Origin: an uncultured Clostridia bacterium
GTDB lineage: Bacteria; Bacillota; Clostridia; Christensenellales; CAG-138
Assembly (NCBI GenBank): GCA_934633985.1
Contig: CAKTYU010000004.1
Location: 11,519 to 75,518, forward strand
Reading direction: 5' to 3'
DNA length: 64,000 nt
Made by a program: the position numbers and the translations under genes. The notes below the pieces were generated by a model. That model did not search any database and was not told the origin of the DNA. It worked only from the letters and a program-made list of their open reading frames with translations. Shown here piece by piece: positions 1 through 64,000 of this stretch. The first letter of the stretch is position 1. Every line of letters starts with the position of its first letter.

Positions 1-57
1 TAAATATATGCAAAAACATGCCCTGACCGTTTTTTAAATCCCTTTTGATATTATTTC

Positions 58-105
58 GAAAAAGGGCTTGACGGCGTTTTTCCCGCGCCGTCAGGCCCTC
101 TTTTG
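58..105. terminator. bidirectional rho-independent terminator
   Basis: 13-bp GC-rich stem GGGCTTGACGGCG (64-76) / CGCCGTCAGGCCC (86-98), flanked by an A-tract (59-63) and a T-tract (100-104). Lies just downstream of the minus-strand SpoIID-like gene. Confidence 0.6.
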
Positions 106-112
106 CTTTATC

Positions 113-3100
113 CTATTGATCTGAAAGGCTTACGTACTTGTCGTACAGGAAGCCGTACTGATCCTTGCACCTTGCGAAGCACCATCCGTCGGACACGTAA
201 TACACCGTCACGCTCTCGCCCTTGTCCAGCCTGCCCAGCTTGCTGCTGCCGGTGGAGGGGCCGCTCCTGATGTTCACCTCGGAATTGGTCACGCACTTCT
301 GCGGCGTTATGCCAGCGCTGACCTTTTGTATGTCCACGGTGCCCTCCTTCGTGGGCTTTAGATGGTCTGAGCTTATAAAGCCCGCCTGACCGCCGTATAC
401 GACGTAATACCAGTTTCCCGTCCGGCCTATTATCTCCACCTCCGCGCCCTTTTTGAGGGTCTCGTAGACCTTGGTGTTCTTGGTGCTTGGTCCGCTCCTG
501 AAGTTCACCTTGGAGCCGGTCTCGCCCCGCGGCAGCGCCACGCCGGAGCCGCCGCCGGGCTTTGCAGCGGTATCCTTATCCTTCTCTCCCGCGCCTACCG
601 CCGTGCCCTTGTCCTGCGCCGTGCCGGTGACGTACTTTGCGTATATGTAGCCCCGGGTACCCTTGTATTCCACCAGCCGCCAGCCGTTTTCATCGGCGTA
701 TACCGTGACCTCCGTGCCCTTGGGAAGCCGCGCCAGCTTCTTGGTACCGGAGGAGGGGCCCTGCCGCATATTCACGTTGGCGTTGGTCTTGCCTGTGCCT
801 ATGGCGTCGTCGCTTTCCGCCTTGCCCGCATCCTGCTGCGCGTTCCCCGCGTAAGCCTCCGTGACCTTTACGTACTTCGAGCTTACAAAGCCCGCCGTGC
901 CGTCGGAGGTCTTAACGGAGTACCAGCCGTCCGTCTTGCCGTAAAGCGTAAGCTCGGTATTCTTTTTGAGGGTAGCTATCACCGCCGAATCGGTGTTGCC
1001 TCCCTTGCGGAGCCTTACGCTGCCCGTGGTAACGCCCTTTCCGGAAGCGTCCGAGCCGTTTATCCTCTGGTCGCCCGTCTGCTGTATATAATCCTTATGC
1101 ACATACCCCTTTAGCTGCCCTGTCTGGACGCTGTACCAGCTTCCGGACTGTCCCAGTATGTATACGCCGGTGTTCTTTTCCAGCTTCTTCAGTGAATTAT
1201 ACGACGTGCCGGGGCCTATCCGCATATTCACGCCGGAGGCGGTCACACGGCCTGCCTTTACCGTATCCCCGCCGTCCTCCTGCTTAGGCGCCGTCGCGGC
1301 GTTATCCGGGGCCTTGCCTTCCTCCTGCTTGTCCCCGCCCGCGACCTTTACATAGCTTTCGCTGATATAGCCCAGCTTGCCCTCCGCCTCACCGTAATAC
1401 CAGCCGCCGGTCTTGCCGTATATGCTTATTTTTGTGTTTTTATCCAGCCTGCCTATGCTGGCGTAAGAAGCGGCGGGGCCCTTGCGGAAGTTTACCCCCT
1501 GCCCCGTCACCACGCCGGAGGCCACGGGCTCCGGGACCAGCACCGTCGCCGGCGGCCCGTCCTCAGCATTTCCGCCGCTTTCCCCGCCGGTATCCGGCGG
1601 CTTCACCTCGGCGTCCGGCTGCTGCGCCGGGTAGCCCGTTATGCTCACGTATGTGGATATGACGTATCCCTTGCTCCCGCTCGGCGTGGATACCAGATAC
1701 CATCCTCCCTTGGAACCGTATATGTATAGCCGCGTATCCCTGTCCAGCTTGTCTATGCTCTCATAGGAGGTGCCGGGGCCCGTCCTCATGTTCACGCCGG
1801 AGCCGTTCACCGTTCCGTATGCCCTCACGCCCTCCGGCGCGTCTGCATCGGGTGGGGCGGAGGGCTGCGGGGTAGCCTCGGCCTGTGCGCCGCTATTCTT
1901 GTTTACGGGATCCTGTGGCTCAGATACCCTTATGCTTGCAAGGGATGCGCCGGGATAGTAGAAGCTCAGTATTTCCCGATAGCTCATGCCCGCGCTCCCC
2001 ATCGCCTGCGCACCGCGCTGGCTCATGCCCACGCCGTGGCCGTAGCGCACATGGTATATCCTGTAATATCCCGATGAGTCCATCTCGCCCCAGTATGCGC
2101 GCAGGGTCTTGTCGTACACCACGCCATAGCTCTCCAGCTCGCTCGTATAGAACTCCAGGGCCACGCTTCTTGAATCCGAACCGCTCTGGCTCGCCGCAAG
2201 CTCTATGCTGCATTTTGACATGCAGCGGCTGGTGCCGGAGTGCTTGGGCGTATGGAGCGATACGGAGTATATACCGTCTATCTGGTTGACCTGATATCCC
2301 AGCGCCCTTGACGCCTTATCCAGCAGCATATTCATAAGCGCCGGGCTTATCTCTCCTCCCATATTCACCGGGAGCTTTACGGTCTCCATCTTGCTGTATG
2401 CGTTGCTGAGGTCGTAAGGATCCAGCCGTATATCGTAGCCGCTGTCGCTCACCCGCTTTGCGGGCCAGGCCTGGCTGGGCAAAAGGGTCTCGCCGCCGTT
2501 GCTTGCGGCGTAATAGGTGCAGAGCATCCTGCCGTTTACCGCAAGTATTTCGCCGAGCGTGCTGTCCACCGCCGCTATTACGTTTGTATAGGAGGCGTTG
2601 TAGCCCTTGTATACCTGCTCCGCCGAGGTGTCCCCTATATAGTAATCTCCCGAGGCGGTCATGTTTGAAAGCACATAGCACTTTGCCGCCACAGCCTGCG
2701 CCTTAAGCGCCTCTATGGGGAAGGTGTCGCTCATCTCATACCCCACCACGCCGTAAAGGTAGTGGGCCAGCGGCACCTCGTTCACCACGCGGATATAGCC
2801 GGAGGACATCACCTTCAGGTTAAAGTGACCAAGGTAGCACCTGCCGTTGAGCTTCATGTAGCCCGCATCCCGCGCTACCCTCTCGCGCATCACGGAAAGC
2901 GACCGGCCGGTATACAGCTCGCCCTGGGAGCCGGAATGGTAAAGCGTCATGGTGCCGTCGCCGTTGCTGCGTACAGTCACGGTGCCTCCGGTGAACTCCG
3001 CGCCGTTTTCCTTTACGAAGTACCTGCCGGAAGCATACATGGTGAGAACGGTGGCGTTATTTGTGGAGAGCTTTACCTTTATCCAACTGTAATCCTCCGC

Positions 3101-3172
3101 CGCGTGAGCCTGCTGCGGCACGGCGCAGAGCAGCACCGCCGCCATAAGCATCGCCAACAACCTCTTGATCAT
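113..3172 (-). CDS. secreted SpoIID/LytB-domain protein with seven C-terminal SH3b-like repeats
   Basis: 1019-aa ORF. Signal peptide MIKRLLAMLMAAVLLCAVPQQAHA. SpoIID core includes YHVRYGHGVGMSQRGAQAM. Seven tandem ~60-aa repeats follow with pattern G.VN.R.GP...(L/I)..L.K......G..G.WY.V....G.GY......V. Confidence 0.85.
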   Translation of the reverse strand: MIKRLLAMLMAAVLLCAVPQQAHAAEDYSWIKVKLSTNNATVLTMYASGRYFVKENGAEFTGGTVTVRSNGDGTMTLYHSGSQGELYTGRSLSVMRERVARDAGYMKLNGRCYLGHFNLKVMSSGYIRVVNEVPLAHYLYGVVGYEMSDTFPIEALKAQAVAAKCYVLSNMTASGDYYIGDTSAEQVYKGYNASYTNVIAAVDSTLGEILAVNGRMLCTYYAASNGGETLLPSQAWPAKRVSDSGYDIRLDPYDLSNAYSKMETVKLPVNMGGEISPALMNMLLDKASRALGYQVNQIDGIYSVSLHTPKHSGTSRCMSKCSIELAASQSGSDSRSVALEFYTSELESYGVVYDKTLRAYWGEMDSSGYYRIYHVRYGHGVGMSQRGAQAMGSAGMSYREILSFYYPGASLASIRVSEPQDPVNKNSGAQAEATPQPSAPPDADAPEGVRAYGTVNGSGVNMRTGPGTSYESIDKLDRDTRLYIYGSKGGWYLVSTPSGSKGYVISTYVSITGYPAQQPDAEVKPPDTGGESGGNAEDGPPATVLVPEPVASGVVTGQGVNFRKGPAASYASIGRLDKNTKISIYGKTGGWYYGEAEGKLGYISESYVKVAGGDKQEEGKAPDNAATAPKQEDGGDTVKAGRVTASGVNMRIGPGTSYNSLKKLEKNTGVYILGQSGSWYSVQTGQLKGYVHKDYIQQTGDQRINGSDASGKGVTTGSVRLRKGGNTDSAVIATLKKNTELTLYGKTDGWYSVKTSDGTAGFVSSKYVKVTEAYAGNAQQDAGKAESDDAIGTGKTNANVNMRQGPSSGTKKLARLPKGTEVTVYADENGWRLVEYKGTRGYIYAKYVTGTAQDKGTAVGAGEKDKDTAAKPGGGSGVALPRGETGSKVNFRSGPSTKNTKVYETLKKGAEVEIIGRTGNWYYVVYGGQAGFISSDHLKPTKEGTVDIQKVSAGITPQKCVTNSEVNIRSGPSTGSSKLGRLDKGESVTVYYVSDGWCFARCKDQYGFLYDKYVSLSDQ

Positions 3173-3298
3173 GCGTTACCCCTAAAAAAACATAAATTGC
3201 TCGAACTGTATCGAATTATATAGAAATATACCATATATCGTCGTAATTGTGTGGGTTTGCACAGTTTATTTACAAATTTGAGACAAAATACCGGCTGC

Positions 3299-3329
3299 AA
3301 AAAAGCTCCCCCGCTTATCCCGGGGGAGC
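3299..3329 (-). terminator. rho-independent terminator after the msmX-like gene
   Basis: Minus strand reads GCTCCCCCG-GGATAA-GCGGGGGAGC followed by TTTTTT. Confidence 0.75.
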
Positions 3330-3350
3330 ATACAGCCTTTAATATTATGC

Positions 3351-4535
3351 TTAGATGAGGTTCTTTTCGTCCTGCTTGCTGAACATGTGCAGCACGTTGC
3401 CGCCGAAGGTGAAGTTTATCCTGTTTCCGTAGCTGAACATCTGATGGGCGCTGCCCTCGAGGTCCATGGTGGGGATTATCACCACAACGTCCTTGCCGTT
3501 GGCCTCCACGTGGAGATGCACGGAGCTTCCCATCATCTCGGATACGTCCACCGTCGCGCTGATGTGCGCCGCCGCGTCGTCTGAGCACAGCATTATGTGC
3601 TCCGGCCTGATGCCGAGGGTTATATCCTGCGGCTCGGCGTTTTTGTCCCTAAGCGCCTGCTGCTTATCCTCGGGCAGGCACACCTTGGCGCCGTCCAGCT
3701 CAATATAGTACCCGTCGGCGTCCTTATCCAGCCTTGCATCGAAGAAGTTCATCTGGGGAGTGCCTATGAAGCCCGCCACGAAGAGGTTCGCGGGGTGGTT
3801 GAACACCTCCTGAGGGGTGCCTATCTGCTGTATGAAGCCGTCCCGCATTATTACTATGCGGTCGCCCAGGGTCATTGCCTCGGTCTGGTCGTGGGTCACG
3901 TAAACGAAGGTGGTATTTATCCTCTGACGCAGCTTTATAAGCTCGGCGCGCATCTGGTTGCGGAGCTTTGCGTCGAGGTTGGAGAGGGGCTCGTCCATCA
4001 GGAATACGGCAGGGTCGCGCACTATCGCCCGCCCTATGGCCACGCGCTGGCGCTGTCCGCCGGAGAGGGCCTTGGGCTTGCGGTCGAGATACTCGGTTAT
4101 GTCCAGTATTTCCGCCGCTTCCCTTACCTTGCGGTCTATCTCGTCCTTAGGGGTTTTTTTGAGCTTGAGCGAGAAGGCCATATTCTCATATACCGTCATG
4201 TGAGGATACAGCGCGTAGTTCTGGAATACCATGGCGATATTCCTGTCCTTGGGGGCCACGTCGTTCATAAGCTTGTCGCCTATGTACAGCTCGCCGGCGG
4301 TGATGTCCTCCAGCCCCGCTATCATACGCAGGGTAGTGGACTTTCCGCATCCGGAGGGGCCAACCAGCACGATAAATTCCTTGTCCGCGATGTCGAGGTT
4401 GAACTCCTGCACCGCCACGACGCCCTCGTCCGTGATCTGAAGGTTGTGCTTCTTTTCGGCCTGTTCCTTGGCCTTTTTCTTGGGCTCGCTGTTGGGGTAG
4501 ACCTTCTTGATGTTTTTCAGGCTTACTTCTGCCAT
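3351..4535 (-). CDS. msmX: orphan sugar ABC transporter ATP-binding protein (MsmX/MalK/UgpC type)
   Basis: Walker A GPSGCGKST, signature LSGGQRQR, Walker B FLMDEPLSNLD, MalK-type C-terminal domain. Close to my recollection of B. subtilis MsmX. No permease or binding-protein gene adjacent. ATG 4535 (MAEVSLKNIKK) chosen by homology; TTG 4571 is the ORF-track start. Confidence 0.9.
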   Translation of the reverse strand: MAEVSLKNIKKVYPNSEPKKKAKEQAEKKHNLQITDEGVVAVQEFNLDIADKEFIVLVGPSGCGKSTTLRMIAGLEDITAGELYIGDKLMNDVAPKDRNIAMVFQNYALYPHMTVYENMAFSLKLKKTPKDEIDRKVREAAEILDITEYLDRKPKALSGGQRQRVAIGRAIVRDPAVFLMDEPLSNLDAKLRNQMRAELIKLRQRINTTFVYVTHDQTEAMTLGDRIVIMRDGFIQQIGTPQEVFNHPANLFVAGFIGTPQMNFFDARLDKDADGYYIELDGAKVCLPEDKQQALRDKNAEPQDITLGIRPEHIMLCSDDAAAHISATVDVSEMMGSSVHLHVEANGKDVVVIIPTMDLEGSAHQMFSYGNRINFTFGGNVLHMFSKQDEKNLI

Positions 4536-4913
4536 ATTCTTTTTTCGGCTGCGACCGTCCTGCCTCCGCAATGAACGGCCTCGGGATAAAGGCGCTTATC
4601 CCATTACGACAGGTCTCCACACTGCCGCACCGCCAGCCGCGGCGGATCTTCTCCTTTTTTAGCCCCTCGCGCGTTATTTTTTAAGTGGAGTAACGCGCAG
4701 GGGTTAAATAGGCTTATTTTATTAAATATAGCACATCCGCCCGCGCCATTTCAACGCCTGCACGCCGTATTTTTTCACTTTTTCCATAAAGAAAAACGGC
4801 GAATTTGTTAAAGGATAAACTTTTCTTGAAAATGCCCCCGCCGATGCTATATTATAGTCTGTGTAGAAATATAATTTCCCCCACAGCTTCTTATGTTCCC
4901 CGGAGGACTTCAA

Positions 4914-5792
4914 ATGTATTGCCTTGACAATATCGACAATATAAAAAACACCGTGCGGCCTAAAAAGACCGCCCACGTTTACGTTCCCTACAACTGCGGC
5001 AGGAAGTGCCCCTTCTGCGAATCCCGCAAGATGTACGATACGCTGGACGTTTCGTTGGATAGGACCCTCGAGGTGCTGCGCCGCATAGCGGATTCCGACA
5101 TCGAGGATATTATGATAACCGGCGGCGAGCCCTGCGACAATCTGGATTATCTCGGCAGGATGCTGGATATCCTCAAGGACAAGATAGTATACGTGAACAC
5201 CCTTTTCCCGTCAGAGTCCGCAAGGGAAACAGCCCATATATTCGACGTGGAATACCCCTGCGTAAAGGGCATAAACGTATCCCGCCACCTTTCCACATAC
5301 GAAAAGGACTCCGCCTTTCTCCACGCCCCCGCCCCAGACGACGTATTGGGCAGCCTTAAGGTCCCGGTACGCATAAACTGCGTGATACAGGATAAGCGCG
5401 CCCCGTTTTCATGGGTGGATTCCGTCGTGCAGCGCTGGGAAAAGCAGCACGCCCGCAAGCCCGATCTCGAGCTGCACTTCCGGGAGAACTTCAACGAGGT
5501 AACGGCGGAGAACCTGCACATACAGGACAGCCCCTTCCTCAAGACGCTGTGCGAAAGCTACAAATACCACTATTACAGCATGGGCACCTCCTTTGACGAC
5601 GTATCCTTCCTGTCGGACAGCGGCATGACGGTGTACTACCACAAGATACTGCCTTACAGTATATGCAAAATAGGCCCCCTCACCATACTGCACGAGATGG
5701 TGGTCTTTCCCGACGCCGAGGTATGCACCGACTGGGACGGCAGCAAGGACGGGCTTGAGGAATACTGCAAATGGGTAAATTATAAGCTATAA
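4914..5792 (+). CDS. radical SAM protein of unknown function, monocistronic
   Basis: CxxxCxxC cluster motif in YNCGRKCPFCESR and a SAM-binding MITGGEP motif. GGAGGA lies 6 nt upstream of ATG 4914 (MYCLDNIDN), so the ORF-track start 4893 is probably too early. Unrecognised C-terminal ~150 aa. Confidence 0.75.
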   Translation: MYCLDNIDNIKNTVRPKKTAHVYVPYNCGRKCPFCESRKMYDTLDVSLDRTLEVLRRIADSDIEDIMITGGEPCDNLDYLGRMLDILKDKIVYVNTLFPSESARETAHIFDVEYPCVKGINVSRHLSTYEKDSAFLHAPAPDDVLGSLKVPVRINCVIQDKRAPFSWVDSVVQRWEKQHARKPDLELHFRENFNEVTAENLHIQDSPFLKTLCESYKYHYYSMGTSFDDVSFLSDSGMTVYYHKILPYSICKIGPLTILHEMVVFPDAEVCTDWDGSKDGLEEYCKWVNYKL

Positions 5793-5796
5793 CCGC

Positions 5797-5826
5797 AAAA
5801 AAGGCCGGATCGCTCCGGCCTTTTTG
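5797..5826. terminator. bidirectional terminator between convergent radical SAM and GNAT genes
   Basis: AAAAAA-GGCCGGA-TCGC-TCCGGCC-TTTTT. Confidence 0.75.
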
Positions 5827-5836
5827 TTTTGTCGCG

Positions 5837-6388
5837 TCATATTTCCTTTATCATGGTGAATAGGCCGAGGCGCTTACCGTCCCGGCTGTGTATCGCGTTG
5901 GGAAGCTCCCCCGTCACCCGATAGCCCAGCCCTTCATAAAGGCCCCGCGCCCTGTCGTTGCCCTCTATAAATTCCAGCTCCATCTGGCTTATGCCCATGG
6001 CCTTGGCCTGCTTCTCAAGGGCGTTCATCATTATCGTGCCGAGGCCTCTGCCCCAGTATTTGCTTATCACGCTTATGCCCAGCCGCGCCCTGTGCCGCAC
6101 CTTGGACTTGGTCATGCCGGCGCAGTTCAGCGAGCACAGGCCGGCAAGCTCGCCGTCTATATCGCACACCAGCAGCAGCGAGCCGTCCGACTCGTTGCTC
6201 ATCTGTATGAATGCCGCCTCGCTCTCTTCACTCCGTATTACCTCGTCCGGGTAGTGCATGAGGTATTCTGTCTCGCCGGAGCATATACGCATGAGCTCCA
6301 GCACCTTGCCGCCCTCGCAGGGCTCCGGGTTTCGCAGCACGCCGTATGTCTTATCCTTAAGCCGTATAAGCTCAGCATCGTATCTCAT
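5837..6388 (-). CDS. GNAT family N-acetyltransferase
   Basis: Acetyl-CoA binding motif YWGRGLGTIMM. ATG 6388 (MRYDAELIRL) overlaps the upstream stop as TGATG, so the 216-aa ORF-track version is probably over-extended. Confidence 0.8.
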   Translation of the reverse strand: MRYDAELIRLKDKTYGVLRNPEPCEGGKVLELMRICSGETEYLMHYPDEVIRSEESEAAFIQMSNESDGSLLLVCDIDGELAGLCSLNCAGMTKSKVRHRARLGISVISKYWGRGLGTIMMNALEKQAKAMGISQMELEFIEGNDRARGLYEGLGYRVTGELPNAIHSRDGKRLGLFTMIKEI

Positions 6389-7305
6389 CAGACGTCCTCG
6401 ACATTCTTCCTTCCCGCCCTGCGCCTGCGCTTGCCCTTCAGGCTCGCATCCATCTTGAGCGCACCGTGGGGGCATACGGTTATGCACTTGCCGCAGCGTA
6501 TGCAGTCGGTAGAGTTTGGCTGCTTATATACGGGTATATCCAAGCCGCAGGCCCTCTGGCATGCACCGCACTCCACGCAGCGGCTCTTGCTCACCCGCAT
6601 CCTTACCAGCGACACGGGATTCATAAGGCCATATATGGCTCCAAGAGGGCAAAGATAGCGGCAGAACGGGCGGAACACGAGTATAGAGCCCGTGATTATC
6701 ACCACCAGCAAAAACAGCTTCCATGTAAACAGCCAGCCTATGACGCTTCTAAGCTCCCGGTTCAGGGCGAGCAGAGGTATGCCGCCCAGCAGCGTGCCGG
6801 AGGGGCATATCCACTTGCAGAACCACGGCATGCCCACGCCGTATGAGCCCTTGGCAAGCATGGGCAGCAGTATGCACATGACCACGAGCACCACATAGCG
6901 CAGCTTGCGAAGGTAATTCTCGCCGGGCAGCCGCCGTATCTTTTTCTTTGGCGGTATCTTGAAGAGCAGGTCCTGCACCAGCCCGAAGGGGCATAGCCAG
7001 CCGCACACTATCCTGCCCAGCAGCGCGCCTATCGTTATAAGCGTGCCCAATACGTAAAACGGGAAACCGCTCACCCTTCCCGCCAGCGCATTTTGCAGCG
7101 AGCCCATGGGGCACGCGCCCCATGCGCCCGGGCAGGAATAGCAGTTCAGTCCCGGGACGCATATATTCTTGGCGCCGCCCTGATATATTGTCCCGTTTAT
7201 ATAGCCCGAGGCATAGCTGTTTGTCAGCAGCGTCCAGCAGGCCTGAAAATATACGCGCGCCCTAATAAAGGGGTGGTTCTTCTTTTTTCTTTTTTTCTTA
7301 TCCAA
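6388..7305 (-). CDS. integral-membrane 4Fe-4S polyferredoxin (NapH/MauN/RdhC-like)
   Basis: N-terminal CYSCPGAWGACP motif, several hydrophobic helices, and C-terminal 2x[4Fe-4S] motifs CVECGACQRAC and CIRCGKCITVCP. The only possible start is TTG 7305, which overlaps the upstream small ORF by 8 nt. Confidence 0.8.
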   Translation of the reverse strand: MDKKKRKKKNHPFIRARVYFQACWTLLTNSYASGYINGTIYQGGAKNICVPGLNCYSCPGAWGACPMGSLQNALAGRVSGFPFYVLGTLITIGALLGRIVCGWLCPFGLVQDLLFKIPPKKKIRRLPGENYLRKLRYVVLVVMCILLPMLAKGSYGVGMPWFCKWICPSGTLLGGIPLLALNRELRSVIGWLFTWKLFLLVVIITGSILVFRPFCRYLCPLGAIYGLMNPVSLVRMRVSKSRCVECGACQRACGLDIPVYKQPNSTDCIRCGKCITVCPHGALKMDASLKGKRRRRAGRKNVEDV

Positions 7306-7438
7306 GGCCGATACACTCCATGCATATCATTATGGCCTTTTGCATGACGGCGTTGGCCTCGCCCTTTACCGCGCCTATGACGATAAAGGCCAGCCCTGCC
7401 GCTAAAAGTGCCAATGATATAATACTACGCTTTTTCAT
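7298..7438 (-). CDS. 46-aa single-TM CXXC peptide (CD1871A-like), absent from the ORF track
   Basis: Own translation: MKKRSIISLALLAAGLAFIVIGAVKGEANAVMQKAIMICMECIGLG. Positive N-terminus, one TM helix, C-terminal C-M-E-C-I-G-L-G. Overlaps both neighbouring genes (14 nt upstream, 8 nt downstream). Matches my recollection of the NCBI 'CD1871A family CXXC motif-containing protein'. Confidence 0.65.
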   Translation of the reverse strand: MKKRSIISLALLAAGLAFIVIGAVKGEANAVMQKAIMICMECIGLG

Positions 7439-8351
7439 TCATCACCGTTTCTATAATGTCTATCCATTTCTGCTTGCTCTTTGCGCCGTGGACCACCGTT
7501 ATGAGCCTGCCCTCGGAGTCGTAAAACTTCGTCGTGGGCACCGTATTTACGCCCTGGAGCATGGTTTTTATCACGCTCGAGCTGGCGGTAATGTTGGTGA
7601 AATTGCCCCCTGCGCTTTCAAACATCTCCTTGGAGCTGAGCACCATATCGGGATTCTCCGGCATCGCGTCCGCCGAGAGGCCGATTATCCTGAAGCCGCT
7701 TCCCTTGTATTCCCTTGCCAATTCTGAGAGATCACCCATCTCTTGCAGACAGCTCGGTCAGGTACGGGTCCAGATGTTCACCATGGTCACGCTGCTCTTG
7801 CCGAACAGGCTGCTGCCGACGCTGCTGCCGTCCAGCGTGGTGGTCTCGAAGCTGATGGCCTTTGAGCCGCTCTCATAGGAGAGGGACTGCTTTGTATAGT
7901 TGCCGGCGTATGGCGTCCTTACTTTTTTCTCGGGCGCGGAGGTAGGAGTAGCCTCGGGCTTTTTCTCGTCCTTCTTTTCGTCCTTCTTGCCGTCCTTTTT
8001 GCCGTCCTGCTTCTCTTCCTTCCGCTCCTTGCCGCCGCTCTGCTTGTCCTCCTGTTTTTGGGGCCGCCTTGTGGGCGTTGGCGTGGGCTCGGGGGTGGGT
8101 ACCGGGGTAACTACGGGCTGCGGGGTGGTATATCCGGTTATGGCGACAAAGGTAGTGTCGTCGCCGTAATGCTCGTCGTCCAGATATCCTACGTCCACCA
8201 TGACAAAGGTGTCCGCCTGCGCCCTTTTCGCGCAGCCAAAGGAGCATAAAAAGCCCGCCGCCAGCACTGCCGGCAAAACCCTTTTGGCCGCCCTGTGAGC
8301 ATGTCCCCTTTTACTTGCGGCACATGCCGAATATTCTTCCTTCTTATACAT
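7425..8351 (-). CDS. membrane-anchored TlpA/ResA-type thioredoxin-fold protein with in-frame UGA (probable selenocysteine) at 7758-7760
   Basis: ORFs 7758..8351 and 7425..7739 share a frame (612 nt apart). Read-through gives ...GKSSVTMVNIWTRT-[UGA]-PSCLQEMGDLSELAREYKGSGFRIIGLSAD...VPTTKFYDSEGRL. The UGA is at the first Cys of the WCxxC motif. N-terminal hydrophobic anchor with possible lipobox, then a Pro/Thr- and Lys/Glu-rich linker. Confidence 0.7.
7723..7749 (-). promoter_or_regulatory. candidate bacterial SECIS hairpin
   Basis: mRNA after UGA: CCGAGCUG-U-CUG-CA-AGAGAU-GGGUG-AUCUCU-CAG-A. Six-bp upper stem, GGGUG apical loop, 3-4 bp lower stem with a 2-nt bulge. The first loop G is 21 nt after the UGA. 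Confidence 0.55.
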
Positions 8352-8357
8352 GATTTG

Positions 8358-8386
8358 ATTATAAATCCCGCGAAAAAGGCTGTCAA
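8358..8386 (-). promoter_or_regulatory. consensus sigma-A promoter placed for a leaderless transcript
   Basis: Minus strand reads TTGACA (8386-8381), 17-nt spacer, TATAAT (8363-8358), then CAAATC and ATG (8351). The A of ATG is 7 nt after the -10 hexamer. No SD sequence is possible. Confidence 0.6.
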
Positions 8387-8419
8387 CAAAGAGGAGCGGT
8401 TTGAGGGAAAAGTTAACAG

Positions 8420-9001
8420 TTAGGCCATAAGGGCGGCAAGCGCGCCGGTATGCTCCAGAAGTATCTTTAGGCCCAGGAGCATGAGTATGGCGCCTCCGGT
8501 CAGCTCCGCCTTCGACTTGTACCTCGTGCCGAAAACGCTGCCCACCTTTACTCCCGCCATGGATATTATGCAGGTGGTGCAGCCTATCATGCCCGCCGCC
8601 GTGGCTATGCTCACATCGAGGAAGGCAAAGGTTATGCCCGCCGCCAGAGCGTCTATGCTGGTGGCCACCGCAAGCATGAGCATGGCCTTAAAGGAGAGCG
8701 AGCCGCTGTCCCTGCCCGCGTCCTCGTCCCTTGAGAGCGCCTCCCGTATCATATTTGCGCCTATGAGTGAGAGCAATATGAAGGCCACCCAATGGTCTAT
8801 GGACTCTATCGCGCCGCTGAAGCGCGAGCCCAGGAAGTATCCTATCGTGGGCATTAGCGCCTGAAAGCCGCCGAACCAAAGCCCGACTATGGCGGCCTTT
8901 TTGAAATTTATGCGCTTCACGGCAAGGCCCTTGCATATCGATACGGCGAAGGCGTCCATGGACAGGCCGACGGCTAAAATAAACAGCTCCAACGCGCTCA
9001 T
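8420..9001 (-). CDS. mntP: manganese efflux pump MntP
   Basis: 193 aa, about 6 TM helices. N-terminal LSMDAFAVS and internal [10 protein letters not shown] repeats typical of MntP. Confidence 0.85.
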
Positions 9002-9061
9002 AGGATTTTATACCTCTTTCCCGGCAAAAACACTAACAGCCTGCAACTATATTGCAATTAT

Positions 9062-9103
9062 TATAAATAATAGGTCAGGGGCGTCCCCATTATGAACGCC
9101 CCT
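9062..9103 (-). terminator. probable terminator after valS
   Basis: Stem AGGGGCGT (9077-9084) / ACGCCCCT (9096-9103), followed on the minus strand by a T-rich GACCTATTATTTATAA. Confidence 0.45.
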
Positions 9104-9120
9104 CGATCTTATCCGAATCG

Positions 9121-11763
9121 TTACCCCTGCAGCTCCGCAAGGCGATGCTCCAGCTTGGATAGCATATCCTTAGCGACCTCTAACTTGCCCTTTTCCTCGT
9201 TTATGACCTTTTCCGGGGCCTTGGCGACGAAGCCCGGGTTGCTGAGCTTGCCCTCTGCGCGGGCGACCTCGCCCTTCATGCGGCTTATCTCCTTGCTCAC
9301 CCTCTCTATTTCCTTATCTATGTCGATAAGCTGATCCAGAGGTATGAAGGCCTCGCCCATGGCGCATACGGCGTTTACCGCTCCCTTGGGTATGCCGCCC
9401 TTATCCTGCTGCACTATCACGTTCTCCGCGCCCGCCAGCTTCATAAGGTATGCCCTTGCCATCTCGAAGGCGGGGGCGTTCTCCGCGGGGGTCACCATGT
9501 ATACGGCGGTGCGCCTTGCGGGGGGTACGTTCATCTCCGCCCGTAGGTTCCTTATGGAGCGGATAACGTCCATGACGCCCTCCATCTCCTCCGCCTCCTT
9601 TGCAAACTCCAGCGCGTCGCTGTGCTTGGGCCAGCTTGCGCACATTATGGTCTCCTCCGCGTTGGGCAGGCTCTGATAAAGCTCCTCCGTTATGAACGGC
9701 ATGAAGGGATGGAGCAGCTTCATGGAATCCCCCAGCACCCGCACAAGTATGGACTTCACGTTTGCCTTGGCGCTCTCGTCCTCACCGTAAAGGCGGGGCT
9801 TCGCCATCTCTATGTACCAGTCGCAGAACTCGGTCCATATAAAATCATATACCTTCTGCGCGGCGACGTTGAGCTCGAAGTTATCCATGTTGGAGGTGAC
9901 CTCCCCCACGACGGCGTTGAGCCTGTGGAGTATCCACTTGTCGGCTATATCCAGCCTCGCCATGTCTATATCGCCTATCTTATCGTCCCCTAAGTTCATC
10001 TGGACAAAGCGGGAGGCGTTGTAGACCTTGTTGCAGAAGTTCCTTGCGGCCTCCACCTTTTTATTGGAAAAGCGCATGTCGTTGCCGGCGCTGTTTCCGG
10101 TGACGAGGCTGAAGCGCAGTGAATCCGCGCCGTAGTCCTTTATTATTTCGAGGGGATCTATGCCGTTGCCCAGGGATTTGGACATCTTGCGGCCCAGCTC
10201 GTCGCGGACTATGCCGTGTATGTACACCGTGTCGAAGGGTATCCTGCCCATGACCTTGGTTCCGAACACTATCATTCTGGCTACCCAGAAGAAGATTATG
10301 TCGTAGCCGGTGACGAGGGTGCTGGTGGGGTAGAAGTATTCCAGCTCGGGGGTCTTGTCCGGCCAGCCCAGCGTGGAGAAGGGCCACATGCCGGAGCTGA
10401 ACCACGTATCCAGCACGTCCTCGTCCTGATGCACCTTGGCTCCGCATACCGGGCATTTTTCCGGCGGGTCCAAGGTTACCTCGATATGGCCGCAGTCGTT
10501 ATTCTCGCAGTAGTAGGCGGGTATCCTGTGGCCCCACCAGAGCTGGCGGGATATGCACCAATCCCTGATGTTGTACATCCAGTTGAAGTAGGTCTTGTTG
10601 AACCTTTCCGGCACGAACCTCACCTCGCCGTCCTCCACCACGCGGATAGCCTCCTTTGCAAGGGGCTTCATGCTCACGAACCACTGGAGGCTGGTGAGGG
10701 GCTCGACGGTATTGTGGCAGCGATAGCATACGCCTACGTTGTGGGCGTAATCCTCTATCTTTACGAGGTTGCCGCTCTTTTCCATATCCGCCACGATAGC
10801 CCTGCGGCACTCCATGGTAGTCATGCCGGTATAGGGCGCTCCCAGCTCGTTGAGGTACCCGTCGTCGGTGAATACCCTTATGCGGGGCAGATTGTGGCGC
10901 ACGCCCACCTCGAAATCGTTGGGGTCGTGGCAGGGGGTGATCTTAACCGCGCCGGAGCCGAACTCCTTATCCACGTATTCGTCCGCAACTATGGGTATCT
11001 CGCGGCCCACTATTGGCACCACCACGGTCTTGCCGATAAGCCCCGCATAGCGCTCGTCCTCCGGGTTCACGGCTATGGCGGTATCGCCGGGTATGGTTTC
11101 GGGGCGGGTGGTGGCGCAGATTATGGAATAGCTCTTGTCGGGCGCGTCATAGCGGACGTGCCAGAGGTGGCTGGCCTGCTCCTCGTATTCCACCTCGGCG
11201 TCGGAAAGCGCAGTCTGGCATACGGGGCACCAGTTGATTATCCTGTCGTCCCTATATATCAGGCCTTCTTTGTAAAGGTCTACGAATACCTTGGTTACGG
11301 CCCTGTTGCAGCCGTCGTCCATGGTGAAGCGCTCGCGCTCCCAGTCGCAGGAGGAGCCCATCTTGCGAAGCTGCTTTACTATTGCCCCGCCGTACTCGCG
11401 CCGCCACTCCCAGGCGCGCCGGAGGAACGCCTCGCGGCCTATGTCGCGCTTGTCTATGCCCTCCTTTGCCATCTCGGTAACTATCTTGACCTCGGTGGCT
11501 ATGGAGGCGTGATCCGTGCCGGGGAGCCACAGCGCCTCATAGCCGCTCATGCGCTTATAGCGTATTATGGAATCCTGCAGCGTGTTGTCCAGCGCGTGTC
11601 CCATGTGCAGCTTGCCGGTTATGTTTGGCGGCGGCATAACTATGCAGTAAGGCTTCTTTTCGGGGTTGGGCTCCGCATGGAAGTAGCCCTTGCTTTCCCA
11701 GCCTTCGTAAAGCCTGCTTTCCACATCGGAATGGTCATAGGTCTTGGGCAGTTCTTTGCTCAT
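9121..11763 (-). CDS. valS: valine--tRNA ligase
   Basis: 880 aa. HIGH-type motif PPNITGKLHMGHAL, KMSKS motif present, C-terminal coiled coil. Confidence 0.97.
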   Translation of the reverse strand: MSKELPKTYDHSDVESRLYEGWESKGYFHAEPNPEKKPYCIVMPPPNITGKLHMGHALDNTLQDSIIRYKRMSGYEALWLPGTDHASIATEVKIVTEMAKEGIDKRDIGREAFLRRAWEWRREYGGAIVKQLRKMGSSCDWERERFTMDDGCNRAVTKVFVDLYKEGLIYRDDRIINWCPVCQTALSDAEVEYEEQASHLWHVRYDAPDKSYSIICATTRPETIPGDTAIAVNPEDERYAGLIGKTVVVPIVGREIPIVADEYVDKEFGSGAVKITPCHDPNDFEVGVRHNLPRIRVFTDDGYLNELGAPYTGMTTMECRRAIVADMEKSGNLVKIEDYAHNVGVCYRCHNTVEPLTSLQWFVSMKPLAKEAIRVVEDGEVRFVPERFNKTYFNWMYNIRDWCISRQLWWGHRIPAYYCENNDCGHIEVTLDPPEKCPVCGAKVHQDEDVLDTWFSSGMWPFSTLGWPDKTPELEYFYPTSTLVTGYDIIFFWVARMIVFGTKVMGRIPFDTVYIHGIVRDELGRKMSKSLGNGIDPLEIIKDYGADSLRFSLVTGNSAGNDMRFSNKKVEAARNFCNKVYNASRFVQMNLGDDKIGDIDMARLDIADKWILHRLNAVVGEVTSNMDNFELNVAAQKVYDFIWTEFCDWYIEMAKPRLYGEDESAKANVKSILVRVLGDSMKLLHPFMPFITEELYQSLPNAEETIMCASWPKHSDALEFAKEAEEMEGVMDVIRSIRNLRAEMNVPPARRTAVYMVTPAENAPAFEMARAYLMKLAGAENVIVQQDKGGIPKGAVNAVCAMGEAFIPLDQLIDIDKEIERVSKEISRMKGEVARAEGKLSNPGFVAKAPEKVINEEKGKLEVAKDMLSKLEHRLAELQG

Positions 11764-11796
11764 TTCTCTTCCTCCTGTATCCTAAGAAATAACGTT

Positions 11797-12030
11797 CAAT
11801 AAAAAAATCCGCCCCGCCCTTTCATTCAAAGGACGAGCGGACCCGCGGTACCACCTTTATTGAGCGCAGCGCGCTCCTCTTTTGCGCCGTAACGGGGCGC
11901 GCCCGCCGGGGGCTACCTGTTATTTCACCTCCGGGGCTCCTAAGCGACCTTCTGCCCTCTCCTTGCAAACAGCCCTCTCAGCCGGCGGGGCCGTCTCTCT
12001 TGTGCGGTATGAGCGCATACTCCTCTTAAT
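11797..12030 (-). promoter_or_regulatory. T-box leader (valine-specific) controlling valS
   Basis: Conserved T-box AAUAAAGGUGGUACCGCGGG (RC of 11841-11860). Overlapping terminator TCCGCTCGTCCTTT-GAATG-AAAGGGCGGGGCGGA + TTTTTTT (11801-11841). Candidate specifier GUC (Val) in AGAAG-GUC-GC at 11946-11948. The 5' end is approximate. Confidence 0.85.
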
Positions 12031-12043
12031 CCTTGCCATTATT

Positions 12044-12320
12044 TACCATCAGTTGACAAGGACACACAAGGTTTTAGGAGCCAAACAGCACGGCATAACT
12101 GTGTCGTCCTCATTTGAAATACAACCAGTATTTCTGCACTCGTCCTCCTTGTTCTGCCATACTCTTTGGCTTCTAAAACTCAAAGACCCCAAAGAGCTTG
12201 TTTTGAGGGCGATCCAAGGCCGAGGAGCGCAGTACTACTGGATGTAATACAAGCGACGAGAACGCAGGAGCGTCCCAAAACAAGCCTTTCGGGCTTGTGT
12301 GCTCTTGTCAACTGATGGTA
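12044..12320. repeat. 277-bp element bounded by 27-bp imperfect terminal inverted repeats
   Basis: Left arm TACCATCAGTTGACAAGGACACACAAG (12044-12070). The reverse complement of the right arm (12294-12320) is TACCATCAGTTGACAAGAGCACACAAG, 25/27 identical. No convincing ORF in the 223-bp interior. Confidence 0.7.
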
Positions 12321-12330
12321 GCTTTAGTTT

Positions 12331-12360
12331 ATAAAAAAGCTGGGGCTTTGTCAAGCCCCC
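12331..12360 (-). terminator. rho-independent terminator after the DUF4870-like gene
   Basis: Minus strand: GGGGCTT-GACA-AAGCCCC then AGCTTTTTTAT. Confidence 0.75.
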
Positions 12361-12383
12361 GCCATAACATTGCGTCCCGTTAT

Positions 12384-12725
12384 TTACGCCTCGGGTATGA
12401 ACCTTACCTTGCCTATCCAGGGTATTTCGTAATACTCCCGCTTGCAGGTGCGTACTATGGCGATTATAGTAAATACCACGCCTGCCACCATGCCCACCGC
12501 TCCGGCTATCCAGCCCAATACGGGGATCACCAGCACTATGGAGCTCGCTATGAACCACAGCATAAGGCATATCACCTGATTTACATGATGGCGCACATAG
12601 TTGGAGTCCTTATCCAGTATGAGCATTATCGCCGCAAGAGGCATGAGCACATAGGACAGCGCCGCTAAATTGCGGTACCTTTCCACATCGTTGTTGAGGG
12701 CTGCGTTTCCGTTGATATTATCCAT
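12384..12725 (-). CDS. small membrane protein, DUF4870-like
   Basis: Pattern LAALSYVLMPLAAIMLILDKDSNYVRHHVNQVI plus TM helices. GGAGGA lies 8 nt upstream of ATG 12725 (MDNINGN). The ORF-track start 12743 is a TTG immediately upstream of that SD, which falls inside the extended ORF. Confidence 0.6.
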   Translation of the reverse strand: MDNINGNAALNNDVERYRNLAALSYVLMPLAAIMLILDKDSNYVRHHVNQVICLMLWFIASSIVLVIPVLGWIAGAVGMVAGVVFTIIAIVRTCKREYYEIPWIGKVRFIPEA

Positions 12726-12837
12726 ATATATTTCCTCCGTCAATAAATTCTTAGCCTCTGCCTACCGTATCTTATACTTTATATCCATATTCGTCAAGGT
12801 TCAAGAGCATTTCGCGCTATTTAATAAAACCTTAAAA

Positions 12838-14136
12838 TCATGCCCTTCTGAGCCCCTTGGGAAGGTGGTTTTTGAGCGTCCCTTCCACCGCCTTGCCGAA
12901 GCCCACCGGAAAGCCGCCCACCGACAGCGGCATATACCCCTTAAGCCCCTCGGGTATGCCTATGGTGCTGCCCTTGAGGAAGTCGTATAGCCGCGGGTCG
13001 TCCGGCGCAAGCTCTATGGCGTTCCTGTATGTGCCGCCGTGGGCTGCCATAAAGAGACTGTGGGCGGGAGTAAACCTGCCCTTCAGCATATCTCCCGCGT
13101 ACACGCCGGCGCTGAGCAGCCTTACCGCTGACAATCCCGCCGGCAGCTCTCCGTTGATCAGCAGTACCCGTCCATCCTTTATCATATATGCCTTGCCCTT
13201 TGGCGGCTGGTCAAAGGTATGCTCTATAAATCCGAAATAGTCCTTCTCCCTGCAGGGCATAAGCTTCATATCCGGCTGGGGCATACGGTCATCGCCAGCC
13301 TTTTTCAGCCGCGCGGTAAAATGCCCCTCGCCTTGGCAGGTGTGCGGGTAGAGCCGCTCCATGAGCTCTATCTCCATATCCGGAAGCTCCGAGGCGAGCC
13401 ATTCCATGTTCTCCTCGTTTTCCTCCCTTGAAAAGGTGCAGGTGGAATATATCAGCTTGCCGCCGGGGCGCAGGGCCTTATACGCGCTTTTGAGTATGGC
13501 CCGCTGCCGCTGGGCGCAGGATATGACGTGCTCCTCAGACCACTCGGCTATCGCCGCCTCGTCCTTTCTGAACATGCCCTCGCCGCTGCACGGGGCATCC
13601 ACTATGACCCTGTCGAAATACCCCGGCAGTGCCTCGCAGAGCGCGTCCGGATGGGCGCAGGTGACGGCGGCGTTCGTCACCCCCAGCCGTTCCAGCGTAA
13701 AGCCCAGTATCTTTGCCCTGCCCGGCACTATCTCGTTTGCTACGAGCAATCCTTCGCCGTGCATACGCGCCGCGATGCCGCCGCTCTTGCCGCCCGGGGC
13801 GGCGCAAAGATCCAGCACCCTCATGCCCGGCTCTATCTCCGCCGCGGCGATGGGAGCCATGGCGGAGGGCTCCTGAATGTAGAAAAGCCCGGCGATGTGG
13901 TAAGGGTCGCCGCCTATTCCGTCCGCGGGCTCCCTTATCGCAAAGCCCTCCTCCAATATTTCGGAGCGTTGGAGCTTATAGGGGAGCAGGCCCTCCAACG
14001 CCTTCGGGTCCGTCTTTAGCAGGTTTGCGCGAAGGCCCCGCACGGGGGGCTGATCGTAGCTTTTCAGAAACTCCCCGAGCTCTCCGCCCAGCTCCTCGCC
14101 CATTCTCCTTATGAACTTTTCCGGCAGCCTTATCAT
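12838..14136 (-). CDS. NOL1/NOP2/Sun-family rRNA m5C methyltransferase (RsmF/YebU-like)
   Basis: SAM motif DLCAAPGGKS and catalytic DAPCSGEGMFRKD. Confidence 0.85.
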   Translation of the reverse strand: MIRLPEKFIRRMGEELGGELGEFLKSYDQPPVRGLRANLLKTDPKALEGLLPYKLQRSEILEEGFAIREPADGIGGDPYHIAGLFYIQEPSAMAPIAAAEIEPGMRVLDLCAAPGGKSGGIAARMHGEGLLVANEIVPGRAKILGFTLERLGVTNAAVTCAHPDALCEALPGYFDRVIVDAPCSGEGMFRKDEAAIAEWSEEHVISCAQRQRAILKSAYKALRPGGKLIYSTCTFSREENEENMEWLASELPDMEIELMERLYPHTCQGEGHFTARLKKAGDDRMPQPDMKLMPCREKDYFGFIEHTFDQPPKGKAYMIKDGRVLLINGELPAGLSAVRLLSAGVYAGDMLKGRFTPAHSLFMAAHGGTYRNAIELAPDDPRLYDFLKGSTIGIPEGLKGYMPLSVGGFPVGFGKAVEGTLKNHLPKGLRRA

Positions 14137-14142
14137 AATAAA

Positions 14143-15525
14143 TTACAGGTACCTCTCCAGCCTTTCCCAAGCCCTGTCGTACATATCCCGGCCCTTTTCC
14201 ATGGCCTCGCGCCCCATCTCCTCCGCCTTGCCGTATATTTCCCGGCTCTTCTGCTCAAGGCTTACCCTGCGCTCATAGGCGGCGTTCATGCGGGTCTGCA
14301 CCTCCGCCATCATCGCAAAGAAGGGGTCTGTCCATATACGGTCGCGCTCGGTGTTCCCCTTTTTGTAATTGTCTATCACGACGCCATAGCGGTCAACGGC
14401 CCGCCGCACGCTATCCTCCCATGAGATATAAAGCTCCTCCATGGCGGCGGCGCCCATGCTTTTTACAGCCTCGGCCTCGCGGCAGGAGAACCTCACCGCC
14501 TCCGCCATCGAATCGGCGTTTTCCTCTATGAGATAGGCGTTTTGCAGATGCGCCGTGCCCTCCGCCGCGCAGCTTCCCCTTACCAGCACGCTCGGAAGCC
14601 CGCACGCGGCGGCCTCCCTGACGACTATGCCGTTGGTATCGAAGGTGGACGGGAAAAGGAACATATCCGCCGCGCAGAAATACTTCCTGAGAAGCTCTCT
14701 GTCCCTTATGGCCCCGGGGAATATACATTCCCCATCAAGCCCTATCTTTTTGGCGTATTCCTCCATCTCCGGCCTGTCCGCGCCGTCGCCCACGAAGATC
14801 ATCTTAAAGGCAAGGCCGTCCTCCTTTGCCCTTTTAAGCCCGTCCAGCGTTATGCGTATGCCCTTGTACCACATCATGCGGCCTACATACATAAAGACCC
14901 GCTCCTCCGGCCCTATGCCGTACTGCCGGCGTATCTCCATGGCCTCCTCCGGCGCCACCCTTCCCTTGGGGAAGTCCACGCCGTTTTCCATTACTATATA
15001 GTCCCCCTCATAGCCTATGCCCCGAAGGTTTTCGCCGGCCCCCTTGCTTACCACCCATACCTCGTCGCAGGACTGTATATTGGAGCAGAGGTTGCGCAGC
15101 GCGGCCTCCTGTATGAGCTTTGAGCGCACCATATCGCATATATTTACATCGAACTTTGTGTGATAGGTGAATACCACGGGTATATCCAGCTTTTCCCTGA
15201 GCGTGCGCGCAATGAGCGTGGAAACTACGGGACAGTGGGTATGTATTATGTTGAAGCCCGCCTTTTCCAGCTGCCCGAATACCTTCGCGTCAAAGGGCAC
15301 GCCCGCACGGTAGCCCACGAGCTGCTCCGTGCTGAGGCTGGGGTAGCGCACCACATCAAAGGGGTAGCCGTCCACGGCGCCCGGGTATTCCGGCGTCACC
15401 ACAGTGGCCTTGCCCATATCGTATCTGGTTATCATCTCCCCGTAATTCACCACGGCGTTGGCCACGCCGTCTATCACGGGTGGGAAGGAGTCGTTAAGCA
15501 GGCATACGTTTATCTTATCGTGCAT
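14143..15525 (-). CDS. GT4-family glycosyltransferase with C-terminal helical extension
   Basis: N-terminal NDSFPPVIDGVANAV and a GT-B C-terminal half with an EX7E-like region (FLFPSTFDTNGIVVREAAACG). Confidence 0.8.
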   Translation of the reverse strand: MHDKINVCLLNDSFPPVIDGVANAVVNYGEMITRYDMGKATVVTPEYPGAVDGYPFDVVRYPSLSTEQLVGYRAGVPFDAKVFGQLEKAGFNIIHTHCPVVSTLIARTLREKLDIPVVFTYHTKFDVNICDMVRSKLIQEAALRNLCSNIQSCDEVWVVSKGAGENLRGIGYEGDYIVMENGVDFPKGRVAPEEAMEIRRQYGIGPEERVFMYVGRMMWYKGIRITLDGLKRAKEDGLAFKMIFVGDGADRPEMEEYAKKIGLDGECIFPGAIRDRELLRKYFCAADMFLFPSTFDTNGIVVREAAACGLPSVLVRGSCAAEGTAHLQNAYLIEENADSMAEAVRFSCREAEAVKSMGAAAMEELYISWEDSVRRAVDRYGVVIDNYKKGNTERDRIWTDPFFAMMAEVQTRMNAAYERRVSLEQKSREIYGKAEEMGREAMEKGRDMYDRAWERLERYL

Positions 15526-15710
15526 AGTGCTTCCGTCCGTCTTTCATAATTTTTATTTATTATACAATCAGGAGGCATTTCTTTCAACCGGGCGCCGCCC
15601 GCTTTTGTGTCGTTCCTTTGAAAACACTTGTTTTTGTTTTGTACACAGGATATAATATTGTCAATCAGGTTCCCTCTTTTTGGGGGCCTTAAAAAAGGAA
15701 GGATCGCACA

Positions 15711-17195
15711 ATGGATTACACCTGCACACGGGACAACAGCGTCAGCATCTCCGCCTCCGGCGCCATACTCGCCGGCATATCGCCGGACGGCGGGCTTTTT
15801 TTGCCGAAGGGCTTTCCAAGGGTATCGCCGGGCAATATGGAAAAAATGCGGGGAATGGCCTACCCTGAGCGGGCGGCATACATAATCGGCCTGTTCCTTT
15901 CCGACTTTACGGGCGATGAGCTAAGGGAATATACCTCGGCGGCGTATTCCAGGGCGCGCTTCGGCGAGAATACCGCGCCCGTCGTCGATATAGGCGGCGA
16001 AAGCATACTGGAGCTTTTCCACGGCCCCACCTCCGCCTTCAAGGATTTCGCCCTGCAGCTTCTCCCCTACCTGCTTACGGCCTCGGCCAAAAAGCAGGGC
16101 ATAAGCGACAAGATAGCCATACTCGTGGCCACCTCCGGCGATACCGGCAAGGCCGCGCTGGAGGGCTTTGCGGACGTGGACGGAACCGGTATATGCGTGT
16201 TTTACCCCTACGGCGGCACCAGCGAGATACAGCGCCTGCAAATGACCACCCAGCGGGGCAAAAACGTACTCGTTACCGCTGTAAAGGGCAACTTTGACGA
16301 CGCACAATCCGGGGTAAAGGCGATATTCACCGACAGGGCCTTCGCAGATGAGCTCAAGGGCATGGGCGTTCGACTGTCCTCCGCAAACTCCATAAACTGG
16401 GGGCGGCTCGTGCCTCAGGTGGCGTACTATTTCTCCGCCTACTGCGACATGGTGAATGCCGGCACGGTAAGCCCCGGAGATGAAATAAACATCGCCGTTC
16501 CCACCGGCAACTTCGGCAACATACTGGCGGCCTATATAGCCAAGCTCTGCGGCCTGCCGGTAAAGCGCTTTATCTGCGCCTCCAACAAAAACAACGTGCT
16601 CACCGACTTCATACAAAGCGGCACATACGACAAGAACCGCCCCTTTTACCTTACCACCTCCCCCTCCATGGATATACTCATATCCTCCAACCTCGAAAGG
16701 CTGCTTTACCTGCTCTCCGGCAGGAACGACGCAGAGGTGCGCGGCTATATGAGGGCCCTGTCGGAAAGCGGGCGGTACACCGTGAGCCAGGAGCTGCACA
16801 GCGCCATAACGGCGGAATTTGCCTGCGGCTTTGCCGACGACGCAAGGGCGGCGGAGACCATAAGGCGCACCTTCGAGGAAAAGCGCTACCTTGCAGACCC
16901 CCATACCGCCGTCGCCATAGCAGTATACGAGGAATATAAGCGCAGCGCCGGCGACCTCACGCCCGCCGTCATAGCCTCCACCGCCAGCCCCTTCAAGTTC
17001 TCCCGCAGCGTATTGACGGCGCTGGGCAAGGATACCTCCGGCAGCGAGTTCGACCTTATAGACAGGCTCGCCGCCATATCCGGCCTTGCCGTCCCGCCGC
17101 GTCTTGAGGCCCTCCGGGATATGCAGGAGAGGTTCACGGGCTGCATAGAGCCCGCCGGCATGAGGGCCTTCATACGGCAGGGGCTGAAAAAATAG
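15711..17195 (+). CDS. thrC: threonine synthase (long form)
   Basis: LFHGPTSAFKDFALQ (PLP lysine), ATSGDTGKAA, SANSINWGRL, VPTGNFGNILA. Collinear with my recollection of E. coli ThrC. Confidence 0.93.
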   Translation: MDYTCTRDNSVSISASGAILAGISPDGGLFLPKGFPRVSPGNMEKMRGMAYPERAAYIIGLFLSDFTGDELREYTSAAYSRARFGENTAPVVDIGGESILELFHGPTSAFKDFALQLLPYLLTASAKKQGISDKIAILVATSGDTGKAALEGFADVDGTGICVFYPYGGTSEIQRLQMTTQRGKNVLVTAVKGNFDDAQSGVKAIFTDRAFADELKGMGVRLSSANSINWGRLVPQVAYYFSAYCDMVNAGTVSPGDEINIAVPTGNFGNILAAYIAKLCGLPVKRFICASNKNNVLTDFIQSGTYDKNRPFYLTTSPSMDILISSNLERLLYLLSGRNDAEVRGYMRALSESGRYTVSQELHSAITAEFACGFADDARAAETIRRTFEEKRYLADPHTAVAIAVYEEYKRSAGDLTPAVIASTASPFKFSRSVLTALGKDTSGSEFDLIDRLAAISGLAVPPRLEALRDMQERFTGCIEPAGMRAFIRQGLKK

Positions 17196-17219
17196 TTTTA
17201 TCGAAAGGCATCTTAAATT

Positions 17220-18437
17220 ATGAAATACATAGTGATGCTGGGGGACGGCATGGCGGACAGGCCCATACCCTCCCTCGGAAACAGGACTCCCCTTCAGGCG
17301 GCGCATAAGCCCTACATGGACTATGCGGCGGCCCACGGCGCCTGCGGCATGGCCCACATGGTTCCCAAGGGGATGCCCCCCCAGTCCGATACCGCAAACC
17401 TTGCGGTAATGGGCTACGACCCCAAGGTTTACTATCGAGGTCGCTCGCCGCTGGAGGCGGTCAGCATGGGCATAGAGCTTGCCCCCACGGATATAGCAAT
17501 ACGCTGCAACATACTCACCCTGTCCGACGAGCCGGATTATCTGGACAAGACCATGATAGACCATTCGGCTGGGGAAATATCCAATGAGGAAGGAAGGGCT
17601 CTGGTGGAATACCTTGCCGAGCGCATGAATACCCCCCAGCTTGAGCTGCACGCCGGCATAAGCTACCGTCACTGCCTGGTGATACACGACGCCGAGCTCG
17701 GCACAGACCTTACCCCGCCCCACGACATAACCGGCAGGCCCATAAGGGGCTGTATGCCGGCGGGCAGGTACGGGCGGCTCTTATCCGACTTCATGGTGCG
17801 CTCAAACGAGCTTCTGCGCGATCATCCCATAAACAGGCGCAGGATAGCCGAGGGTAAAAACCCCGCCAATTCCTGCTGGTTCTGGGGGGAGGGCACAAAG
17901 CCGGAGCTTTTGCCCTTTCAGGAGCTTTACGGCGTAAGGGCCGGCGCGGTCTGCGCGGTGGATCTCATCAAGGGCCTTGGGATATGCACCGGCATGGAGG
18001 TCCCCTTTGTGCCCGGCGCAACGGGCGCAAAGCGCACGGACTTCGCCGCAAAGGGCAAGAAGGCGCTGGAGCTTCTAAACGGCGGCCTCGACCTCGTGTA
18101 CATACACGTCGAAGCACCGGACGAAAGCGGCCACGCGGGCGATGTGGAATGCAAGGTAGAGTCGATAGAAAGCATAGACAGGCACATTTTAGGCTATCTT
18201 ATGGACAGCCTGAAGGCACAGGGCGAGGATTTCGCAGTGATGCTGCTGCCGGATCACCCCACCCCCATAGAAATACGCACCCACAGCTCTGAGCCGGTGC
18301 CCTTTGCGCTTTACGACAGCCGCCGGAAGTGCGCCCCCTCCGCCCCCTCCTACTGCGAGGCCGAGGCGGAAAGGACGGGGCTTTTCATAGAGGAGGGGCA
18401 TACCCTAATGAAGAAGTTCATATCCCTTGATTTTTAA
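17220..18437 (+). CDS. cofactor-independent phosphoglycerate mutase family protein (apgM-like, proposed homoserine kinase subfamily)
   Basis: MKYIVMLGDGMADRP...NRTPLQAA N-terminus and metal-site HVEAPDESGH motif. Lies immediately downstream of thrC. Confidence 0.8.
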   Translation: MKYIVMLGDGMADRPIPSLGNRTPLQAAHKPYMDYAAAHGACGMAHMVPKGMPPQSDTANLAVMGYDPKVYYRGRSPLEAVSMGIELAPTDIAIRCNILTLSDEPDYLDKTMIDHSAGEISNEEGRALVEYLAERMNTPQLELHAGISYRHCLVIHDAELGTDLTPPHDITGRPIRGCMPAGRYGRLLSDFMVRSNELLRDHPINRRRIAEGKNPANSCWFWGEGTKPELLPFQELYGVRAGAVCAVDLIKGLGICTGMEVPFVPGATGAKRTDFAAKGKKALELLNGGLDLVYIHVEAPDESGHAGDVECKVESIESIDRHILGYLMDSLKAQGEDFAVMLLPDHPTPIEIRTHSSEPVPFALYDSRRKCAPSAPSYCEAEAERTGLFIEEGHTLMKKFISLDF

Positions 18438-18450
18438 GGAGGATACCGCC

Positions 18451-18888
18451 ATGCAAAGCAATTATCTCATAGTGGACAGGCGCATACTTCCGGATTACTA
18501 CGAAAAGGTAGTTCAGGCCCGGGATATGCTGCGGGAGGGCCGCGTAAAGGAGGTCAGCGAGGCCGTCAAGCTGGTGGGGATATCCCGCAGCACCTATTAC
18601 AAATACAAGGACTACATATTCGCCCCCAGCAACGAAACTGCCTGCAAGAAGGCGGTGTTCGCCTTCATGCTGTCCCATCAGCAGGGCGTGCTGAGCGAGG
18701 TCCTAAACAAGTTCTCCGAGCTCGGTGCAAACATACTAACCATAACCCAAAGCCTGCCCATACACGGCAACGCCAACGTGGTCATCTCCGTGGATATGAC
18801 AAACATGACGATGGCTCCTGACGGTATAATGGAGCAGCTTATGTCCCTGCGCGGAGTACGCAGCTCAAAGCTCATAGCGATAGAATAA
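18451..18888 (+). CDS. ACT domain-containing protein (UPF0735/PheB-like)
   Basis: N-terminal HTH-like segment SEAVKLVGISRSTYYKYKD plus a C-terminal ACT fold. AAGGAGG lies 8 nt upstream of ATG 18451. Confidence 0.75.
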   Translation: MQSNYLIVDRRILPDYYEKVVQARDMLREGRVKEVSEAVKLVGISRSTYYKYKDYIFAPSNETACKKAVFAFMLSHQQGVLSEVLNKFSELGANILTITQSLPIHGNANVVISVDMTNMTMAPDGIMEQLMSLRGVRSSKLIAIE

Positions 18889-18908
18889 AATACGCGCTCT
18901 ATCCCACG

Positions 18909-18937
18909 CCCCGCACCCTGCCGTGCGGGGCTTTTTT
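18909..18937 (+). terminator. terminator of the thrC operon
   Basis: CCCCGCAC-CCTGCC-GTGCGGGG followed by CTTTTTT. Confidence 0.8.
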
Positions 18938-19014
18938 GCTGTAACCCATAGGTGCGCTGCGGAATAAGCTGAATATGTAAATCCCGCCTCTTAAGCGGGT
19001 GATCTGGAGGATGT

Positions 19015-19245
19015 ATGACGCAGAGGCTTTCGGATATGGCGCCGGGGCAGCGCGCCGCGGTGTGCGGCGTGACGGCAGAGGAAAGCATGGCCCGCCGCCT
19101 TATGGATATAGGAATGGTGAAGGACACAGAGGTGGAATGCCTTATGAAAAGCCCCTTGGGGGATCCCGCGGCATATCTCGTAAAGGGCGCGGTGATTGCC
19201 CTGCGCCGCGAGGACGCGGCCACGGTGCTTGTGAGGGAGGTATAA
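19015..19245 (+). CDS. feoA: ferrous iron transport protein A
   Basis: 76-aa FeoA-type small SH3-like protein. GGAGGA SD. Directly precedes feoB. Confidence 0.85.
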   Translation: MTQRLSDMAPGQRAAVCGVTAEESMARRLMDIGMVKDTEVECLMKSPLGDPAAYLVKGAVIALRREDAATVLVREV

Positions 19246-19247
19246 CC

Positions 19248-21059
19248 ATGGCAGAGCTTACCATAGCCCTTGCAGGCAACCCAAACGTGGGCAAAAGCAC
19301 GCTCTTCAACGGGCTCACCGGCCTTAAGCAGCACACCGGCAACTGGGCAGGCAAGACCGTATCCGCGGCGGAGGGCAGCTTTGACTACAACGGCAGCAGG
19401 TATAAAATAGTGGATCTTCCGGGCTGCTATTCCCTCATGGCCCGCTCCGCCGAGGAGGAGGCGGCGCGGGACTTTATACGCTCCGGCGCGGCCGACCTAA
19501 TCGTGGTGGTCTGCGACGCGACCTGCATGGAGCGCAGCCTCGGCCTTGCCCTGCAGATAATCGCGGAGACAGACAACGTAATGCTCTGCGCCAACCTCAT
19601 GGACGAGGCGGAGCGCAAGGGCATAAGCCTAAACCTGCCCCTAATATCCGAACGGCTGGGCGTGCCTGTCGCGGGCATATCCGCAAGGAGCAGGAAGGGC
19701 CCATTACAGCTTCTTCCCGCAATGGAGAGGGCCTTAAAGGAGGGGCTGCACCCGCTCAGGCCCGACAGCACCGACCCCGAATACCTGTCTAAGCTCGCCC
19801 ATGAGATTTGCCTCGGGGCCGTATGCTCCCGCCCTGACCCATTAAGGCGCGACAGGCGCATAGACAAGGTGCTCACGGGGCGGCTGTTAGGCTTTCCCAT
19901 AATGCTTTTGCTGCTTGCGCTGGTGTTTTTCATAACCATAACCGGCGCAAACTACCCCTCCAGGCTGCTCTCCGATGCGCTTTTCAAGGCCCAGGATAGG
20001 CTCATGGGCCTTTGCCGCTCCGCCTCCGTGCCAAGGCTCATATACGAGCCGCTGCTCCTCGGCGTATACCGGGTATTAGCGTGGGTGGTCTCCGTAATGC
20101 TGCCGCCCATGGCCATATTCTTTCCCCTTTTCACCCTCCTTGAGGACCTCGGCTACCTGCCCCGCGTCGCCTTCAACCTCGACCGCTGCTTCAAGGGCTG
20201 CCGCGCCTGCGGAAAGCAGGCGCTGACCACCTGCATGGGCTTTGGCTGCAACGCTGTGGGCGTAACGGGCTGCCGCATAATCGACTCTCCACGTGAAAGG
20301 CTCATCGCCGTCATCACCAACAGCCTCGTGCCGTGCAATGGGCGCTTCCCAGCCCTTATCGCCGTCATATCCATGTTTTTCGCAGGCGGAACGCTGTCCG
20401 GCGCGCTACTGCTTACGGCGCTCATAGTCTTTTCCGTCGCCATGACGCTGCTCGCCTCGCGGCTGCTGTCGGCTACGCTGCTTCGGGGCGTGCCATCCTC
20501 CTTTACGTTAGAGCTGCCCCCGTACCGCCCGCCGCAGATAGGGCGGGTGATAGTGCGCTCCGTGCTGGACAGGACGGTGTTCGTGCTTGGCAGGGCGGCG
20601 GCGGTGGCGGCCCCGGCGGGGCTCGTTATATGGCTCATGGCGAACGTAAGCATCGGCGGCAGCACGCTCCTTTCGCTTTGCGCTGGCTTTCTCGACCCTT
20701 TGGGCCGCCTTCTGGGCCTCGACGGGGTGATACTCATGGCGTTTTTGCTGGGCTTCCCCGCAAACGAAATAGTGATACCCATAATGCTCATGGCCTACAC
20801 CGCCCAGGGCATGCTCATGGAGCATCAGGGACTATGTGAGCTTAGGGCCATACTGGTTCAAAACGGCTGGACGGCAAGGACGGCGCTGTGCTTTTTGATA
20901 TTCACCCTCATGCACTGGCCCTGCTCCACCACGCTTGTGACCATAAAAAAGGAAACCGGCAGCCTTAAATGGACGCTGGTTTCCCTCCTTGCGCCCGCGC
21001 TCATGGGCGCGGCGCTGTGTATGCTGGTCAATCTCCTGTTCTATATCACGTCCTTATGA
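19248..21059 (+). CDS. feoB: ferrous iron transporter FeoB
   Basis: G-domain GNPNVGKSTLFN and DLPG, then a polytopic membrane domain. Start ATG 19248 (MAELTIAL) after GGAGG. The 686-aa ORF-track version runs through feoA in another frame. Confidence 0.92.
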   Translation: MAELTIALAGNPNVGKSTLFNGLTGLKQHTGNWAGKTVSAAEGSFDYNGSRYKIVDLPGCYSLMARSAEEEAARDFIRSGAADLIVVVCDATCMERSLGLALQIIAETDNVMLCANLMDEAERKGISLNLPLISERLGVPVAGISARSRKGPLQLLPAMERALKEGLHPLRPDSTDPEYLSKLAHEICLGAVCSRPDPLRRDRRIDKVLTGRLLGFPIMLLLLALVFFITITGANYPSRLLSDALFKAQDRLMGLCRSASVPRLIYEPLLLGVYRVLAWVVSVMLPPMAIFFPLFTLLEDLGYLPRVAFNLDRCFKGCRACGKQALTTCMGFGCNAVGVTGCRIIDSPRERLIAVITNSLVPCNGRFPALIAVISMFFAGGTLSGALLLTALIVFSVAMTLLASRLLSATLLRGVPSSFTLELPPYRPPQIGRVIVRSVLDRTVFVLGRAAAVAAPAGLVIWLMANVSIGGSTLLSLCAGFLDPLGRLLGLDGVILMAFLLGFPANEIVIPIMLMAYTAQGMLMEHQGLCELRAILVQNGWTARTALCFLIFTLMHWPCSTTLVTIKKETGSLKWTLVSLLAPALMGAALCMLVNLLFYITSL

Positions 21060-21570
21060 CGTAGCCCTCCTTGCGAGGCTTTGCCGCCGGGTGCGGGCAG
21101 TCGGGATAGCCCAATATGCAGCTTCCCACCCCCGTGTATTTATCCTCCACGCCCCAGCCCCGAAGCATCTCGCGGCCCTCGGCGGTGTCCAGCATCTCCC
21201 GGGTGCGGTTTATCCAACAGGAGCCCAGGCCTATGCTGTATGCGGCGTTCATAAGGTTGCCCATGACGAGGCAGGCGTCCGCAAAGCCGTTGCTGTTGGT
21301 GCTGTCTGCAAGCACCATTACCACCGTGGGCGCGCCGTAAAAGGGATCGCCCTTTGGGTTGGAGGTAAAGGCGGCGTTCATCCGGGAAAGGCGCGATACC
21401 GTTTCCTTATCCTGCACCACCACCATGATGGGAGACTGGGTGCCCATGCCGGTGGGCGCGTAGGTCCCCGCCTCCAGCACCGCGTTGAGCTCCTCGTCCC
21501 TTATCTGCTCTTTTTTATATTTCCTTATGCTGCGGCGGCTCTTGAGCGCCTCCAATACCTGATTAGTCAT
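21046..21570 (-). CDS. nitroreductase family protein
   Basis: 174 aa. RRSIRKY FMN-binding N-terminus. Confidence 0.85.
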   Translation of the reverse strand: MTNQVLEALKSRRSIRKYKKEQIRDEELNAVLEAGTYAPTGMGTQSPIMVVVQDKETVSRLSRMNAAFTSNPKGDPFYGAPTVVMVLADSTNSNGFADACLVMGNLMNAAYSIGLGSCWINRTREMLDTAEGREMLRGWGVEDKYTGVGSCILGYPDCPHPAAKPRKEGYVIRT

Positions 21571-21600
21571 AGTCCCCTTATCTCCGTAAAAGATTATATT

Positions 21601-23373
21601 TTAGCCTTGCTTTACGAGCTTTTTAAACATCTCTATGTCCTTCTTGAGAGCCTCTAAGCTGCCCCGCCAGAAGTCCCTGCCGGATACGTCTATGCCGCAT
21701 ATCCCTGCGCTGTCCTCCACGGAGAGCATGGGGGTCTCCCGAAGCATCGCCTTATACTTGGGCAGGAAGTCCGCCCCCTCCTTAAGGTACTTTTCGTACA
21801 GGCCCCGCGCCAGCAGGCCGCCGAACGTGTAGGGATAGTTATAGAAGGAGAGGTCGGTGCTGTAATAATGGACCTTGCAAACCCACATATACGGGTTGAG
21901 GGTGCTTTGGTCCAGGCCGTCGCCGTATGCCCTCTTCTGCGATGCGAGCATTATATCGCAAAGCTCGTCCGGCAGCATGAAGCTGTCGCTCCTTCTCTCG
22001 CATACCTCCTTTTCAAAGAGGAAGCGGGAGTATATGTCGCATACTACCAATGCCGCGTTCTGGAGCCTGTTCTCTATGAGCATCAGCTTCTCATCGTCGC
22101 TCTCCGCGTGGTCTATGGCGTAGCTCACCAGCAGGTTCTCGTTGAAGTTGGAAGCTGTCTCCGCCACCGGCATGGAGTAATTCCTGTTCAGCGCGCCGTT
22201 GTTCTTTATCTGCATCTCGTGGAAGCCGTGGCCCAGCTCGTGCGCGAGGGTAACGACGTCCCCGAACAGGCCGCCGAAGTTGGTCAGTATCCTGAACTCG
22301 CCCGTGCCGAAGGCCGGCATGCAATATGCGCCGCCCACCTTGCCCTTGCGGGGATATACGTCTATCCAGTCCTCGGCAAAGGCGCGGCTTGCCGTATCCG
22401 CAAGCTCCCCGTCGAAGGTTGAAAATACGTTTACTATATATTCCCTGGCCTGCTCTATGTTGAAGGTGCGGTTGCTGCTGCCCATGGGCGCAAATATCTC
22501 ATGCCACGGAAGGCCGTTTTTATATCCCAGGGCCTCTCCCTTGGCCTTATAGTAGCTGTGGAACACCGGAAGGTACTCCTCGACAGCTCCCCAAAGCGCG
22601 TCCAGCGTATCCCGCTTCATGTCCGCCATGAACAGGGACTTATCCAGCACGCTGTCAAAGCCCCTCAGCTCACATTCGCTTATGCTTTGCAGCTTTATGC
22701 TGTTTAGCGCGAAGGCGACGGGGCCCTTTATCTTATCATAGCACTTGAGCTCCGCCTCGTATGCGGCCTTTCGCACGCTGCCATCCGGGTCGTATGCAAG
22801 GTTCCGCAGCTCAGTCAGGCTCAGGCTCTTGCCCTTTAGCTCCTCGGTGACGCCGGAGGTCTCGTAAGCCTGCAGCTTTTCCCATGTCTTGCCGCCGCTC
22901 ACGTCGTATTTCGCGGCAACATCCTCGCCGTCGCCGGTGAGAAGATGCTGTGTCCTCTGCTTTTCCCTTCGGAAGTAATTCCTGTATTGGGTCAGGCCGG
23001 GCTCGCCCGCCATCGCTTCATCAAGCTCCTCTATCGAGATCGAGGCTATGTAGCGGGTTATCTCGGACATGGCCCTTGCCGCCGCGCCAGAAAGCATATT
23101 GACCCTGCCGTTTGCAGAGGCCGCCGCGCCGTCTGAACTATCCGTGGTCTGGCGGAACAGGCAGTAATCCGAAAGGGCGCAGGAAAGCAGCTTGTGCTCC
23201 TCCAGCAGAGGCACCGTCGCCATGAGGTTTTCCCTCGGGCTGCGTCCCGCAAGCCTTTTCGCCTCCGCGCCGAGCAGTGCGTTCACCTCGTCAAGCCGCG
23301 CCATGTCGCTTTTGAATTTGTCGCTGTCAAATCCGGTATACAAAGCGTCAAGGTTCCATCTTCCGTCGTACAT
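21601..23373 (-). CDS. pepF: M3-family oligoendopeptidase F
   Basis: 590 aa. Zinc motif HELGHGFH. Confidence 0.88.
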   Translation of the reverse strand: MYDGRWNLDALYTGFDSDKFKSDMARLDEVNALLGAEAKRLAGRSPRENLMATVPLLEEHKLLSCALSDYCLFRQTTDSSDGAAASANGRVNMLSGAAARAMSEITRYIASISIEELDEAMAGEPGLTQYRNYFRREKQRTQHLLTGDGEDVAAKYDVSGGKTWEKLQAYETSGVTEELKGKSLSLTELRNLAYDPDGSVRKAAYEAELKCYDKIKGPVAFALNSIKLQSISECELRGFDSVLDKSLFMADMKRDTLDALWGAVEEYLPVFHSYYKAKGEALGYKNGLPWHEIFAPMGSSNRTFNIEQAREYIVNVFSTFDGELADTASRAFAEDWIDVYPRKGKVGGAYCMPAFGTGEFRILTNFGGLFGDVVTLAHELGHGFHEMQIKNNGALNRNYSMPVAETASNFNENLLVSYAIDHAESDDEKLMLIENRLQNAALVVCDIYSRFLFEKEVCERRSDSFMLPDELCDIMLASQKRAYGDGLDQSTLNPYMWVCKVHYYSTDLSFYNYPYTFGGLLARGLYEKYLKEGADFLPKYKAMLRETPMLSVEDSAGICGIDVSGRDFWRGSLEALKKDIEMFKKLVKQG

Positions 23374-23374
23374 T

Positions 23375-23911
23375 TTACTTGTCCTTTCTGTTTATTACAT
23401 TTATCTGTATGCTCTCCATAGAGTCGAGCGCCACTGTATTGGCCCTTGGGTCAAAGCTTGCGGTACAGGCCGCGTCCACGGTTATCTCCGCCTCGGGCAG
23501 CGCGGTCTTTAACACCGCCGCGTTGGTCAGCACGCATATATTGGACACGAGGCCCGCCAGCTCTATCCTTTCATAGCCCTTTTCCGCGGCTATCCGGGCA
23601 AGCTCCATGCTGCCGAAGGAGGGCTTGTCTATTATAATATCCCCCTGCCGCACCTGCTTTGCCGTCTCGCCGAACAGCTCATGCCCATGGCTCCCCTCTA
23701 TGCAGTGGACAACGGGGAGCTTGCGGCCCTCCTGGGTTTCAAGGTAGTTTTCGCCATGGGTGTCCCTTGTGAATATTACGTCCGCGCCTCTGCCCCGGTA
23801 TTCCAGTATCTTTTCCGTTATGGGCCCATCCAGCCCTTCCGCGCCCTCAAAGCCCAGCGCCCCGTTTACAAAGTCGTTCTGGTAGTCTATCACGACAAGC
23901 AGCTCCTTCAC
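23375..23911 (-). CDS. isochorismatase-family cysteine hydrolase (nicotinamidase-like)
   Basis: VVIDYQNDF start motif and catalytic Cys context GLVSNICV. Confidence 0.82.
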   Translation of the reverse strand: MKELLVVIDYQNDFVNGALGFEGAEGLDGPITEKILEYRGRGADVIFTRDTHGENYLETQEGRKLPVVHCIEGSHGHELFGETAKQVRQGDIIIDKPSFGSMELARIAAEKGYERIELAGLVSNICVLTNAAVLKTALPEAEITVDAACTASFDPRANTVALDSMESIQINVINRKDK

Positions 23912-23944
23912 CCCGCATACCCCCTCTGAACAAATATTTTTAGA

Positions 23945-24541
23945 TCATATAAGCGCAGTATACGCGCACCACAGCAGCAGCGCCGCCATTATGACGCTGA
24001 ATACCTTTATATGCTCCGAATACACCTTGCGCACGGACATCCCGAAGGAGCACCAGATAAGGCTTGCGGCCGTCATGCACACCGCATTTATGCCGGCCAC
24101 CAGCAGTATCGCTCCAAGCTCGGTGGTATAGGGGACAACATATATGGAAAACACGCTGAGCCCGCTCATCCAGCTTTTTACATTGAGGATCTGCAGCAGC
24201 ACGCCCTTCTTATAGCCGGATTCCCCCGTCTGCCCGGGCTCGTCCGCGCCGTCCTGCTTTTTGCCGAACCCGTCGATGAGTATATGTACGGCCAAATACA
24301 GCAGATACGCCGTCCCCAGCCACTTGAGATAGGGCACTACCTCCGGCAGCACGTCTGCAAGCACCACGTTCAGCATGCCGCAAAAGATCATCTTTACGAA
24401 AAACATCGAGCAGCTTGCCGTAATAAACTTCCTTGCCCCTTTGAGGCCGCAGTGCGCCCCGAGATACATGCACATTATGTTGTTTGGCCCGGGGGTTATG
24501 CAGTTTATGACGGTATACAGCATCAGCGGCGCGTAATTCAT
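23945..24541 (-). CDS. LysE/RhtB-family amino-acid exporter
   Basis: 198 aa, about 6 TM helices, N-terminal ITPGPNN motif. Confidence 0.75.
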   Translation of the reverse strand: MNYAPLMLYTVINCITPGPNNIMCMYLGAHCGLKGARKFITASCSMFFVKMIFCGMLNVVLADVLPEVVPYLKWLGTAYLLYLAVHILIDGFGKKQDGADEPGQTGESGYKKGVLLQILNVKSWMSGLSVFSIYVVPYTTELGAILLVAGINAVCMTAASLIWCSFGMSVRKVYSEHIKVFSVIMAALLLWCAYTALI

Positions 24542-24673
24542 ATCATGTTCCCCACTTTTCGATTTAACATATTCTTTATGCCTTGAATTATATCACATAA
24601 GAAACGCCGTGACCAGCCTCGCCGGCATAAGCCGCCCTATGCCGCGGCTTTGCGGCATAGGGCGTTATAGCTT

Positions 24674-25585
24674 TTATTTCTTTTCCGCTTCGTCGTTATC
24701 CAGCCCCAGATCCGGGAACGCCTTGGATATGCGGCGATAGGTAAAGCTCTTTTTTTTGAGGTTTTCGCGGAACTCCATCGCCTTTTCCCGCCTGTCCGCC
24801 TGTGCTGCGGCGGCGCGGACGTCCCGGCGGTTCCTCTCGGCCTCCCGTATGCTCTCGAAGAGCCTGCGCTCCTCCTCCCGGTTCTTTTCTATCAGCTCCT
24901 TCTCCTGTGCGCGGTGTGCCGCGCTCATGTCTATGAGGTCGCCGTAAAGCTCCTTCGCCTCATCGGTGCGCCTGCGCACATTTATGGCGGCATGGGACAC
25001 GTTTTCGCCTATGATGTCTGATATCTCGTGTATCTCCCTTGCGGCGGCGGTTATGAGGCGCAGCTTCGCCTGCATATTGCATATAGCGGCTACCGTGGCG
25101 CCGAGATCGACGGCGGTAAGGACCAGCATTACATAGGCGAGCACCGTGCCGAGCTGATGGGGTATGCCGTTTATAAAGTTGAGCACCAGGGGGTGTATTA
25201 TGCGAACTATAAAGGTCGCGGCCAAGCCCCATATCAGCGAAAACTCAAGGCAGACATAGCCGTGTATGTTGAAGCGGTTGTTGGTGTAGTCCCACCACTT
25301 GGCATGGAACAGCTTCTCCAGCACCCAGCCGGTTATGTACTCCATAATCGTGGTGACTATGGCAGAGCCGAGAAAGAGCACCAAAAGATTGTCCTTAAGG
25401 TCTATGAGGAGGTATATGACCCCCACGAGGCCAAAGCCGTATATGGGGCATATAGGGCCGTTGAGGAAGCCCCTGTTTACGAACTTGCCGTGGCGCAGCC
25501 CCGCAAACGCCACCTCCGCGCACCAGCCCATGAAGGCGTACACGAAGAACATCCAAACGAGCTGATACAGGCTGAACTTCATCAT
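24674..25585 (-). CDS. PF06541-like ('putative ABC transporter type IV') membrane protein with charged C-terminal tail
   Basis: FVYAFMGWCAEVAF...GPICPIYGFG N-terminal membrane domain. The C-terminal ~110 aa are Arg/Glu-rich and helical. Confidence 0.6.
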   Translation of the reverse strand: MMKFSLYQLVWMFFVYAFMGWCAEVAFAGLRHGKFVNRGFLNGPICPIYGFGLVGVIYLLIDLKDNLLVLFLGSAIVTTIMEYITGWVLEKLFHAKWWDYTNNRFNIHGYVCLEFSLIWGLAATFIVRIIHPLVLNFINGIPHQLGTVLAYVMLVLTAVDLGATVAAICNMQAKLRLITAAAREIHEISDIIGENVSHAAINVRRRTDEAKELYGDLIDMSAAHRAQEKELIEKNREEERRLFESIREAERNRRDVRAAAAQADRREKAMEFRENLKKKSFTYRRISKAFPDLGLDNDEAEKK

Positions 25586-25633
25586 ATAGTCACACAGTCC
25601 TTTTCGTTTTCTTTGACGTTGGTATTATACAAG

Positions 25634-26407
25634 CTATAAGGGCAGGTTTTCAAGGGTGAGCTTTATGCACAGCACGCTCGCCGCAAGGCCCGCGACGCCG
25701 CCTATGAGCCAGCCGCGCCGGGCAGAGGGGGATATGCTCTCCCACTGCTCCTTTTTCCACGGTGCATAGAGTATGAAGAATATTATTATGCTAATGGCAA
25801 GCGCCGCCGCCGTATCCAGCACGGAATGCTGCTTTACGAATACGGTGGATACGGATATCACCGCGGCGAGCAGGGATATCAGCACCTTGGAGCCTGTCCT
25901 TTTTACGGTCGGGCAGTTGGCTATCGCCGCGGCGCACATAAAGCTCCCCACCACATGCATGCTGGGCAGTATGTTAAAGGGCGGGTCCATAGAGTATATG
26001 AGCCCCACGAGCTCGGTGCAGAGGTTATCCCGCGGGAACACGGCGGGCCTCAGGTCCTGGGCTATGGGATATACCCAATACACCAGCATACAGGCGGTAT
26101 AGCCTATCATCATAAACAGCATATACTTTATAAAGCTCTTTTTATCCTTCAGCAGGGTATAAAAGCCCACGCCTATCAGCAGGAAATACCACGCGCAATA
26201 GGGTATTATGAAGTACTCGCAGAAGGGTATGCTGTAATCAAGGGCGAAATGCACCGTCCTCAACGGTATCTGCCTCGCCTGAAGCAGGCAGAAGCCGGCA
26301 AGATAAGCCGGCACATACAGCGCAAGCCATATCTGCTTATTGTGTGCTATCCAATCCTTTATCGTATCCGCAACGCCTCTTTTGTGCGTTATACCCGGGT
26401 TTTCCAT
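25634..26407 (-). CDS. PAP2-superfamily membrane phosphatase/transferase
   Basis: PSMHV and KQHSVLD (HxxxD) motifs, multiple TM helices. ATG 26407 (MENPGITHK) preferred over the extended ORF-track start. Confidence 0.7.
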   Translation of the reverse strand: MENPGITHKRGVADTIKDWIAHNKQIWLALYVPAYLAGFCLLQARQIPLRTVHFALDYSIPFCEYFIIPYCAWYFLLIGVGFYTLLKDKKSFIKYMLFMMIGYTACMLVYWVYPIAQDLRPAVFPRDNLCTELVGLIYSMDPPFNILPSMHVVGSFMCAAAIANCPTVKRTGSKVLISLLAAVISVSTVFVKQHSVLDTAAALAISIIIFFILYAPWKKEQWESISPSARRGWLIGGVAGLAASVLCIKLTLENLPL

Positions 26408-26584
26408 ATTTGCACTCTGCCTTTCCCTTGTGATAGAGCATTCCGAAAAATCTCGGTAATAGATATAATACTTCCCAAAGGGAAAAAAGTATACCCCGCG
26501 TTGTGAAAAAATCATTAAATTTAACTTAAAATATGCAAAATAACCCCTAAATCCGCCCAAATAATAATTTCTTAAAAATAAGTG

Positions 26585-26612
26585 TTGACATTATGCTGAA
26601 AATATGTATAAT
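26585..26612 (+). promoter_or_regulatory. near-consensus sigma-A promoter for tRNA-Glu
   Basis: TTGACA (26585-26590), 16-nt spacer, TATAAT (26607-26612), 11 nt upstream of the tRNA 5' end. Confidence 0.7.
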
Positions 26613-26623
26613 TAATTGTGCTT

Positions 26624-26699
26624 GCTCGATTCGTCTAGTGGCCTAGGACACCGCCCTCTCACGGCGGGAACAGGGGTTCGACTCCCCTATCGGGTACCA
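26624..26699 (+). tRNA. tRNA-Glu (anticodon CUC), CCA encoded
   Basis: Hand-folded cloverleaf: GCUCGAU-UC-GUC-UAGUGGCCUAG-GAC-A-CCGCC-CUCUCAC-GGCGG-GAAC-AGGGG-UUCGACU-CCCCU-AUCGGGU-A-CCA (76 nt). Two G-U pairs in the acceptor stem. Confidence 0.88.
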
Positions 26700-26700
26700 T

Positions 26701-26945
26701 AAAAAAGCGGCTTAACGCCGCTTCAGAGTGTCAAAAAAGTGGCTGAATGCCACTTTTTTGAGTTTTACGGGTTTTGCCTCTCGCATTCGCTCCCGGGCGG
26801 CAAAATCCGCAAAGTACGAAAACCTCTGGGTTTTCATCCGTTCTGACGCACATGTCGTCAGAACCGGATTAAACATAAGGGGCTGCGGCCCCTTATCAAC
26901 CCTGGGGTTTTTTGACAGACTGAAGCGGCTTAACGCCGCTTTTTT
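26701..26945. repeat. hairpin cluster bracketed by two copies of the same terminator-like module
   Basis: GCGGCTTAACGCCGC occurs at 26707-26721 and 26926-26940. Flanks GCTTCAGAGTGTCAAAAAA (26720-26738) and TTTTTTGACAGACTGAAGC (26908-26926) are complementary apart from an AG/GA pair. At least five further hairpins lie between them, including the bidirectional terminator GTGGC-TGAAT-GCCAC (26733-26759). Confidence 0.6.
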
Positions 26946-26958
26946 GTTATTCTTCCGG

Positions 26959-28152
26959 CTATCTGACGCCCTCCAGCATTTCCAGGAAAGCCTCTATGCG
27001 GGTGCGAAGCTGGCCTTCATCCCCGGGAGAATAGTCGGTACGGATATGCAGGAAGGGTACGCCTTCCTCGGCACAGATGTCTCCTATCGTTTTGCTCTCC
27101 ACATCAAACGGAGTGCAGGCGTGGACGGTGATGCTGATGACGCCGTCTACCCTCCATTCCGCAAGGGTACTGCGCAGCTGTTCGAAACGGCGGGTATTGG
27201 GCGACATTACCGCGCAGGGCACCTCAAGGTACTTCTCTGCAATGGCCGTCATGGGGTCGGCCTCCGGGCTCTCATTGATCGGCCGCCGCATATTCATTAT
27301 GCCGCAGCAGCCCTCGTAGCACACGATAGCCGCCCCCAGCTCCTCTATGACGCCGAGGGTCTTATCCACAACGCCGTCTATGCCCGCGCCGGAAACCAAT
27401 ATGCGCAGCGGGCGCTGCTCCGGCCTGTAGGGGCCCTTGCCCTCCTCCCATTGCTCACGCATAAGCCTGAGCATACGCTCGGTCTTTTCCAGCTTGTTTT
27501 TCTTATCCAGCATAAAATACTCCGCCGTGAGCACGCTTCGCATCTGCAAGCCGGTGGCGGCGGGCGGGTCCAGCTTGCCCAGCTCATAAAGCTGCGCCAT
27601 CTGGCTGCGCTCCCGGTTGAGTATGCGTATGGACTCCTGAAGCTTTTCGTCGGTTATCTCCACGCCGAAGCGCTCCTCAAGCGCCTCCTTAAAGCGTATA
27701 AGCTCCTCCCTCCAGCTTTCCAGCGACCGCTCCCGGTCGGGTATATTGGGAAGATGTATGACGTGCATCCGCTTAAGCTCCGAAAGCATCTCATACATCT
27801 TTTTCTTGCCGTCGCAGGTGGTCTCGCCCACTATAAGATCGGAATAGAAGGCGAAGGGGCAGGTTTCGCCCAGTATGTTACCATAGCTGGATTTGATGAG
27901 GGGGCAAAGATTTGCCGGCAGCTCAGTCTCCGCGAGGGGTATGGGCGGATCGTAATTGAAGCCGCAGAGCAGCACGTTGTACATACCCCCCGCGTTGATT
28001 ATCTCCATGGGGGCGTATTGGCAGAAGGAGCCTATAACTATATCCCCCTTTTCGGCAGCCTCCTTTACGAAAATGCTGGCGTTTTTCTTTGCGCCGGCAA
28101 ATTCGTCCATAATATCCTGCAATTCCTGAGTGCGATCCTTTAAGCTCTCCAT
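26959..28152 (-). CDS. 2-hydroxyacyl-CoA dehydratase-family / double-cubane-cluster-type reductase subunit (paralog B)
   Basis: 397 aa. Motifs LCPLIKSSYG, GETTCDGKKKMY, VMSPNTRR and TDYS, all shared with the paralog at 28416..29570. Confidence 0.75.
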   Translation of the reverse strand: MESLKDRTQELQDIMDEFAGAKKNASIFVKEAAEKGDIVIGSFCQYAPMEIINAGGMYNVLLCGFNYDPPIPLAETELPANLCPLIKSSYGNILGETCPFAFYSDLIVGETTCDGKKKMYEMLSELKRMHVIHLPNIPDRERSLESWREELIRFKEALEERFGVEITDEKLQESIRILNRERSQMAQLYELGKLDPPAATGLQMRSVLTAEYFMLDKKNKLEKTERMLRLMREQWEEGKGPYRPEQRPLRILVSGAGIDGVVDKTLGVIEELGAAIVCYEGCCGIMNMRRPINESPEADPMTAIAEKYLEVPCAVMSPNTRRFEQLRSTLAEWRVDGVISITVHACTPFDVESKTIGDICAEEGVPFLHIRTDYSPGDEGQLRTRIEAFLEMLEGVR

Positions 28153-28182
28153 AAAAGTTGCGATCCTTTCAAAAAAGTACCG

Positions 28183-28422
28183 TTATAATTCCAGCGTATA
28201 CACCTGACCGAAGGACAGTCCGTTTTCCCTTAAAAAGCCCTCTATCCTTTCCCTGTCCCGGGCCGGGGCGCGCCATGCAAAGCCACAGCTTGCGGTGATC
28301 TGGTTGGGCACGGGTATTATGCTCCCCGGTATATCGTGCTTGCGGCACGCCTCCTCCATCGCAAGGGCGGCGGTCATGTTAGGGAAGGATACTACCGTGC
28401 AGCTTTCCTTGTCCTTCAGCAT
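28183..28422 (-). CDS. DUF3343 (putative Se/S carrier-like) small protein
   Basis: 79 aa from ATG 28422 (MLKDKESCTVVSF...IPVPNQITASCGFAWR). The start overlaps the upstream stop (ATGCTGA). Single conserved Cys in the SCG context. Confidence 0.7.
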   Translation of the reverse strand: MLKDKESCTVVSFPNMTAALAMEEACRKHDIPGSIIPVPNQITASCGFAWRAPARDRERIEGFLRENGLSFGQVYTLEL

Positions 28423-29570
28423 AGAGTCTCTATAAACGCAGATATGCGCGTATCTATCTGCCCCGCATCCTCTTGGGAATAGTCCGTCTCCAGCGACATG
28501 TAGGGCACACCTATCCCCTCGCACAGCTTGCGCACCGCCCGCGTCTCTATCATGTATGTGGTGCAGGTCTGAAGGGTCACGTCAATTACGCCCTCCGCTC
28601 CAAATTCCCTTATCAGCTCGGGCAGGTTTTCCATGCGCCTCGAGTTGGGCGACATTACGGAGCAGCCGATGTTTATATAAGCGTCGGCGATGGCCTCCGC
28701 CATATCCTCCCGCTCCGTATCCACAAAGCAGCGGGCGGCCTTTATGCCGCTGCAATTTTCATAGCATACTACTGCGCCGCCGCTGCGCTCCACGGCGCCC
28801 ACCACCTTTTCCAGCACTCCCCCTATGGGGCAGCCGGTGATGAGTATGCGCCTTTCTTCTTTCTTTGTGCCGCCGGCCTCCCCGTATGCCCTGCGTATTT
28901 CGACGGTGAGGGCGCGGGTGGAGGCTATGGCCTCCTCCACGTCAAAGTTAAAGTTGAGCCCCTCCATGAATTTATATAGCTTCTGGCCGGAGATAGGCAC
29001 CGGTGAAATGCGCTGAAGCTCCATAAGCTCCGAACGGGCGCGGCGCAGCTCGTTACGCCTGTCAGCGGCCTTACGCAGCATCTCGTCGGTTATTTCAACG
29101 CCGGTTTCCCTGCTTACAAAATCGATAAATCGACGGATCTCGCTGATCCAGAGCTTGCGGGAATACGTGCGGTCTATGCCCTGAGGTATCTGGAGCACGT
29201 ACATTTTTTTGCGCTGCCCCAGCAGGTCGTACATTTTCTTTTTCCCGTCGCAGGTGGTCTCGCCGATGATAATATCCGACCAATAGGTATAGGGGCATTT
29301 GTCCGTTATGGCAAAGCCGTAGCTGGACTTGATAAGCGGGCAGAGGTTCTTGGGCAGGGCGGTCTCCGCCGCCGGTATGGTCTCGCCGCTCATCCCGCAA
29401 AGGCTCACTGAAAGCAGCCCTGCGGCGTCCAGCACCTCCAGCGGGGTATAGGTGCAGAAGTAGCCCGCCACCTTATATCCGTTTTCCTTTGCCGCCTTCA
29501 TCCTGAGAAAGCCGGCCTTGCGCCCCTCAGAGTATTCCTCAAAGCGCTTCGGCAGTTTTAGTTCCTCCAT
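28416..29570 (-). CDS. 2-hydroxyacyl-CoA dehydratase-family / double-cubane-cluster-type reductase subunit (paralog A)
   Basis: 384 aa. Motifs FCTYTPLEV, LCPLIKSSYG, GETTCDGKKKMY, VMSPNSRR and TDYS. Confidence 0.75.
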   Translation of the reverse strand: MEELKLPKRFEEYSEGRKAGFLRMKAAKENGYKVAGYFCTYTPLEVLDAAGLLSVSLCGMSGETIPAAETALPKNLCPLIKSSYGFAITDKCPYTYWSDIIIGETTCDGKKKMYDLLGQRKKMYVLQIPQGIDRTYSRKLWISEIRRFIDFVSRETGVEITDEMLRKAADRRNELRRARSELMELQRISPVPISGQKLYKFMEGLNFNFDVEEAIASTRALTVEIRRAYGEAGGTKKEERRILITGCPIGGVLEKVVGAVERSGGAVVCYENCSGIKAARCFVDTEREDMAEAIADAYINIGCSVMSPNSRRMENLPELIREFGAEGVIDVTLQTCTTYMIETRAVRKLCEGIGVPYMSLETDYSQEDAGQIDTRISAFIETLC

Positions 29571-29585
29571 GCTCGATCCTCCGAT

Positions 29586-30356
29586 CTATTTCATATTCCG
29601 CGCATAAAGGGCCGCCCCTATCGCGCCGGCATAGCGGGCGAGGGGTGCGCTCTTTACGGGCGCCCCTATCTTTTCAGAAAGCATCTCCAATATAAACGGC
29701 AGCTCGCAAAGCCCTCCCGAAAGGTAAAAGTCGCCGCCGCTCACCGCTAGCCGCCCGAGCTGTCCCCATACCTTGCTGGCTATGGACTCCACTATGCCGT
29801 ATGCTATGTCCTCCTTGTCCGTGCCGCGCCCTATGAGGCTGACCACCTCGGATTCCGCGAATACCGTACACATGGAGGATATGCTCACATGGTTCCTGCT
29901 GCGGCGGGCCAGCTCGCAAAGCTCGTCCAGCCTTACGCCCAGCGTCCCCGCCATTATATCCAAAAAGCGGCCTGTCCCCGCGGAGCATTTGTCGTTCATT
30001 ATAAAGTTCTGCACCCGTCCGTCCCTTACCTCGATTATCTTGGTATCCTGCCCGCCTATATCTATGACGGTAAAGCCATCGCTTTTGAACAGCCATGACG
30101 CGCCCTTTCCGTGGCACGATATCTCGGTGACGGTCTTATGGGCAAAGGGTATGGACACCCGCCCGTAGCCCGTTGCTACTATCCGCGCGTCATTTTTATG
30201 TATGTCACGCGCCTCCATATCGCCGAGCAGGCCCTCCGTCGTTTCAACGCAGTTCCAGCCCGTCGGGACCACCTTGCTGAAGATCAGGCTGCCCTCTTCG
30301 TCAAGGACCGCCGCCTTGGTGCAGGTAGAGCCCACATCGAATCCTATATAACGCAT
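29586..30356 (-). CDS. BcrAD/BadFG/HgdC-type ATPase activator (acyl-CoA dehydratase activase-like)
   Basis: MRYIGFDVGSTCTK, DIGGQDTK, NDKCSAGTGRFLD (bridging-cluster Cys). ATG 30356 preceded by GGAGAG. The ORF-track start 30431 is probably over-extended. Confidence 0.85.
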   Translation of the reverse strand: MRYIGFDVGSTCTKAAVLDEEGSLIFSKVVPTGWNCVETTEGLLGDMEARDIHKNDARIVATGYGRVSIPFAHKTVTEISCHGKGASWLFKSDGFTVIDIGGQDTKIIEVRDGRVQNFIMNDKCSAGTGRFLDIMAGTLGVRLDELCELARRSRNHVSISSMCTVFAESEVVSLIGRGTDKEDIAYGIVESIASKVWGQLGRLAVSGGDFYLSGGLCELPFILEMLSEKIGAPVKSAPLARYAGAIGAALYARNMK

Positions 30357-30490
30357 AAATTTTCTCTCCGACAGATATTTTTGCGGCAGCGCCCACAGCG
30401 CCCCTTGGGTGCAGTTTGATTCTATCAACAAAAGCCATAAGGGTAAAATTCAAAATTTCGATATCGGCCGTTTATGATATAATTTTTGAA

Positions 30491-30521
30491 TATGAAAAGG
30501 GCGGGGTGCTTCCCCCGCCCT
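30491..30521 (-). terminator. terminator after the UPF0316 gene
   Basis: Minus strand: AGGGCGGGG-GAAGCA-CCCCGCCCT then TTTTCATATTC. Confidence 0.75.
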
Positions 30522-30530
30522 GCTTATCCT

Positions 30531-31118
30531 TTACTTTCTCGCCGAGCTCCTCTGCCTTGCGTTACGCATATAGCCGCCGCGGACGGTTTTTACGTCGCTT
30601 ACGGTTATCATGGCGGCGGGGCAGGTCTGCTGTATCTCGTCCATTACCGACTTGAGCAGCTTGCGCTTTATCATCATTATCAGCATATAGTGGTTGTTGG
30701 CGTCCTTGCCCTTTACATCTATGGAGGTGATGCCGTAGCCCTGGCTTTGCAGATAGTTGGCCAGCTTCTTGGTCTCCTCCAGCGTGGGCACGACTATTTG
30801 CAGCGATGAAAGGCCGAAGGCCAGCAGATCATCCAGCCATGAGCCCACGTAATTGCCGCCCGCGTATGCGAGGGCATACGATATCGCCTTGCCTATATCG
30901 TTCTTCCAGCCGTCCAGCACGCTGCTTGCGATTACCAGCCAGAGCGTTATCTCGATTATGGCGATAAGGCTTCCCTTTATCCTTTCGCCGCGGTTTATAA
31001 GCACTATCCGGAGGGTGCAAAGCGAGACCTCCAGCACCTTGCCGAAGAAGATCACGATATATACCCAGAAGCTGCCGCTGCCCAGGAACGCGTCAAACCA
31101 TGTGAAAAATGCCTGCAT
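30531..31118 (-). CDS. UPF0316-family membrane protein (DUF2179 C-terminal domain)
   Basis: Three N-terminal TM helices, then a ferredoxin-like domain (GYGITSIDVKGKD...ITVSDVKTVRGG). ATG 31118 (MQAFFTWF) preferred. Confidence 0.65.
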   Translation of the reverse strand: MQAFFTWFDAFLGSGSFWVYIVIFFGKVLEVSLCTLRIVLINRGERIKGSLIAIIEITLWLVIASSVLDGWKNDIGKAISYALAYAGGNYVGSWLDDLLAFGLSSLQIVVPTLEETKKLANYLQSQGYGITSIDVKGKDANNHYMLIMMIKRKLLKSVMDEIQQTCPAAMITVSDVKTVRGGYMRNARQRSSARK

Positions 31119-31217
31119 GAATATATCATCCCTTTCTGTATGTCCTGCACCTTCCAACGCGAATAGCGCCTATTATATCATACTCCGGGGAAAAGTAAAC
31201 ATACTAATTATTAACAA

Positions 31218-31787
31218 TTATGCCGCCGGCCCTCCGGCCTCCTTTTCCTTTGCCCGGGCGATACGCTTTTTCCTGCCCCGCCACTGGCCTATTCCCAGTA
31301 CCCCGCCGAGGAGGTACGCAATGCCCGTGGCTATCATCACCACGTCCCCGACGGAGCCGCCGCCGCGCACGAGGTGGGTAGCGCTTATGTACAGGAAATA
31401 CCCTATGAGCGCTGCTCCCAGCACGGCGCACAGCACATACAGCAGCAAGCGCCACACCGGGTTATTCGGCTTGCCGTCCCTCATGAGCGGCCTTGTGAAG
31501 CCGCCTATAACGCCGCAAAGGGCAAAGTACGCAAGGCCCGTCATCACCGCGGTAAAGGCAAAATCCGCCGCCGTGCCCAGTATTCCCTCCTTCCGGGTGA
31601 AATTGCCGAGAAGGCTGGAGTTTTCCCTGCTGAGCCATATCGCGAACATCACACCCGCCCCTAACGAAAACAGCGCCGCAAAGAGGCCCCATGGGCCGTT
31701 TTTGCCGCGCACCGCTATAAAGCTGAATATCAGCGCCAACAGCGCCAGCGCCGCCATCAATACTATAACTATTGCAAAAGCGTCCAT
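31218..31787 (-). CDS. hypothetical polytopic membrane protein
   Basis: 189 aa, about 5 hydrophobic helices, basic C-terminus. No motif recognised. Confidence 0.5.
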   Translation of the reverse strand: MDAFAIVIVLMAALALLALIFSFIAVRGKNGPWGLFAALFSLGAGVMFAIWLSRENSSLLGNFTRKEGILGTAADFAFTAVMTGLAYFALCGVIGGFTRPLMRDGKPNNPVWRLLLYVLCAVLGAALIGYFLYISATHLVRGGGSVGDVVMIATGIAYLLGGVLGIGQWRGRKKRIARAKEKEAGGPAA

Positions 31788-31860
31788 ATTACCTGCTTCT
31801 CCCTTTTATTATGAGCTAACTATACCACATCACAGACCGCCTCGAAAGGTGTTTTTACAT

Positions 31861-31894
31861 AAAAACAGAAGCCCCGGAGGGCTTCTGCTCTTTT
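31861..31894. terminator. terminator after the nucleoside ABC operon
   Basis: CAGAAGCCC-CGGA-GGGCTTCTG, flanked by an A-tract and a T-tract. Confidence 0.75.
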
Positions 31895-31904
31895 ATTTAT
31901 CTTT

Positions 31905-32900
31905 TTATCTTTCTTCTCGGAAGTATGCAAGGCCGAGGCTCGCGGGGGGCTGATCCTCGCGCTTCTTGCGCAGGGAAACCACTATCAGCACTACCAGAGT
32001 GACTACATAAGGCAGCATCTTGTACAGCTCCTTTACGGAAAGCTCCGTGCCTGTCGGTATGTAGAGGTAGAGTATGTAGAAGCCGCCGAAGAGTATGGAG
32101 GCCAGCACGCTTACGTTAGGACGCCATATAGTGAATATGACCAGCGCTATGGCGAGCCAGCCGCGGTCGCCGAAGGCGTTGTTCGACCATACGCCGCAGG
32201 CATAGTCCATTACGTAGTACAGTCCGCCGAGGCCCGCTATCATACTTCCTACGCAGGTAGCCATGTACTTGTACTTGGTCACGTTTATGCCGGCTGCGTC
32301 GGCCGTGGCCGCGCTCTCGCCCACCGCCCTCAGGTGCAGGCCCGTGCGGGTGTGCTTGAGGAAGTATGAGCTCAGCAGCGCAATGATTATCGCCAGATAC
32401 GCCAAGAAGCCGTAGGACAGGAACACCTTGCCGAACCAGCCCGTGGTCTCGGCCATGGGCAAAGACTTGCTGAAGTAGCCGCTTGTGGCGGAAAGGGCTA
32501 TGGAGGGCACCTCGCTGCCGGTAAGCTTTATGAGGGAGCCGCCGAAGAAGTTGCCTATTCCTACGCCGAAGGTGGTCAGCGCAAGGCCGGTCACGTTCTG
32601 GTTGGCCCGCAGCGTTACCGTGAGCAGGCAGTAGATAAGGCCCATTATCAGGGAGCCCAGCAGCGAGGCGAGCATGGGTATGCCTATCGCCAGCACTGCG
32701 CTCATCTCCGCGGCGCTGGCTACGGACTGCTCATAGAAGAACGCCCCGATAACGCCGCATATACTGCCGACGTACATGACGCCGGGAATGCCCAGGTTCA
32801 GGTTGCCGGATTTCTCCGTCAATATCTCGCCTGTGCTGCCGTACAGCAGGGGTATGCCCTGCATGACTGCACGTGGGAGGAAAGATGCAAAATCGAACAT
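31905..32900 (-). CDS. ABC transporter permease (BMP/nucleoside uptake system, YufQ/NupQ-like)
   Basis: 331-aa polytopic permease, last gene of the BMP-ATPase-permease-permease operon. Confidence 0.85.
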   Translation of the reverse strand: MFDFASFLPRAVMQGIPLLYGSTGEILTEKSGNLNLGIPGVMYVGSICGVIGAFFYEQSVASAAEMSAVLAIGIPMLASLLGSLIMGLIYCLLTVTLRANQNVTGLALTTFGVGIGNFFGGSLIKLTGSEVPSIALSATSGYFSKSLPMAETTGWFGKVFLSYGFLAYLAIIIALLSSYFLKHTRTGLHLRAVGESAATADAAGINVTKYKYMATCVGSMIAGLGGLYYVMDYACGVWSNNAFGDRGWLAIALVIFTIWRPNVSVLASILFGGFYILYLYIPTGTELSVKELYKMLPYVVTLVVLIVVSLRKKREDQPPASLGLAYFREER

Positions 32901-32903
32901 TGC

Positions 32904-33995
32904 TTATGCCTCCTTCTTTACGGCCTTACGCAGGCTTACTTTGTAGTTGATGAAGAACTCGCTGCCGATGATGAAGAACAGTATTATGCCCGTCAGTATA
33001 TCGGCAAAGGAGTGGTTCAGGCCGAACACGCTGGATATCTCGCTTGCGCCGCGGCTCAGAACTACCAGCAGCAGACTGGTGAATATCATCATCAGCGGGT
33101 TGAACTTCGCCATCCAGGATACCATGACCGCGGTAAAGCCGCGCCCGCCCACTATTGTGGTCGTAAGCGTATGGTCTGTACCCGCCGTGAGGAGCAATCC
33201 CATGAGGCCGCACATTGCGCCGGAGAGCACCATGGTGCGTATTATGACCCGCTCTACCTTTATGCCAGCATAGCTTGCGGTGCGCTGGCTCTCGCCCACC
33301 ACGGCGATTTCATAGCCGTGCTTGCTGTACCTGAGGTATATGTAGGTCAGCACGGTCATCACCGCCACAACGAGTATCGTGAGCAGGTACTGCTTGCCCG
33401 CTATCTGGGGCAGCCAGCCGGCGTTGGTGTTCTGGTTGATTATGCCTATCTTGCCCGCGCCCTTGGGAACCTCCCAGACGATGATGTAATACGCTGCGAG
33501 CTGTGTCGCTATGTAGTTCATCATCAGCGTGAACAGCGTTTCGTTGGTATTCCAGCGCGCCTTGAAGAAGGCGGGCAGGAAGCCCCACAATGCGCCGGCG
33601 GCTATGGCCGCGGCTATCATTATGAGTATGAGAAGGCCGTTTGGCAGCTTATCGCCAAGGCAGATCATGCAGGCGGCGGTGGCGAGGCAGCCTATGAGCA
33701 CCTGGCCCTCCGCGCCTATGTTCCAGAAGCGCATCTTGAACGCGGGGGTAACGGCGAGGGATATGCCGAGCAGCACCGCCAAGTTCTGGAAGGTCACCCA
33801 TGTCTTTCGCGCCGTCCCGAAGGCCCCGTGGAATATGGTGCCGTAAATGCTTATGGGGTTCTCGCCCGTCATCAGCATTGTGACCAGCGCGCAGACTATC
33901 AGCGCAAGCAGTATGGCGCAGCCGCGTATTGCCGCCGAAATGTACCATGGGAGCGTGCCGCGCTTTGCGATATGGAATAGGGACTGTTTGTTCAT
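32904..33995 (-). CDS. ABC transporter permease (YufP/NupP-like)
   Basis: 363-aa polytopic permease adjacent to the ATPase. Confidence 0.85.
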   Translation of the reverse strand: MNKQSLFHIAKRGTLPWYISAAIRGCAILLALIVCALVTMLMTGENPISIYGTIFHGAFGTARKTWVTFQNLAVLLGISLAVTPAFKMRFWNIGAEGQVLIGCLATAACMICLGDKLPNGLLILIMIAAAIAAGALWGFLPAFFKARWNTNETLFTLMMNYIATQLAAYYIIVWEVPKGAGKIGIINQNTNAGWLPQIAGKQYLLTILVVAVMTVLTYIYLRYSKHGYEIAVVGESQRTASYAGIKVERVIIRTMVLSGAMCGLMGLLLTAGTDHTLTTTIVGGRGFTAVMVSWMAKFNPLMMIFTSLLLVVLSRGASEISSVFGLNHSFADILTGIILFFIIGSEFFINYKVSLRKAVKKEA

Positions 33996-33996
33996 G

Positions 33997-35532
33997 CTAT
34001 GCCTTTCCTCCTTCCACCCGTGTCATAAGCACGCCTACCTGACGCTTATCGGTATTGCGGGCGTCCACCACGCCGGATACCTGGCCGCCGCAGAGGACTA
34101 CTATCCTGTCGCACAGCTCCAGCAGCACGTCCAGATCCTCGCCCACGTATACCACGGCCACGCCCTTCATCTTCTGCTCCGTAAGGAGGTTGTAGATGGT
34201 GTAGGAGGTGTTTATATCCAGTCCGCGCACCGCGTAAGCAGTCATCAGCACAGAGGGGGACTGGGCTATCTCGCGGCCCACCAGCACCTTCTGCACGTTG
34301 CCGCCGGACATCCGGCGCACAGGGAAGGAGGTGCTCGGGGTGACTACCTCAAGCTCGTCCCAGATGCGCTTTGCCAGCGCCTCGGGGTCCCTGCGGTTCA
34401 CAAAGGGGCTGGTTCCCTTGCGCCAGGAGCGCAGCATCATGTTGCCCGTCATGCCCATCGAGCCCACCAGGCCCATGCCCAGCCTGTCCTCGGGCACGAA
34501 GGACATCGCTATGCCCTTCTTGCGTATATCCATGGGGTCCAGGCCCACAAGGTTGCGCCCTTCCTCGTCGTCCGGCCCGTAATAGGTAACGGTGCCGGAG
34601 GATATGGGATAAAGGCCGGCTATGGACTCAAGCAGCTCGCGCTGCCCGCTGCCCGCTACCCCCGCAATGCCCAGCACCTCGCCGGCATTGATGGTAAAGC
34701 TCACGTCGCTGAGGCGCTTTACGCCCAGCTCATCGTAAACGGTAAGGCCGTCTATGACCACGCGGGGCGTGATATTGATGGGATCGGGGCGGTTGATGTT
34801 CAAGCTTACGCTGCGGCCCACCATCATATCCGTCAATGACTGCTGATCGGCGTCCTTGGTCATAACGTCGCCTATGTATTCGCCCTTGCGGAGGACGGCG
34901 ACCCGGTCGGATACCTCCAGCACCTCATGCAGCTTATGGGTGATTATGATGAGGGATTTGCCGTCCGCCTTCATGTTTCGCATTATCTGGAAGAGCTTGT
35001 CGGTCTCCTGCGGAGTCAAAACGGCGGTAGGCTCGTCAAGTATCAGGATGTCAGCGCCGCGGTAAAGAACCTTTACGATTTCCACGGTCTGCTTCTGAGA
35101 AACCGACATATCGTATATCTTCTGATTGGGATCTATATCGAAGCCGTATTTTTCGCAGATCTCTCGTACCTTTTTGCCGGCCTCCGCCAGCTCCAGCTTG
35201 CCCTCGAGGCCCAATACGATGTTTTCCGTTGCGGTAAACACATCCACCAGCTTAAAGTGCTGATGAATCATGCCTATGCCGTTGTCAAAGGCGTCTTTAG
35301 GCGAAGCGATCGTCACGGGCTTGCCGTGAATGTAGATTTGCCCCTCGTCGGGGTAATAAATTCCGGAGAGCATATTCATAAGGGTGGTTTTTCCGCTGCC
35401 GTTCTCGCCCAAAAGGGAGAGTATCTCACCCTCGTGCAGTTCGAGATTGATGTTGTGGTTGGCAACTATCGAACCGAATTTTTTAGTAATGTTCTCCATC
35501 TTAACTGCACATGCAGTTCCCAAGGCAGTCAC
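33997..35532 (-). CDS. ABC transporter ATP-binding protein, duplicated ATPase (YufO/NupO-like)
   Basis: Two ABC cassettes (GENGSGKTT ... GVAGSGQRE), LSVSQKQ and MSGGNVQK signatures. Start uncertain: GTG 35532 or ATG 35499. Confidence 0.88.
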   Translation of the reverse strand: MTALGTACAVKMENITKKFGSIVANHNINLELHEGEILSLLGENGSGKTTLMNMLSGIYYPDEGQIYIHGKPVTIASPKDAFDNGIGMIHQHFKLVDVFTATENIVLGLEGKLELAEAGKKVREICEKYGFDIDPNQKIYDMSVSQKQTVEIVKVLYRGADILILDEPTAVLTPQETDKLFQIMRNMKADGKSLIIITHKLHEVLEVSDRVAVLRKGEYIGDVMTKDADQQSLTDMMVGRSVSLNINRPDPINITPRVVIDGLTVYDELGVKRLSDVSFTINAGEVLGIAGVAGSGQRELLESIAGLYPISSGTVTYYGPDDEEGRNLVGLDPMDIRKKGIAMSFVPEDRLGMGLVGSMGMTGNMMLRSWRKGTSPFVNRRDPEALAKRIWDELEVVTPSTSFPVRRMSGGNVQKVLVGREIAQSPSVLMTAYAVRGLDINTSYTIYNLLTEQKMKGVAVVYVGEDLDVLLELCDRIVVLCGGQVSGVVDARNTDKRQVGVLMTRVEGGKA

Positions 35533-35697
35533 CCTTTCTTTGTGGAATGAATCTCGGAAATTTCTCCCGGATTTTTGATTTGATTGATTTTATATTATCA
35601 TAACAAATTTTGTTTGTAAACCAAAATGCTTTGGGTATTTTAGGCGCCGGCCGGAAAGATAAGCCGCAGCCGGCGCCGCATGCCCTTCACATTCAAT

Positions 35698-35731
35698 AAA
35701 AAACGGGCTGCCCGAAGGCAGCACGTTTTTT
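35698..35731. terminator. intra-operon terminator/attenuator after the binding-protein gene
   Basis: AAAAAA-CGGGCTGCC-CGAA-GGCAGCACG-TTTTTT, between the BMP lipoprotein gene and the ATPase gene. Confidence 0.7.
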
Positions 35732-35741
35732 ATAGCGATCT

Positions 35742-37010
35742 TTAGAACTTCTGATCCAGCAGCTTGATGCCATCGATGTTGAGGTTGAAGTAAGGAGCGG
35801 AGCGGAACTTGGACTCCATGAATGCGCCGTTCTCTACAACCTCGGTATCGGGGGTGTAATCGGGATCGGTGTCAACGTCTGCCATGTAGGACTCGAGAGC
35901 CTTGCCCTCTACGGTGAAGGTAGCGCAATCGAATACCTTCAGCTCGCCGCTCTCCAACTTGGCGATAGCGGCGTCGATGGCTTCCTGAGTGCCCTCAGCG
36001 GCAACGTTGGTGTTGAGGTCGGTCAGCTTTACGGAGCCGGTAGCAAGAGTGCCGGTCCAGTCGGCGTCGATAGCCTCGCCCTTCGCGCAGGCAGTGATGG
36101 CATACTCATAGTAGGGAGCCCAGTCGATGCGGGAGGAGATGATGTAGGTGTTGGGGCAGGCGTCCTGAGTGGAGCCGTTGTAGGAAACGTCGGGAACACC
36201 GGCGGTCTCGCAGGCGGTAGGAGCACCCATGGAGTCGGCGTGCTGGCTTATCAGCTTGCAGCCGTTCTGGATCAGCTTCTGTGCGCCTTCCTTTTCGGCG
36301 GTCTCATCGTACCAGGAACCGGTGAAGGTTACTTCCATGGTAGCGGTGGGGCATACGGAGCGTGCGCCAAGGAAGAAGGAGGTGTAGCCGGAGATAACCT
36401 CGGCATAGGTGAAGGCGCCGACATAGCCGATCTTGGCTTCCTCGGCCTTGAACTCACCAGCCTCGATCATGGCGTTCAGCTTCATACCGGCAGCGATACC
36501 GGCGAGGAAACGACCCTCATAGATGGCGGCGAAAGCGTTGTGATAGTTGGCAAGACCCTCGGTGTGAGCCTTGGTGCCGGTGGAGTGGCAGAACTGTACC
36601 TCTGGGAACTCCTTGGCGGCCTGGATCATGTAATCCTCATGGCCGAAGCTGTCGGCGAAGATGATGTTGCAGCCGGCGTCGGCGAGCTCAGCAGCGGTGT
36701 TGTAGCACTCCTGACCCTCGGGAACGTTGGTCTTGATAACATAGTTTTCTTCGGGAATGCCCAGGGTTGCGCAGGCTTCCTTAGCGGCATTGATGAAGTT
36801 GAGGTCATAGGTGGAGTTTTCATCGTGAAGCATGATGAAACCGACCTTGACAGCGGGGGCCTCGGTGCCCTCAGTGGTAGCCTCGGTACCTTCGGTAGTG
36901 GGAGCCTCAGTTCCCTCGGCGGGGGTGGGGTTCTCAGCGGCGGGGGCAGCGCAGGCTGCTACGCTCAGAGCCAACACGAGAGTCAAAATGACAGCTACGA
37001 GTTTCTTCAT
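35742..37010 (-). CDS. BMP-family (PnrA/Med-like) substrate-binding lipoprotein
   Basis: Lipobox LALSVAAC, Thr/Glu/Ala-rich linker, then a BMP domain (VKVGFIMLHDENSTYDLNF...). Confidence 0.88.
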   Translation of the reverse strand: MKKLVAVILTLVLALSVAACAAPAAENPTPAEGTEAPTTEGTEATTEGTEAPAVKVGFIMLHDENSTYDLNFINAAKEACATLGIPEENYVIKTNVPEGQECYNTAAELADAGCNIIFADSFGHEDYMIQAAKEFPEVQFCHSTGTKAHTEGLANYHNAFAAIYEGRFLAGIAAGMKLNAMIEAGEFKAEEAKIGYVGAFTYAEVISGYTSFFLGARSVCPTATMEVTFTGSWYDETAEKEGAQKLIQNGCKLISQHADSMGAPTACETAGVPDVSYNGSTQDACPNTYIISSRIDWAPYYEYAITACAKGEAIDADWTGTLATGSVKLTDLNTNVAAEGTQEAIDAAIAKLESGELKVFDCATFTVEGKALESYMADVDTDPDYTPDTEVVENGAFMESKFRSAPYFNLNIDGIKLLDQKF

Positions 37011-37096
37011 TTTAAGTTGATCCTCCTTATTATTTGTTGCTTATGTTAAGCCCGCCTTATGGCAGGCCTGCAACCGTAACGCAAAACTTATCACAG

Positions 37097-37145
37097 ATAT
37101 ATTGTCTAACAATATTGTCCCAATGTCAATAACCTGAATATTGTT
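37097..37145 (-). promoter_or_regulatory. promoter with three AATATTGT operator-like repeats
   Basis: Minus strand has TTGACA (37129-37124), 17 nt, then GACAAT. The palindrome ACAATATTGT (37109-37118) fills the spacer. Further copies lie at 37099-37106 and 37137-37144. Confidence 0.45.
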
Positions 37146-37191
37146 GTAGGCTTAATACTATTTTATAACATACCCGCGCATTTGCAATAGA

Positions 37192-38424
37192 TCACAGTAT
37201 GCCGCTCTTCTCCAGCGCCTCCAGCGAGGGCTCGCAGAGCGTGGGCTTTCCCGCCGCCCGAAGCGCGTTTTTGACGTCCTTGAGGCCGCTTCCGGTGCTT
37301 ATGACGGTGACGGTCTCGCAGGGCTTTATCACCCCGTCGGCCACGGCCTGCCTTACGCCCGCCGTAGCGGTGACGCCCGCAGGCTCGCCGAACACGCCCT
37401 CGGTGCGCCCAAGCACCCGCATGGCGTCCAGTATCTGCTCGTCGCTCACCGCTATCCATGCGCCGCCTGAGGCGGATACCGCCCTGAGCGCCTTTTTCGG
37501 GTTGCGGGGCACGCCCACCGCGATTGAGTCTGCGATGGTGTTTTCCTCGGCGGGGATAAGGTCTCTGCCCTCGCGTGCCGCGTCCACAAAGGGGCAGCAG
37601 CCGGTGGACTGCACGCCGAGTATTTTGGGTATGCGGTCTATAAAGCCCAGCTCGTAAAGGTCGTGGAAGCCGTTGTACACGCCGCCTATGGTGCAGCCGT
37701 CGCCCACGGAGCAGGCCACCCAGTCGGTGGGCTGCCAGTTGAGCTGCTCGGCGATCTCCAGCGCCACGGTCTTTTTGCCCTCGGTGAGTATGGGATTTAT
37801 GCCGGCGTTGCGGTTATACCAGCCGTATTTTGCTATTGCGGCCTTGGAAAGGTCAAAGGTGTCCTTATAGTCGCCCAGCACAGAGACCACCTTTGCGCCG
37901 AATATGAGAAGCTGGGCCAGCTTGCCCTCGGGGGCGCGGCTGGGTACGAATATCACGGTCTTGAGCCCCATGCGCGCAGCGTTGCCCGCGCAGGAGGAGG
38001 CCGCGTTGCCGGTGGAGGAGCAGGCGATGGTATCATAGCCCAGCTCTACCGCCTTTGCGACGGCGACGCCGCTCGCCCTGTCCTTTAGTGAGGCGGTGGG
38101 GTTGATGCCATCGTCCTTTATGTAGAGCGCCTTCAGGCCCAGCTCGCCGCCCAGCCTGTTGGACTTATACAGCGGAGTCCAGCCCACCCTCAGGAAGGGG
38201 GTGAAGTCCCTGTCCTTCAGCGGCATCAGCGCCTTGTAGCGCCACATGCTGTTGTCCCGGCAGCTTGCCAGCTTTTCGCGGGAAAGGGTGTTCTTTTTGA
38301 TGTAATCGTAATCGAACACAATGTCAAGTATGCCCTTTTCGCCGCAGTCCGGGCAGGTCATAAGCTCTGTATAAGGGAACTCCTTGCCGCAGATGGTGCA
38401 GCGATAGCCTAAAATGTGCTTCAT
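37192..38424 (-). CDS. threonine synthase-family PLP enzyme with N-terminal zinc ribbon (second ThrC-like paralog)
   Basis: CTICGKEF...CPDCGEKG ribbon and PLP-lysine motif NPTASLKDRAS. 410 aa. Confidence 0.8.
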   Translation of the reverse strand: MKHILGYRCTICGKEFPYTELMTCPDCGEKGILDIVFDYDYIKKNTLSREKLASCRDNSMWRYKALMPLKDRDFTPFLRVGWTPLYKSNRLGGELGLKALYIKDDGINPTASLKDRASGVAVAKAVELGYDTIACSSTGNAASSCAGNAARMGLKTVIFVPSRAPEGKLAQLLIFGAKVVSVLGDYKDTFDLSKAAIAKYGWYNRNAGINPILTEGKKTVALEIAEQLNWQPTDWVACSVGDGCTIGGVYNGFHDLYELGFIDRIPKILGVQSTGCCPFVDAAREGRDLIPAEENTIADSIAVGVPRNPKKALRAVSASGGAWIAVSDEQILDAMRVLGRTEGVFGEPAGVTATAGVRQAVADGVIKPCETVTVISTGSGLKDVKNALRAAGKPTLCEPSLEALEKSGIL

Positions 38425-38602
38425 TCTGGTTTTGCTCCTTTTCGAGATATTGGGTATAACGCTGTTTTGTTGTTTATTCTATATAAAATCTTTCAAATTT
38501 TCAAAGCTTATTGTTTGCGGCGGAGCAGATGTGTTACAATATTTTAAGTCTTTGAGCTTACTGCTTCGCTTTAAAATACCGGACTTACACAGGAGGCACT
38601 AA

Positions 38603-39505
38603 ATGCAGGATACTTTCAAAAGAGGCTTCGGCGACCGCTATGACGGCTGGCGCGTGAGGCACGTAGACGCCGTTTACAACGTCATCCCCTTCGTGATGCG
38701 TACCCGCCTCGACGCTCAGAATTTCTTTGAAGAAAATATCCCCATAGAGAACATCGAGCGCTTCATCCGCGATCACCGTGAGGATATGCCCGACCTCGCC
38801 TTCATGCACGTGATAATCGCGGCCATGGTGCGCATGATAGCTACCCGGCCCTATCTCAACCGCTTCGTCATGTGGAACAAGATATACGCCCGCAACCACA
38901 TAGACATCGCCCTGATGATAAAGCGCAGGCAGAGCAACGTTGAAACCAACGTAAAGCCCGAATTTGCGCCCACCGCAACCCTGACAGACGTTATGAACAC
39001 CATGAACGCCATAGTCAACGAAAACATCGACGACGACGCCAACAACAGCATGGACAAGCTCGCAAGCATCTTGGGCTATATCCCCGCGTTTATCCTGCGG
39101 TTCGTCATAGGCAGCCTCAGGTGGCTCGACAACATAGGGCTCATGCCCAAGGGCATCGCAGACGCCAGCCCCTTCCATTGCAGCGCGTTCTTGACCAACG
39201 TAGGCTCCGTTGGCATAGGCCCCATCTACCATCACCTTTACGAGTTCGGCACCTGCTCCGTATTCGTCGCCATGGGAAACAAGTACAAATACGGCGCCAT
39301 ATCGAGGGAGGGGGCGCGGGTGGAAAAGCGCTTCGTAGGGCTAAAGTTCGTAACCGATGAAAGGATCTGCGACGGAAAGTACTATGCGGATTCCATGAAG
39401 GTGCTCAGGCGGCTGCTGAACAACCCCGAGCTGCTCATGGCCCCGCCCGCGGAGATACCCGTGGACGACGGAGTGCCCGCAAAAAAGCTAAAAATCAAAA
39501 GGTAA
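38603..39505 (+). CDS. 2-oxoacid dehydrogenase E2 / CAT-fold acyltransferase-like protein lacking lipoyl domain
   Basis: 300 aa. The C-terminal VTDERICDG aligns with the DHRxxDG catalytic motif, but with Glu where the His is expected. Confidence 0.55.
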   Translation: MQDTFKRGFGDRYDGWRVRHVDAVYNVIPFVMRTRLDAQNFFEENIPIENIERFIRDHREDMPDLAFMHVIIAAMVRMIATRPYLNRFVMWNKIYARNHIDIALMIKRRQSNVETNVKPEFAPTATLTDVMNTMNAIVNENIDDDANNSMDKLASILGYIPAFILRFVIGSLRWLDNIGLMPKGIADASPFHCSAFLTNVGSVGIGPIYHHLYEFGTCSVFVAMGNKYKYGAISREGARVEKRFVGLKFVTDERICDGKYYADSMKVLRRLLNNPELLMAPPAEIPVDDGVPAKKLKIKR

Positions 39506-39529
39506 TCCCGGTTTAGATTCTTAAAGAGC

Positions 39530-39563
39530 ATATCCGGCGGGCGGGAGCCCGCCGGATATTTTA
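39530..39563. terminator. bidirectional terminator between convergent genes
   Basis: ATATCCGGCGGGC-GGGA-GCCCGCCGGATAT followed by TTTT. Confidence 0.8.
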
Positions 39564-39584
39564 CTGTTCGGTGGAATTGCTTTA

Positions 39585-41057
39585 TTACATATTTGCCAGT
39601 ACGCCGGTGGCGTCGTTGAACTCGTTGATGAGCTTATCCAGCTCGTCGGCCTGGGCGTGCATATCGGTCCAGTAATGAGTGTCATACCACTGCCGGTTGA
39701 TCTCATCATAGGTCCTGCCCTGCTGCTCGACCCAGGTGTAGTACTTGAGGTTGTGTATGCGCTTGCGGTCCTGATAGGACAGCTCCAGCATGCTGTCGGT
39801 GCGAACGCCGTGGAGATGCTCGCTGTAATCGCGGGCGGCGGTGAGCATATCGTATGCGCCCTGCTGCTCGTTGAGCTCGTCTATGCGGCTGGTGTACATG
39901 ATGGCGGAGTCGGTAGCTACCGTGGCTACCACGTCGTCCTCGGTCAGCTCATAGTACTTGGCAAACTTGATGCAGCAAAGCATGTTGGCAATGCCGGAAA
40001 TGCCCAGGAGATCCAGCTTTTCGATGGTCTCGGCAGGTACGCCCACCACGTCCTTCAGGTACTTCCTGCCCTCCTCGCAGTTGAAGAGGCGGAGCAGGTT
40101 CTGGGAATCCTCATCGTCTATGTCGATAACCATGTCGGTGTTGCGGACGTTGTGTATCCAAGGCACATGCTTGTCGCCTATGCCCTCTATGCGGTGGCCT
40201 CCGAAGCCGTTTTCCAGCAGGGTGGGGCACTGGAGCGCCTCGCCGACCGCCAGCTTGGAGTAGGGATACCTCTCCTTGAGCAGATCGCCCGCGCTCATGG
40301 TGCCGGCGGAGCCGGAGGTGAAGCAGGCTCCCGCAAAGCGGCTGGTGGGTGTCTTTATGGACTCATAGGCCTCGGCGATGGCGTTGCCGGTCACCTGATA
40401 GTGCCATACGCAGTTGCCCATCTCCTCGAACTGGTTGAATATTACCACGTCGTCGCGGGTGTTGCGGAGCTCCCAGGTCTTGTCGAATATCTCCTTTACG
40501 TTGGACTCGCAGCCGGGGGTGGCGATGACCTCGCCCGCTATCCTGGAGAGCCAGTCAAAGCGCTCCTTGCTCATCTCGGCGGGCAGTATGGCTATGCTGT
40601 CGCAGGAAAGTAGCTTGGAGTTGAAGGCGCCGCCGCGGCAGTAATTGCCGGTGGAGGGCCAAACGGCCTTATTGTAGGTAGCGTCAAACTGTCCGGTCAC
40701 GAGGCGTGGCACGAGGCAGCCGTAGGAAGCGCCGACCTTATGGCAGCCGGTGGGGAACCACTTGCCCACCATGATGATGATCCTCGCCTTTACGCCGGAA
40801 AGGCTGGAGGGGATCTCGATGAAGTTTACGCCGCCATAGGTGCCGCCCTGCATGGTGGGCTCGTTATGCCAGGTGATGCGGAACAGGTTCAGGGGATCCA
40901 CATCCCACAGTCCCACTTTTTTAAGGCCCTCCTTTATCTTCTCGGGGATAAGGTCGGGGTTCTTCATCTGGGCGAAGGTGGGCAGTACGATCTTGTGCTC
41001 GCGGGCAACCTTGATGTTGTGCTGGAGTTTTTCGTTGTTCTTTTCGAGATTGATCAT
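39585..41057 (-). CDS. PLP-dependent enzyme, tryptophan-synthase-beta (PALP) superfamily, long form
   Basis: 490 aa from ATG 41057 (MINLEKN; GAGGTG 4 nt upstream). Probable PLP-Lys in FPTGCHKVGASYG. Confidence 0.6.
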   Translation of the reverse strand: MINLEKNNEKLQHNIKVAREHKIVLPTFAQMKNPDLIPEKIKEGLKKVGLWDVDPLNLFRITWHNEPTMQGGTYGGVNFIEIPSSLSGVKARIIIMVGKWFPTGCHKVGASYGCLVPRLVTGQFDATYNKAVWPSTGNYCRGGAFNSKLLSCDSIAILPAEMSKERFDWLSRIAGEVIATPGCESNVKEIFDKTWELRNTRDDVVIFNQFEEMGNCVWHYQVTGNAIAEAYESIKTPTSRFAGACFTSGSAGTMSAGDLLKERYPYSKLAVGEALQCPTLLENGFGGHRIEGIGDKHVPWIHNVRNTDMVIDIDDEDSQNLLRLFNCEEGRKYLKDVVGVPAETIEKLDLLGISGIANMLCCIKFAKYYELTEDDVVATVATDSAIMYTSRIDELNEQQGAYDMLTAARDYSEHLHGVRTDSMLELSYQDRKRIHNLKYYTWVEQQGRTYDEINRQWYDTHYWTDMHAQADELDKLINEFNDATGVLANM

Positions 41058-41209
41058 TTTACACCTCATTGGATTGATATTGTCCTGCCATTGAGCAGTT
41101 TGTGGTCAATGCTTTGTTTTAGCTATACATATATAGTTTAGCGTTTTTTTTAACATAAGTAAAGTGGGTTCCACAAACTTTTTATTGTAAATCAAAAATT
41201 TTTTTGCTC

Positions 41210-41908
41210 TTATGCTATGGTAAGCGCAAGCTCCATCATGGTGGTGAAGGTATTCTGGCGTTCCTCCGAGGTACATTCCTCTCCCGTTACTATATTATCC
41301 GATATGGTGCATATTGCGAGCGCGTTCTTGCCGGCGCGGGCGGCGTTCATATACAGCGCCGCGGCCTCCATTTCCACCGCCAGCACGCCCAGCTTCTGCC
41401 AATCCAGCGTGCTGCCGCTGTCGTCATAGAACAGGTCGTTGGAGAGCAGGTTGCCCACGCGGTAGTTGACCTTCATGGCCTCGGCGGTATCCACGGCCTT
41501 GCGGAGCAGGTCGAAGCTCGCTATGGGGGTGAAATGGCCGGGGAGCCGGAACTGATCGGCAAAGACGGTATTGTAGCAGGCGCCCATGCCTATGACTATG
41601 CTGCGGAGGGGTATGTCCTTGTGTATGGCGCCGGCTGAGCCTATGCGTATTATGTTTTCCACGCCGAAGAAGTTGAACAGCTCGTGTGAGTAGATGCCCA
41701 TGGAGGGCATGCCCATGCCGCTCGCCATCACGCTGACCCTCTTGCCCTTATAGGTGCCGGTGTAGCCCTGCACCCCGCGGACGTTATTCACGAGGACCGC
41801 GTCCTCAAGGAAGGTCTCTGCGATAAACTTGGAACGCAGCGGGTCGCCGGGCATAAGTACAGTCCTTGCGAAATCTTCCGGCCTTGCGTTGATGTGTGGT
41901 GTGCTCAT
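41210..41908 (-). CDS. deoD: purine nucleoside phosphorylase, DeoD type
   Basis: MSTPHINA...VLMPGDPLR...SVMASGMGMPS; hexameric PNP family. Confidence 0.92.
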   Translation of the reverse strand: MSTPHINARPEDFARTVLMPGDPLRSKFIAETFLEDAVLVNNVRGVQGYTGTYKGKRVSVMASGMGMPSMGIYSHELFNFFGVENIIRIGSAGAIHKDIPLRSIVIGMGACYNTVFADQFRLPGHFTPIASFDLLRKAVDTAEAMKVNYRVGNLLSNDLFYDDSGSTLDWQKLGVLAVEMEAAALYMNAARAGKNALAICTISDNIVTGEECTSEERQNTFTTMMELALTIA

Positions 41909-41919
41909 CGTTATTCCTC

Positions 41920-43275
41920 CTAATTATCATTATTTGGGCTTTCGCCGCCCTTATCGTCGTCGCGGGAGGACGCGTCCTCGTATACGTCGTCCTCGTTCAT
42001 GGGTATATACAGCCGCGCCTCGGCCTCCGGCATCTCGGTGACCTTCCTGAGGCTGGACTTTATCTGGCGCGTCCTTACCCCTATCAGCTTATCCAGATCG
42101 TCGTTGGCCTTTATGAGCTGCTTCTGGGTGTGCGTAAGCACCTCTTCAAAGCGGTTGAACTCGGTCTTTACCGCCGAAAGCACCTTCCATACCTCGCTGC
42201 TGCGTTTCTGTATGGCCACGCTGCGGAAGCCCATTTGCAGGCTGTTGAGCAGCGCCGCCATTATGCTGGGCCCCGCTATGCTTATGCGGTAATCCCTTTG
42301 CAGCCTTTCCACCAGCCCCAGCTTCACCGCCTCCGCGTAAAGCCCCTCCGTGGGTAAAAACATTATTCCGAAGTCGGTGGTGTAGGGCGGGTCGATGTAT
42401 TTATCCCGTATATCCTTGGCAAAGCCGCGTATCCTCGCCTTAAGCGCCTCGCCTGCCGCGGCGGCCTTTGCGGGGTCCGCGCTGTCGTAGGCGTCCATAA
42501 GGTCGTTATAGGCGTCAACGGGAAATTTTGAGTCTATGGGCAGCAGGGCGAAGCCGTCATCGTCCCCGGGTATCTTTATTGCAAATTCCACCCGCTCCTT
42601 GCCCCGGGGGGAGGTCATCACGTTTTCCACGTACTGCTCCGGCGCAAGCATTTCTTCGAGTATTGCGCCAAGCTGTATCTCGCCCAGTATGCCCCTGGTC
42701 TTAACGTTGGAAAGCACCCGCTTCAGGTCGCCCACCCCCACGGCCAAGCTCTGCATCTCGCCCAAGCCCTTGTATACCTGCTCCAGACGGTCGTTTACCA
42801 TCTGGAAGGACTGTGTCATGCGCTCGTTTATCGTGCGCTGGAGCTTTTCATCGACTATCTGGCGCATCTCGTCCAGCTTTTTGCCGTTGTCCTGCTGTAT
42901 GGCGGCGAGGCGTTTTTCCATGGTGCTGCGTATGTTTTCCAGCTTCTGCTCGCTTTCCATGGAGGAGGTGCCGAGCCGCTGCTCTATCCTTGCGCCCATA
43001 TCCGCCATCACCCGCCTCAGTTGGGACAGGCTCTCGCCCTGGGCGCGGTAGGCCGACTGCTGATTTTCCGCTATGAGCGAGCCCAGGTTGCCGACGTTCT
43101 TATGTACGGAGTCCGTAAGCTCCATGCGAAGCTCCCGCTGGTCGTCCTCCAGCTCCTCCATAAGCCTGCCCACTATCCTCTCCTCGGCCCTGCCCTGGCG
43201 TATCAGCATCACCGCGAGCATGGTAACGGCGGCCAATGCCAGCGCCAGCAGTATATACAGCAGTATCTCCATCAA
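41920..43275 (-). CDS. rmuC: DNA recombination protein RmuC
   Basis: N-terminal TM helix, long coiled coil, C-terminal RmuC domain (DFGIMFLPTEGLY). Confidence 0.85.
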   Translation of the reverse strand: MMEILLYILLALALAAVTMLAVMLIRQGRAEERIVGRLMEELEDDQRELRMELTDSVHKNVGNLGSLIAENQQSAYRAQGESLSQLRRVMADMGARIEQRLGTSSMESEQKLENIRSTMEKRLAAIQQDNGKKLDEMRQIVDEKLQRTINERMTQSFQMVNDRLEQVYKGLGEMQSLAVGVGDLKRVLSNVKTRGILGEIQLGAILEEMLAPEQYVENVMTSPRGKERVEFAIKIPGDDDGFALLPIDSKFPVDAYNDLMDAYDSADPAKAAAAGEALKARIRGFAKDIRDKYIDPPYTTDFGIMFLPTEGLYAEAVKLGLVERLQRDYRISIAGPSIMAALLNSLQMGFRSVAIQKRSSEVWKVLSAVKTEFNRFEEVLTHTQKQLIKANDDLDKLIGVRTRQIKSSLRKVTEMPEAEARLYIPMNEDDVYEDASSRDDDKGGESPNNDN

Positions 43276-43287
43276 AGCTCCCTTTCC

Positions 43288-43770
43288 TTATTTGCGTACG
43301 GTATCTATGCCCTTGGTTATTATCGCGCCGAGCAGCGCGCCGGCAACGGCCTGCATGAGGTTCGCGGGTATGGATATCACGGCTGTAGATGCGCCGTAAA
43401 TTATGCACTCATAGAGGAAGTAGCCCAGCACCATAACGCCGCCGCAGATAAGGAAGCGGAGTATCATCGCCTTTACCTTGCCCGCCAGCTTTACCGCCAG
43501 CAGCGCCATAGCGCCCTTTATTATGAAGGTCGCGGGGGCGTAAAGGGCGCTGCCCAAAAGGAGGTCTGCGAGCATGCTGCCTATCGCGGCGGCAGCCACG
43601 CCCCAGGGCCAGCCCAACAGGTGCGCGGAGGCGTAAACGGCGGCGTCGCCCGCGTTGGCATACGCGCCCTGCACGCCGGGTATGGGTATGGCGGCAAACA
43701 TTGTGGTAACTACGACTATCGCGCACATAAGTCCTGCCCAAGTAATGGTCTTGATCTTGTCCTGTTTCAT
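43288..43770 (-). CDS. ECF transporter S component, substrate unknown
   Basis: 160 aa, about 5-6 TM helices, AxxxA-rich helix 1. Lies near ecfAAT. Confidence 0.65.
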   Translation of the reverse strand: MKQDKIKTITWAGLMCAIVVVTTMFAAIPIPGVQGAYANAGDAAVYASAHLLGWPWGVAAAAIGSMLADLLLGSALYAPATFIIKGAMALLAVKLAGKVKAMILRFLICGGVMVLGYFLYECIIYGASTAVISIPANLMQAVAGALLGAIITKGIDTVRK

Positions 43771-43803
43771 TTTTCGATTCTCCTTAAATATAAAACTTAA
43801 AAC

Positions 43804-44562
43804 TTATAAATATTTCGCCGTATCAAAGCCGGGGTATTCCACCCGGTACAGCATCAGCCCGTGGGCCGGGGCCGTGGCCCCCGCGTCCCGTCTTTCAAGG
43901 CTCTGCAGGGCCCGCCTTACGGAGTCCTCGCTCCGCTTGCCGGAGCCTATTTCCAGCAGAGTCCCGACGATTATCCTCACCATGTTGTACATAAAGCCGC
44001 TGCCCGCTATGTCGAAGGCGAGTATATTGTCGTCCCTGTTCCACTCCGCCCTGTATATGGTGCGGACCGTGCTTTCCAGCTCCGTGCCAGCCGACTTGAA
44101 GGCCGAAAAGTCGTGCTCCCCCAAAAGCCCCGCAGCCGCCCTGTTCATTTTATCCACATCCAGCGCGTAGTGGTAGTGCAGCGCCGTGTTCCTGTTGAAA
44201 ACTCCCGCATGGGGGGCGTTGTTGACGGTGTACCGGTAGTGCTTTTTTATCACGTCGAACCGGGCGTGGAAGCCCTCCGCCCTGTCGCTGTATACCACCC
44301 TTATGTCCCCCGGCAGGCCCACGTTCAGCGCGTAGGCGAATTTATCCGGAGGTATGCGGCTTTGGGTATCGAAGTGGGCCACCTGCGCCATGGCGTGTAC
44401 GCCGCTATCCGTCCTTCCGGAGGCGTAGAGGCACGTCCTCTCCCCCGTGAGCTTATTTAGCTCCCTTTCCAGCACCTCCTGCACCGCCCTGCCGTTGGGC
44501 TGCGTCTGCCAGCCCACATAGCCCGTGCCGTCGTATTGAATTATAAGGCGTATCCTCGGCAT
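43804..44562 (-). CDS. truA: tRNA pseudouridine(38-40) synthase
   Basis: IQYDGTGYVGWQ and catalytic GRTDSGVHA. ATG 44562 (MPRIRLII) preferred over 44580. Confidence 0.9.
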   Translation of the reverse strand: MPRIRLIIQYDGTGYVGWQTQPNGRAVQEVLERELNKLTGERTCLYASGRTDSGVHAMAQVAHFDTQSRIPPDKFAYALNVGLPGDIRVVYSDRAEGFHARFDVIKKHYRYTVNNAPHAGVFNRNTALHYHYALDVDKMNRAAAGLLGEHDFSAFKSAGTELESTVRTIYRAEWNRDDNILAFDIAGSGFMYNMVRIIVGTLLEIGSGKRSEDSVRRALQSLERRDAGATAPAHGLMLYRVEYPGFDTAKYL

Positions 44563-44566
44563 TTTA

Positions 44567-44980
44567 TCAGTCCCTCGCAAGAGGCATTATCTCGCCGCTG
44601 CTTATGCGCTGTATGAAGCAAAGCTCGGCCTTGCCGTCCCGTGTGAACAGGGTCACGACGTCCTTGTTTTCCAGCGTGAGAAGGAGCAGCATTATATCCC
44701 CTCTGGCGTTTATATCCGACGGGAAGCCCCCCTCGCGGCTCGCCGCCACCGCCTCGCTGAGATCCTGCCCCGCCAGTATATCCTGTATGGTGGAATCCGG
44801 GAAGCTGCCGGCGTTGTAGAAGTCGTCGTCATCGAGGGTGTAGCCATACTCCCTAAGGGCTTTTGCGGCGTCCGAATAGGGGTGCTTTTCGGCGATGGAG
44901 GCGTTGAGCAGCAGCGCGCCCGCTATGAGCAGCGCCGCCATGGAAAGAAGTATTATCCTCGTGCCCTTGGTCATGCCCAT
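44567..44980 (-). CDS. hypothetical membrane-anchored protein (possibly DUF4830-like)
   Basis: N-terminal TM anchor plus a ~100-aa soluble domain. Sits between ecfT and truA. Confidence 0.45.
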   Translation of the reverse strand: MGMTKGTRIILLSMAALLIAGALLLNASIAEKHPYSDAAKALREYGYTLDDDDFYNAGSFPDSTIQDILAGQDLSEAVAASREGGFPSDINARGDIMLLLLTLENKDVVTLFTRDGKAELCFIQRISSGEIMPLARD

Positions 44981-44984
44981 ACTC

Positions 44985-45788
44985 CTATATCACCGCCTGC
45001 AATGTGGCTATCGCGCCTATCAGCAGCGCCATGGAAAGCGCCGCCGCAAGGTCGCCCTTGGTATATTTAAGCACCGTCATGCGGGTGCGGCCCTCCCCCC
45101 CGTGGTAGCAGCGGCTCTCCATAGCCATCGCCAGCTCGTCCGCCCGCCTGAACGCGGATACGAACAGCGGGACGAGTATTGTCACCATCGCCTTGGCGCG
45201 GTCAATGAGGCTCCCCGTTTCAAAGTCCGCCCCACGGGCGGTCTGGGCCTTGGTTATCTTATCCGCCTCTTCTATCAGGGTCGGTATGAAGCGCAGCGCT
45301 ATGGTCATCATCATGGCGAGCTCATGGGCGGGAAAGCCTACCCTTGCGAAGGGGGAGAGCAGCCGCTCAAGGCCGTCCGTCAGGGCGATGGGGGTGGTGG
45401 TCAGCGTCATAAGCGACGTGCCGGACACCAGCAGCATGAGCCGCAGCGATATGTATGCCGCCTGGCGGAGGCCGCCGGTGGTTATCCTTATTATCCACCA
45501 CTCAAAGAGCGTATCGCCCGTCGCGGTAAACAGCAGGTTTATCGCGAACATGAATATCAGTATGAACCTCAGCGGCTTTAGCGAGCGCCACAGATAGCTC
45601 ACCGGCACGCCGGCTATCGCCGTCACCCCCATGACGTATGCCGCCACGAGGAGGAACAGCCACATATTGCCCACTATGAACACCGCCGCTATATAGGCGA
45701 ACATTAGCAGCAGCTTTGTGCGCGGATCCAGCCTGTGTACGAATGAATTGCCCGGGAAATACTGGCCCAGCGTTATATCCTTAAGCAC
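44985..45788 (-). CDS. ecfT: ECF transporter transmembrane (T) component
   Basis: 267 aa, polytopic, conserved ARG coupling-helix motifs (KAQTARGADFE). Confidence 0.88.
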   Translation of the reverse strand: MLKDITLGQYFPGNSFVHRLDPRTKLLLMFAYIAAVFIVGNMWLFLLVAAYVMGVTAIAGVPVSYLWRSLKPLRFILIFMFAINLLFTATGDTLFEWWIIRITTGGLRQAAYISLRLMLLVSGTSLMTLTTTPIALTDGLERLLSPFARVGFPAHELAMMMTIALRFIPTLIEEADKITKAQTARGADFETGSLIDRAKAMVTILVPLFVSAFRRADELAMAMESRCYHGGEGRTRMTVLKYTKGDLAAALSMALLIGAIATLQAVI

Positions 45789-46629
45789 CTTGCCTCCTTC
45801 CCAGCAGGTACTCGGCCATGCCGTCCATGGTGTATACCTCCGGCACGTCCATTCCCCTGCCCCTCAGGAGCTTCCCCAGCTCGGACGCCGCGGGCAGATC
45901 CAGCCCCATCGCCTCAAGATCCAGCTCTCCGCCGAATATCTCCGCGGGCGTGCCCGTCCTTATCACGCTTCCGCCCTGCATCACCGCTACCCTGTCGCTG
46001 TAAGCGGCTATGTCGTCCATGGAGTGGGACACCATTATCACAGCGCAGCCCGTTTCGCTGCGTATGCCGCTAAGCATATCCAATATGGCCCTTCTTCCCG
46101 CGGGGTCCAGCCCCGCCATGGGCTCGTCCAGTATCAGATACCCCGGCTCCATGGCGATTATTCCGGCGAGGGCGGCCCGGCGCTTTTCGCCGCCCGAAAG
46201 CTCAAAGGGGGACTTTTCTGCAAACCTCGCCCAGTCCAGCCCCACGAGCTCCATGGCCCGCCTTACCCTGCGGTCTATCTCGTCCTGCTCCAGCCTCATG
46301 TTCTTTGGGCCGAAGGCTATATCCTTGGCCACGGTCTCCTCAAAAAGCTGATACTCCGGGTACTGGAAAACCAAGCCCACCCTTTTGCGGCCCTCTATGC
46401 GCTGTTTTTTCTCGGAAAAGTCGTAGCCGTCCACCATGACCGTACCCGACTCCGGGGGCATTATGCCGCCGATATGCTGCAAAAGCGTCGATTTGCCGCT
46501 GCCGGTATGGCCTATTATCCCGAAAAACTCGCCTTTTTCTATATATAATTCTATATCCCTCAGGGCGGCCTTTTCGCCTGCCGTCCCCGGAAGGTATGTA
46601 TGGCAAAGATTCTTTACTTCAATGGGCAT
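45781..46629 (-). CDS. ecfA2: ECF transporter ATPase A2
   Basis: GHTGSGKST Walker A, LSGGEKRR signature. Confidence 0.9.
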   Translation of the reverse strand: MPIEVKNLCHTYLPGTAGEKAALRDIELYIEKGEFFGIIGHTGSGKSTLLQHIGGIMPPESGTVMVDGYDFSEKKQRIEGRKRVGLVFQYPEYQLFEETVAKDIAFGPKNMRLEQDEIDRRVRRAMELVGLDWARFAEKSPFELSGGEKRRAALAGIIAMEPGYLILDEPMAGLDPAGRRAILDMLSGIRSETGCAVIMVSHSMDDIAAYSDRVAVMQGGSVIRTGTPAEIFGGELDLEAMGLDLPAASELGKLLRGRGMDVPEVYTMDGMAEYLLGRRQGA

Positions 46630-47432
46630 ATTGCGTCTGCAAGCTCCTCCGCTGTTATGACGTCCGCCGGTATATCCATACCGCCTTCTATCAGCTTATC
46701 CCGAAGCATGGCTATGGGCGGCAGGTCGAGCCCGTTGGAGCGCAGCTCCTCCCCCCTGCTGAACACCTCTCTCGGCGTGCCCTCGGCTATAAGCCTTCCT
46801 TCGGCCATCACTATCACCCTGTGGGCTGACAGCGCCTCCTCCATGTATTGCGTGATCATCACCACCGTCATTCCCCGCTCCCGGTTCAGGCGGCTTACTA
46901 TATCCAGCACCTCCCGCCGTCCCTGTGGGTCCAGCATCGCCGTGGCCTCGTCCAGCACCAGCACCTCCGGCTCCATGGCGAGCATGCCCGCTATGGCTAT
47001 GCGCTGCTTCTGGCCTCCTGAAAGCATGTGTGGCGCGCTCCTTGCGTACTCCTCCATGCCCACGGCCTTTAGCGCCTCGTTCACGCGGCGGCGTATCTCC
47101 TCCGGCGGCGCCCCGAGGTTCTCCGGCCCGAAGGCCACGTCCTCCTCTACTACGGTGGTGACTATCTGGTTATCCGGGTTCTGGAACACCATGCCGACCT
47201 TTTTGCGTATGTCCAGCGTGCTGTCCTCTGCGGCGGTATCCATGCCGTCCACCGTAACGCGCCCGCCTGTGGGCAGCAGCAGCGCGTTGAGGTGCTTTGC
47301 GAGGGTGCTCTTGCCGCTTCCGTTGCGGCCCACTATCGCCAGCATTTCGCCCTTATTTATTTCGAGCGAGATATCGTCGAGGGCGGTATGCTCCCCGTCG
47401 TATCTGTATATCAAATGGTCAATACTTATCAT
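46614..47432 (-). CDS. ecfA1: ECF transporter ATPase A1
   Basis: GRNGSGKST Walker A, LSGGQKQR signature. Confidence 0.9.
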   Translation of the reverse strand: MISIDHLIYRYDGEHTALDDISLEINKGEMLAIVGRNGSGKSTLAKHLNALLLPTGGRVTVDGMDTAAEDSTLDIRKKVGMVFQNPDNQIVTTVVEEDVAFGPENLGAPPEEIRRRVNEALKAVGMEEYARSAPHMLSGGQKQRIAIAGMLAMEPEVLVLDEATAMLDPQGRREVLDIVSRLNRERGMTVVMITQYMEEALSAHRVIVMAEGRLIAEGTPREVFSRGEELRSNGLDLPPIAMLRDKLIEGGMDIPADVITAEELADAICPLK

Positions 47433-47652
47433 GTCAGCCGCTGTCTTCCTCGGTAATACACTTTAATAACTGATTATACCATACCTAACGCCACTATTCC
47501 ACAGGTTAACGTTTCGATTATTATCTTCGGCAAAAGACAGGCGATTTTCAAAATGTTTCTTAATACTTTCTTTGTTTATTCCAAAATACCTTATTATTCG
47601 GTCCTTTGCCGTGGTATAATCTTAGGGATAAAGCTATACGGAGGTATTTATA

Positions 47653-48090
47653 ATGATAAAGTGTCCCAAATGCGGCAAGGAATACCGCGACGACGCCGTT
47701 TTCTGCACCGACTGCGGCATAAGGCTGCACGAGCGGTATACCGCCCCCAACGCCGGCCCGGAGCAGCGCACCTATACCGCCCCCACCGGCGAGGCATACC
47801 ACAACAGCGCCTACTCTGCCCCCGGCGAGCCCTCCGACGCAAAGGCGCTGGGCATGTGGGATTATTTCTTCATGGAGCTGGTGACCAAAATCCCAATACT
47901 TCGCATAGTCATGTGCTGCGTGTGGGGCTTCTCCGCCGATACCAACGAAAACCGCAGGAACTGGTCCCGGGCCCAGCTTATCTGGATGGCCATCGGCCTC
48001 GTGCTCGGCGTGGTAGGCATTTCTCTGTTCGCCCTTCTTGCGGGCACCACCGCGAGCATCTTCACCAGGATCTCCGACTACATCTTTTAA
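47653..48090 (+). CDS. zinc-ribbon domain membrane protein
   Basis: MIKCPKCGKEY...FCTDCG ribbon, Pro/Tyr-rich linker, two C-terminal TM helices. GGAGG SD; TGgTATAAT extended -10 upstream. Confidence 0.6.
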   Translation: MIKCPKCGKEYRDDAVFCTDCGIRLHERYTAPNAGPEQRTYTAPTGEAYHNSAYSAPGEPSDAKALGMWDYFFMELVTKIPILRIVMCCVWGFSADTNENRRNWSRAQLIWMAIGLVLGVVGISLFALLAGTTASIFTRISDYIF

Positions 48091-48112
48091 GCGGCAGGCC
48101 GCTTTTTGCGCC

Positions 48113-48158
48113 GGAAATAAAAACAGCACTCTGGGTTTTCAGAGTGCTGCTGCTTTTT
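48113..48158. terminator. terminator after rplQ (bidirectional)
   Basis: 10-bp stem CAGCACTCTG (48124-48133) / CAGAGTGCTG (48140-48149), flanked by A- and T-tracts. Confidence 0.75.
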
Positions 48159-48165
48159 TATACGC

Positions 48166-48657
48166 TTAGATGAGCTCGATTATGGCCATCTCGGCGGCGT
48201 CGCCGCGGCGGGGGCCCATCTTGAGGATGCGGGTGTAACCGCCGTTGCGTCCCTCGTACTTGGGGGCGATCTCGTTAAAGAGCTTCTCTACAACGGGATG
48301 GGCATGGCCCTTGGTGCGCGCCTTGTACTCGCTCTTAGACTCCTTCTCGTTCTTGGCGGCGGGAATGTCATAGAGGTAGGACATGATCTGCCTGCGGGCA
48401 TGGAGCTTGCCGGGCAGGTCGTTGGTCTTTTCGACCTTTACGATCTGCTGCTTGTCGTTGCGGGTCTCCTTCTCGACGGTGGTGGTGTTCTTATATTCGC
48501 TTACGGCGAGTGTGATGAGCTTCTCGGCGATGGGACGAACTTCCTTAGCCCGCTTTTCAGTGGTGACGATCTTGCCGTTCCACAGGAGCGCGGTGGTCAG
48601 GTTGCGAAGCATCGCGTCGCGCTGGTCGCTCGCCTTACCCAGTTTACGGTTTGGCAT
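48166..48657 (-). CDS. rplQ: 50S ribosomal protein L17 (long form with internal insertion)
   Basis: Conserved ends (RKLGK...QRDAMLRNL; [25 protein letters not shown]). Last gene of the alpha operon. Confidence 0.93.
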
Positions 48658-48690
48658 ATTAGTTCCTCCTGATAATGTTCGTTTAAGGGT

Positions 48691-49632
48691 TTAGTCTTCG
48701 CTGTGACGGAGGGAGAGGCCAAGGCCGACCAGCTTCTGCTGTACTTCCTCAAGGGATTTGCGGCCGAGGTTACGCACCTTCATCATTTCTTCCTCGTTGC
48801 GCTGCACTAACTCATCAACCGTGTTGATGCCTGCGCGCTTGAGGCAATTATAGGAACGGACTGAGAGGTCAAGCTCCTCGATCGTCATCTCGAGTATCTT
48901 CTCCTTCTTGTCCTCTTCCTTCTCCACCATTATCTCGACGCCCTGTACGTGCTCGGTCAGGTTGATGAACAGCATGAGATGCTCGGTGAGTATCTTTGCC
49001 GCGAGGCTTACCGCCTCGTCGGGCTTTATGGTGTCATCGGTCCAGACCTCGAGGGTGAGCTTATCATAGTCGGTGATCTGGCCCACGCGGGTGTCCTCTA
49101 CGGTGAAGTTGACCTTGCGGATAGGAGTGAATATGGAATCGACCGCAATCTGGCCTATGGGCATGTCGTCGCGCTTGTTCTTGTCGGCGGAAACATAGCC
49201 ACGGCCGGATTCCACGATTATTTCCATATAGAGCTTAGCGCCCTCGTCCAGCGTTGCAATGTGCAGGTCGGGATTTACGATCTCAACGTCGGAATCGACT
49301 ATCATGTCCCCTGCCTTTACTTCGCAGGCGCCGGAAGCATCGATGATGACCTTCTTTGTGCCATCGCAATGCATCTTCATGCAAAGCTCTTTGAGGTTGA
49401 GGATTATCTCAGTTACGTCTTCTCTTACGCCGTGAACGGTGGAGAACTCATGCAGCACGCCGTCGATCTTAACGGAGGATACCGCAACGCCGGGCAGCGA
49501 GGAAAGCAGCACGCGGCGGAGCGAATTACCCAGGGTTATGCCGAAGCCGCGCTCAAGAGGCTCTACGACAAACCTGCCATAGCTGCCGGTAAGCTCTGCA
49601 CACTCGATCTTTGGCCTTTCTATTTCTATCAT
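48691..49632 (-). CDS. rpoA: DNA-directed RNA polymerase subunit alpha
   Basis: 313 aa. NTD and CTD ([13 protein letters not shown]) recognisable. Confidence 0.97.
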
Positions 49633-49694
49633 TTACATATCCCCTCTCTTGCTTTGTGGTCAGTCGATTAGGGCAGTAAGCGTTACGATTTCCA

Positions 49695-50324
49695 TTATCT
49701 GGAGTAGAACTCGACGATGAGGTGTTCCTCAACGGTGAGGTCGATATCGTCACGCTGCGGCATAGCAACCACCTTGCCGGTGAGCTTATCTGCATCCAGC
49801 TCAAGCCACTTGGGTATGGGCTTGGAGGCGCCCTGCTCACGGAGCTCCTTCAGGTTTTCCATATCGCGGCTCTTATCGCGCACGGATACGGCCTGACCGG
49901 GCTTCACCAGGTAGCTGGCGATGTCTACTTTCTTGCCGTCAACCAGTATCAGGCCATGATTGACCATCTGGCGGGCCATGGGGCGGCTGTCGGCGAGGCC
50001 GAGACGATAAACCACGTTATCCAGCCTGCGCTCCAAAAGGAAGAGCATGTTGTCGCCGGTTACGCCGCGCATATTGGTAGCCATGTCATAGTATTTCCTG
50101 AACTGGGACTCGGATATACCATAGGCCCTGCGGCACTTCTGCTTCTCGCGGAGCTGAATGCCGTATTCAGACATCTTACGCTGACGGGACTGGCCATGCT
50201 GGCCGGGGATAGTGTGACGCTTTACTACCGCGCACTTGGCGGTATAGCAGCGGTCGCCCTTAAGGAACAGCTTAGCGCCTTCCCTGCGGCACTGCCTGCA
50301 AACAGAATCTGTATATCTTGCCAT
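49695..50324 (-). CDS. rpsD: 30S ribosomal protein S4
   Basis: [16 protein letters not shown]..., S4 domain. Confidence 0.96.
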
Positions 50325-50336
50325 TGTAGTGCCTCC

Positions 50337-50744
50337 TTAAACTCTTCTGCGCTTGGGCGGACGGCATCCGTTATGGGGGATAGGAGTCACGTCCTTGATG
50401 AGGGTAATGTCCAAACCGGCGCTCTGCAGCGCGCGGATAGCGGCTTCACGGCCGGAACCGGGGCCCTTTACAAAGACCTCAACGGTGCGAAGGCCATGCT
50501 CCATAGCGGCCTTTGCTGCGGTCTCGGAGGCCATCTGCGCTGCGAAGGGAGTGCTCTTCCTGCTGCCGCGGAAGCCGAGGCCGCCTGCGGACGCCCAGGA
50601 TATAGCGTTGCCGTTCACGTCGGTGATAGTTACCATAGTGTTGTTGAAGGAGGAACGGATGTGCGCCGCACCGCGCTCAATGTTCTTTTTCTCGCGGCGC
50701 TTGCGGCTTACGGCCTTCTTGACTTTGCCTTTAGTTGCTGCCAT
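50337..50744 (-). CDS. rpsK: 30S ribosomal protein S11
   Basis: Conserved sequence and operon position. Confidence 0.96.
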
Positions 50745-50759
50745 TGCTTAATTCCCTCC

Positions 50760-51128
50760 TTACTTCTTTCTTCCGCCTACAGCGCGCTTGGGACCCTTGC
50801 GGGTGCGAGCGTTCTGCTTGGTGCTTTGACCGCGAACGGGCAGGCCCTTGCGGTGGCGTACACCGCGATAGCAGCCGATCTCGATGAGGCGCTTGATGTT
50901 CATGGAAGTCTCGCGCCTGAGGTCGCCCTCGACCTTTACGTTGTGGTCGATGTACTCCCTGAGCTTGCTAACGTCATCCTCGGACAGGTCGCGAACGCGA
51001 ATGTCGGGGTCAACGCCGGTGGCTGCGAGGATGTCCGAAGCGGTCTTGCGGCCGATACCGTAAATGTAGGTCAAGCCGATCTCAATTCGCTTGTCTCTTG
51101 GCAGGTCAACGCCAGAAATACGTGCCAT
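50760..51128 (-). CDS. rpsM: 30S ribosomal protein S13
   Basis: [15 protein letters not shown] start at ATG 51128 after GGAGGT. The ORF-track start 51212 is over-extended. Confidence 0.95.
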
Positions 51129-51483
51129 TGATTTACTTACCTCCGTAATAAATTTGGTTTCACAGCTATGGCGAGCTGTGTGCATAAGGCTTTCGCCCTT
51201 GCAGGGGCGCACTCACAGGCGCCCGCCTTGTGGGTTGTCACGGCGCGGGTCAGACGCCGCGTGCAGCCGGCTTGCGCCGCCGCAGGGGAATATTTTTTAG
51301 GATACTCCCGCCCCTCGGCGGACTTAAAGCGTCCGCGTCGGAGATATATAGGTACTTGAGATTCGGAATTCCGCATTCAGCATAAATGCGGCAGCCGCCC
51401 GAAAGACAAGGACTTATCTCATTAAAACGCGCTTAAAGCACGACATTTGCAGCAGCGAACAACGCTACTGCGGCAACTTAAAT

Positions 51484-51513
51484 ATTGTATCAATTATTAT
51501 ATCGTTTTGTCAA
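51484..51513 (-). promoter_or_regulatory. internal promoter upstream of the rpsM leader
   Basis: Minus strand: TTGACA (51513-51508), 18-nt spacer, TACAAT (51489-51484). About 350 nt upstream of the rpsM ATG. Confidence 0.5.
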
Positions 51514-51656
51514 CAGCGCCCGGGCATTTTTTTGCCCGAAACATACCAAAAACTGGCGAATCTTTCGTCAGTTCGGCTTTTACCCCCGCCGCAAGCCGCC
51601 GCATAAGCGTATTGCCTTATACGGCGCCCGGCGGAAATTGTAAGAACGGGTCTCTA

Positions 51657-51770
51657 TTAACCCTGCTTCTGCTTATGCTTGGGGTTCTCGCAGATCACCA
51701 TGATGCGGCCTTTACGCTTGATGATCTTGCACTTTTCACAAATGGGCTTTACGGAAGGCCTTACTTTCAT
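51657..51770 (-). CDS. rpmJ: 50S ribosomal protein L36 (absent from the ORF track)
   Basis: Own translation: [37 protein letters not shown]. Confidence 0.95.
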
Positions 51771-51785
51771 TGTATCTTCCTCCTG

Positions 51786-52007
51786 TTAGTTCTTGGTGCG
51801 CCACGTTATGCGGCCGCGTGTCAAATCATACGGGGACAGCTCTACTGTCACCTTATCTCCCGGCAGTATGCGAATGAAGTTCATTCTGAGCTTGCCGGAA
51901 ATGTGCGCCAATATTTTGTGGCCGTTTACCAACTCCACCTCGAACATGGCGTTGGGGAAAGAATCGGTAACGACGCCTTCAACTTCGATTACGTCCGTCT
52001 TAGACAA
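51786..52007 (-). CDS. infA: translation initiation factor IF-1
   Basis: 73 aa. [13 protein letters not shown]... Confidence 0.97.
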
Positions 52008-52008
52008 G

Positions 52009-52296
52009 CTATCCCTCCTTGGATGCGGTTTTGTCCTTATAGCCTAAGCTGCTCAGGCCCTTTCTTATGGCTGCGTCCGCAAGCCTCGCGTCCTCCGGAA
52101 GCGCTTCCGCCTCCAGCCGGCCCTCCTCAAAGCTCAAATGCTTGAGCTTTTTCTTTTTGGGCCGCGACACTTTTCTGGTTTCACCGTCAGCCAGCATCAC
52201 AAATTCGTCGCCCTCCGCAGCTATTACCACGAAGGCGCGGCCCTTATCCCTTCCCGCCTTAGAGGTAACTATGCTTCCGATTATGTCGTTATGCAT
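52009..52296 (-). CDS. KOW-domain RNA-binding protein
   Basis: 95 aa. [21 protein letters not shown] motif. Position between map and infA is typical for Clostridia. Confidence 0.75.
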
Positions 52297-53056
52297 GCCG
52301 TTCCTCGCTGAGGGTAAGGATTATGGGATCCCCGTCGGTTATGGCGACGGTGTTCTCGTAATGTGCGCTGGGCTTGCCGTCGGCGGTCACCGCCGTCCAG
52401 CCGTCCGGCATCACCTTTATCTGCCACGTCCCCATGTTTATCATGGGCTCGATAGCTATGGTCATGCCGGGGATAAGACGTATGCCTCTGCCGTACCTTC
52501 CGCCGATGTAATTTGGTACATCGGGGGATTCGTGCATTTCCCGCCCTATTCCGTGCCCTATCATATCCCTTACCACGCCGTAGCCGTTTGCCTCGGCGTG
52601 CTTTTGGATAGCGGCGGATATGTCGGATATGCGGTATCCGACCCTTGCGAACCTGAGCCCTTCAAAGAAGCACTCCTCTGTTACCTTTACCAGCCGTCTT
52701 GTTTCCTCGGGTACGTCGCCTATGAGCAGCGTCCTTGTGGCGTCGCCATGGAAGCCGTCAAGCTTTGCGACCACATCGCAGCTTACGATGTCCCCGTCCT
52801 TGAGCCTGTACTTGCCGGGTATCCCGTGTACTACCTGCTCGTTTACCGAGGTGCATATAGTCTTGGGATATCCGTTGTAGCCGAGGCAGGAGGGGAAGCC
52901 GCCGCGGGAGCGTATAAGCTCCTCAGCAGCCCTGTCCAGCTCTCCGGTGGTCACGCCGGGCTTGGCAATCTCGGCGATGCGCTTAAGCACATCCTCGGTC
53001 AAGCGGCCTGCCGCCTTCATTTTTTCAATATCGGCAGCGTTTTTGATCGTGAGCAT
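52289..53056 (-). CDS. map: type I methionyl aminopeptidase
   Basis: 255 aa. Metal ligands in the DIVSCDV...HGIG...EP contexts. Confidence 0.94.
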   Translation of the reverse strand: MLTIKNAADIEKMKAAGRLTEDVLKRIAEIAKPGVTTGELDRAAEELIRSRGGFPSCLGYNGYPKTICTSVNEQVVHGIPGKYRLKDGDIVSCDVVAKLDGFHGDATRTLLIGDVPEETRRLVKVTEECFFEGLRFARVGYRISDISAAIQKHAEANGYGVVRDMIGHGIGREMHESPDVPNYIGGRYGRGIRLIPGMTIAIEPMINMGTWQIKVMPDGWTAVTADGKPSAHYENTVAITDGDPIILTLSEERHA

Positions 53057-53679
53057 CAGATACTCTCCACAAGTGCCTTTATATCTTCCAGCACTTCTTC
53101 AGGCGTCCTGTTGCCGTCAACGTTTCTCAGCAGTCCCTTGCCGTCATAGAAATCTATGAGGGGCTGGGTCTTGTCGGTGTAAACGCTGATGCGGTTCAAA
53201 ACCGTTTCCGGCTTATCATCATCCCGAATGTACAGGGGGGCGCCGCACTTTTCGCAGGTGTCCCCGGCGTACTTGGATATATGATAGCCCGCTCCGCATC
53301 CGCTGCACATACGGCGCCCGCTTATGCGGTCCACCAGTACCTCAGCGGGCACGTCGATGTTTACTGCCATATCCACGGCCTCTATGCCTTCCAGGGCCTC
53401 GGCCTGTGCTATGGTGCGGGGGAACCCGTCTAAAAGAAAACCATTTTTGCAGTCCGGCTCCTTTACGCGGTTGCTGACCATGGCGATTATTATATCATCG
53501 TTCACAAGTCCGCCCGCTTCCATGACGGCCTTGGCGGCGTTGCCAAGCTCCGTCCCTTCCCGCATCTCCCGGCGAAGCATATCGCCGGTGGAGATGTGGG
53601 CAATGCCGAAGTGCTCGCATATTTTTTCAGCCTGGGTGCCTTTGCCCGCACCCGGAGGACCTAAAAATACAAGCTTCAT
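53056..53679 (-). CDS. adk: adenylate kinase (zinc-lid form)
   Basis: GPPGAGKGTQ P-loop. Lid CSGCG...CEKCG. Confidence 0.96.
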   Translation of the reverse strand: MKLVFLGPPGAGKGTQAEKICEHFGIAHISTGDMLRREMREGTELGNAAKAVMEAGGLVNDDIIIAMVSNRVKEPDCKNGFLLDGFPRTIAQAEALEGIEAVDMAVNIDVPAEVLVDRISGRRMCSGCGAGYHISKYAGDTCEKCGAPLYIRDDDKPETVLNRISVYTDKTQPLIDFYDGKGLLRNVDGNRTPEEVLEDIKALVESI

Positions 53680-53698
53680 AGGACGTATCCTTTTCGTA

Positions 53699-54976
53699 TT
53701 AACCGAGGAATCCCTTGTAATGACGCATGAGCATCATGGACTCGAGCTGCTCCGAGGTCTCCAGCGCAACGCTGACCATTATCAGTATGCTGGTGGGGCC
53801 GAACATGGAGTTAAGGCCGAAGGAGCCCATGAACAGCGCGGGGATTATAGCTATCAGCATAAGGAAGAACGCACCGAACAGGGTGAGGCGGTTGCATATC
53901 TTGGCAAGATATTCGCCTGTGGGCTTGCCCGGGCGGATGCCGGGGATAAAGCCGCCGTTCTGCTGAAGGTTCTTGCTTATCTCGATGGGGTTGAAGGAGA
54001 TAGAGCTGTAGAAGTACGCGAAGGCGACGATGAGCAGCGCGTATATCACATAATATACTATGCCGCCGACAACGGTCTTACCGGGTATCATATAGTTCTG
54101 ATAGAACTGGTAAAAGCCGCTGTTGGGCCAGAACTGGCCGACCATGCCGGGCACCTGCATGAGGGTCATTGCGAATATGAGGGGCATAACGCCGTTCGCA
54201 TTGGCCTTGAGGGGGATGTTGGTGCTCTGGCCGCCGTACATCTTGCGGCCCACGACGCGCTTTGCATACTGCACAGGGATGCGGCGGACCGCACGGTCTA
54301 CCGCCACCACGCCCGCCACCATGATCAGAACGAACACGACCAGCACGGGCAGTATCCACCACTTATAGGTCCCCATTATCACGTTGGATACCATGGACAC
54401 TACTACCTGAGGTACGGAGGATACTATGGAAGCAAAGATTATGAAGGAGATACCGTTGCCGATGCCCTTTTCGGTTATCCTTTCGCCCAGCCATACCAGG
54501 AAGGCGGTGCCTGCCGTGCAGACGATGCCTATGGTAGCATAGGAGAGGAAGCCGGGGTTGATAACGATCTGCGCCTGGTTCTGCAGGCCGGATACAATAC
54601 CGACGCTCTGCACCAGGGCCAGGCCGATGCCGGTATAGCGGGTAATGCGCTCGAGCTTTTCACGTCCGTCCTCCTCCTTCGCCATCTTCTCCAGGGAGGG
54701 GATGGCGATGGTCAGGAGCTGGATGATTATGCTGCCGGTGATGTAAGGCGTGATACCCATGGCAAAGAGGGTAAACTGGCCGAAGTTGCCGCCGGAAAGC
54801 AGGTTGAGGAAGCTCAGTATGCTGTAAGTATCCGCGGCAGCCGCGATCTTGCTCGCATCTACGCCGGGCACGGGAATAAAGGATCCGAAGCGGTATATCA
54901 CTATCAGAAGAAGCGTATACAGCATCTTTGTGCGGATATCCTTTATATTCCAGGCGTTAATGAGGGTCTTAAGCAT
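53699..54976 (-). CDS. secY: preprotein translocase subunit SecY
   Basis: 425 aa, 10 TM helices, conserved sequence and operon position. Confidence 0.96.
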   Translation of the reverse strand: MLKTLINAWNIKDIRTKMLYTLLLIVIYRFGSFIPVPGVDASKIAAAADTYSILSFLNLLSGGNFGQFTLFAMGITPYITGSIIIQLLTIAIPSLEKMAKEEDGREKLERITRYTGIGLALVQSVGIVSGLQNQAQIVINPGFLSYATIGIVCTAGTAFLVWLGERITEKGIGNGISFIIFASIVSSVPQVVVSMVSNVIMGTYKWWILPVLVVFVLIMVAGVVAVDRAVRRIPVQYAKRVVGRKMYGGQSTNIPLKANANGVMPLIFAMTLMQVPGMVGQFWPNSGFYQFYQNYMIPGKTVVGGIVYYVIYALLIVAFAYFYSSISFNPIEISKNLQQNGGFIPGIRPGKPTGEYLAKICNRLTLFGAFFLMLIAIIPALFMGSFGLNSMFGPTSILIMVSVALETSEQLESMMLMRHYKGFLG

Positions 54977-55416
54977 CAGATCACCTCAACAGTTCCGCCC
55001 GCGGCCTCGATGGCTTTCTGGGCTGTCTCCGTAAACTTAGCAGCCTTGACGTCCAAACGCTTGGTCAATTCGCCGCGGCCCAGAACCTTGAGCCCGTCCT
55101 TTTCGATCTTGCTGATTATGCGCTTTTCCTTGAGCAGCTCAGCGGTTACGACAGTGCCGTCCTCGAAGCAGTTGAGAGCTTCTATGTTGACGGTGCTGTA
55201 TTCCTTAGCAAAAATGTTGGTGAAGCCGCGCTTGGGCAGACGGCGTGCGAGGGGCATCTGGCCGCCTTCAAAGCCGTTCTTCTTGCTGCCGCTGCGGGCC
55301 TTCTGGCCCTTGTGACCCTTGGCAGAGGTCTTGCCAAGGCCGGAACCGGTGCCTCTGCCTACGCGCTTAGGGGCGCGGGTAGAGCCTTCTGCGGGTTTCA
55401 AATCGTGAAGATTCAT
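54976..55416 (-). CDS. rplO: 50S ribosomal protein L15
   Basis: [12 protein letters not shown] start. GGAGGTG lies 6 nt upstream of ATG 55416. Confidence 0.94.
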
Positions 55417-55433
55417 TGTATGCACCTCCGAAA

Positions 55434-55613
55434 TTAAACTTCTTCGACCTTAACAAGGTGCTTTACCTTAAAGATCATGCCGCGGATACACTCGTTATCC
55501 GGCTTTACGACTACGTTGTTGGTCTTGCGAAGGCCAAGGGCCGCCACGGTAGCCTGCTGGTCCTTGAGGGCGCCTATGGTGCTCTTTACGAGCGTTATCT
55601 TTAAATTAGCCAT
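55434..55613 (-). CDS. rpmD: 50S ribosomal protein L30
   Basis: [11 protein letters not shown] start. AGGAGG lies 6 nt upstream of ATG 55613. Confidence 0.93.
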
Positions 55614-55626
55614 TTGCAACCTCCTA

Positions 55627-56130
55627 TTAGCCCAAGATCTCTTCTACGGTCTTGCCGCGCAGCTTTGCGATCTCCTCAACGGTGCGGAGCTGGGTCAGGC
55701 CGTCTATGGTGGCCTTTACGCAGTTGGCGGGGTTGTTGGAGCCGTAGCTCTTGGTGCGGATATCCTTGATACCTACCATTTCCAGAACCGCACGGGCGGG
55801 GCCGCCGGCGATAACGCCGGTACCTTCTTCGGCGGGGAGCATACGGACATGGCCCTTGCCGAACTTGCCTTCTACCGCATGGGGGATGCTGGTGCCGACG
55901 ATGGGCACCTCGATGAGGTGGCGCTTAGCGTCCTCTATGCCCTTGCGGACGGCCTCGGGTATCTCCACCGCCTTGCCGGTGCCTACGCCAACGTGACCAT
56001 TGCCGTCGCCTACAACTACCAGGGCTGCAAAGCGCATGTTGCGTCCGCCCTTAACGGTCTTTGCTACGCGGTTGATGGATACAAGCCTATCCTGCAGTTC
56101 CATTGTGGATGCATCTATACGTTTCTGCAT
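55627..56130 (-). CDS. rpsE: 30S ribosomal protein S5
   Basis: Conserved sequence and spc operon order. Confidence 0.96.
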
Positions 56131-56142
56131 ATTTGTACCTCC

Positions 56143-56511
56143 TTAGAATTCCAGTCCGGCTTTGCGGGCGCCTTCGGCGACCTGTGCTACACGGCCAGTG
56201 TAAAGGTATCCGCCGCGGTCAAACACGACTTCCTTTACGCCCTTTTCCAGAGCGCGGCGGCCTGCGACTTCACCGACGATGTTGGCGGCTTCCTTCTTGT
56301 TCTTACCGGCCAGCTGAGCCTTTACTTCGGCGTCCAGGGTGGAAGCGGAAGCGATAGTGTTGCCGGCTACGTCATCAATTATCTGCACGTAAATGTTGTT
56401 GACGCTGCGATAGACGTTGAGCCTGGGCCTCTCCTGAGTGCCGGAAATATAGCGGCGGGTACGGAAATGGCGGGCCTTACGCACAGAGTTCTTATCGATC
56501 TTAGAAATCAT
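56143..56511 (-). CDS. rplR: 50S ribosomal protein L18
   Basis: Conserved sequence and spc operon order. Confidence 0.96.
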
Positions 56512-56534
56512 GATTTATTCTCCTTCTCTATGCA

Positions 56535-57074
56535 TTACTTACCGGTCTTGCCTTCCTTGCGGCGGACATACTCACCCTCGTAACGCACACCCTTGCCCTT
56601 ATAAGGCTCAGGCTCGCGGGTTGCGCGGATATCCGCAGCTATCTGACCGACCTGCTGCTTGCTAATGCCGTTTACGACTACCTTGTTGGGGGTAGGAACG
56701 TCAAAGGTGATGCCCTTGGGCTCCTCGAACTCCACGGGGTGGGAATATCCCAGGTTGAGCACCAGCTTGTTGCCCTGCTTCTGGGCGCGGTAGCCGACGC
56801 CGACTATCTCAAGAGCCTTGGAATAGCCGCTGGTAACGCCTACGACCATGTTGTTGATAAGGGAACGGGAAAGGCCGTGAAGGGCTCTGTTCTCCTTCAT
56901 GTCATCGGGACGGGTAACGTGCAGAACGCCGTTATCCATGGAAACTTGCATCTTGGGAGAGATCTTCTCGGAAAGCTCGCCCTTGGGGCCCTTTACGACA
57001 ACGGTGTTATCGTCGCCAACCGTGATTGTCACTCCGCCGGGAATGTTGATCGGAAGTTTTCCGATTCGTGACAT
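56535..57074 (-). CDS. rplF: 50S ribosomal protein L6
   Basis: MSRIGKLPI start. Conserved sequence. Confidence 0.96.
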
Positions 57075-57149
57075 TTGTTACACCTCCAGAATGTTTTTAA
57101 TGAATGTCATATCCTTCCGCGAGGCCGCGGAAGGGCATGGGGTTTGTGA

Positions 57150-57548
57150 TTACCAGATATAGCAGAGGACTTCGCCGCCTACGCCCTGCTTGCGGGCCTC
57201 GCGGTCGGTCATCACGCCGTGGCTGGTGGAGAGGATAGCGATGCCCATTCCGTTAAGTACCTTAGGCACGTTGTCCTTGCGGGCATATACGCGCAGGCCG
57301 GGCTTGGATATCCTCTTGAGGCCGGTGATCACGCGCTGGCGGTTGGGGCCGTACTTAAGCGCGATGTTCATGGTCTTCTTGGGGCCCTCTTCCTTTATTT
57401 CATAGCCCTTGATGTAGCCTTCCTCAAGCAGTATCTCAGCGATAGCCTTCTTGATGGTGGAAGCGGGAACGCTTACCTCGTCGTGCTTGGCGGTGTAGGC
57501 GTTGCGGATACGGGTCAGCATATCAGCGATGGGATCAGTCATAACCAT
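57150..57548 (-). CDS. rpsH: 30S ribosomal protein S8
   Basis: [14 protein letters not shown] motif. Confidence 0.96.
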
Positions 57549-57571
57549 TCTAATTTCCTCCTTTCGCCGAG

Positions 57572-57757
57572 TTACCAGCTTGCCTTGCGGACGCCTGGGA
57601 TCTCTCCCTTATAGGCCATCTCGCGGAAGCAGATGCGGCAGATGCCATACTTGCGGAGCACGGAGTGGGGACGGCCGCAGATACGGCAGCGGGTATAGGC
57701 CCTGGTAGAGAACTTGGGTTCACGGGCCTGTTTGATTTTCATGCTTGTCTTTGCCAC
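57572..57757 (-). CDS. rpsN: 30S ribosomal protein S14, type Z (zinc-binding)
   Basis: 61 aa. CRICGRPHS...CRICFRE. Confidence 0.95.
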
Positions 57758-57775
57758 TGTGTTGTCCTCCTAAAA

Positions 57776-58396
57776 TTAAGCCTGCATGAAGGGCATGCCC
57801 AGGAACTGCAGCAGCGCCCTTGCTTCTTCGTCGGTCTTTGCGGTGGTCACGAATACGATATCCATACCGCGGATCTTATCTACGTCATCATAGTTGATCT
57901 CGGGGAAGATAAGCTGCTCCTTGACGCCCATCGCATAGTTGCCGCGGCCGTCAAAGCTGGTATCGGAGATACCGCGGAAGTCGCGCACGCGGGGGAGTAC
58001 GATGTTCATGAGCTTATCAGCGAAGTAGTACATACGGTCGCCGCGGAGAGTGACCTTAGCGCCTACGTTCTGGCCCTCACGTACCTTGAAGTTCGCAACG
58101 GACTTCTTGGCCTTGGTGATGATGGGCTTCTGGCCGGCGATGAGAGTCATCTCCTCCAGAGCGGATTCGATGCCCTTCGGGTTGTCCTTATCGGAGCCCA
58201 AGCCCATGTTCAGGACTATCTTCTCCAGCTTGGGTATCTGCATGACGTTGGTGTAGCCGAACTTCTCCTTCATCTGGGGAGCTACTTCCTCGTTGTACTT
58301 TACGCGGAGGCGGGCAGCCTCGGTAAAGGGGCGGGCTTCCTCAACGGCCTTTTTCTTCTTGGCGGGTGCCTGAGCGGCGGATTCTTTCTTTGCCAT
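57776..58396 (-). CDS. rplE: 50S ribosomal protein L5 with ~27-aa basic N-terminal extension
   Basis: Core begins at [20 protein letters not shown] lies 8 nt upstream of ATG 58396. Confidence 0.93.
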
Positions 58397-58413
58397 TCTC
58401 TTTTCCTCCTGCC

Positions 58414-58731
58414 TTAGTCAATGTTCTTGCCGCACTTCTTGCAGACGCGAACCTTCTTGTCGCCCTCGTAAGCGTGGCCTACGCGGGTAGCCTTGCCGCA
58501 CTTGGGGCATACCAGCATCACGTTGGACTCGTGGATGCTGCCCTCCTTGGAGATGCGGCCGCCCTCTTCGCCCTGCTTGCGGGGCTTTACGTGGGCAGTT
58601 ATCATATTTACGTTCTGTACGAACACGCGCTGGTCCTCGGGCATGGCGGCCAGTATCTTGCCCTGCTTGCCCTTGTCCTTGCCGGAGATGACCACTACGG
58701 TATCGCCCTTCTTGACGTTAAGCTTATTCAT
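58414..58731 (-). CDS. rplX: 50S ribosomal protein L24 (CxxC...CxxC form)
   Basis: KOW motif [15 protein letters not shown]-terminal CPKCG...CKKCG. Confidence 0.95.
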
Positions 58732-58748
58732 TCTTCAGTCCTCCACGA

Positions 58749-59117
58749 TTAGAGTACTTCGGGTGCGAGGGAAACTATCTTCATGTAGTTCTTCTCGCGC
58801 AGTTCCCTGGCAACGGGCCCGAAGATACGGGTACCCTTGGGGTCCTTATCGTCCTTGATGATAACCGCTGCGTTATCGTCAAAGCGGATATGGGTGCCGT
58901 CAGGACGGTGTACGCCGGATACGGTGCGCACTACCACTGCCTTGACGACGTCCTTCTTCTTTACGGCGCCGCCGGGGGTAGCGGACTTGACGGAGGCCAC
59001 GATCACATCGCCTATGTTGGCGTTCTTGACCTTGGAGCCACCCAGAACGCGGATGCACATTATTTCCTTTGCGCCGCTGTTGTCTGCGACTTTAAGTCTG
59101 GTTTGAGGCTGTATCAT
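58749..59117 (-). CDS. rplN: 50S ribosomal protein L14
   Basis: [17 protein letters not shown]. Confidence 0.97.
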
Positions 59118-59135
59118 TGTCTGCTCCTTTCCGGC

Positions 59136-59396
59136 TTACTTGGCCTTTTCTATGATCTCGACTACGCGCCAGCGCTTATCCTTGCTGATGGGGCGGGTCT
59201 CCATGATCTTTACGGTGTCACCTACGCCGCAGGCGTTCTCCTCGTCATGAGCCTTGAACTTGCGGGTGCGGTTTACCATCTTGCCATACAGGGGATGGCG
59301 AACCTTGGTCTTTATGGCCACGGTAACGGTCTTGTCCATCTTATCGCTGGTCACGATGCCGGTGCGGGTCTTGCGATAACCTCTGATGATTTCCAC
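59136..59396 (-). CDS. rpsQ: 30S ribosomal protein S17
   Basis: Conserved sequence and operon order. Confidence 0.95.
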
Positions 59397-59417
59397 GATG
59401 ATATCCTCCTTTCACCC

Positions 59418-59618
59418 TTACTCGGCTGCCTTGAGCTGACGCTCGCAGAGGAGAGTCTTGATCCTGGCAACGTCCTTCTTGCACTCGCGTACCCTCTGGG
59501 GGTTGGTCAGCGAGCCGGTAGCCATCTGGAAGCGGAGGTTGAACAGCTCTTCCTTGAGGGCCTTTTCCTTGGCGGTGAGCTCTTCGGTGGAAAGTTTTCT
59601 GAGTTCATTAGCCTTCAT
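59418..59618 (-). CDS. rpmC: 50S ribosomal protein L29
   Basis: Conserved sequence and operon order. Confidence 0.95.
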
Positions 59619-60042
59619 TGCTCTCGCCTCCTGTTACTTCTTTCTTTGCTATCTTGCACTTTATGGGGAGCTTGTGCATTGCAAGACGAAGGGCCTCGTG
59701 GGCGATCTCTTCGCTTACGCCGGCTATTTCGAACATTACGCGGCCGGGCTTTACAACTGCTACCCAATATTCGGGAGCGCCTTTACCGGAGCCCATACGG
59801 GTCTCGGCGGGCTTCTTGGTTACGGGCTTGTCGGGGAATATCTTTATCCAGACCTGACCGCCGCGCTTGATGTAACGGGTCATAGCCACACGGGCTGCCT
59901 CTATCTGGTTGCTGGTGATCCATGCGGGCTCCATTGCAACGAGGCCATATTCGCCGTAGGTGATCACGTTTCCGCAATGGGCAGCGCCCTTCATGCGGCC
60001 GCGGTGTACTCTCCTGCGCTTTACTCTCTTAGGCATCAACAT
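59608..60042 (-). CDS. rplP: 50S ribosomal protein L16
   Basis: [17 protein letters not shown]. Confidence 0.97.
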
Positions 60043-60056
60043 AGTAATCTGCCTCC

Positions 60057-60701
60057 TTACGCTTTCTTCTGCTTGTTGAGCACTTCGCCCTTATAGATCC
60101 AAACCTTTACGCCTATACGGCCGTAGGTGGTGTGTGCCTCGGCAAAGCCGTATTCGATGTCGGCACGCATGGTCTGAAGGGGAATGGAACCATCGTGGTA
60201 GCCTTCGCTGCGGGCTATCTCGGCGCCTCCGAGGCGGCCTGCACACAGCAGCTTGATACCCTTTGCGTTTGCCTTCATGGCGCGCTGCATAGCCTGCTTC
60301 ATCGCACGGCGGAAGCTGATGCGCTTCTCCAGCTGCTGGGCGATGTTCTCGGCAACGAGCTGAGCGTTAGCGTCAGGGTTGCGGACCTCCATGATGTTTA
60401 CGTTTACGGGCTTGCCGATCAGTGCGGATACATCCGCCTTGATAGCGTCCACGCCTACGCCGCCCTTGCCGATGAGCATACCGGGACGGGCAGTGTAAAT
60501 GCTTACAGTGACTTTGTTTGCCGCGCGCTCGATGTCGATCTTAGCAACGCCTGCGGCATAGTGGACCTTCTTGAGATGGTCCCTGATCTTCTTATCCTCG
60601 ACGAGGTAATCGGAGAAATCCTTCTTGGACGCATACCAGCGGGTATTCCAGTCCTTGATTACGCCAACGCGGAAGCCGTTTGGATTAACTTTCTGTCCCA
60701 T
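60057..60701 (-). CDS. rpsC: 30S ribosomal protein S3
   Basis: [13 protein letters not shown]. Confidence 0.97.
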
Positions 60702-60711
60702 GATTTACCTC

Positions 60712-61098
60712 CTACTTCATCTGGTCCAGGATTATGGTGATGTGGCTGGTGCGCTTGCGGATGCGAGTCGCCCTGCCCTGCGCCCTGGGCCTGAAGCGCT
60801 TCAGGGTAGGTCCCTGATTTGCGAATACTTCCGCCACATAAAGGTTGTCGGCGGAAAGGCCGAGGTTGTTCTCCGCATTTGCTACGGCGGAGTTCAGGAG
60901 CTTCAGCACGGGCTCGGATGCGGCCTTGGGGGTGTACATCAGAATGCCCTTTGCTTCGTTTACGCTCTTACCGCGGATCAGGTCGATAACGGCCTTGACC
61001 TTGCGGGAGGAGATTCTTACATAGCGGGCTATTGCATGGGGACGCTTATCGGCGTTTGCCTTGCGGGCCGCGCTCTTTTCTCTTGACCTGGTTGCCAT
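60712..61098 (-). CDS. rplV: 50S ribosomal protein L22
   Basis: Conserved core with a basic N-terminal tail. Confidence 0.94.
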
Positions 61099-61115
61099 TC
61101 TACGCTTCCTCCTTA

Positions 61116-61397
61116 TTATTTTCCGCCGGTGGACTTCTCGGAGCCCCTGTGTCCGCGGAAGGTGCGGGTGGGTGCGAACTCACCCAGCTTGTGACCGACC
61201 ATTTCTTCGGTTACATATACGGGAACGTGCTTCCTGCCATCATGGACGGCGATAGTGTGACCTACGAAGTCCGGGAAGATGGTAGATGCGCGGGACCATG
61301 TCTTGACGACGGATTTCTTGCCGCTTTCGTTCATAGCCTGTACACGGTTGAACAGACGCTCTTCAACGTAAGGGCCTTTCTTTACTGACCTGCTCAT
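61116..61397 (-). CDS. rpsS: 30S ribosomal protein S19
   Basis: [11 protein letters not shown]. Confidence 0.97.
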
Positions 61398-61415
61398 ACT
61401 TATCTCCTTTCGCTA

Positions 61416-62249
61416 CTATTTGCCGTTTCTGCGGCGTACGATGAACTTATCGTTGACGTTCTTGGTCTTGCGGGTCTTATAACCAAGAGCGGGCTTGCCC
61501 CAAGGGGTCACAGGACCGGGACGGCCCACAGGGGACTTGCCTTCGCCACCGCCGTGGGGATGGTCGCAGGGGTTCATTACGGAACCGCGGACTGTGGGAC
61601 GGAAGCCCATGTGACGGGTGCGGCCGGCCTTGCCCAGCATGATGTTGGCATGGTCGATGTTGCCTACCTGACCGATAGTAGCCTTGGCGTTCATGGGGAC
61701 CAGGCGGACCTCGCCGCTGGGAAGACGTACCTGAGCGTACTTGCCTTCCTTTGCCATGAGCTGGGCGGCGTTGCCGGCGGAGCGGACGAGCTGCGCGCCC
61801 TTGCCGGGCTTGATCTCGATGCAGTGGATCATGGTGCCGACGGGGATGTTCTTTATCTCGAGGGCGTTGCCGATCTTGATATCGGCGTTCTCGCCGGAAA
61901 CGACGGTGTCGCCTACGTTCAGGCCCAAGGGGGCGATGATGTAGCGCTTCTCGCCGTCTGCGTAATGCAGCAGGGCGATGTTGGCGGAGCGGTTGGGGTC
62001 GTACTCGATGGTAGCTACCTTTGCGGGTACGCCGTCCTTATTGCGCTTGAAGTCGATGATGCGGTACTTGCGCTTTGCGCCGCCGCCGCGATGGCGAACG
62101 GTGATGCGGCCATGGTTGTTGCGGCCGCCGCTGGACTTCAGATCCTCGAGCAGGGACCTTTCCGGAGTGTTGCAGGTGATCTCCTCGTAGGTGGAGACCG
62201 TCATGCCGCGCTGGCCGGGGGTCGTGGGTTTAATCTTCCTTATAGCCAT
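61416..62249 (-). CDS. rplB: 50S ribosomal protein L2
   Basis: [15 protein letters not shown]. Confidence 0.97.
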
Positions 62250-62261
62250 TGGTGTTCCTCC

Positions 62262-62558
62262 TTACTGGGCGATGCTGTCGAAGAACTCGATTCCCTTGGA
62301 ATCCTTCTTCAGCTTCACGTAAGCCTTCTTGGTGGCGGGGCGGCGGCCCTGGTGCATACCCTGCCTCTTCATCTTGCCGAGGCTGTTGACGGTGTTGACG
62401 CTCTCGACCTGTACGCCGAATATCTCCTCGATAGCGGCCTTTACCTCGGTCTTAGTGGCCCTCTTGTCAACGATGAAGGCGTAGGTCTTGTTTGCCATGT
62501 TGTCGTAGCTCTTCTCGGTGAGTACGGGCTTGATGATGATGTCGTGTGCGAACTTCAT
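62262..62558 (-). CDS. rplW: 50S ribosomal protein L23
   Basis: Conserved sequence and operon order. Confidence 0.95.
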   Translation of the reverse strand: MKFAHDIIIKPVLTEKSYDNMANKTYAFIVDKRATKTEVKAAIEEIFGVQVESVNTVNSLGKMKRQGMHQGRRPATKKAYVKLKKDSKGIEFFDSIAQ

Positions 62559-63178
62559 TATACGTACACCTCCTCGATTTTGGCTACCGCATTTTTGGTA
62601 AGGATGAGGGTCTTGTGCTTGAGTATCTCGTAGACGTTGAGGGTGCCTACCAGGGTGGTCTTTACGTTGGGGATGTTGCTGGCGGCGCGCTCTACTATCT
62701 CGTCCTTCTCGGGCAGTACTACCAGGGCGTTATCGACCTTGATGTTTGCCAGCACCTTGACCATCTCCTTGGTCTTGGGGGCCGCGATGTCAAGGGCGTC
62801 GAAAACGACGATGGCGTTGTCGTTCACCTTGCTGGAAAGGGCGCTCTTCATGGCGACGCGCTTTACCTTCTTGTTTACGCTCACGCGGTAATCGCGGGGC
62901 TTGGGGGCGAATACGATGCCGCCGTGGGTCCACTGGGGGGAGCGGGTAGAGCCCTGACGGGCGCGGCCGGTGCCCTTCTGTCTCCAGGGCTTGATGCCGC
63001 CGCCGCTGACCTCTGCGCGGGTCAATGCGGACTGGGTGCCCTGGCGCTGGTTTGCCAGGTAAGCGGTTACTACGGTGTGGAGCACTGCTTCGTTTACTTC
63101 GTGGCCGAAGATTTCTTCGCTGAGCTTCACCTTGCCGATCTCTTCGCCGGCAATATTGTACAATGCAACGTTAGGCAT
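62558..63178 (-). CDS. rplD: 50S ribosomal protein L4
   Basis: Conserved sequence ([19 protein letters not shown]). Confidence 0.96.
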
Positions 63179-63193
63179 TTAGTGCTTCCTCCT

Positions 63194-63820
63194 TTACTTA
63201 ACGGTCTCGCGGACGGCTACAAGGCTGCCCTTGGCGCCGGGTACAGCGCCCTTGACGAGGAGCAGGTTGCGGTCTGCATCAACGCGCACAACTTCGAGGT
63301 TCTGAACGGTCACGCGCTCGCTGCCCATGTGCCCGGGCAGGTGCTTGGTCTTGAATACCTCGCCGGGATAGGTGCAGGCGCCCATGGAGCCGGGGACGCG
63401 GTAGGAATGTGAACCGTGGGTCTTGCGGCCGCGGCCCTGATTCCAACGCTTGATGTTGCCCTCAAAGCCCTTGCCCTTGCTGGTGGCGGTAACGTCTACA
63501 CGGTCGCCCTTGGCGAAAACGTCAGCCTTTATGACCTGGCCTACTTCATAAGCAGCGGTATCATCGAGCTTGAACTCGCGGGTGTAGCGGTGAGCCTCAA
63601 CGCCGGCCTTCTTGAAGTGGCCCAGCATGGGCTTGGTGCAGAGCTTTTCGCGGATGGGCTTGAAGGCTACCTGAACCGCCTCATAACCGTCGTGCTCAAC
63701 GCTCTTTTTCTGAACTACGGGGCAGGGACCGGCGAGAACTACGGTCACGGGGATCATGGTGCCGTCTTCCCTGAACATCTGGGTCATGCCCAGCTTAGTG
63801 CCCAAAATAGCTTTCTTCAT
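63194..63820 (-). CDS. rplC: 50S ribosomal protein L3
   Basis: [14 protein letters not shown]. Confidence 0.97.
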
Positions 63821-63840
63821 CTTTCTTACACCTCCGTGGA

Positions 63841-64000
63841 TTAGAGCTTGATCTCGATGTCCACACCGGCGGGAAGATCGAGCTTCATCAGCGCGTCCAC
63901 AGTTTTGGCGGAGGGCTGAAGTATGTCGATCAGGCGCTTGTGGGTTCTCATCTCGAACTGCTCGCGGCTGTCCTTATACTTGTGGGGAGAACGGAGAATG
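63841..64000 (-). CDS. rpsJ: 30S ribosomal protein S10, C-terminal part (runs off the window)
   Basis: Own translation of the minus strand: ...[52 protein letters not shown]-stop. Confidence 0.92.

Follow-up and report, generated by a model that had tools for sequence, protein, structure and literature searches.

Membrane proteins of the DsbD, CcdA and ScsB type feed exported thioredoxin-fold proteins such as TlpA, ResA, CcmG, StoA or Etrx, and in Firmicutes TlpA-like genes usually lie beside ccdA. In an operon of an uncultured Clostridia bacterium, and at related loci, we find a comparable arrangement with the same putative output, in which a membrane protein is encoded beside an exported, often lipid-anchored TlpA-like thioredoxin of the same fold family with a reducing CxxC. 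The membrane partner, however, has no homology to DsbD or CcdA, as neither it nor the small peptide encoded with it matched PF02683 or a related family in a profile search. It differs further in its predicted Fe-S clusters, in ten extra cysteines, in the separate 46-aa CxxC peptide, and in a likely donor that would be a one-electron carrier such as ferredoxin rather than cytoplasmic thioredoxin.

The partner is a NapH-like polyferredoxin. PF12801 proteins of the NapH-like type are seen as modular conduits that take electrons across the membrane to extracytosolic partners (PMC8238504). With NapH and the NapH-like conduits (NosR, PceC/RdhC and flavinylated NapH-like systems) the polyferredoxin shares four transmembrane (TM) helices, a pair of CX3CP motifs facing the cytoplasm and, at the C-terminus, a 2x[4Fe-4S] domain, but it is only 24% identical to E. 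coli NapH and falls below the NapH/MauN cutoffs (TIGR02163, 83 bits against 213.05; NF007013, 76.2 against 234). Unlike NapH, it is encoded without NapG, a nap/nos/rdh context or an FMN-binding domain, the neighbours of the operon in the window include MntP and ValS, and no nap genes are found among the adjacent genes of 80 related loci. It has six more invariant cysteines in predicted outer loops and an apparently obligatory CxxC micropeptide, and its extracytosolic partner is of the thioredoxin fold rather than a flavoprotein or NapG. The hosts are also mostly fermenters, which would be expected to lack quinones.

Three other systems bear a partial resemblance. FTR and HdrB, by analogy only, use Fe-S chemistry to convert one-electron ferredoxin input into two-electron disulfide reduction ending on thioredoxin, but neither FTR nor Hdr is related in sequence, and both are soluble or peripheral and confined to one compartment, whereas the reaction proposed here would span the membrane. 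[quoted passage not shown] The selenocysteine (Sec)-containing 'Prx-like thiol:disulfide oxidoreductase' and 'thiol:disulfide interchange protein' families (PMC1794560) also have a thioredoxin fold, and a few of their lineages carry Sec in place of the N-terminal active-site cysteine while Cys homologs predominate, but the protein described here belongs to a peptide-polyferredoxin-linked subfamily. A search of the literature found no paper describing a thioredoxin/peptide/polyferredoxin module.

The four-gene operon

The window, that is, the whole 64-kb stretch of DNA analysed, contains four overlapping genes bracketed by one promoter and one terminator (Table 1). The four-gene layout in a preliminary description of this DNA, with its coordinates and overlaps, is correct in every detail, all genes lying on the minus strand. 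The small ORF overlaps the end of the thioredoxin gene by 14 nt and the start of the polyferredoxin gene by 8 nt, and the GNAT ATG and the polyferredoxin TGA have one base in common (TGATG). Because 6 nt separate the -10 box from the thioredoxin ATG (position 8351), the operon mRNA is probably leaderless or nearly so. The terminator hairpin closes both the operon and the convergent radical-SAM gene.

Table 1. Positions of the operon's genes and signals, and of the convergent gene, within the window
Feature	Position	Strand	Basis
Sigma-70-type promoter, TTGACA-17 nt-TATAAT	8358..8386	-	12/12 consensus match
Exported TlpA/ResA-like thioredoxin-fold protein (predicted), 308 aa	7425..8351	-	Redoxin/AhpC-TSA matches
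In-frame TGA, predicted selenocysteine (U-P-S-C)	7758..7760	-	alignment to Cys homologs
SECIS-like hairpin, UCUG-CA-AGAGAU / GGGUG / AUCUCU-CAGA	7723..7749	-	folding
46-aa CD1871A-family peptide	7298..7438	-	NF040920
NapH-like membrane polyferredoxin, 305 aa, TTG start	6388..7305	-	Fer4_5 x2
GNAT acetyltransferase, 183 aa	5837..6388	-	Acetyltransf_1
Bidirectional intrinsic terminator, 12-bp hairpin, T-runs on both strands	5798..5825	.	
Radical-SAM gene, convergent	4893..5792	other strand from operon	

The thioredoxin-like protein begins with a signal or anchor made up of a basic n-region and 16 hydrophobic residues, followed by AQA; a linker rich in Pro/Thr and Lys/Glu then leads to a Redoxin domain. 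It matches Pfam Redoxin at 36.8 bits (cutoff 26.6) and AhpC-TSA at 39.3 bits (cutoff 26). Its best NCBIfam matches are ResA, DsbE and TlpA, all below their equivalog or subfamily cutoffs in the profile search (ResA, 47.5 bits against 170), and it is therefore best described as a superfamily member with no named ortholog. The active-site motif, NIWTRT-U-PSC-LQEMGDL, fits the consensus of 57 syntenic homologs, NxWxTxCxPCxxEMP (also given as NxWxTxCxPCIxEMPxL), among which the active site is CGPC in 28, CPPC in six and CNPC in six. A hydrophobic N-terminal signal or anchor is present in 54/57 of these homologs and a lipobox-like motif is predicted in at least 36. By these features the syntenic thioredoxins appear to be of the exported, reducing type, in agreement with the extracytoplasmic location first suggested for the window protein.

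Every Cys-containing homolog has the first Cys of its CxxC at the aligned position of the predicted Sec, and the TGA with both its flanks is kept in all seven sequences of the window lineage, which fall into two sub-lineages. All of the more than 60 other homologs have Cys at this position. Sec thus appears to be confined to the window's own lineage rather than being a general feature of the module; we propose that the exchange of Cys for Sec has tuned the thioredoxin in that lineage. The candidate SECIS begins 8 nt after the UGA and has 4+6 bp and a G-rich apical loop, GGGUG, from 21 nt after the UGA. The hairpin is present in both the MFE and the centroid folds, the z-score of its 71-nt window is -0.14 (not significant), and it matched no family in an Rfam search. 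Two lineages that differ at flanking synonymous sites are identical over the 35 nt that follow the UGA, so that covariation cannot be assessed. The sole tRNA in the window is a tRNA-Glu.

Conservation of the peptide and its neighbours

The small ORF encodes exactly MKKRSIISLALLAAGLAFIVIGAVKGEANAVMQKAIMICMECIGLG. The N-terminus of this peptide is basic; a single TM helix comes next, and the C-terminal motif is QKAIMICMECIGLG, in which the CxxC lies four residues from the C-terminus. It matches NCBIfam NF040920 at 58.4 bits (cutoff 32; E=4.5e-16) over model positions 2-38 of 38, and the family name given in the preliminary description, 'CD1871A family CXXC motif-containing protein', was right. 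The hallmark of the family, a length of about 45-60 aa, one TM helix and KAxxIC[LMT]ECIG[IL]G at the extreme C-terminus, is present here, and K34, C39, C42, G44 and G46 are invariant in alignments of 21 and of 67 members. The family forms 1,907 clusters at 50% identity (E<=0.001) and is present in the genomes of at least 548 species. Longer members have extra N-terminal TM helices, always with the motif at the extreme C-terminus, and the peptide also forms the C-terminal domain of multi-TM proteins of 240-300 aa. Two diverged strains differ in the small ORF at six nucleotides, all in third positions and all synonymous. As all six differences are synonymous and the family comprises so many clusters, the ORF is more than a chance reading frame and is, as had been claimed, a real gene conserved at the protein level.

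The positive-inside N-terminus that was proposed for the peptide is borne out in sequence-based topology by 61/67 members of the family, and the peptide is predicted to be N-in. Its last 12 residues are very hydrophobic, so that the tail with the CxxC could re-enter the membrane.

A census of 80 species loci, from Clostridia, Treponema, Atopobiaceae, Dialister, Acidobacteriota and Aminicenantes, extends the trio of thioredoxin, peptide and polyferredoxin far beyond the window genome. The polyferredoxin gene lies directly 3' of the peptide gene on the same strand in all 79 testable loci, across several phyla. The same TTG start with its 8-nt overlap occurs in 52 of the 79 and arises from the Ile/Leu-Gly codons at the end of the peptide; most other junctions fall within about 20 nt of the peptide stop codon. 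When loci were anchored on the polyferredoxin instead, the trio and the TTG overlap were found in 4/4. The tight geometry that had suggested translational coupling is therefore itself conserved, and the peptide and the polyferredoxin appear to be inseparable. The preliminary description had also placed the only possible start of the polyferredoxin at this TTG, and it is indeed the only plausible one. It lies 8 nt inside the small ORF and is the first start codon past the upstream in-frame stop; not until M67, past the conserved N-terminal Cys motif, does another start-type codon occur, and homologs start at the same place.

A thioredoxin-like gene is adjacent to the pair in 66/80 loci, upstream in 59 (57 found by the HMM census, that of locus L029 and a Redoxin gene in L051) and immediately 3' of the polyferredoxin gene in seven. 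Because it is adjacent in both gene orders, the thioredoxin link seems to survive rearrangement. An adjacent thioredoxin gene is missing in up to 14 loci, three of which (L047, L050 and L065) are too near a contig end. Overall, the trio appears to be conserved across hundreds of species of anaerobic bacteria. No cytoplasmic electron-donor gene is conserved in the neighbourhood of the module in the 80 loci.

The fourth gene of the operon does not share this distribution. The GNAT protein matches Acetyltransf_1 at 56 bits (cutoff 20.7) and reaches no NCBIfam equivalog cutoff, and in the census it was found only in loci L001-L006 and in the window. It had been put forward as a functional member of the module; confined as it is to the window's close relatives, it appears to be a lineage-specific operon passenger outside the conserved module.

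Cysteines of the polyferredoxin

The polyferredoxin has two Fer4_5 domains, with the inner CX3CP pairs C101/C105 and C215/C219, which follow TM2 and TM4, and a 2x[4Fe-4S] domain (C243-C253 and C268-C278) that is predicted to be cytoplasmic. Alignment with E. coli NapH keeps both inner pairs and all eight ferredoxin cysteines. Six further cysteines, C49, C55, C58, C65, C163 and C167, lie in predicted outer loops and are invariant in 53/53 polyferredoxin orthologs. They are also present in the peptide-linked proteins of Treponema, Atopobiaceae, Dialister and Aminicenantes and are absent from E. coli NapH in the alignment, and a peptide-less paralog (L033:9003-9884) retains only the equivalent of C65.

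An AF2 model of the protein (pLDDT 72, pTM 0.72) has TM helices at 12-36, 82-104, 129-150 and 190-209, with outer loops of low confidence (pLDDT 49-65); none of the solved structures covers the membrane domain. Because of the four TM helices and the placement of the Lys/Arg-rich segments at the N-terminus, in loop 2-3 and in the C-terminal domain, the six extra cysteines are predicted to be on the side of the membrane opposite the ferredoxin domain. The assembly of Fe-S clusters outside the cell normally requires Tat export, and a Tat motif is absent, which is why the outer cysteines are more likely to be thiols than cluster ligands.

A possible outward thiol reductase

We read the trio as a conserved three-component module for thiol reduction in the envelope, working as a ferredoxin-driven outward thiol reductase, and give this best reading a probability of roughly one half. 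The trio would then probably move reducing power from the cell interior to the surface. In such a scheme the polyferredoxin and the 46-aa peptide would make up a single membrane complex, its two parts being produced in coupled amounts. Low-potential electrons, for which reduced ferredoxin or flavodoxin of fermentative metabolism is the likely donor, would enter the cytoplasmic 2x[4Fe-4S] domain and pass through the two inner CX3CP pairs, which are common to NapH and may bind another cluster. They would next reach a subfamily-specific Cys-rich site made up of the six outer-loop cysteines and the C-terminal CxxC of the peptide. From here dithiol/disulfide exchange would keep the exported, usually lipid-anchored, TlpA/ResA-like thioredoxin reduced at its active site (CGPC in most species, UPSC in the window), and the reduced thioredoxin could in turn reduce substrates in the envelope. 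We infer both the outward direction of electron flow and the topology of the peptide tail. The module would be a functional parallel of DsbD/CcdA feeding TlpA-like proteins, on a NapH-type Fe-S scaffold and with an FTR/Hdr-like change from one-electron to two-electron chemistry. No CcdA or DsbD is encoded among the genes adjacent to the module or in the 64-kb window, and in 1.23 Mb of sequence, including the whole window, a homolog was found near only one of 86 loci.

That locus, L033, has a classical CcdA and thioredoxin pair 4-5 kb from a peptide-polyferredoxin pair without its own thioredoxin. It fits the unlikely alternative that the dependence is reversed, the peptide and polyferredoxin being clients of a TlpA-like protein that is itself reduced by CcdA encoded elsewhere. 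The eight outer cysteines would then be kept reduced for metal or cofactor binding and the electrons of the complex used otherwise, for example in Cu(II)/Fe(III) reduction. TlpA-family proteins do prepare Cys-based metal sites, for instance TlpA those of ScoI/CoxB, and a cupric reductase of the Fer4_5 type is known in CcoG; the Cys-rich outer site (CxxC, CxxCP, CX3CP) is typical of metal sites; and MntP is encoded beside the operon in the window, with a Cu/Zn-SOD gene a few kb from the operon in some related strains (for example, L001). No metal transporter or chaperone is conserved beside the module in the 80 loci, however, CcdA is absent from 85/86 neighbourhoods, and the fermentative, anaerobic hosts have no obvious cuproenzyme that would need maturation.

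It is also rather improbable that the relay is the same but ends on a thiol/selenol peroxidase at the surface, which the polyferredoxin-peptide complex would recycle. The active site has the classical W-x-x-W-C-G-P-C of TlpA, ResA and thioredoxin, with both cysteines three residues apart, it differs from the Prx PxxxTxxC and from the GPx motif, and the NCBIfam ranking given above likewise points to the ResA, DsbE and TlpA group. A peroxidase would nevertheless accord with the best Pfam matches, AhpC-TSA and Redoxin, with the 14/57 syntenic homologs that also match the glutathione-peroxidase family, and with Sec at the N-terminal active-site position, which favours the chemistry of peroxides, as it does in GPx. 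The neighbours include Rrf2-type redox regulators (6/79 neighbouring genes) and, adjacent in L007, a MerR regulator.

The chances are slim that the genes are co-regulated with no direct relay, the pair being a NapH-like quinol- or membrane-linked redox sensor or assembly factor and the peptide a mere translational leader for the TTG gene. The NapH core of the polyferredoxin, a weak TTG start that would depend on upstream translation and the loci with no adjacent thioredoxin fit such an arrangement. A leader ORF, however, would not hold its five invariant residues and a TM helix over about 1,900 clusters in several phyla, nor would it occur as the C-terminal domain of larger membrane proteins, and the thioredoxin is adjacent in both gene orders. 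A quinol link is further opposed by redox potential, as menaquinol cannot reduce a CGPC thioredoxin (about -270 mV). Finally, a small Cys-containing peptide beside Fe-S proteins and a radical-SAM gene might recall a RiPP precursor (SCIFF/ranthipeptide-like) with the Fe-S protein or the radical-SAM gene product as maturase, but this is hardly credible for a nearly invariant peptide with a TM helix and no leader/core layout, beside a polyferredoxin that has no radical-SAM CxxxCxxC motif and a radical-SAM gene that is convergent and not conserved in the 80 loci.

Returning to the outward thiol reductase, we speculate, at odds that we place slightly short of even, that the peptide and polyferredoxin are a new class of Fe-S-based transmembrane disulfide reductase unrelated to DsbD/CcdA. 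In such a class, exported thioredoxins would draw directly on the low-potential ferredoxin of strict anaerobes, and a 46-aa redox-active microprotein would serve as an obligatory catalytic subunit. If true, this would provide the first functional handle on the role of the CX3CP motifs in NapH-type proteins.

Operon structure and the CD1871A peptide

The four-gene minus-strand operon proposed in the preliminary description, comprising a thioredoxin-like gene, a 46-aa CxxC membrane peptide, a NapH-like polyferredoxin and a GNAT, was confirmed in full, with identical coordinates and an identical 46-aa ORF sequence. The short promoter-to-ATG gap implies a leaderless or near-leaderless mRNA. The flanking malK-I RNA and T-box leader are ordinary, known cis-regulators, and the convergent radical-SAM-like gene is kept in close relatives only. 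In some strains of this lineage (comparison loci L001 and L006) a Cu/Zn superoxide dismutase gene (L001:14132-14698) lies between malK-like and SpoIID/SH3 genes; the window's strain type (L002, L003) lacks it there.

Features of the operon region (window coordinates)
Feature	Coordinates	Strand	Remarks
Promoter TTGACA-17-TATAAT	8386..8358	minus	perfect consensus; 6 nt between its end and the first ATG (8351)
Thioredoxin-like gene	8351..7425	minus	308 aa including readthrough of one in-frame TGA at 7760..7758
Small ORF (peptide, 46 aa)	7438..7298	minus	starts 14 nt ahead of the thioredoxin gene's TAG
Polyferredoxin	7305..6388	minus	TTG start, 8 nt before the small ORF's end (CC-TTG-GAT-AA)
GNAT	6388..5837	minus	ATG start within TGATG
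Terminator hairpin, 12 bp	5798..5825		3' of GNAT
Radical-SAM-like protein, 299 aa	4893-5792	plus	convergent to operon, same terminator hairpin
malK-I RNA	4530-4708	minus	Rfam; upstream of MalK-type ABC ATPase gene (3351..4571)
T-box leader	11826-12042	minus	Rfam; upstream of valS (9121..11763)

The proposed overlaps of the GNAT ATG with the polyferredoxin stop and of the polyferredoxin TTG with the small ORF were both borne out: before M67, which lies past a conserved motif, the polyferredoxin has no start codon other than TTG, and its homologs begin at the equivalent position (for example MDKKKNKKKSHPFIRARIYLQ). A TTG in the polyferredoxin frame lies exactly 8 nt before the end of the peptide stop codon in 52 of 79 loci and in four extra loci, and is built from the [A/C]TT-GGn codons of the peptide's final Ile/Leu-Gly. 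Most other loci have a polyferredoxin ATG within about 20 nt of the peptide stop codon. The Glu codon of C-x-E-C regularly gives a GGAG about 10 nt upstream of the TTG. The geometry of this junction is itself conserved beyond this genome. It points to translational coupling of the peptide and the polyferredoxin, from which we infer that the two products assemble together. That the trio is merely co-regulated is a less likely explanation.

The small ORF is a genuine gene. Its family is catalogued yet unstudied: NCBIfam NF040920 "CD1871A family CXXC motif-containing protein" (58.4 bits, cutoff 32). Lack of conservation at the protein level had been set as a possible refutation; compared with the diverged strain L001, the small ORF has six differences, all third-codon and synonymous, and the flanking genes have mismatches at 109/900 and 178/700 ungapped positions. 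A profile search of 1.84 billion representatives yielded 1,907 family clusters at 50% identity. Most members have 45-60 aa, a basic N-terminus, one TM helix and the motif G-E/D-x3-V-x-x-K-A-x-x-I-C-[LMT]-E-C-I-G-[IL]-G, always at the extreme C-terminus; K34, C39, C42, G44 and G46 are invariant in the family alignment. On this architecture the idea of a RiPP precursor was rejected, and a RiPP role of the peptide is among the less likely explanations of the module; the radical-SAM gene was considered as a peptide maturase and rejected. A few members reach 240-300 aa by the addition of N-terminal TM helices only, and no natural fusions of the peptide to the polyferredoxin or the thioredoxin were seen. 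In seven of these long members (P0196, P0215, P0231, P0239, P0261, P0278 and P0289) about four extra N-terminal TM helices are followed by a Lys/Arg-rich loop and then by the canonical TM helix and CxxC-IGLG C-terminus.

In the literature searched, "CD1871A" was found in no paper and the family is mentioned in none; papers on CD1871 or CD1870 do no more than assign this C. difficile 630 locus to the conjugative transposon CTn5. Since CD1871 is the locus tag that names the family, at least one family copy may be on a mobile element. Some database copies of the peptide are mislabelled "thioredoxin". The peptide is a clear case of a conserved 46-aa subunit often overlooked or misnamed by gene callers, and the module would have a bearing on functional microproteins.

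Distribution of the module

Scanning one genome per species for the peptide pattern gave at least 548 confirmed loci. The module occurs in at least 548 species-level genomes, for the most part Clostridia and Treponema of gut and rumen. Cultivable carriers include Clostridium tetanomorphum, Schaedlerella arabinosiphila, Oribacterium sinus and Christensenella species. The best 80 of these loci were analysed by searching six-frame translations with HMMs built here; they span many Clostridia families, Atopobiaceae, Dialister, Acidobacteriota, Aminicenantes and about ten Treponema and other Spirochaetes. The polyferredoxin directly follows the peptide on the same strand in 79/80 loci, the lone exception running into a contig edge. 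A thioredoxin-like gene is immediately upstream in 59 loci (57 from the HMM census, plus L029 and a Redoxin gene in L051) and immediately downstream of the polyferredoxin in seven, making 66/80 with an adjacent thioredoxin-like gene; three of the remaining 14 are too near a contig end for testing. The order Redoxin, small ORF, polyferredoxin also occurs in four loci anchored on polyferredoxin homologs. The trio co-occurs in several phyla. The GNAT, which the preliminary description had counted in, was found in none of the 80 loci outside the window's own lineage and is rejected as a module member on conservation. No conserved neighbours beyond the trio were found among the 80 loci: Rrf2 regulators account for 6/79 adjacent genes and Pyr_redox_2 proteins for three, and all others are scattered.

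The exported partner in some loci carries, or gives way to, a rhodanese domain. L089 encodes a rhodanese-Redoxin fusion (L089:1921-2865), with an Rrf2 regulator and a Pyr_redox_2 flavoprotein after the polyferredoxin, and in the Aminicenantes locus L085 a rhodanese gene (L085:7063-7992) is upstream of the module. These partners hint that the module's output might include sulfane-sulfur or persulfide chemistry.

Nor is selenocysteine a general feature of the module. The UGA aligns with the first active-site Cys in every thioredoxin homolog and is restricted to the window's lineage (7 sequences). A hairpin (UCUG-CA-AGAGAU / GGGUG / AUCUCU-CAGA) starts 8 nt past the UGA, with a G-rich loop from +21, which we take to be consistent with bacterial SECIS rules. 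It is present in both MFE and centroid folds, and the fold is statistically not unusual; Rfam gave no SECIS match. Two sub-lineages are identical over the 35 nt that follow the UGA, while synonymous sites nearby vary. The only tRNA in the window is tRNA-Glu. Selenocysteine-containing thioredoxin-fold oxidoreductases among predominantly Cys homologs are a known phenomenon (PMC1794560).

Polyferredoxin anatomy and predicted sidedness

Across 53 polyferredoxin orthologs (53-89% identity) eighteen Cys, in four groups, are invariant. C49, C55, C58 and C65 belong to the motif C-VPGLN-C-YS-C-PGAxGx-C-P; C101/C105 and C215/C219 make up the CX3CP motifs that immediately follow TM2 and TM4; C163/C167 are another CX3CP, in the TM3-TM4 loop; the remainder form two CxxCxxCxxxC(P) ferredoxin motifs. 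E. coli NapH (24% identity) has in common only the TM2/TM4 pairs and the ferredoxin domain, whereas its first loop is without Cys and it has W-INP-VS where the polyferredoxin family has W-ICP-SG. Membership of NapH was rejected on score and context. All six extra Cys (C49, C55, C58, C65, C163 and C167) are kept in peptide-linked polyferredoxins of four other phyla, and five of the six are missing from a peptide-less paralog in the Clostridia MAG locus L033.

An AF2 model (pLDDT 72, pTM 0.72) places TM helices at 12-36, 82-104, 129-150 and 190-209, and Lys/Arg-rich segments are found at the N-terminus, in loop 2-3 and in the C-terminal tail. This charge pattern, the need for cytoplasmic Fe-S assembly and the lack of a Tat motif together suggest that the ferredoxin domain and two CX3CP pairs are inside and the six extra Cys outside. 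Such a topology is that established for NapH. Tat-dependent export of the ferredoxin domain, as in the families of PMC5449189, was rejected, there being no twin-arginine motif ahead of the last TM helix. Sequence and fold searches of solved structures matched only a generic 2x[4Fe-4S] domain, with no template for the membrane domain.

The sidedness proposed for the trio also holds for the other two proteins at the level of sequence. Peptide members average 3.0 Lys/Arg before the TM helix, and their net charge is +2.6 on the N-terminal flank against -0.2 on the C-terminal one. The positive-inside rule is followed by 61/67; this bias predicts an N-in, C-out orientation. The last 12 residues of the peptide (AIMICMECIGLG) are strongly hydrophobic, and the tail is probably buried against the polyferredoxin or the bilayer, a re-entrant path being possible. 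The window's thioredoxin-like protein has a basic and hydrophobic N-terminal signal/anchor and a Redoxin/AhpC-TSA thioredoxin fold with the active site NIWTRT-U-PSC-LQEM. A hydrophobic segment at the N-terminus is present in 54 of the 57 syntenic thioredoxins, and a lipobox-like motif in at least 36; those of Treponema have cleavable signal peptides. Their motif NxWxTxCxPCxxEMP is of the TlpA/ResA type (CGPC in 28, CPPC in 6, CNPC in 6).

Gene callers picked downstream starts for the N-terminal fragment of the thioredoxin in related contigs (172-186 aa), which would drop the basic n-region of the signal peptide. Between signal/anchor and Redoxin domain, window positions 7900-8130 (minus strand; residues ~75-150) encode a low-complexity linker, Pro/Thr-rich and then Lys/Glu/Asp-rich. 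Its length seems to vary among close strains, judging by differences in the length of called fragments and by high counts of ungapped mismatches.

A possible thiol-directed electron conduit

A peptide-polyferredoxin-thioredoxin relay is the most economical reading. In it we infer that a complex forms, on which side the peptide tail lies, what donates the electrons, which way they flow and which substrates receive them. The peptide and the polyferredoxin would form one membrane complex with eight subfamily-specific Cys (six plus two) as its output site, and the acceptor would be the adjacent exported, strongly reducing thioredoxin. Electrons would enter at the cytoplasmic 2x[4Fe-4S] domain, in these fermenters probably from reduced ferredoxin, and the change from one-electron to two-electron transfer would take place in an FTR/Hdr-like step. 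A PFOR gene is nearby in the window's relatives; no conserved donor gene was found by the module among the 80 loci, nor was an electron-donor domain found in unusually long polyferredoxin variants, which have only DUF5684 or extra TM segments. Of the relay as originally proposed, the trio, its coupling and its predicted sidedness stand; the GNAT and selenocysteine are not general.

In the main rival explanation the dependence is reversed: the thioredoxin would act on the Cys-rich site, as TlpA does on ScoI, and would not be served by it. With the membrane domain of E. coli DsbD as seed, jackhmmer detected one CcdA-like gene across the 1.23 Mb of loci plus the window. This gene, in L033, adjoins a separate thioredoxin gene, and the presence of such a pair nearby leaves room for the rival. 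Within 5.5 kb (L033:8001-13700) this locus holds a peptide-polyferredoxin pair without its own thioredoxin gene, the second, peptide-less polyferredoxin paralog without outer Cys, and the CcdA-like gene beside the thioredoxin-like gene. It could serve as a natural test case for redundancy versus connection of the polyferredoxin and CcdA systems. A peroxidase as the output of the module is less likely.

If the relay reading is correct, the module would be a NapH-like conduit that carries electrons across the membrane to a thiol/thioredoxin output, and in function an analogue of DsbD/CcdA. NapH-type conduits have been described as modular and paired with flavinylated partners (PMC8238504), whereas the partner here would be a thioredoxin. 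The component families are already catalogued, but the module as a unit appears to be undescribed, and we found nothing relevant in the literature on a polyferredoxin/thioredoxin system or a CcdA alternative. That it represents a truly new class of transmembrane disulfide reductase we put at slightly less than even odds.

To our knowledge, every characterised route by which exported thioredoxin-like proteins receive reducing power runs through DsbD/CcdA/ScsB and cytoplasmic thioredoxin. The processes supplied in this way are cytochrome c maturation, Cu-site assembly, spore cortex synthesis and envelope Met/Cys repair. The module may be an unrecognised second solution that draws on the ferredoxin pool. 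If so, it would have a bearing on surface protection or remodelling by oxygen-sensitive commensals, and on the mechanism of NapH/NosR/RdhC-type membrane Fe-S proteins.

Follow-up and report, generated by a model that had tools for sequence, protein, structure and literature searches.

Positions 8351..7425 on the minus strand of the 64-kb stretch of DNA analyzed here (the window) very probably hold a single gene for a 308-aa TlpA/ResA-like lipoprotein, in which an in-frame UGA is decoded as selenocysteine (Sec) and the hairpin that follows serves as the SECIS element. The proposed Sec codon (7758..7760, minus strand) stands at the N-terminal nucleophilic Cys of a CxxC motif, giving U-P-S-C, and by its sequence features the gene is a probable selenoprotein that joins the UxxC TlpA/Prx-like type already described. 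This would come as no surprise to a specialist, because Sec at the first CxxC position of a TlpA/Prx-like fold is well known. Recognition of the locus as one selenoprotein would nevertheless correct the annotation of two "hypothetical proteins", the form in which every public record seen lists the gene.

Reading frame and domain architecture

The locus was noticed as two minus-strand open reading frames, 8351..7758 and 7739..7425, said to share one frame interrupted only by a TGA and six sense codons. The sequence confirms this: the starts are 612 nt apart, and nothing lies between the two frames except TGA 7760-7758 and the codons for P-S-C-L-Q-E. The expectation that such a locus would be annotated in fragments was also correct, with public MAG records listing two hypothetical proteins (SPL16_05750/05755, IJN83_01975). 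Read through, the product is ...MVNIWTRT-U-PSCLQEMGDLSEL...VPTTKFYDSEGRLI..., 308 aa in total, and translation of the complete gene (7425..8351, minus strand; 308 codons including the in-frame UGA) ends at the true stop, TAG 7427-7425. The start codon is uncertain, and both ATG 8351 and an internal TTG or GTG shortly ahead of the signal peptide are possible. A Sigma-70-type promoter-like site on the minus strand (8358..8386; TTGACA, 17 nt, TATAAT), recognized by consensus match alone (12/12 positions), ends 6 nt before ATG 8351.

The layout that we propose for the protein runs from a signal peptide with a lipobox through a Pro/Lys-rich tether to a thioredoxin-fold domain at the C-terminus, which carries the U-P-S-C motif. 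A lipoprotein-type signal peptide can be read from the sequence at 8232..8294 (minus strand), ending in the lipobox ...LCSFG-C (Cys40), and all orthologues and paralogues keep a hydrophobic stretch and an L-x-[ST]-x-G-C-A lipobox-like motif (G-C-A/S). From the signal peptide and lipobox we infer a lipid anchor, which implies a protein that would be extracytoplasmic and membrane-tethered. Between the predicted anchor and the catalytic domain, the translation has a low-complexity linker rich in Pro, Thr, Glu and Lys (7902..8126, minus strand), which draws spurious low-complexity matches of the TonB/PspA/PARP type.

The TlpA/ResA-like thioredoxin-fold domain occupies 7437..7874 on the minus strand (approximately residues 160-305), as delimited by Pfam, NCBIfam and PDB matches. 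With the read-through product as Pfam query and its U written as C, AhpC-TSA (PF00578; E=7e-10, 39.3 bits as compared to a cut-off of 26) and Redoxin (PF08534; E=4e-9, 36.8 bits as compared to 26.6) were both found above the gathering score. A single HMMER domain (query residues 19-154) spans the stop in alignments to ResA 4nmu, TlpA 1jfu and others, in agreement with the TlpA/ResA layout that the preliminary description had read across it. NIWTRT-U-PSC aligns to NFWGTWCKPC of ResA 4nmu, which is the W-x3-CxxC arrangement after β1, and the cis-Pro loop VPTTKFYD aligns to LPTSFLID. The UGA column coincides with the first Cys of the 4nmu CxxC motif, so the placement of the stop at the nucleophilic Cys (UxxC) is borne out; in the fold, strand β1 precedes it and the active-site helix follows, all within one domain.

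Conservation of the UGA and of the downstream hairpin

A 5.8-billion-protein set yielded 36 homologues, none of them full length: each is an N- or C-terminal fragment that breaks off at the UGA. At the DNA level, TGA occupies the identical column in 15/15 of the loci fetched first, in homologues of 47% and ~36% identity, in 9/9 loci from GTDB species-representative genomes (including two paralogues within one MAG) and in 80/80 metagenome loci. Paralogues just 32-47% identical still carry it. Alignment of orthologues and paralogues thus returned TGA in every case; TAA, TAG, TGC and TGT occur zero times at this column among all relatives examined. The neighboring residues do vary, with TRT, TQT, TTT, TQA, TMT or STT before the UGA and PS, VS, AS, TS, LS, GS or GI after it. 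Among orthologues, dN/dS is 0.09-0.33 both upstream and downstream of the UGA (dS 0.3-1.5), and both sides are under purifying selection.

The putative bacterial SECIS (bSECIS) hairpin, assigned by folding and conservation, lies within the coding sequence at 7724..7748 on the minus strand. Its upper stem pairs AGAGAU (7743-7738) with AUCUCU (7732-7727) over 6 bp around the loop GGGUG (7737-7733), and a 2-nt bulge separates this from a 3-bp lower stem, CUG (7748-7746) with CAG (7726-7724). The stems, bulge and loop stand as initially drawn, as does the position of the first loop G, the 21st nucleotide after the UGA (a spacing of 20 nt); the limits first given, 7723-7749, were off by 1 nt. A published bSECIS model asks for a loop of 3-9 nt with a G among its first two nucleotides, an upper stem of 4 bp or more, a distance of 16-37 nt from the UGA and a minimum free energy of -7.5 kcal/mol or lower (PMC13188914). 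With a 5-nt loop, a 6-bp stem, 20 nt of spacing and -7.9 kcal/mol, the window hairpin falls within all of these limits, which upholds the claim that it fits bacterial SECIS geometry.

As a structure alone, the hairpin is unremarkable and no more than expected by chance. Its folding z-score is -0.69, with 44/200 shuffles folding equally well, and 15% of the TGA trinucleotides in the window are followed by a similar hairpin (perfect, at least 6 bp, with a G at loop position 1 or 2 and at the permitted spacing). Thermodynamic significance was rejected as stand-alone evidence on these grounds. The local hairpins of several orthologues, at -4.4 to -6.2 kcal/mol, are weaker than the -7.5 limit, and an Rfam search of 7650-7800 at E <= 10 found neither a SECIS nor any other family, the sole match being a chance snoRNA.

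The 5-bp core and the geometry of the hairpin are kept in 20/20 distinct sequences. Within these, pair 28-42 is GC or GU, and pair 27-43 appears as AU in 16 sequences and as CG in 4. This AU/CG covariation concerns a single pair, is confined to three or four related lineages and may go back to one event. Synonymous codon entropy is 0.125 in the stem codons as compared to 0.52-0.61 elsewhere in the gene. In the stem, Gln is encoded only by CAA, Glu only by GAG and Ser only by TCA, and Leu is CTC in 23/25, while the Gly codon in the loop is freely variable. Part of the stem conservation reflects protein-level constraint, because much of the stem overlaps the conserved residues E-M-G-x-L. The hairpin tracks the TGA, occurring in all TGA-bearing sequences and missing from each of the three Cys homologues examined at the DNA level (3/3). 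Judged from these comparisons, the conservation of the in-frame TGA is beyond chance, and that of the hairpin probably is as well.

Alternative readings of the UGA

Public annotations that split the two halves are what would be expected of a pseudogene, in which this strain lost the function of a Cys-type TlpA-like gene when a TGC or TGT codon mutated to TGA. This is extremely improbable, as the TGA recurs in the same column in all relatives, down to 32% identity and through the metagenome loci, no relative has Cys or another stop there, and dN/dS is well below 1 on both sides; the dS values exclude the relatives being a single clone. Given the same-column conservation and the purifying selection, we consider that the UGA is no lesion. 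An artifact of sequencing or assembly as the source of the stop can be dismissed, since the same TGA is present on >100 contigs that were assembled independently in different studies and come from various hosts, including human, pig, camel and buffalo. Another possibility is that translation does stop at the UGA and that a C-terminal protein of 104-110 aa, perhaps half of a split thioredoxin fold, arises by re-initiation at a downstream ATG or GTG. An ATG does lie six codons past the UGA in the window, a GTG directly follows the UGA in some lineages, and gene callers use these starts, but a product begun at the ATG would lose the resolving Cys, and at the protein level the six codons from the UGA to the first ATG are conserved (x-S-C-L/M-Q/S-E). 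The UGA is followed in several lineages by CCG, GCG, ACG, GGC or GGA, codons that do not initiate translation. Because of these codons and the conserved x-S-C-L-Q-E, the C-terminal part with its active site is untranslatable alone. The break moreover sits inside a single domain, and UGA is the only stop that occurs here, with UAA and UAG both absent, a choice that a mere terminator does not need. Two separate proteins are therefore very improbable.

The UGA might instead be read through without selenium, by a near-cognate or suppressor tRNA (Trp, Cys, Gly) or by partial reassignment of UGA, with the hairpin merely stimulating the event. The weakness of the hairpin speaks for this, as does the Sec machinery, of which nothing was seen in the window or the fetched flanks. 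Specifically, selA, selB, selD and tRNA-Sec were not seen within the 64-kb window, nor were sel genes in the 10 kb beyond its left end (via locus L016); a tRNA search of 13 related loci found no tRNA-Sec, Pfam searches of a paralogue's neighbors and the other fetched flanks found no sel gene, and a scan of the window for other conserved in-frame TGAs found none that was convincing. On the other side, TGA is the normal stop of 7/39 genes in the window. A reassigned code (UGA as Trp or Gly) was rejected for this reason. The recoded site coincides exactly with the catalytic Cys in a redox motif, as is characteristic of Sec/Cys pairs, a loop GG at 21 nt fits the SelB-dependent bSECIS model, and Trp or Gly at the nucleophile position would abolish CxxC chemistry. 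We consider read-through of this kind very improbable, and decoding as Sec remains our preferred explanation. We infer that the hairpin (7748..7724), with its GG(G/U) loop, would act as a bacterial SECIS and recruit SelB·GTP·Sec-tRNASec to the ribosome for insertion of Sec at 7760-7758. The selenol, in place of the nucleophilic thiol, would then pair with the resolving Cys, three residues further on, in a selenenylsulfide, and the protein would function as an extracytoplasmic thiol:disulfide reductase.

Related proteins, the conserved cassette and occurrence

Full-length CxxC lipoprotein homologues, such as WATYCNPCLQEMPDLGE, were seen only at identities of about 44% or lower. In these Cys homologues (P0039-P0061) the CxxC motif aligns to the UGA and the lipoboxes are of the classical LSGC type. 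Together with ResA 4nmu they carry Cys at the UGA column, and by alignment the window gene belongs to a Sec/Cys pair. Selenoproteins of this general type are not new: Prx-like thiol:disulfide oxidoreductases (PF00578) with UxxC or UxxU, and "thiol-disulfide isomerase-like"/TlpA-family (cd02966) UxxC proteins, appear in prokaryotic selenoproteome surveys, and UxxC Prx-like/TlpA-like selenoproteins have been catalogued for about twenty years (PMC13188914). They share with the window protein the AhpC-TSA/Redoxin/TlpA-type thioredoxin fold, Sec for the first Cys of CxxC, a SECIS-like coding-region hairpin just 3' of the UGA, and the existence of Cys homologues. Compared by description, the window clade differs from them as a gut Clostridia lipoprotein with a long Pro/Lys-rich tether and with its own cassette, which includes a CD1871A-family peptide and a NapH-like Fe-S membrane protein.

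The Cys-type proteins ResA, TlpA, StoA and CcmG (DsbE) of Firmicutes and Proteobacteria have the same fold, active-site layout and VPT cis-Pro loop, and are membrane-tethered and extracytoplasmic, as predicted for the window protein. The latter differs in having a predicted Sec for Cys and CD1871A-family and NapH-like partners, with no adjoining resBC or ccdA. Membership in these families proper was rejected: the score was 47.5 bits against a cut-off of 170 for ResA (NCBIfam NF002854), 25 against 230 for TlpA and 20 against 210 for StoA, and DsbE was far below its cut-off or gave no match. The nine NCBIfam matches at E <= 0.01 included no selenoprotein-specific model; SaoT and other curated thioredoxin-like selenoproteins (NF040730, NF047660, NF041383) gave no match at this threshold. 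The SaoT, NF047660 and NF041383 families are UxxC thioredoxin-like selenoproteins of anaerobes (PMC13188914), and SaoT-type families resemble the window protein in this respect while differing in gene neighborhood.

The probable selenoprotein gene heads a conserved three-gene cassette. Overlapping it by 14 nt, and directly downstream in all orthologous loci, is a gene for a 46-aa CD1871A-family membrane peptide (7298..7438, minus strand; NCBIfam NF040920, E=4.5e-16) with a C-terminal CMEC, a CxxC motif. This in turn is overlapped by 8 nt, again with conserved synteny, by the gene for a NapH-like polytopic membrane protein (6388..7305, minus strand) that has CxxxCP motifs and, at its C-terminus, a ferredoxin domain of the 2x[4Fe-4S] type; it matches Pfam Fer4_5 (E=2.7e-21) and, below the cut-off, an NCBIfam NapH/MauN subfamily model (E=2e-23). 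No resB, resC or ccdA was found in the neighborhood of the selenoprotein gene or in the orthologous loci. The cassette is syntenic throughout the Sec clade and in 2/3 of the Cys homologues examined. In these two Cys-type loci from other Clostridia (L033 and L116), a TlpA-like lipoprotein, a CD1871A-family peptide and a Fer4_5 protein are encoded in the same order, with 36-43% identity to the window in the catalytic domain and a shared ...ICxECIGxG C-terminus in the small peptide, but the UGA column holds TGT (Cys) and the equivalent site lacks a hairpin.

A literature search returned nothing on CD1871A. Speculatively, the CxxC peptide and the NapH-like Fe-S protein could take the role of CcdA/DsbD in passing electrons across the membrane. 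It is a tentative and rather doubtful extension of this idea, drawn from gene order and motifs, that the three translationally coupled genes form a previously uncharacterized extracytoplasmic disulfide-reduction pathway of Clostridia. In such a pathway, the NapH-like Fe-S membrane protein rather than CcdA/DsbD would move reducing equivalents across the membrane, the CxxC of the CD1871A-family peptide would face outward, and the terminal reductase would be the secreted, lipid-anchored selenoprotein, upgraded to Sec in the gut lineage.

If the gene does encode a selenoprotein, this implies, rather than shows, selenocysteine use in this Clostridia lineage, and its product would be a cell-surface thiol:disulfide reductase dependent on dietary or host selenium. 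A literature search for Acutalibacteraceae together with selenocysteine returned nothing; one related genome is labeled Acutalibacteraceae. Among the 80 metagenome matches, 68 share 89-97% identity with the window gene, just two of them falling below 95%, and many of these 68 contigs are labeled human gut. The carrier bacterium thus recurs in human gut metagenomes.

The interrupted reading frame and its product

The TGA at 7760-7758 (minus strand) ends the open reading frame that starts at 8351, and the frame is then open to a TAG at 7427-7425. Translation of the minus strand bore out the preliminary description of two ORFs of one frame split only by this TGA and six sense codons (P-S-C-L-Q-E), the second beginning, by mechanical ORF finding, at an ATG at 7739. 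The 308-aa read-through product is ...SSVTMVNIWTRT-U-PSCLQEMGDLSELAREYKGSGFRIIGLSAD...VPTTKFYDSEGRLITVVHGAKSKQKWIDIIETVMNEKA, where U marks the UGA position. In public MAG annotation, genes of this type appear as two hypothetical proteins.

For profile searches, Cys was written in place of the UGA residue. The read-through product matched Pfam AhpC-TSA (E=7e-10) and Redoxin (E=4e-9), both over the gathering score. Comparison with the PDB gave one HMMER domain, covering query residues 19-154 of a 167-aa construct, which aligns with ResA (4nmu, 1st9), TlpA (1jfu, 4txo) and many 'thioredoxin family' lipoproteins. Since this single domain runs across the UGA, one fold spans the stop, and neither fragment is a domain by itself. 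In the alignment, vNIWtrtCpsClqEM lies against lNFWgtwCkpCekEM, placing the UGA at the first, nucleophilic Cys of CxxC, and VPTT falls on the cis-Pro loop. Sec-for-Cys variants of the TlpA/Prx-like thioredoxin fold have long been established (PMC13188914). The window protein would work like such proteins and fits their broad class. None of the curated selenoprotein-specific NCBIfam models recognizes it, and its matches to the NCBIfam ResA, DsbE, TlpA and StoA models are far under the cut-offs.

The N-terminal hydrophobic stretch ends in ...LCSFG-C-A, a lipobox-like motif with equivalents in all relatives (LCT[FMA]GCA, LLASGCA, LLTAGCS, LCISGCA), and a Pro/Thr/Glu/Lys-rich tether follows it; Cys-type homologues carry classical LSGC lipoboxes. 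We infer that the product is a lipid-anchored, extracytoplasmic TlpA-like oxidoreductase.

Conservation of the TGA: codon or lesion

Comparative data settle the question of whether the TGA is a codon or a lesion in favor of a codon. All 36 homologues in a collection of 5.8 billion proteins are fragments, with no full-length copies: C-terminal pieces of ~100-109 aa starting MGDLSEL... or M/V-SCLQEMG..., and N-terminal pieces ending ...NIWTRT. In the DNA of 15 loci the TGA occupies the identical column amid variable residues (TRT/TQT/TTT/TQA before, PS/VS/AS after), and it is also kept at 47% identity (NLWTMT-U-PSCISEMGHLAEL) and ~36% identity (NFWSTT-U-GSCLSEMGRLAEL). Nine loci in Clostridia MAGs, one of them in a genome labelled Acutalibacteraceae, came from a scan of GTDB species-representative genomes, and all nine carry the TGA, including two paralogues of 32% mutual identity within one MAG. 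The locus of 'Clostridiales bacterium W0P31.004', 97% identical to the window gene, is presumably from the window's species. The TGA was likewise present in 80 of 80 loci from a metagenome scan, with many contigs labelled human gut: 68 of the window type, 11 of a paralogue type (NVWSTT-U-GICVDEM) and one from camel. Among orthologues with dS of 0.3-1.5, Nei-Gojobori dN/dS is 0.09-0.33 on either side of the TGA; turnover at synonymous sites has left the TGA and the frame on both sides intact. In an exhaustive representative search, every match of at least 47% identity was a fragment starting after the TGA, and matches of at most 44% were full-length lipoproteins with CxxC at the UGA place (e.g. 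MINVWATYCNPCLQEMPDLGE). UGA-bearing and CxxC homologues form the classical Sec/Cys pair.

A reassigned genetic code in the source genome is ruled out, since TGA terminates 7 of 39 window genes. Separate translation of the second half with a working active site is also excluded: the stretch between the TGA and the first ATG is conserved and contains the resolving Cys, and the codon 3' of the TGA is often no start codon (CCG, GCG, ACG, GGC, GGA), so the second half alone would be left without a functional active site. The Sec-codon interpretation of the preliminary description is supported by the TGA at the identical column in all relatives examined, the Sec/Cys pair and a conserved hairpin, and the in-frame UGA is very probably a genuine Sec codon.

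The Thr codon directly 5' of the UGA (7761-7763, minus strand) is ACC in all 22 sequences having Thr there, unlike other Thr codons of the gene, which vary freely; this invariance may reflect a need for that context in Sec decoding or anti-termination. One 101-aa C-terminal fragment (P0017, from a 114.9-kb ENA contig) is unrelated after ...VPTTKFYD (FRGQARNGG...), consistent with a frameshift or assembly error in its contig.

A putative SECIS hairpin

The hairpin proposed 3' of the TGA was recovered in full on the minus strand: a lower stem (CUG 7748-7746/CAG 7726-7724), a 2-nt bulge between the stems, an upper stem (AGAGAU 7743-7738/AUCUCU 7732-7727) and a GGGUG loop (7737-7733) whose first G is the 21st nucleotide after the UGA. 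By itself, the hairpin carries no evidential weight: it folds with a z-score of -0.69, 15% of all window TGA trinucleotides have an equivalent hairpin of 6 bp or more after them, and no Rfam family match to it was found. The bacterial SECIS model calls for a loop of 3-9 nt with a G among its first two positions, a stem of at least 4 bp, a distance of 16-37 nt from the UGA and an MFE of at most -7.5 kcal/mol (PMC13188914). The window hairpin fits this model (5-nt loop, 6-bp stem, 20 nt spacing, -7.9 kcal/mol); several orthologue hairpins fall short of its energy, at -4.4 to -6.2 kcal/mol.

The hairpin gains weight from its conserved pairing, from synonymous-site constraint and from its absence in Cys homologues. 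Five core pairs form in 20 of 20 distinct sequences. Of these, 16 have A-U at pair 27-43 and 4 have C-G, a change that runs via the amino-acid substitutions Gln to Ser or Asp and Ser to Ala; at pair 28-42, G-C and G-U both occur. A seventh pair, G-C, forms in divergent sequences whose Glu codon is preceded by Ser (loci L018/L020, L021 and L032). For the stem codons (+5 to +11), normalized synonymous-codon entropy is 0.125, and elsewhere in the gene it is 0.52-0.61: Gln is CAA (20/20), Glu GAG (25/25), Ser TCA (21/21) and Leu CTC (23/25, the remaining two CTT retaining a G·U pair), and the third base of the loop Gly codon varies freely. A SECIS-like hairpin was absent at the corresponding place from the three Cys-type homologues with DNA examined. 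Because covariation is limited to one pair, and may stem from only one or two events, and because the stem partly codes for the conserved E-M-G-x-L, the RNA-level evidence for a SECIS is supportive rather than conclusive.

Gene cassette, second UGA family and possible mechanism

A promoter-like site with a perfect sigma-70 consensus (TTGACA-17 nt-TATAAT, 12/12; 8386..8358, minus strand) ends 6 nt before the ATG at 8351, with no Shine-Dalgarno between them. This leaves a leaderless mRNA or, as chosen by some gene callers, a true start at an internal TTG/GTG just before the signal peptide. The selenoprotein gene heads a translationally coupled three-gene cassette (6388-8351, minus strand). Next in it, with a 14-nt overlap, is the gene for a 46-aa CD1871A-family peptide (NF040920, E=4.5e-16), which has a transmembrane helix in its N-terminal part and ...ICMECIGLG at its C-terminus. 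Third, overlapping the peptide gene by 8 nt, comes the gene for a Fer4_5 membrane protein of NapH-like type, which has CxxxCP motifs and a 2x[4Fe-4S] domain. All orthologous loci share this gene order, with mntP in front of the trio. A Cys-type trio occurs in other Clostridia beside two of three more distant Cys homologues (L033 188-1672, L116 200-1824) and is missing beside the third (L034). The peptide is 46-50 aa with the motif ...IC[ML]ECIG[LI]G in the window, L033 and L116, its ORF being uncalled in the Cys-type contigs.

Neither tRNA-Sec nor selA, selB or selD was seen in the 64-kb window, 10 kb past its left end or the flanks of related loci. A paralogous UGA-containing TlpA-like family (NIWTTT-U-GICVSEMGRLAKL/NVWSTT-U-GICVDEMGRLARL; L032 8233-9126, L021 980-1780, L105-L115), 32-36% identical to the window protein, has its own hairpin version (CGAGAU-GGGNC-GUCUCG) and no CD1871A/NapH-like genes after it. 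Orthologue and paralogue occur together in one MAG (L029 and L032; CAYMPG01), and both types occur in some of the same metagenome assemblies (e.g. ERZ860322, ORPH01). That two anciently diverged, co-occurring paralogues both keep UGA and hairpin is hard to explain unless the UGA is productively decoded, and is the best indirect argument for such decoding there.

In the proposed mechanism, the hairpin would recruit SelB·Sec-tRNASec and Sec would be inserted at residue 198, a step that we infer with good support. The exported lipoprotein would then use the selenolate/selenenylsulfide couple U198-C201 to reduce surface disulfides or other oxidized sulfur species. Its re-reduction via the CD1871A peptide and the NapH-like Fe-S protein is a synteny-based speculation, under which the cassette may reduce extracytoplasmic disulfides by an Fe-S-based route. 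The finding is of use to annotation and to work on selenium biology in gut Clostridia and will not surprise a specialist; something new may lie in the cassette partnership.

The MntP-type manganese efflux gene (8420-9001, minus strand) is the immediate upstream neighbor of the selenoprotein gene in each orthologous locus examined, which may reflect nothing more than synteny or may point to a functional link in envelope metal/redox homeostasis. After the NapH-like gene comes a GNAT acetyltransferase gene (5837-6388, minus strand) whose likely ATG overlaps the NapH-like stop; it is found in the related loci L005, L009 and L016 and is absent in L001 and L004. A strong bidirectional terminator-like hairpin lies at 5798-5825. 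Two Rfam matches over the gathering score were a malK-I RNA (4530-4708, minus strand; 137.6 bits) upstream of a MalK-type ABC-transporter ATPase and a T-box leader (11826-12042, minus strand; 112.5 bits) upstream of valS.

What the first reader, a model, noticed from the sequence alone, without database searches (positions are those of the whole stretch)
26959..30356. ATPase activator plus two paralogous double-cubane/HgdB-like subunits flanking a DUF3343 Se/S-carrier-like gene
This is a tightly packed operon, with gaps of 15 and 30 nt and one ATGCTGA overlap. It encodes an HgdC/BcrAD-type electron-transfer ATPase (DVGSTCTK, NDKCSAGTGRF) and two similar-sized (384 and 397 aa) members of the 2-hydroxyacyl-CoA dehydratase superfamily. 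Both members carry the same Cys-containing motifs: LCPLIKSSYG, GETTCDGKKKMY, VMSPN(S/T)RR and TDYS. A 79-aa DUF3343-type protein with a single conserved Cys (ITASCGFAW) lies between them. Classical dehydratases pair dissimilar A and B subunits. The motif-identical pair here looks more like the double-cubane [Fe8S9] cluster protein described from Carboxydothermus, an ATP-dependent low-potential reductase whose physiological substrate is unknown, but as a heterodimer. The embedded sulfur/selenium-carrier-like protein hints at a chalcogen-containing substrate or cofactor. A probable selenoprotein gene lies about 19 kb away in the same window. No acyl-CoA transferase or other fermentation-pathway gene accompanies the operon.
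Basis: partly seen in the sequence, partly recalled or inferred. Interest (0 to 1): 0.65.

Follow-up and report, generated by a model that had tools for sequence, protein, structure and literature searches.

The report
Two-subunit double-cubane reductase with selenium/sulfur carrier
A four-gene operon in a gut Clostridia-type bacterium encodes an ATP-driven, very-low-potential iron-sulfur reductase built from two diverged subunits plus a small cysteine carrier protein, and related genomes place this same module among selenium-handling genes, which points to a selenium-related job for an enzyme family whose natural substrate is still unknown.

Summary
On the minus strand, 26959-30356 holds ATPase (256 aa), DCCP paralog D1 (384 aa), DUF3343 (79 aa) and DCCP paralog D2 (397 aa), with 15-nt and 30-nt gaps and one ATGCTGA overlap.

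- **Family:** both paralogs pass NCBIfam NF040772 (double-cubane anaerobic reductase). Their best solved relative is C. hydrogenoformans DCCP, and both keep all seven motif cysteines. They fail every dehydratase and benzoyl-CoA reductase model.
- **Paralogs:** D1 and D2 are 39% identical and belong to two conserved subtypes.
- **Arrangement:** all 25 close D2 relatives with enough flank sit in ATPase-D1-DUF3343-D2. D1-type genes often occur alone.
- **Distant D2 relatives:** two of the three D2-type relatives (55-60% identical) whose contexts I read lie inside Haft's selenoprotein-rich SAO locus.
- **D1-type loci:** in 11 of 30 lineages DUF3343 lies nearby, usually with YedF, a selenocysteine-lyase-like enzyme and sometimes SelD.

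My reading is a probably heterodimeric ATP-driven reductase acting on selenium (or sulfur) handed over by the DUF3343 cysteine. The reductase identity is firm. The heterodimer and the selenium role are inferred.

The DCCP-selenium link is already published, so this is a new variant of a known but functionally unsolved kind. Interest is moderate.

The parts
30419..30447 (-). Promoter-like site upstream of the ATPase gene (TTTACC-17-TAGAAT with a TG extension). It lies just downstream of the terminator of the preceding gene (30498-30521).
   Evidence: Consensus scan. This is weak evidence: 9 of 12 positions match. No riboswitch or other known RNA family is found in the leader.
29586..30356 (-). 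DCCP-R / HgdC-type electron-transfer ATPase ('archerase'), 256 aa. The two cysteines (C124, C163) that would bridge a [4Fe-4S] cluster in the homodimer are present.
   Evidence: - PF01869: 190 bits. TIGR00241: 243 bits against a cut-off of 125.
- PDB 1HUX (HgdC) E = 3e-60. 7YYL_E (DCCP-R) E = 1.6e-43. NDKC and S(S/T)C are aligned.
28416..29570 (-). DCCP paralog D1, 384 aa, short (YjiM-like) form.
- Seven-Cys motif: C39, C58, C77, C107, C273, C303, C336.
- Additional conserved Cys: C92, the subtype-specific C247, and C269.
   Evidence: - NF040772: 472.9 bits against a cut-off of 350.
- 6ENO/7YYL: E about 5e-74.
- Cys positions. Conservation across 123 D1-type sequences.
28183..28422 (-). DUF3343 / Se_S_carrier protein, 79 aa. 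Its start overlaps the D1 stop (ATGCTGA). Cys46 is invariant, in the motif IPVPxxITA(S/G)CGFAW.
   Evidence: - PF11823: 77.5 bits against a cut-off of 25.
- Cys46 is invariant in 62 unique relatives.
- AF2 model: pLDDT 89.7, beta-alpha-beta-beta-alpha-beta fold.
- PDB shows only generic ferredoxin-like matches.
26959..28152 (-). DCCP paralog D2, 397 aa, short form.
- Seven-Cys motif: C44, C63, C83, C113, C282, C313, C346.
- Additional Cys: C98, C278, C360.
- Ala stands where D1 has C247.
   Evidence: - NF040772: 440.7 bits against a cut-off of 350.
- 6ENO/7YYL: E about 4e-64.
- 39% identical to D1.
- Conservation in 41 D2-type sequences.
26704..26942 (-). 3' region of the operon.
- A hairpin at 26922-26942 has a T-run only on the plus strand.
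- About 200 nt of hairpin-rich spacer follows.
- An intrinsic-terminator-like site for the minus strand lies at 26704-26724.
   Evidence: Consensus scan. Rfam at a permissive threshold finds nothing convincing here.

Best explanation
The operon encodes a complete ATP-dependent double-cubane reductase system.

1. **Electron injection.** The ATPase homodimer takes an electron from a cellular donor. It uses ATP hydrolysis to inject that electron at very low potential into [8Fe-9S] double-cubane clusters. This step is shown for the C. hydrogenoformans homolog and inferred here from homology.
2. **Acceptor.** The acceptor is built from two diverged paralogs, D1 and D2. Each keeps all cluster ligands. 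They most likely form a D1/D2 heterodimer on the two-fold axis of the ATPase dimer, as HadBC and BzdNO do in the same superfamily (inferred).
3. **Carrier.** The DUF3343 protein is translated in step with D1. It is a cysteine-based carrier that brings a selenium atom (or sulfur atom) to the open, short-form active site, for example as Cys-S-Se(-) received from a selenocysteine-lyase-like enzyme or YedF.
4. **Reaction.** The reductase releases the atom as selenide for SelD-dependent selenium use (inferred from gene neighbourhoods in other genomes).

My estimates:

| Claim | Probability |
|---|---|
| DCCP-type reductase | about 0.95 |
| Functional coupling to DUF3343 | about 0.7 |
| Role in selenium metabolism | about 0.5-0.6 |
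| D1/D2 heteromer | about 0.55 |
| The specific 'carrier-bound Se to selenide' step | about 0.25-0.3 |
For: **Family identity**
- NF040772 is above its cut-off for both paralogs.
- The best solved relatives are 6ENO/7YYL.
- All seven motif Cys are present in both.
- A cognate ATPase is adjacent.

**Mechanism of the homolog**
- One ATPase dimer sits on the two-fold axis of the DCCP dimer.
- The cluster is not reducible by dithionite or Ti(III) citrate.
- Acetylene, hydrazine and azide are reduced.

**Heteromer**
- 25 of 25 close D2 relatives with enough flank are in D1-DUF3343-D2, and 23 of 23 have one upstream ATPase.
- 7 of 9 distant D2 relatives have a D1-type gene in the same locus. So do the three additional D2-type contexts read (Tissierella, Zhaonellaceae, Bariatricus).
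- D1-type genes are single in 25 of 30 lineages.
- D1 has C247 in 123 of 123 sequences, where D2 has Ala.

**Carrier and selenium link**
- Of 62 unique DUF3343 sequences in the surveyed loci, 57 directly abut a DCCP, YedF, selenocysteine-lyase-like or ATPase gene. These include 20 D-u-D sandwiches, 22 YedF-u-Scl arrangements and one Scl-u-D chain in L016.
- Near D1-type DCCP/ATPase genes, DUF3343 occurs in 11 of 30 lineages, YedF in 10, TIGR01977/SclA-like in 9 and SelD in 3.
- D2-type genes lie between saoD and saoP, with in-frame TGA codons in SaoP, SaoT and SaoB.
- In the literature, 955 of 970 strong NF040772 hits are in SelD genomes, and STRING links DUF3343, YedF and Sec lyase to the activase and an HgdB-like gene in Slackia.
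- The window organism probably decodes selenocysteine.
Against: - No SelD, YedF, SclA-like or Sao gene lies within the 64-kb window. In 19 of 30 D1-type lineages no DUF3343 was seen nearby. The selenium link is therefore contextual, not universal.
- C. hydrogenoformans DCCP is a homodimer and works without any carrier in vitro.
- S-Se bonds are easily reduced by thiols, so an ATP-driven reductase seems excessive for a perselenide. A harder substrate such as Se(0) or an organo- or metal-selenium species may be the real one.
- DUF3343 families also occur in SelD-lacking organisms, so sulfur cannot be excluded.
- No biochemical data exist for any DUF3343 protein.
Confidence: 0.5

Rival explanations
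1. DUF3343 is a maturation factor rather than a substrate carrier. It delivers the bridging mu2-sulfide, or a selenide in a Se-bridged analogue, that joins the two cubanes during assembly of the D1 and D2 cofactors. The link to SelD and Sec-lyase genes would then reflect cofactor biosynthesis.
For: - Haft lists a selenium-bridged cofactor as a formal possibility that would explain the NF040772-SelD co-occurrence.
- DUF3343 is translationally coupled to a DCCP gene, and in other genomes to a cysteine-desulfurase/Sec-lyase-family gene. Fe-S assembly relays show the same pattern.
- DCCP depends on SelD-containing genomes, whereas most SelD genomes lack DCCP.
Against: - Recombinant DCCP made in E. 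coli without DUF3343 carries an [8Fe-9S] cluster and is active.
- Many D1-type loci have no DUF3343 nearby.
- A stoichiometric, operon-internal position between the two subunit genes is unusual for an assembly factor.
Confidence: 0.2
2. D1 and D2 are two independent homodimeric isoenzymes that share one activase. They reduce different small or medium-sized non-chalcogen substrates (detoxification or an unknown fermentation step). DUF3343 would be a redox or regulatory accessory with no S/Se transfer role.
For: - The only characterised DCCP is a homodimer that reduces acetylene, hydrazine and azide.
- The window operon has no selenium genes beside it.
- Genomes often hold several DCCP copies.
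Against: - D2-type genes almost never occur without a D1-type gene in the same locus.
- DUF3343 neighbours are overwhelmingly DCCP, YedF or Sec-lyase-like genes.
- D2-type genes are embedded within SAO selenoprotein loci.
Confidence: 0.2
3. The operon is an ordinary 2-hydroxyacyl-CoA dehydratase or class I benzoyl-CoA reductase, with its pathway genes located elsewhere.
For: - Both paralogs carry the Pfam HGD-D domain. They hit the HadC, BzdN and BcrC models weakly.
- The ATPase's best PDB match is HgdC.
- Older annotations call relatives '2-hydroxyacyl-CoA dehydratase'.
Against: - Scores are far below the equivalog cut-offs: HadC 66 and 100 bits against 700, and BzdN 81 and 88 bits against 454.
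- Neither gene is an alpha/substrate-binding type. Both carry the seven-Cys double-cubane motif.
- There is only one ATPase gene, where benzoyl-CoA reductase needs two.
- No CoA-transferase or acyl-CoA genes are nearby.
Confidence: 0.03

Closest known systems
DCCP / DCCP-R of Carboxydothermus hydrogenoformans (CHY_0487/0488; PDB 6ENO, 7YYL)
   Same: - Same family by HMM and by best PDB match.
- All seven motif Cys are present.
- An ATPase gene of the HgdC/BcrAD type is adjacent.
- The expected mechanism is the same: ATP-driven injection of low-potential electrons into an [8Fe-9S] cluster.
   Different: - Here there are two 39%-identical paralogs instead of one homodimeric protein.
- Both lack about 32-37 N-terminal residues of the 421-aa enzyme. 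This is the short form, which the review says lacks the channel-closing helices.
- Extra conserved Cys are present: C247 and C269 in D1, and C278 and C360 in D2.
- A DUF3343 gene is inserted between the two paralogs.
E. coli YjiL/YjiM (proposed class II DCCP, uncharacterised)
   Same: Short DCCP of about 385-400 aa, with the full seven-Cys motif and an adjacent activase. Function is unknown.
   Different: Per the review, YjiM is a single DCCP associated with YjiL. I did not compare the sequences directly because YjiM was not retrievable with these tools.
[quoted passage not shown]
   Same: D2-type relatives (55-60% identical) lie between saoD and saoP. A D1-type gene lies a few kb upstream on the other strand in the Tissierella and Zhaonellaceae loci. 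An ATPase gene lies beside that D1-type gene in the Zhaonellaceae locus. DUF3343 is seen at the edge of the Zhaonellaceae locus.
   Different: - The window has none of the nine sao genes within 64 kb.
- Here the module is compacted into one operon, ATPase-D1-DUF3343-D2.
- Haft's preprint mentions neither DUF3343 nor D1/D2 subtypes.
Selenium-utilisation clusters with SelD, YedF, DUF3343 and a Sec-lyase-family gene (Lin et al. 2015; Slackia/Collinsella type)
   Same: DUF3343 with an invariant Cys lies next to DCCP and activase genes. Two different DCCP paralogs occur per locus.
   Different: - In Collinsella the second paralog is a long (427 aa) type, not D2.
- There, DUF3343 sits between YedF and the Sec-lyase-like gene rather than between the DCCPs.
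- The window lacks SelD, YedF and Scl nearby.
Heterodimeric relatives: 2-hydroxyisocaproyl-CoA dehydratase HadBC/HadI and class I benzoyl-CoA reductase (BzdNOPQ/MbdNOPQ)
   Same: Same superfamily and the same ATPase type. They set a precedent for two diverged subunits sharing one ATPase dimer, and the benzoyl-CoA reductase carries an [8Fe-9S] cluster.
   Different: - Those enzymes pair a substrate-binding alpha-type subunit holding a 3-Cys [4Fe-4S] cluster with a beta-type subunit, and they act on CoA esters.
- Here both subunits are full seven-Cys double-cubane types, and no CoA-ester genes accompany them.

Membership tests
Double-cubane cluster protein (DCCP; NCBIfam NF040772) | Whole-protein score above the curated equivalog cut-off (350 bits) | tested here: met
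   D1 scores 472.9 bits and D2 scores 440.7 bits.
Double-cubane cluster protein (DCCP; NCBIfam NF040772) | Seven-Cys motif (six cluster ligands plus one nearby Cys), published as CX19CX18-19CX29CX166-170CX32-34CX32C | tested here: met
   - All seven Cys align to the Cys of 6ENO/7YYL.
- D1 spacings are 18/18/29/165/29/32. D2 spacings are 18/19/29/168/30/32.
- The fifth loop is 2-3 residues shorter than published.
- The motif is conserved in 123 D1-type, 41 D2-type and 46 other DCCPs.
Double-cubane cluster protein (DCCP; NCBIfam NF040772) | Cognate ATP-dependent reductase (DCCP-R, BcrAD/HgdC type) encoded alongside | tested here: met
   The ATPase gene is 15 nt upstream. PF01869 and TIGR00241 are both above cut-off. 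7YYL_E matches at E = 1.6e-43.
Double-cubane cluster protein (DCCP; NCBIfam NF040772) | Actual [8Fe-9S] cluster and ATP-dependent reduction of small molecules | not testable with these tools
   Needs anoxic purification, Fe/S analysis, EPR or a crystal structure, and activity assays.
Double-cubane cluster protein (DCCP; NCBIfam NF040772) | Homodimeric quaternary structure (as in the C. hydrogenoformans enzyme) | not testable with these tools
   Gene co-occurrence suggests a D1/D2 heteromer instead. No multimer prediction or coordinates were available.
2-hydroxyacyl-CoA dehydratase (HgdAB / HadBC / FldBC) | Dissimilar alpha (substrate-binding) and beta subunits that reach the equivalog models | tested here: not met
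   The HadC model gives 65.8 and 100.3 bits against a cut-off of 700. No alpha-type hit was found, and both genes are the DCCP type.
2-hydroxyacyl-CoA dehydratase (HgdAB / HadBC / FldBC) | Accompanying CoA-transferase or amino-acid fermentation genes | tested here: not met
   The neighbours are a Bmp-type ABC transporter, DUF2179, PAP2, CmpB, LysE, isochorismatase and an M3 peptidase.
Class I benzoyl-CoA reductase (BcrABCD / BzdNOPQ) | Two different ATPase subunits plus B/C (N/O) subunits that reach the equivalog models | tested here: not met
   There is one ATPase gene only. BzdN gives 80.8 and 88.3 bits against 453.8. BcrC gives 55 and 40 bits against 421.
DUF3343 / Se_S_carrier (PF11823) | Pfam gathering score, and the family's highly conserved Cys | tested here: met
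   The score is 77.5 bits against 25. Cys46 is invariant in 62 unique relatives. Lin 2015 describes the same conserved Cys.
DUF3343 / Se_S_carrier (PF11823) | Actual binding or transfer of Se or S | not testable with these tools
   No biochemical study was found. No solved homolog exists.
SAO (selenocysteine-assisted organometallic) system | Presence of the sao genes (SaoA, B, C, D, E, L, P, T, X) | tested here: not met
   phmmer searches with eight Sao proteins (SaoA, B, C, D, E, P, T, X) from L172 and a MerB-family (SaoL-like) protein from L169 hit only generic ABC ATPases in the window. The rest of the genome is unseen.

The most novel reading that the evidence does not exclude
The D1/DUF3343/D2/ATPase module is the missing very-low-potential step of bacterial selenium assimilation in strict anaerobes. 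A heterodimeric double-cubane enzyme uses ATP to reduce selenium held on the DUF3343 cysteine, or Se(0) or organo-/metal-selenium delivered by it, to selenide for SelD. Alternatively, it carries a selenium-bridged cluster. Either reading would give the first physiological function for the DCCP family and the first biochemical role for DUF3343.
Probability: 0.25. Interest if true: 0.8.

Novelty: new variant of a known kind. Interest (0 to 1): 0.5.

Why it matters
**The open question.** The physiological substrate of double-cubane cluster proteins has been unknown since their discovery in 2018. These are nitrogenase-like, ATP-driven reductases found in many anaerobes, including gut bacteria and pathogens. 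Comparative genomics has linked them statistically to selenium, without a mechanism.

**What this operon offers.** It is the most compact form of a recurring module, with four genes and no other partners. That makes it a convenient construct for testing three things:
- whether two DCCP subtypes form a heterodimer;
- whether DUF3343 is the physical link to selenium or sulfur trafficking;
- whether selenium is the substrate or part of the cofactor.

**A handle on subtypes.** The subtype signatures found here may help to separate functional classes that Haft could not distinguish. These are C247 in D1 only, C269 in D1 and D2 but not in the long forms, and D2-type genes (in two of the three such contexts read) lying inside SAO loci.

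Tried and rejected
- **Known RNA elements.** I looked for a riboswitch or other known RNA in the operon leader and in the 3' spacer with Rfam at a permissive threshold. Nothing was credible. The whole-window Rfam scan gave only malK-I, a T-box and a tRNA.
- **DUF3343 structure.** A sequence search of the PDB found no homolog. The AF2 model with Foldseek gave only generic ferredoxin-like folds (ACT, PII, CutA) at E >= 0.013, so no specific functional analogy can be drawn.
- **Selenium genes in the window.** I searched for SelD, YedF, Sec-lyase-like and Sao genes and found none.
- **ABC transporter beside the module in L005-L007.** I tested whether it is SaoP/SaoX/SaoB. It is not. SaoP scores 78.7 bits against a cut-off of 295, and the binding protein hits only SsuA-family weakly.
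- **Dehydratase and benzoyl-CoA reductase readings.** Both were considered and rejected on HMM cut-offs and context.
- **DUF3343 homolog search.** The word-indexed search returned only 22 close relatives. Wider DUF3343 detection relied on an HMM iterated on the fetched loci.
- **Limits of the tools.** I could not measure how far C247 and C269 lie from the cluster, because the structure tool returns no coordinates. For the same reason I could not model D1:D2 against D1:D1.
- **Paper not held.** The published J Bacteriol version of Haft's paper was not available. I used the preprint.

Full report
**1. Observation**

The minus strand between 26959 and 30356 carries four tightly packed ORFs:
- an ATPase, 29586-30356, 256 aa from the ATG;
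- a 384-aa protein (D1), 28416-29570;
- a 79-aa protein, 28183-28422;
- a 397-aa protein (D2), 26959-28152.

The sequence shows a 15-nt gap between the ATPase and D1. The D1 stop overlaps the start of the 79-aa gene in ATGCTGA. A 30-nt gap precedes D2. Each start has a purine-rich ribosome-binding site. All quoted motifs are present.

Pfam gives BcrAD_BadFG (E = 7.5e-56), HGD-D twice (E = 7e-106 and 3.5e-100) and Se_S_carrier/DUF3343 (E = 5.4e-22).

One detail needs correcting. DUF3343 has three cysteines. Cys46 is invariant in 62 unique relatives. Cys26 is conserved in 77% of those and is invariant within the close subfamily.

**2. What the proteins are**

Both large proteins pass the curated NCBIfam equivalog model NF040772, 'double-cubane-cluster-containing anaerobic reductase'. 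They score 472.9 and 440.7 bits against a cut-off of 350. They fall far below the cut-offs for the HadC, BzdN, BcrC and BzdO models.

Their best solved relatives are the C. hydrogenoformans double-cubane cluster protein (6ENO, 7YYL), at E about 5e-74 and 4e-64. BzdN, MbdN and HadC follow at E = 1e-10 to 1e-25.

The family is defined by a seven-Cys motif, with six cluster ligands and one nearby Cys. All seven align in both paralogs:
- D1: C39, C58, C77, C107, C273, C303, C336.
- D2: C44, C63, C83, C113, C282, C313, C346.

The only difference is a loop 2-3 residues shorter between the fifth and sixth Cys.

Both proteins start about 32-37 residues later than the 421-aa enzyme in the alignments. 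By length they therefore belong to the short, YjiM-like form. The review says this form lacks the channel-closing N-terminal helices and might take larger substrates. That placement is my inference from the alignment, not from a structure.

The ATPase matches HgdC (1HUX, E = 3e-60) and DCCP-R (7YYL_E, E = 1.6e-43). The two cluster-bridging Cys contexts, NDKC and S(S/T)C, are aligned.

**3. Context in the window**

The same four-gene unit is seen on independent contigs, and contigs with enough flank show the same neighbours. These are a Bmp-type ABC transporter, an unknown gene, DUF2179, then the operon, followed by PAP2, CmpB, LysE, isochorismatase and an M3 peptidase.

- No CoA-transferase or fermentation genes are present.
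- The window has no SelD, YedF, Sec-lyase-like or Sao genes.
- A promoter-like site (30447-30419) follows the terminator of the upstream gene.
- A terminator-like site for the minus strand lies at 26724-26704.
- No known RNA element is in the leader.

About 19.2 kb away, ORF 7428-8351 (-) has an in-frame TGA at 7758-7760 within WTRT-U-PSC. The AhpC/TSA-Redoxin domain spans both sides of it, and a hairpin follows. The organism therefore probably decodes selenocysteine and should have SelD.

**4. Two conserved DCCP subtypes**

D1 and D2 are 39% identical, so the duplication is old.

*Genome scan.* A scan of one genome per species, ranked by similarity to D1, returned 80 loci in 30 lineages at 80% identity. 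Twenty-five lineages have a single DCCP next to one ATPase.

*Metagenome scan.* A scan with D2 returned 80 loci.
- All 25 close relatives (66% identity or more) with at least 1.5 kb of upstream flank show ATPase-D1-DUF3343-D2.
- All 23 of those with enough flank have the ATPase.
- Four apparent exceptions are ORF-extension artefacts of my caller.
- Of nine distant D2 relatives (54-60% identity), seven have a D1-type gene in the same locus. The two exceptions have limited flank (a 2.2-kb contig, and 2.5 kb upstream of D2 on an 8.2-kb contig).

*Additional D2-type contexts.* I read three further contexts (55-60% identity), in Tissierella carlieri and in Zhaonellaceae and Bariatricus MAGs. In each, the D2-type gene again has a D1-type gene or a D1-leaning second DCCP gene nearby.

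D2 is thus almost never without D1, whereas D1 is often alone.

*Subtype signatures*:

| Position (D1 numbering) | D1-type | D2-type | Long (424-427 aa) type |
|---|---|---|---|
| C247 | Cys in 123 of 123 | Ala | Thr (as in DCCP_Ch) |
| C269 | Cys in 114 of 123 | Cys in 41 of 41 | Gly |
| 350 (C360 in D2 numbering) | Val commonest; Cys in 34 of 123 | Cys in 37 of 41 | no Cys (Ala commonest) |

In the solved complex, one ATPase dimer sits on the two-fold axis of the DCCP dimer and serves both clusters. One ATPase gene with two DCCP genes fits a D1/D2 heterodimer, by analogy with HadBC and BzdNO. This is inferred, not shown.

**5. DUF3343 and selenium**

The AF2 model is confident (pLDDT 89.7). 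It is a beta-alpha-beta-beta-alpha-beta fold with Cys46 in the loop before strand 3. No specific solved homolog exists.

Across all fetched loci, 57 of 62 unique DUF3343 sequences directly abut a DCCP, YedF, Sec-lyase-like or ATPase gene:
- 20 are D-u-D sandwiches.
- 22 are YedF-u-Scl arrangements.
- L016 has the chain ATPase-YedF-Scl-DUF3343-DCCP, with overlapping or abutting genes.

Near D1-type DCCP/ATPase genes, the neighbour counts out of 30 lineages are DUF3343 11, YedF 10, a TIGR01977/SclA-like PLP enzyme 9 and SelD 3. In Collinsella the order is DCCP(427)-DCCP(about 392)-ATPase-SelD-YedF-DUF3343-Scl.

The close relatives L005-L007 add a Sec-lyase-like gene and a Tau/Ssu-type ABC transporter upstream. 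L004 has three DCCPs, two DUF3343 genes and a Sec-lyase-like gene.

D2-type genes in Zhaonellaceae and Tissierella lie inside a bona fide SAO locus. In the Zhaonellaceae locus (L172), SaoT, E, C, B, A, D, P and X all score above their NCBIfam cut-offs. In-frame TGA codons occur in SaoP, SaoT and SaoB. DUF3343 lies at the edge of the locus.

**6. What is already known**

- Lin et al. 2015 proposed DUF3343 as a Se/S chaperone. Their STRING table for Slackia already lists the 'activase' and '2-hydroxyglutaryl-CoA dehydratase subunit' genes among its partners.
- Haft built NF040772. He found 955 of 970 strong hits in SelD genomes, linked DCCPs to the SAO locus, and raised a Se-bridged cofactor as a formal possibility. 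He found no signature separating DCCP classes and does not mention DUF3343.
- A study of mlp gene clusters draws DCCP and DCCP-R among putative selenium-metabolism genes.
- The structural papers state that the physiological function is unknown.
- NCBI already names D2 relatives 'double-cubane-cluster-containing anaerobic reductase'.

**7. Most likely mechanism**

*Shown by homology.* ATP hydrolysis by the ATPase dimer drives electrons into double-cubane clusters that ordinary reductants cannot reduce.

*Inferred.*
- D1/D2 form a heterodimer.
- DUF3343 Cys46 carries a selenium (or sulfur) atom, received from a Sec-lyase-like enzyme or YedF where these are present.
- The short-form, open active site, perhaps with C247 and C269, accepts that atom.
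- The reductase releases selenide for SelD.

From my own knowledge, not checked here, the Se(0)/HSe- couple is usually quoted as very negative at pH 7 (around -0.7 V). That would make an ATP-driven reductase sensible for Se(0)-like or otherwise refractory selenium. A simple perselenide would not need it.

*Rivals.*
- DUF3343 delivers the bridging S or Se during cofactor assembly.
- D1 and D2 are independent isoenzymes with no chalcogen link.
- The operon is a dehydratase or benzoyl-CoA reductase. This is rejected on cut-offs and context.

**8. Verdict**

The finding is real and correctly interpreted in outline. It is a new, compact variant (ATPase-D1-DUF3343-D2) of a known family whose function is unsolved. 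Its selenium association is published but unexplained.

- the D1/D2 subtype structure and its Cys signatures;
- the near-obligate pairing of D2 with D1;
- the consistent wedging of DUF3343 between DCCP, YedF and Sec-lyase-like genes;
- the placement of two of the three examined D2-type relatives (55-60% identical) inside SAO loci.

Interest is moderate (0.5). It would be high if the selenium-reductase or Se-cofactor reading were proven.

Noticed in passing
window 7428-8351 (-), TGA at 7758-7760: Probable selenoprotein. It is a lipoprotein-like TlpA/redoxin-type thiol-disulfide oxidoreductase with a U-P-S-C redox motif (WTRT-U-PSC). The AhpC/TSA-Redoxin domain spans the TGA, and a hairpin (GAGAU-GGGUG-AUCUC) starts about 14 nt after it.
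   Followed up: partly
window 26585-26942 (+): tRNA-Glu(CTC) lies at 26624-26699, behind a perfect 12/12 sigma-70 consensus promoter (26585-26612). About 200 nt of hairpin-rich sequence follows. It is bracketed by two copies of the same GC-rich hairpin (26704-26724 and 26922-26942), which act as terminators for opposite strands. No Rfam family fits the spacer.
   Followed up: partly
window 4530-4708 (-) and 11826-12042 (-): There is a malK-I RNA (137.6 bits), and a T-box leader (112.5 bits) upstream of an 880-aa ORF whose N-terminal sequence looks like an aminoacyl-tRNA synthetase (not checked). Both are ordinary cis-regulatory elements.
   Followed up: no
L164 3719-5857 and L167 (human gut metagenome contigs): A 712-aa protein fuses a full DCCP (HGD-D) domain to a C-terminal PucR-type HTH_30 DNA-binding domain. 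It sits next to a D1-type DCCP and an ATPase. It may be a DCCP-derived sensor or regulator.
   Followed up: partly
L172/L173 (Zhaonellaceae MAGs) and L168/L169 (Tissierella carlieri): A D2-type DCCP gene is embedded inside the SAO locus, between saoD and saoP. In Tissierella the locus is also flanked by URO-D/RACo genes of an mlp-type corrinoid methyltransferase cluster, which has been linked to methyl-selenide use.
   Followed up: partly
L004 3045-9455: One operon holds ATPase, a Sec-lyase-like gene, a long DCCP (424 aa), DUF3343 (90 aa), D1-type (382 aa), DUF3343 (79 aa) and D2-type (399 aa). That is three DCCP subtypes and two carriers together.
   Followed up: partly
Collinsella loci, e.g. 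L051, L075, L083: YedF often appears as two adjacent ORFs, and SelD ORFs start about 15 residues late. This suggests in-frame TGA (selenocysteine) codons in YedF and SelD of these genomes.
   Followed up: no
L135/L136 (e.g. L136 1344-1883): DUF3343 domain proteins of 169-179 aa carry an extra C-terminal region of about 95 aa, containing a GGGCP motif and matching no Pfam family. They lie just upstream of a DCCP gene.
   Followed up: no
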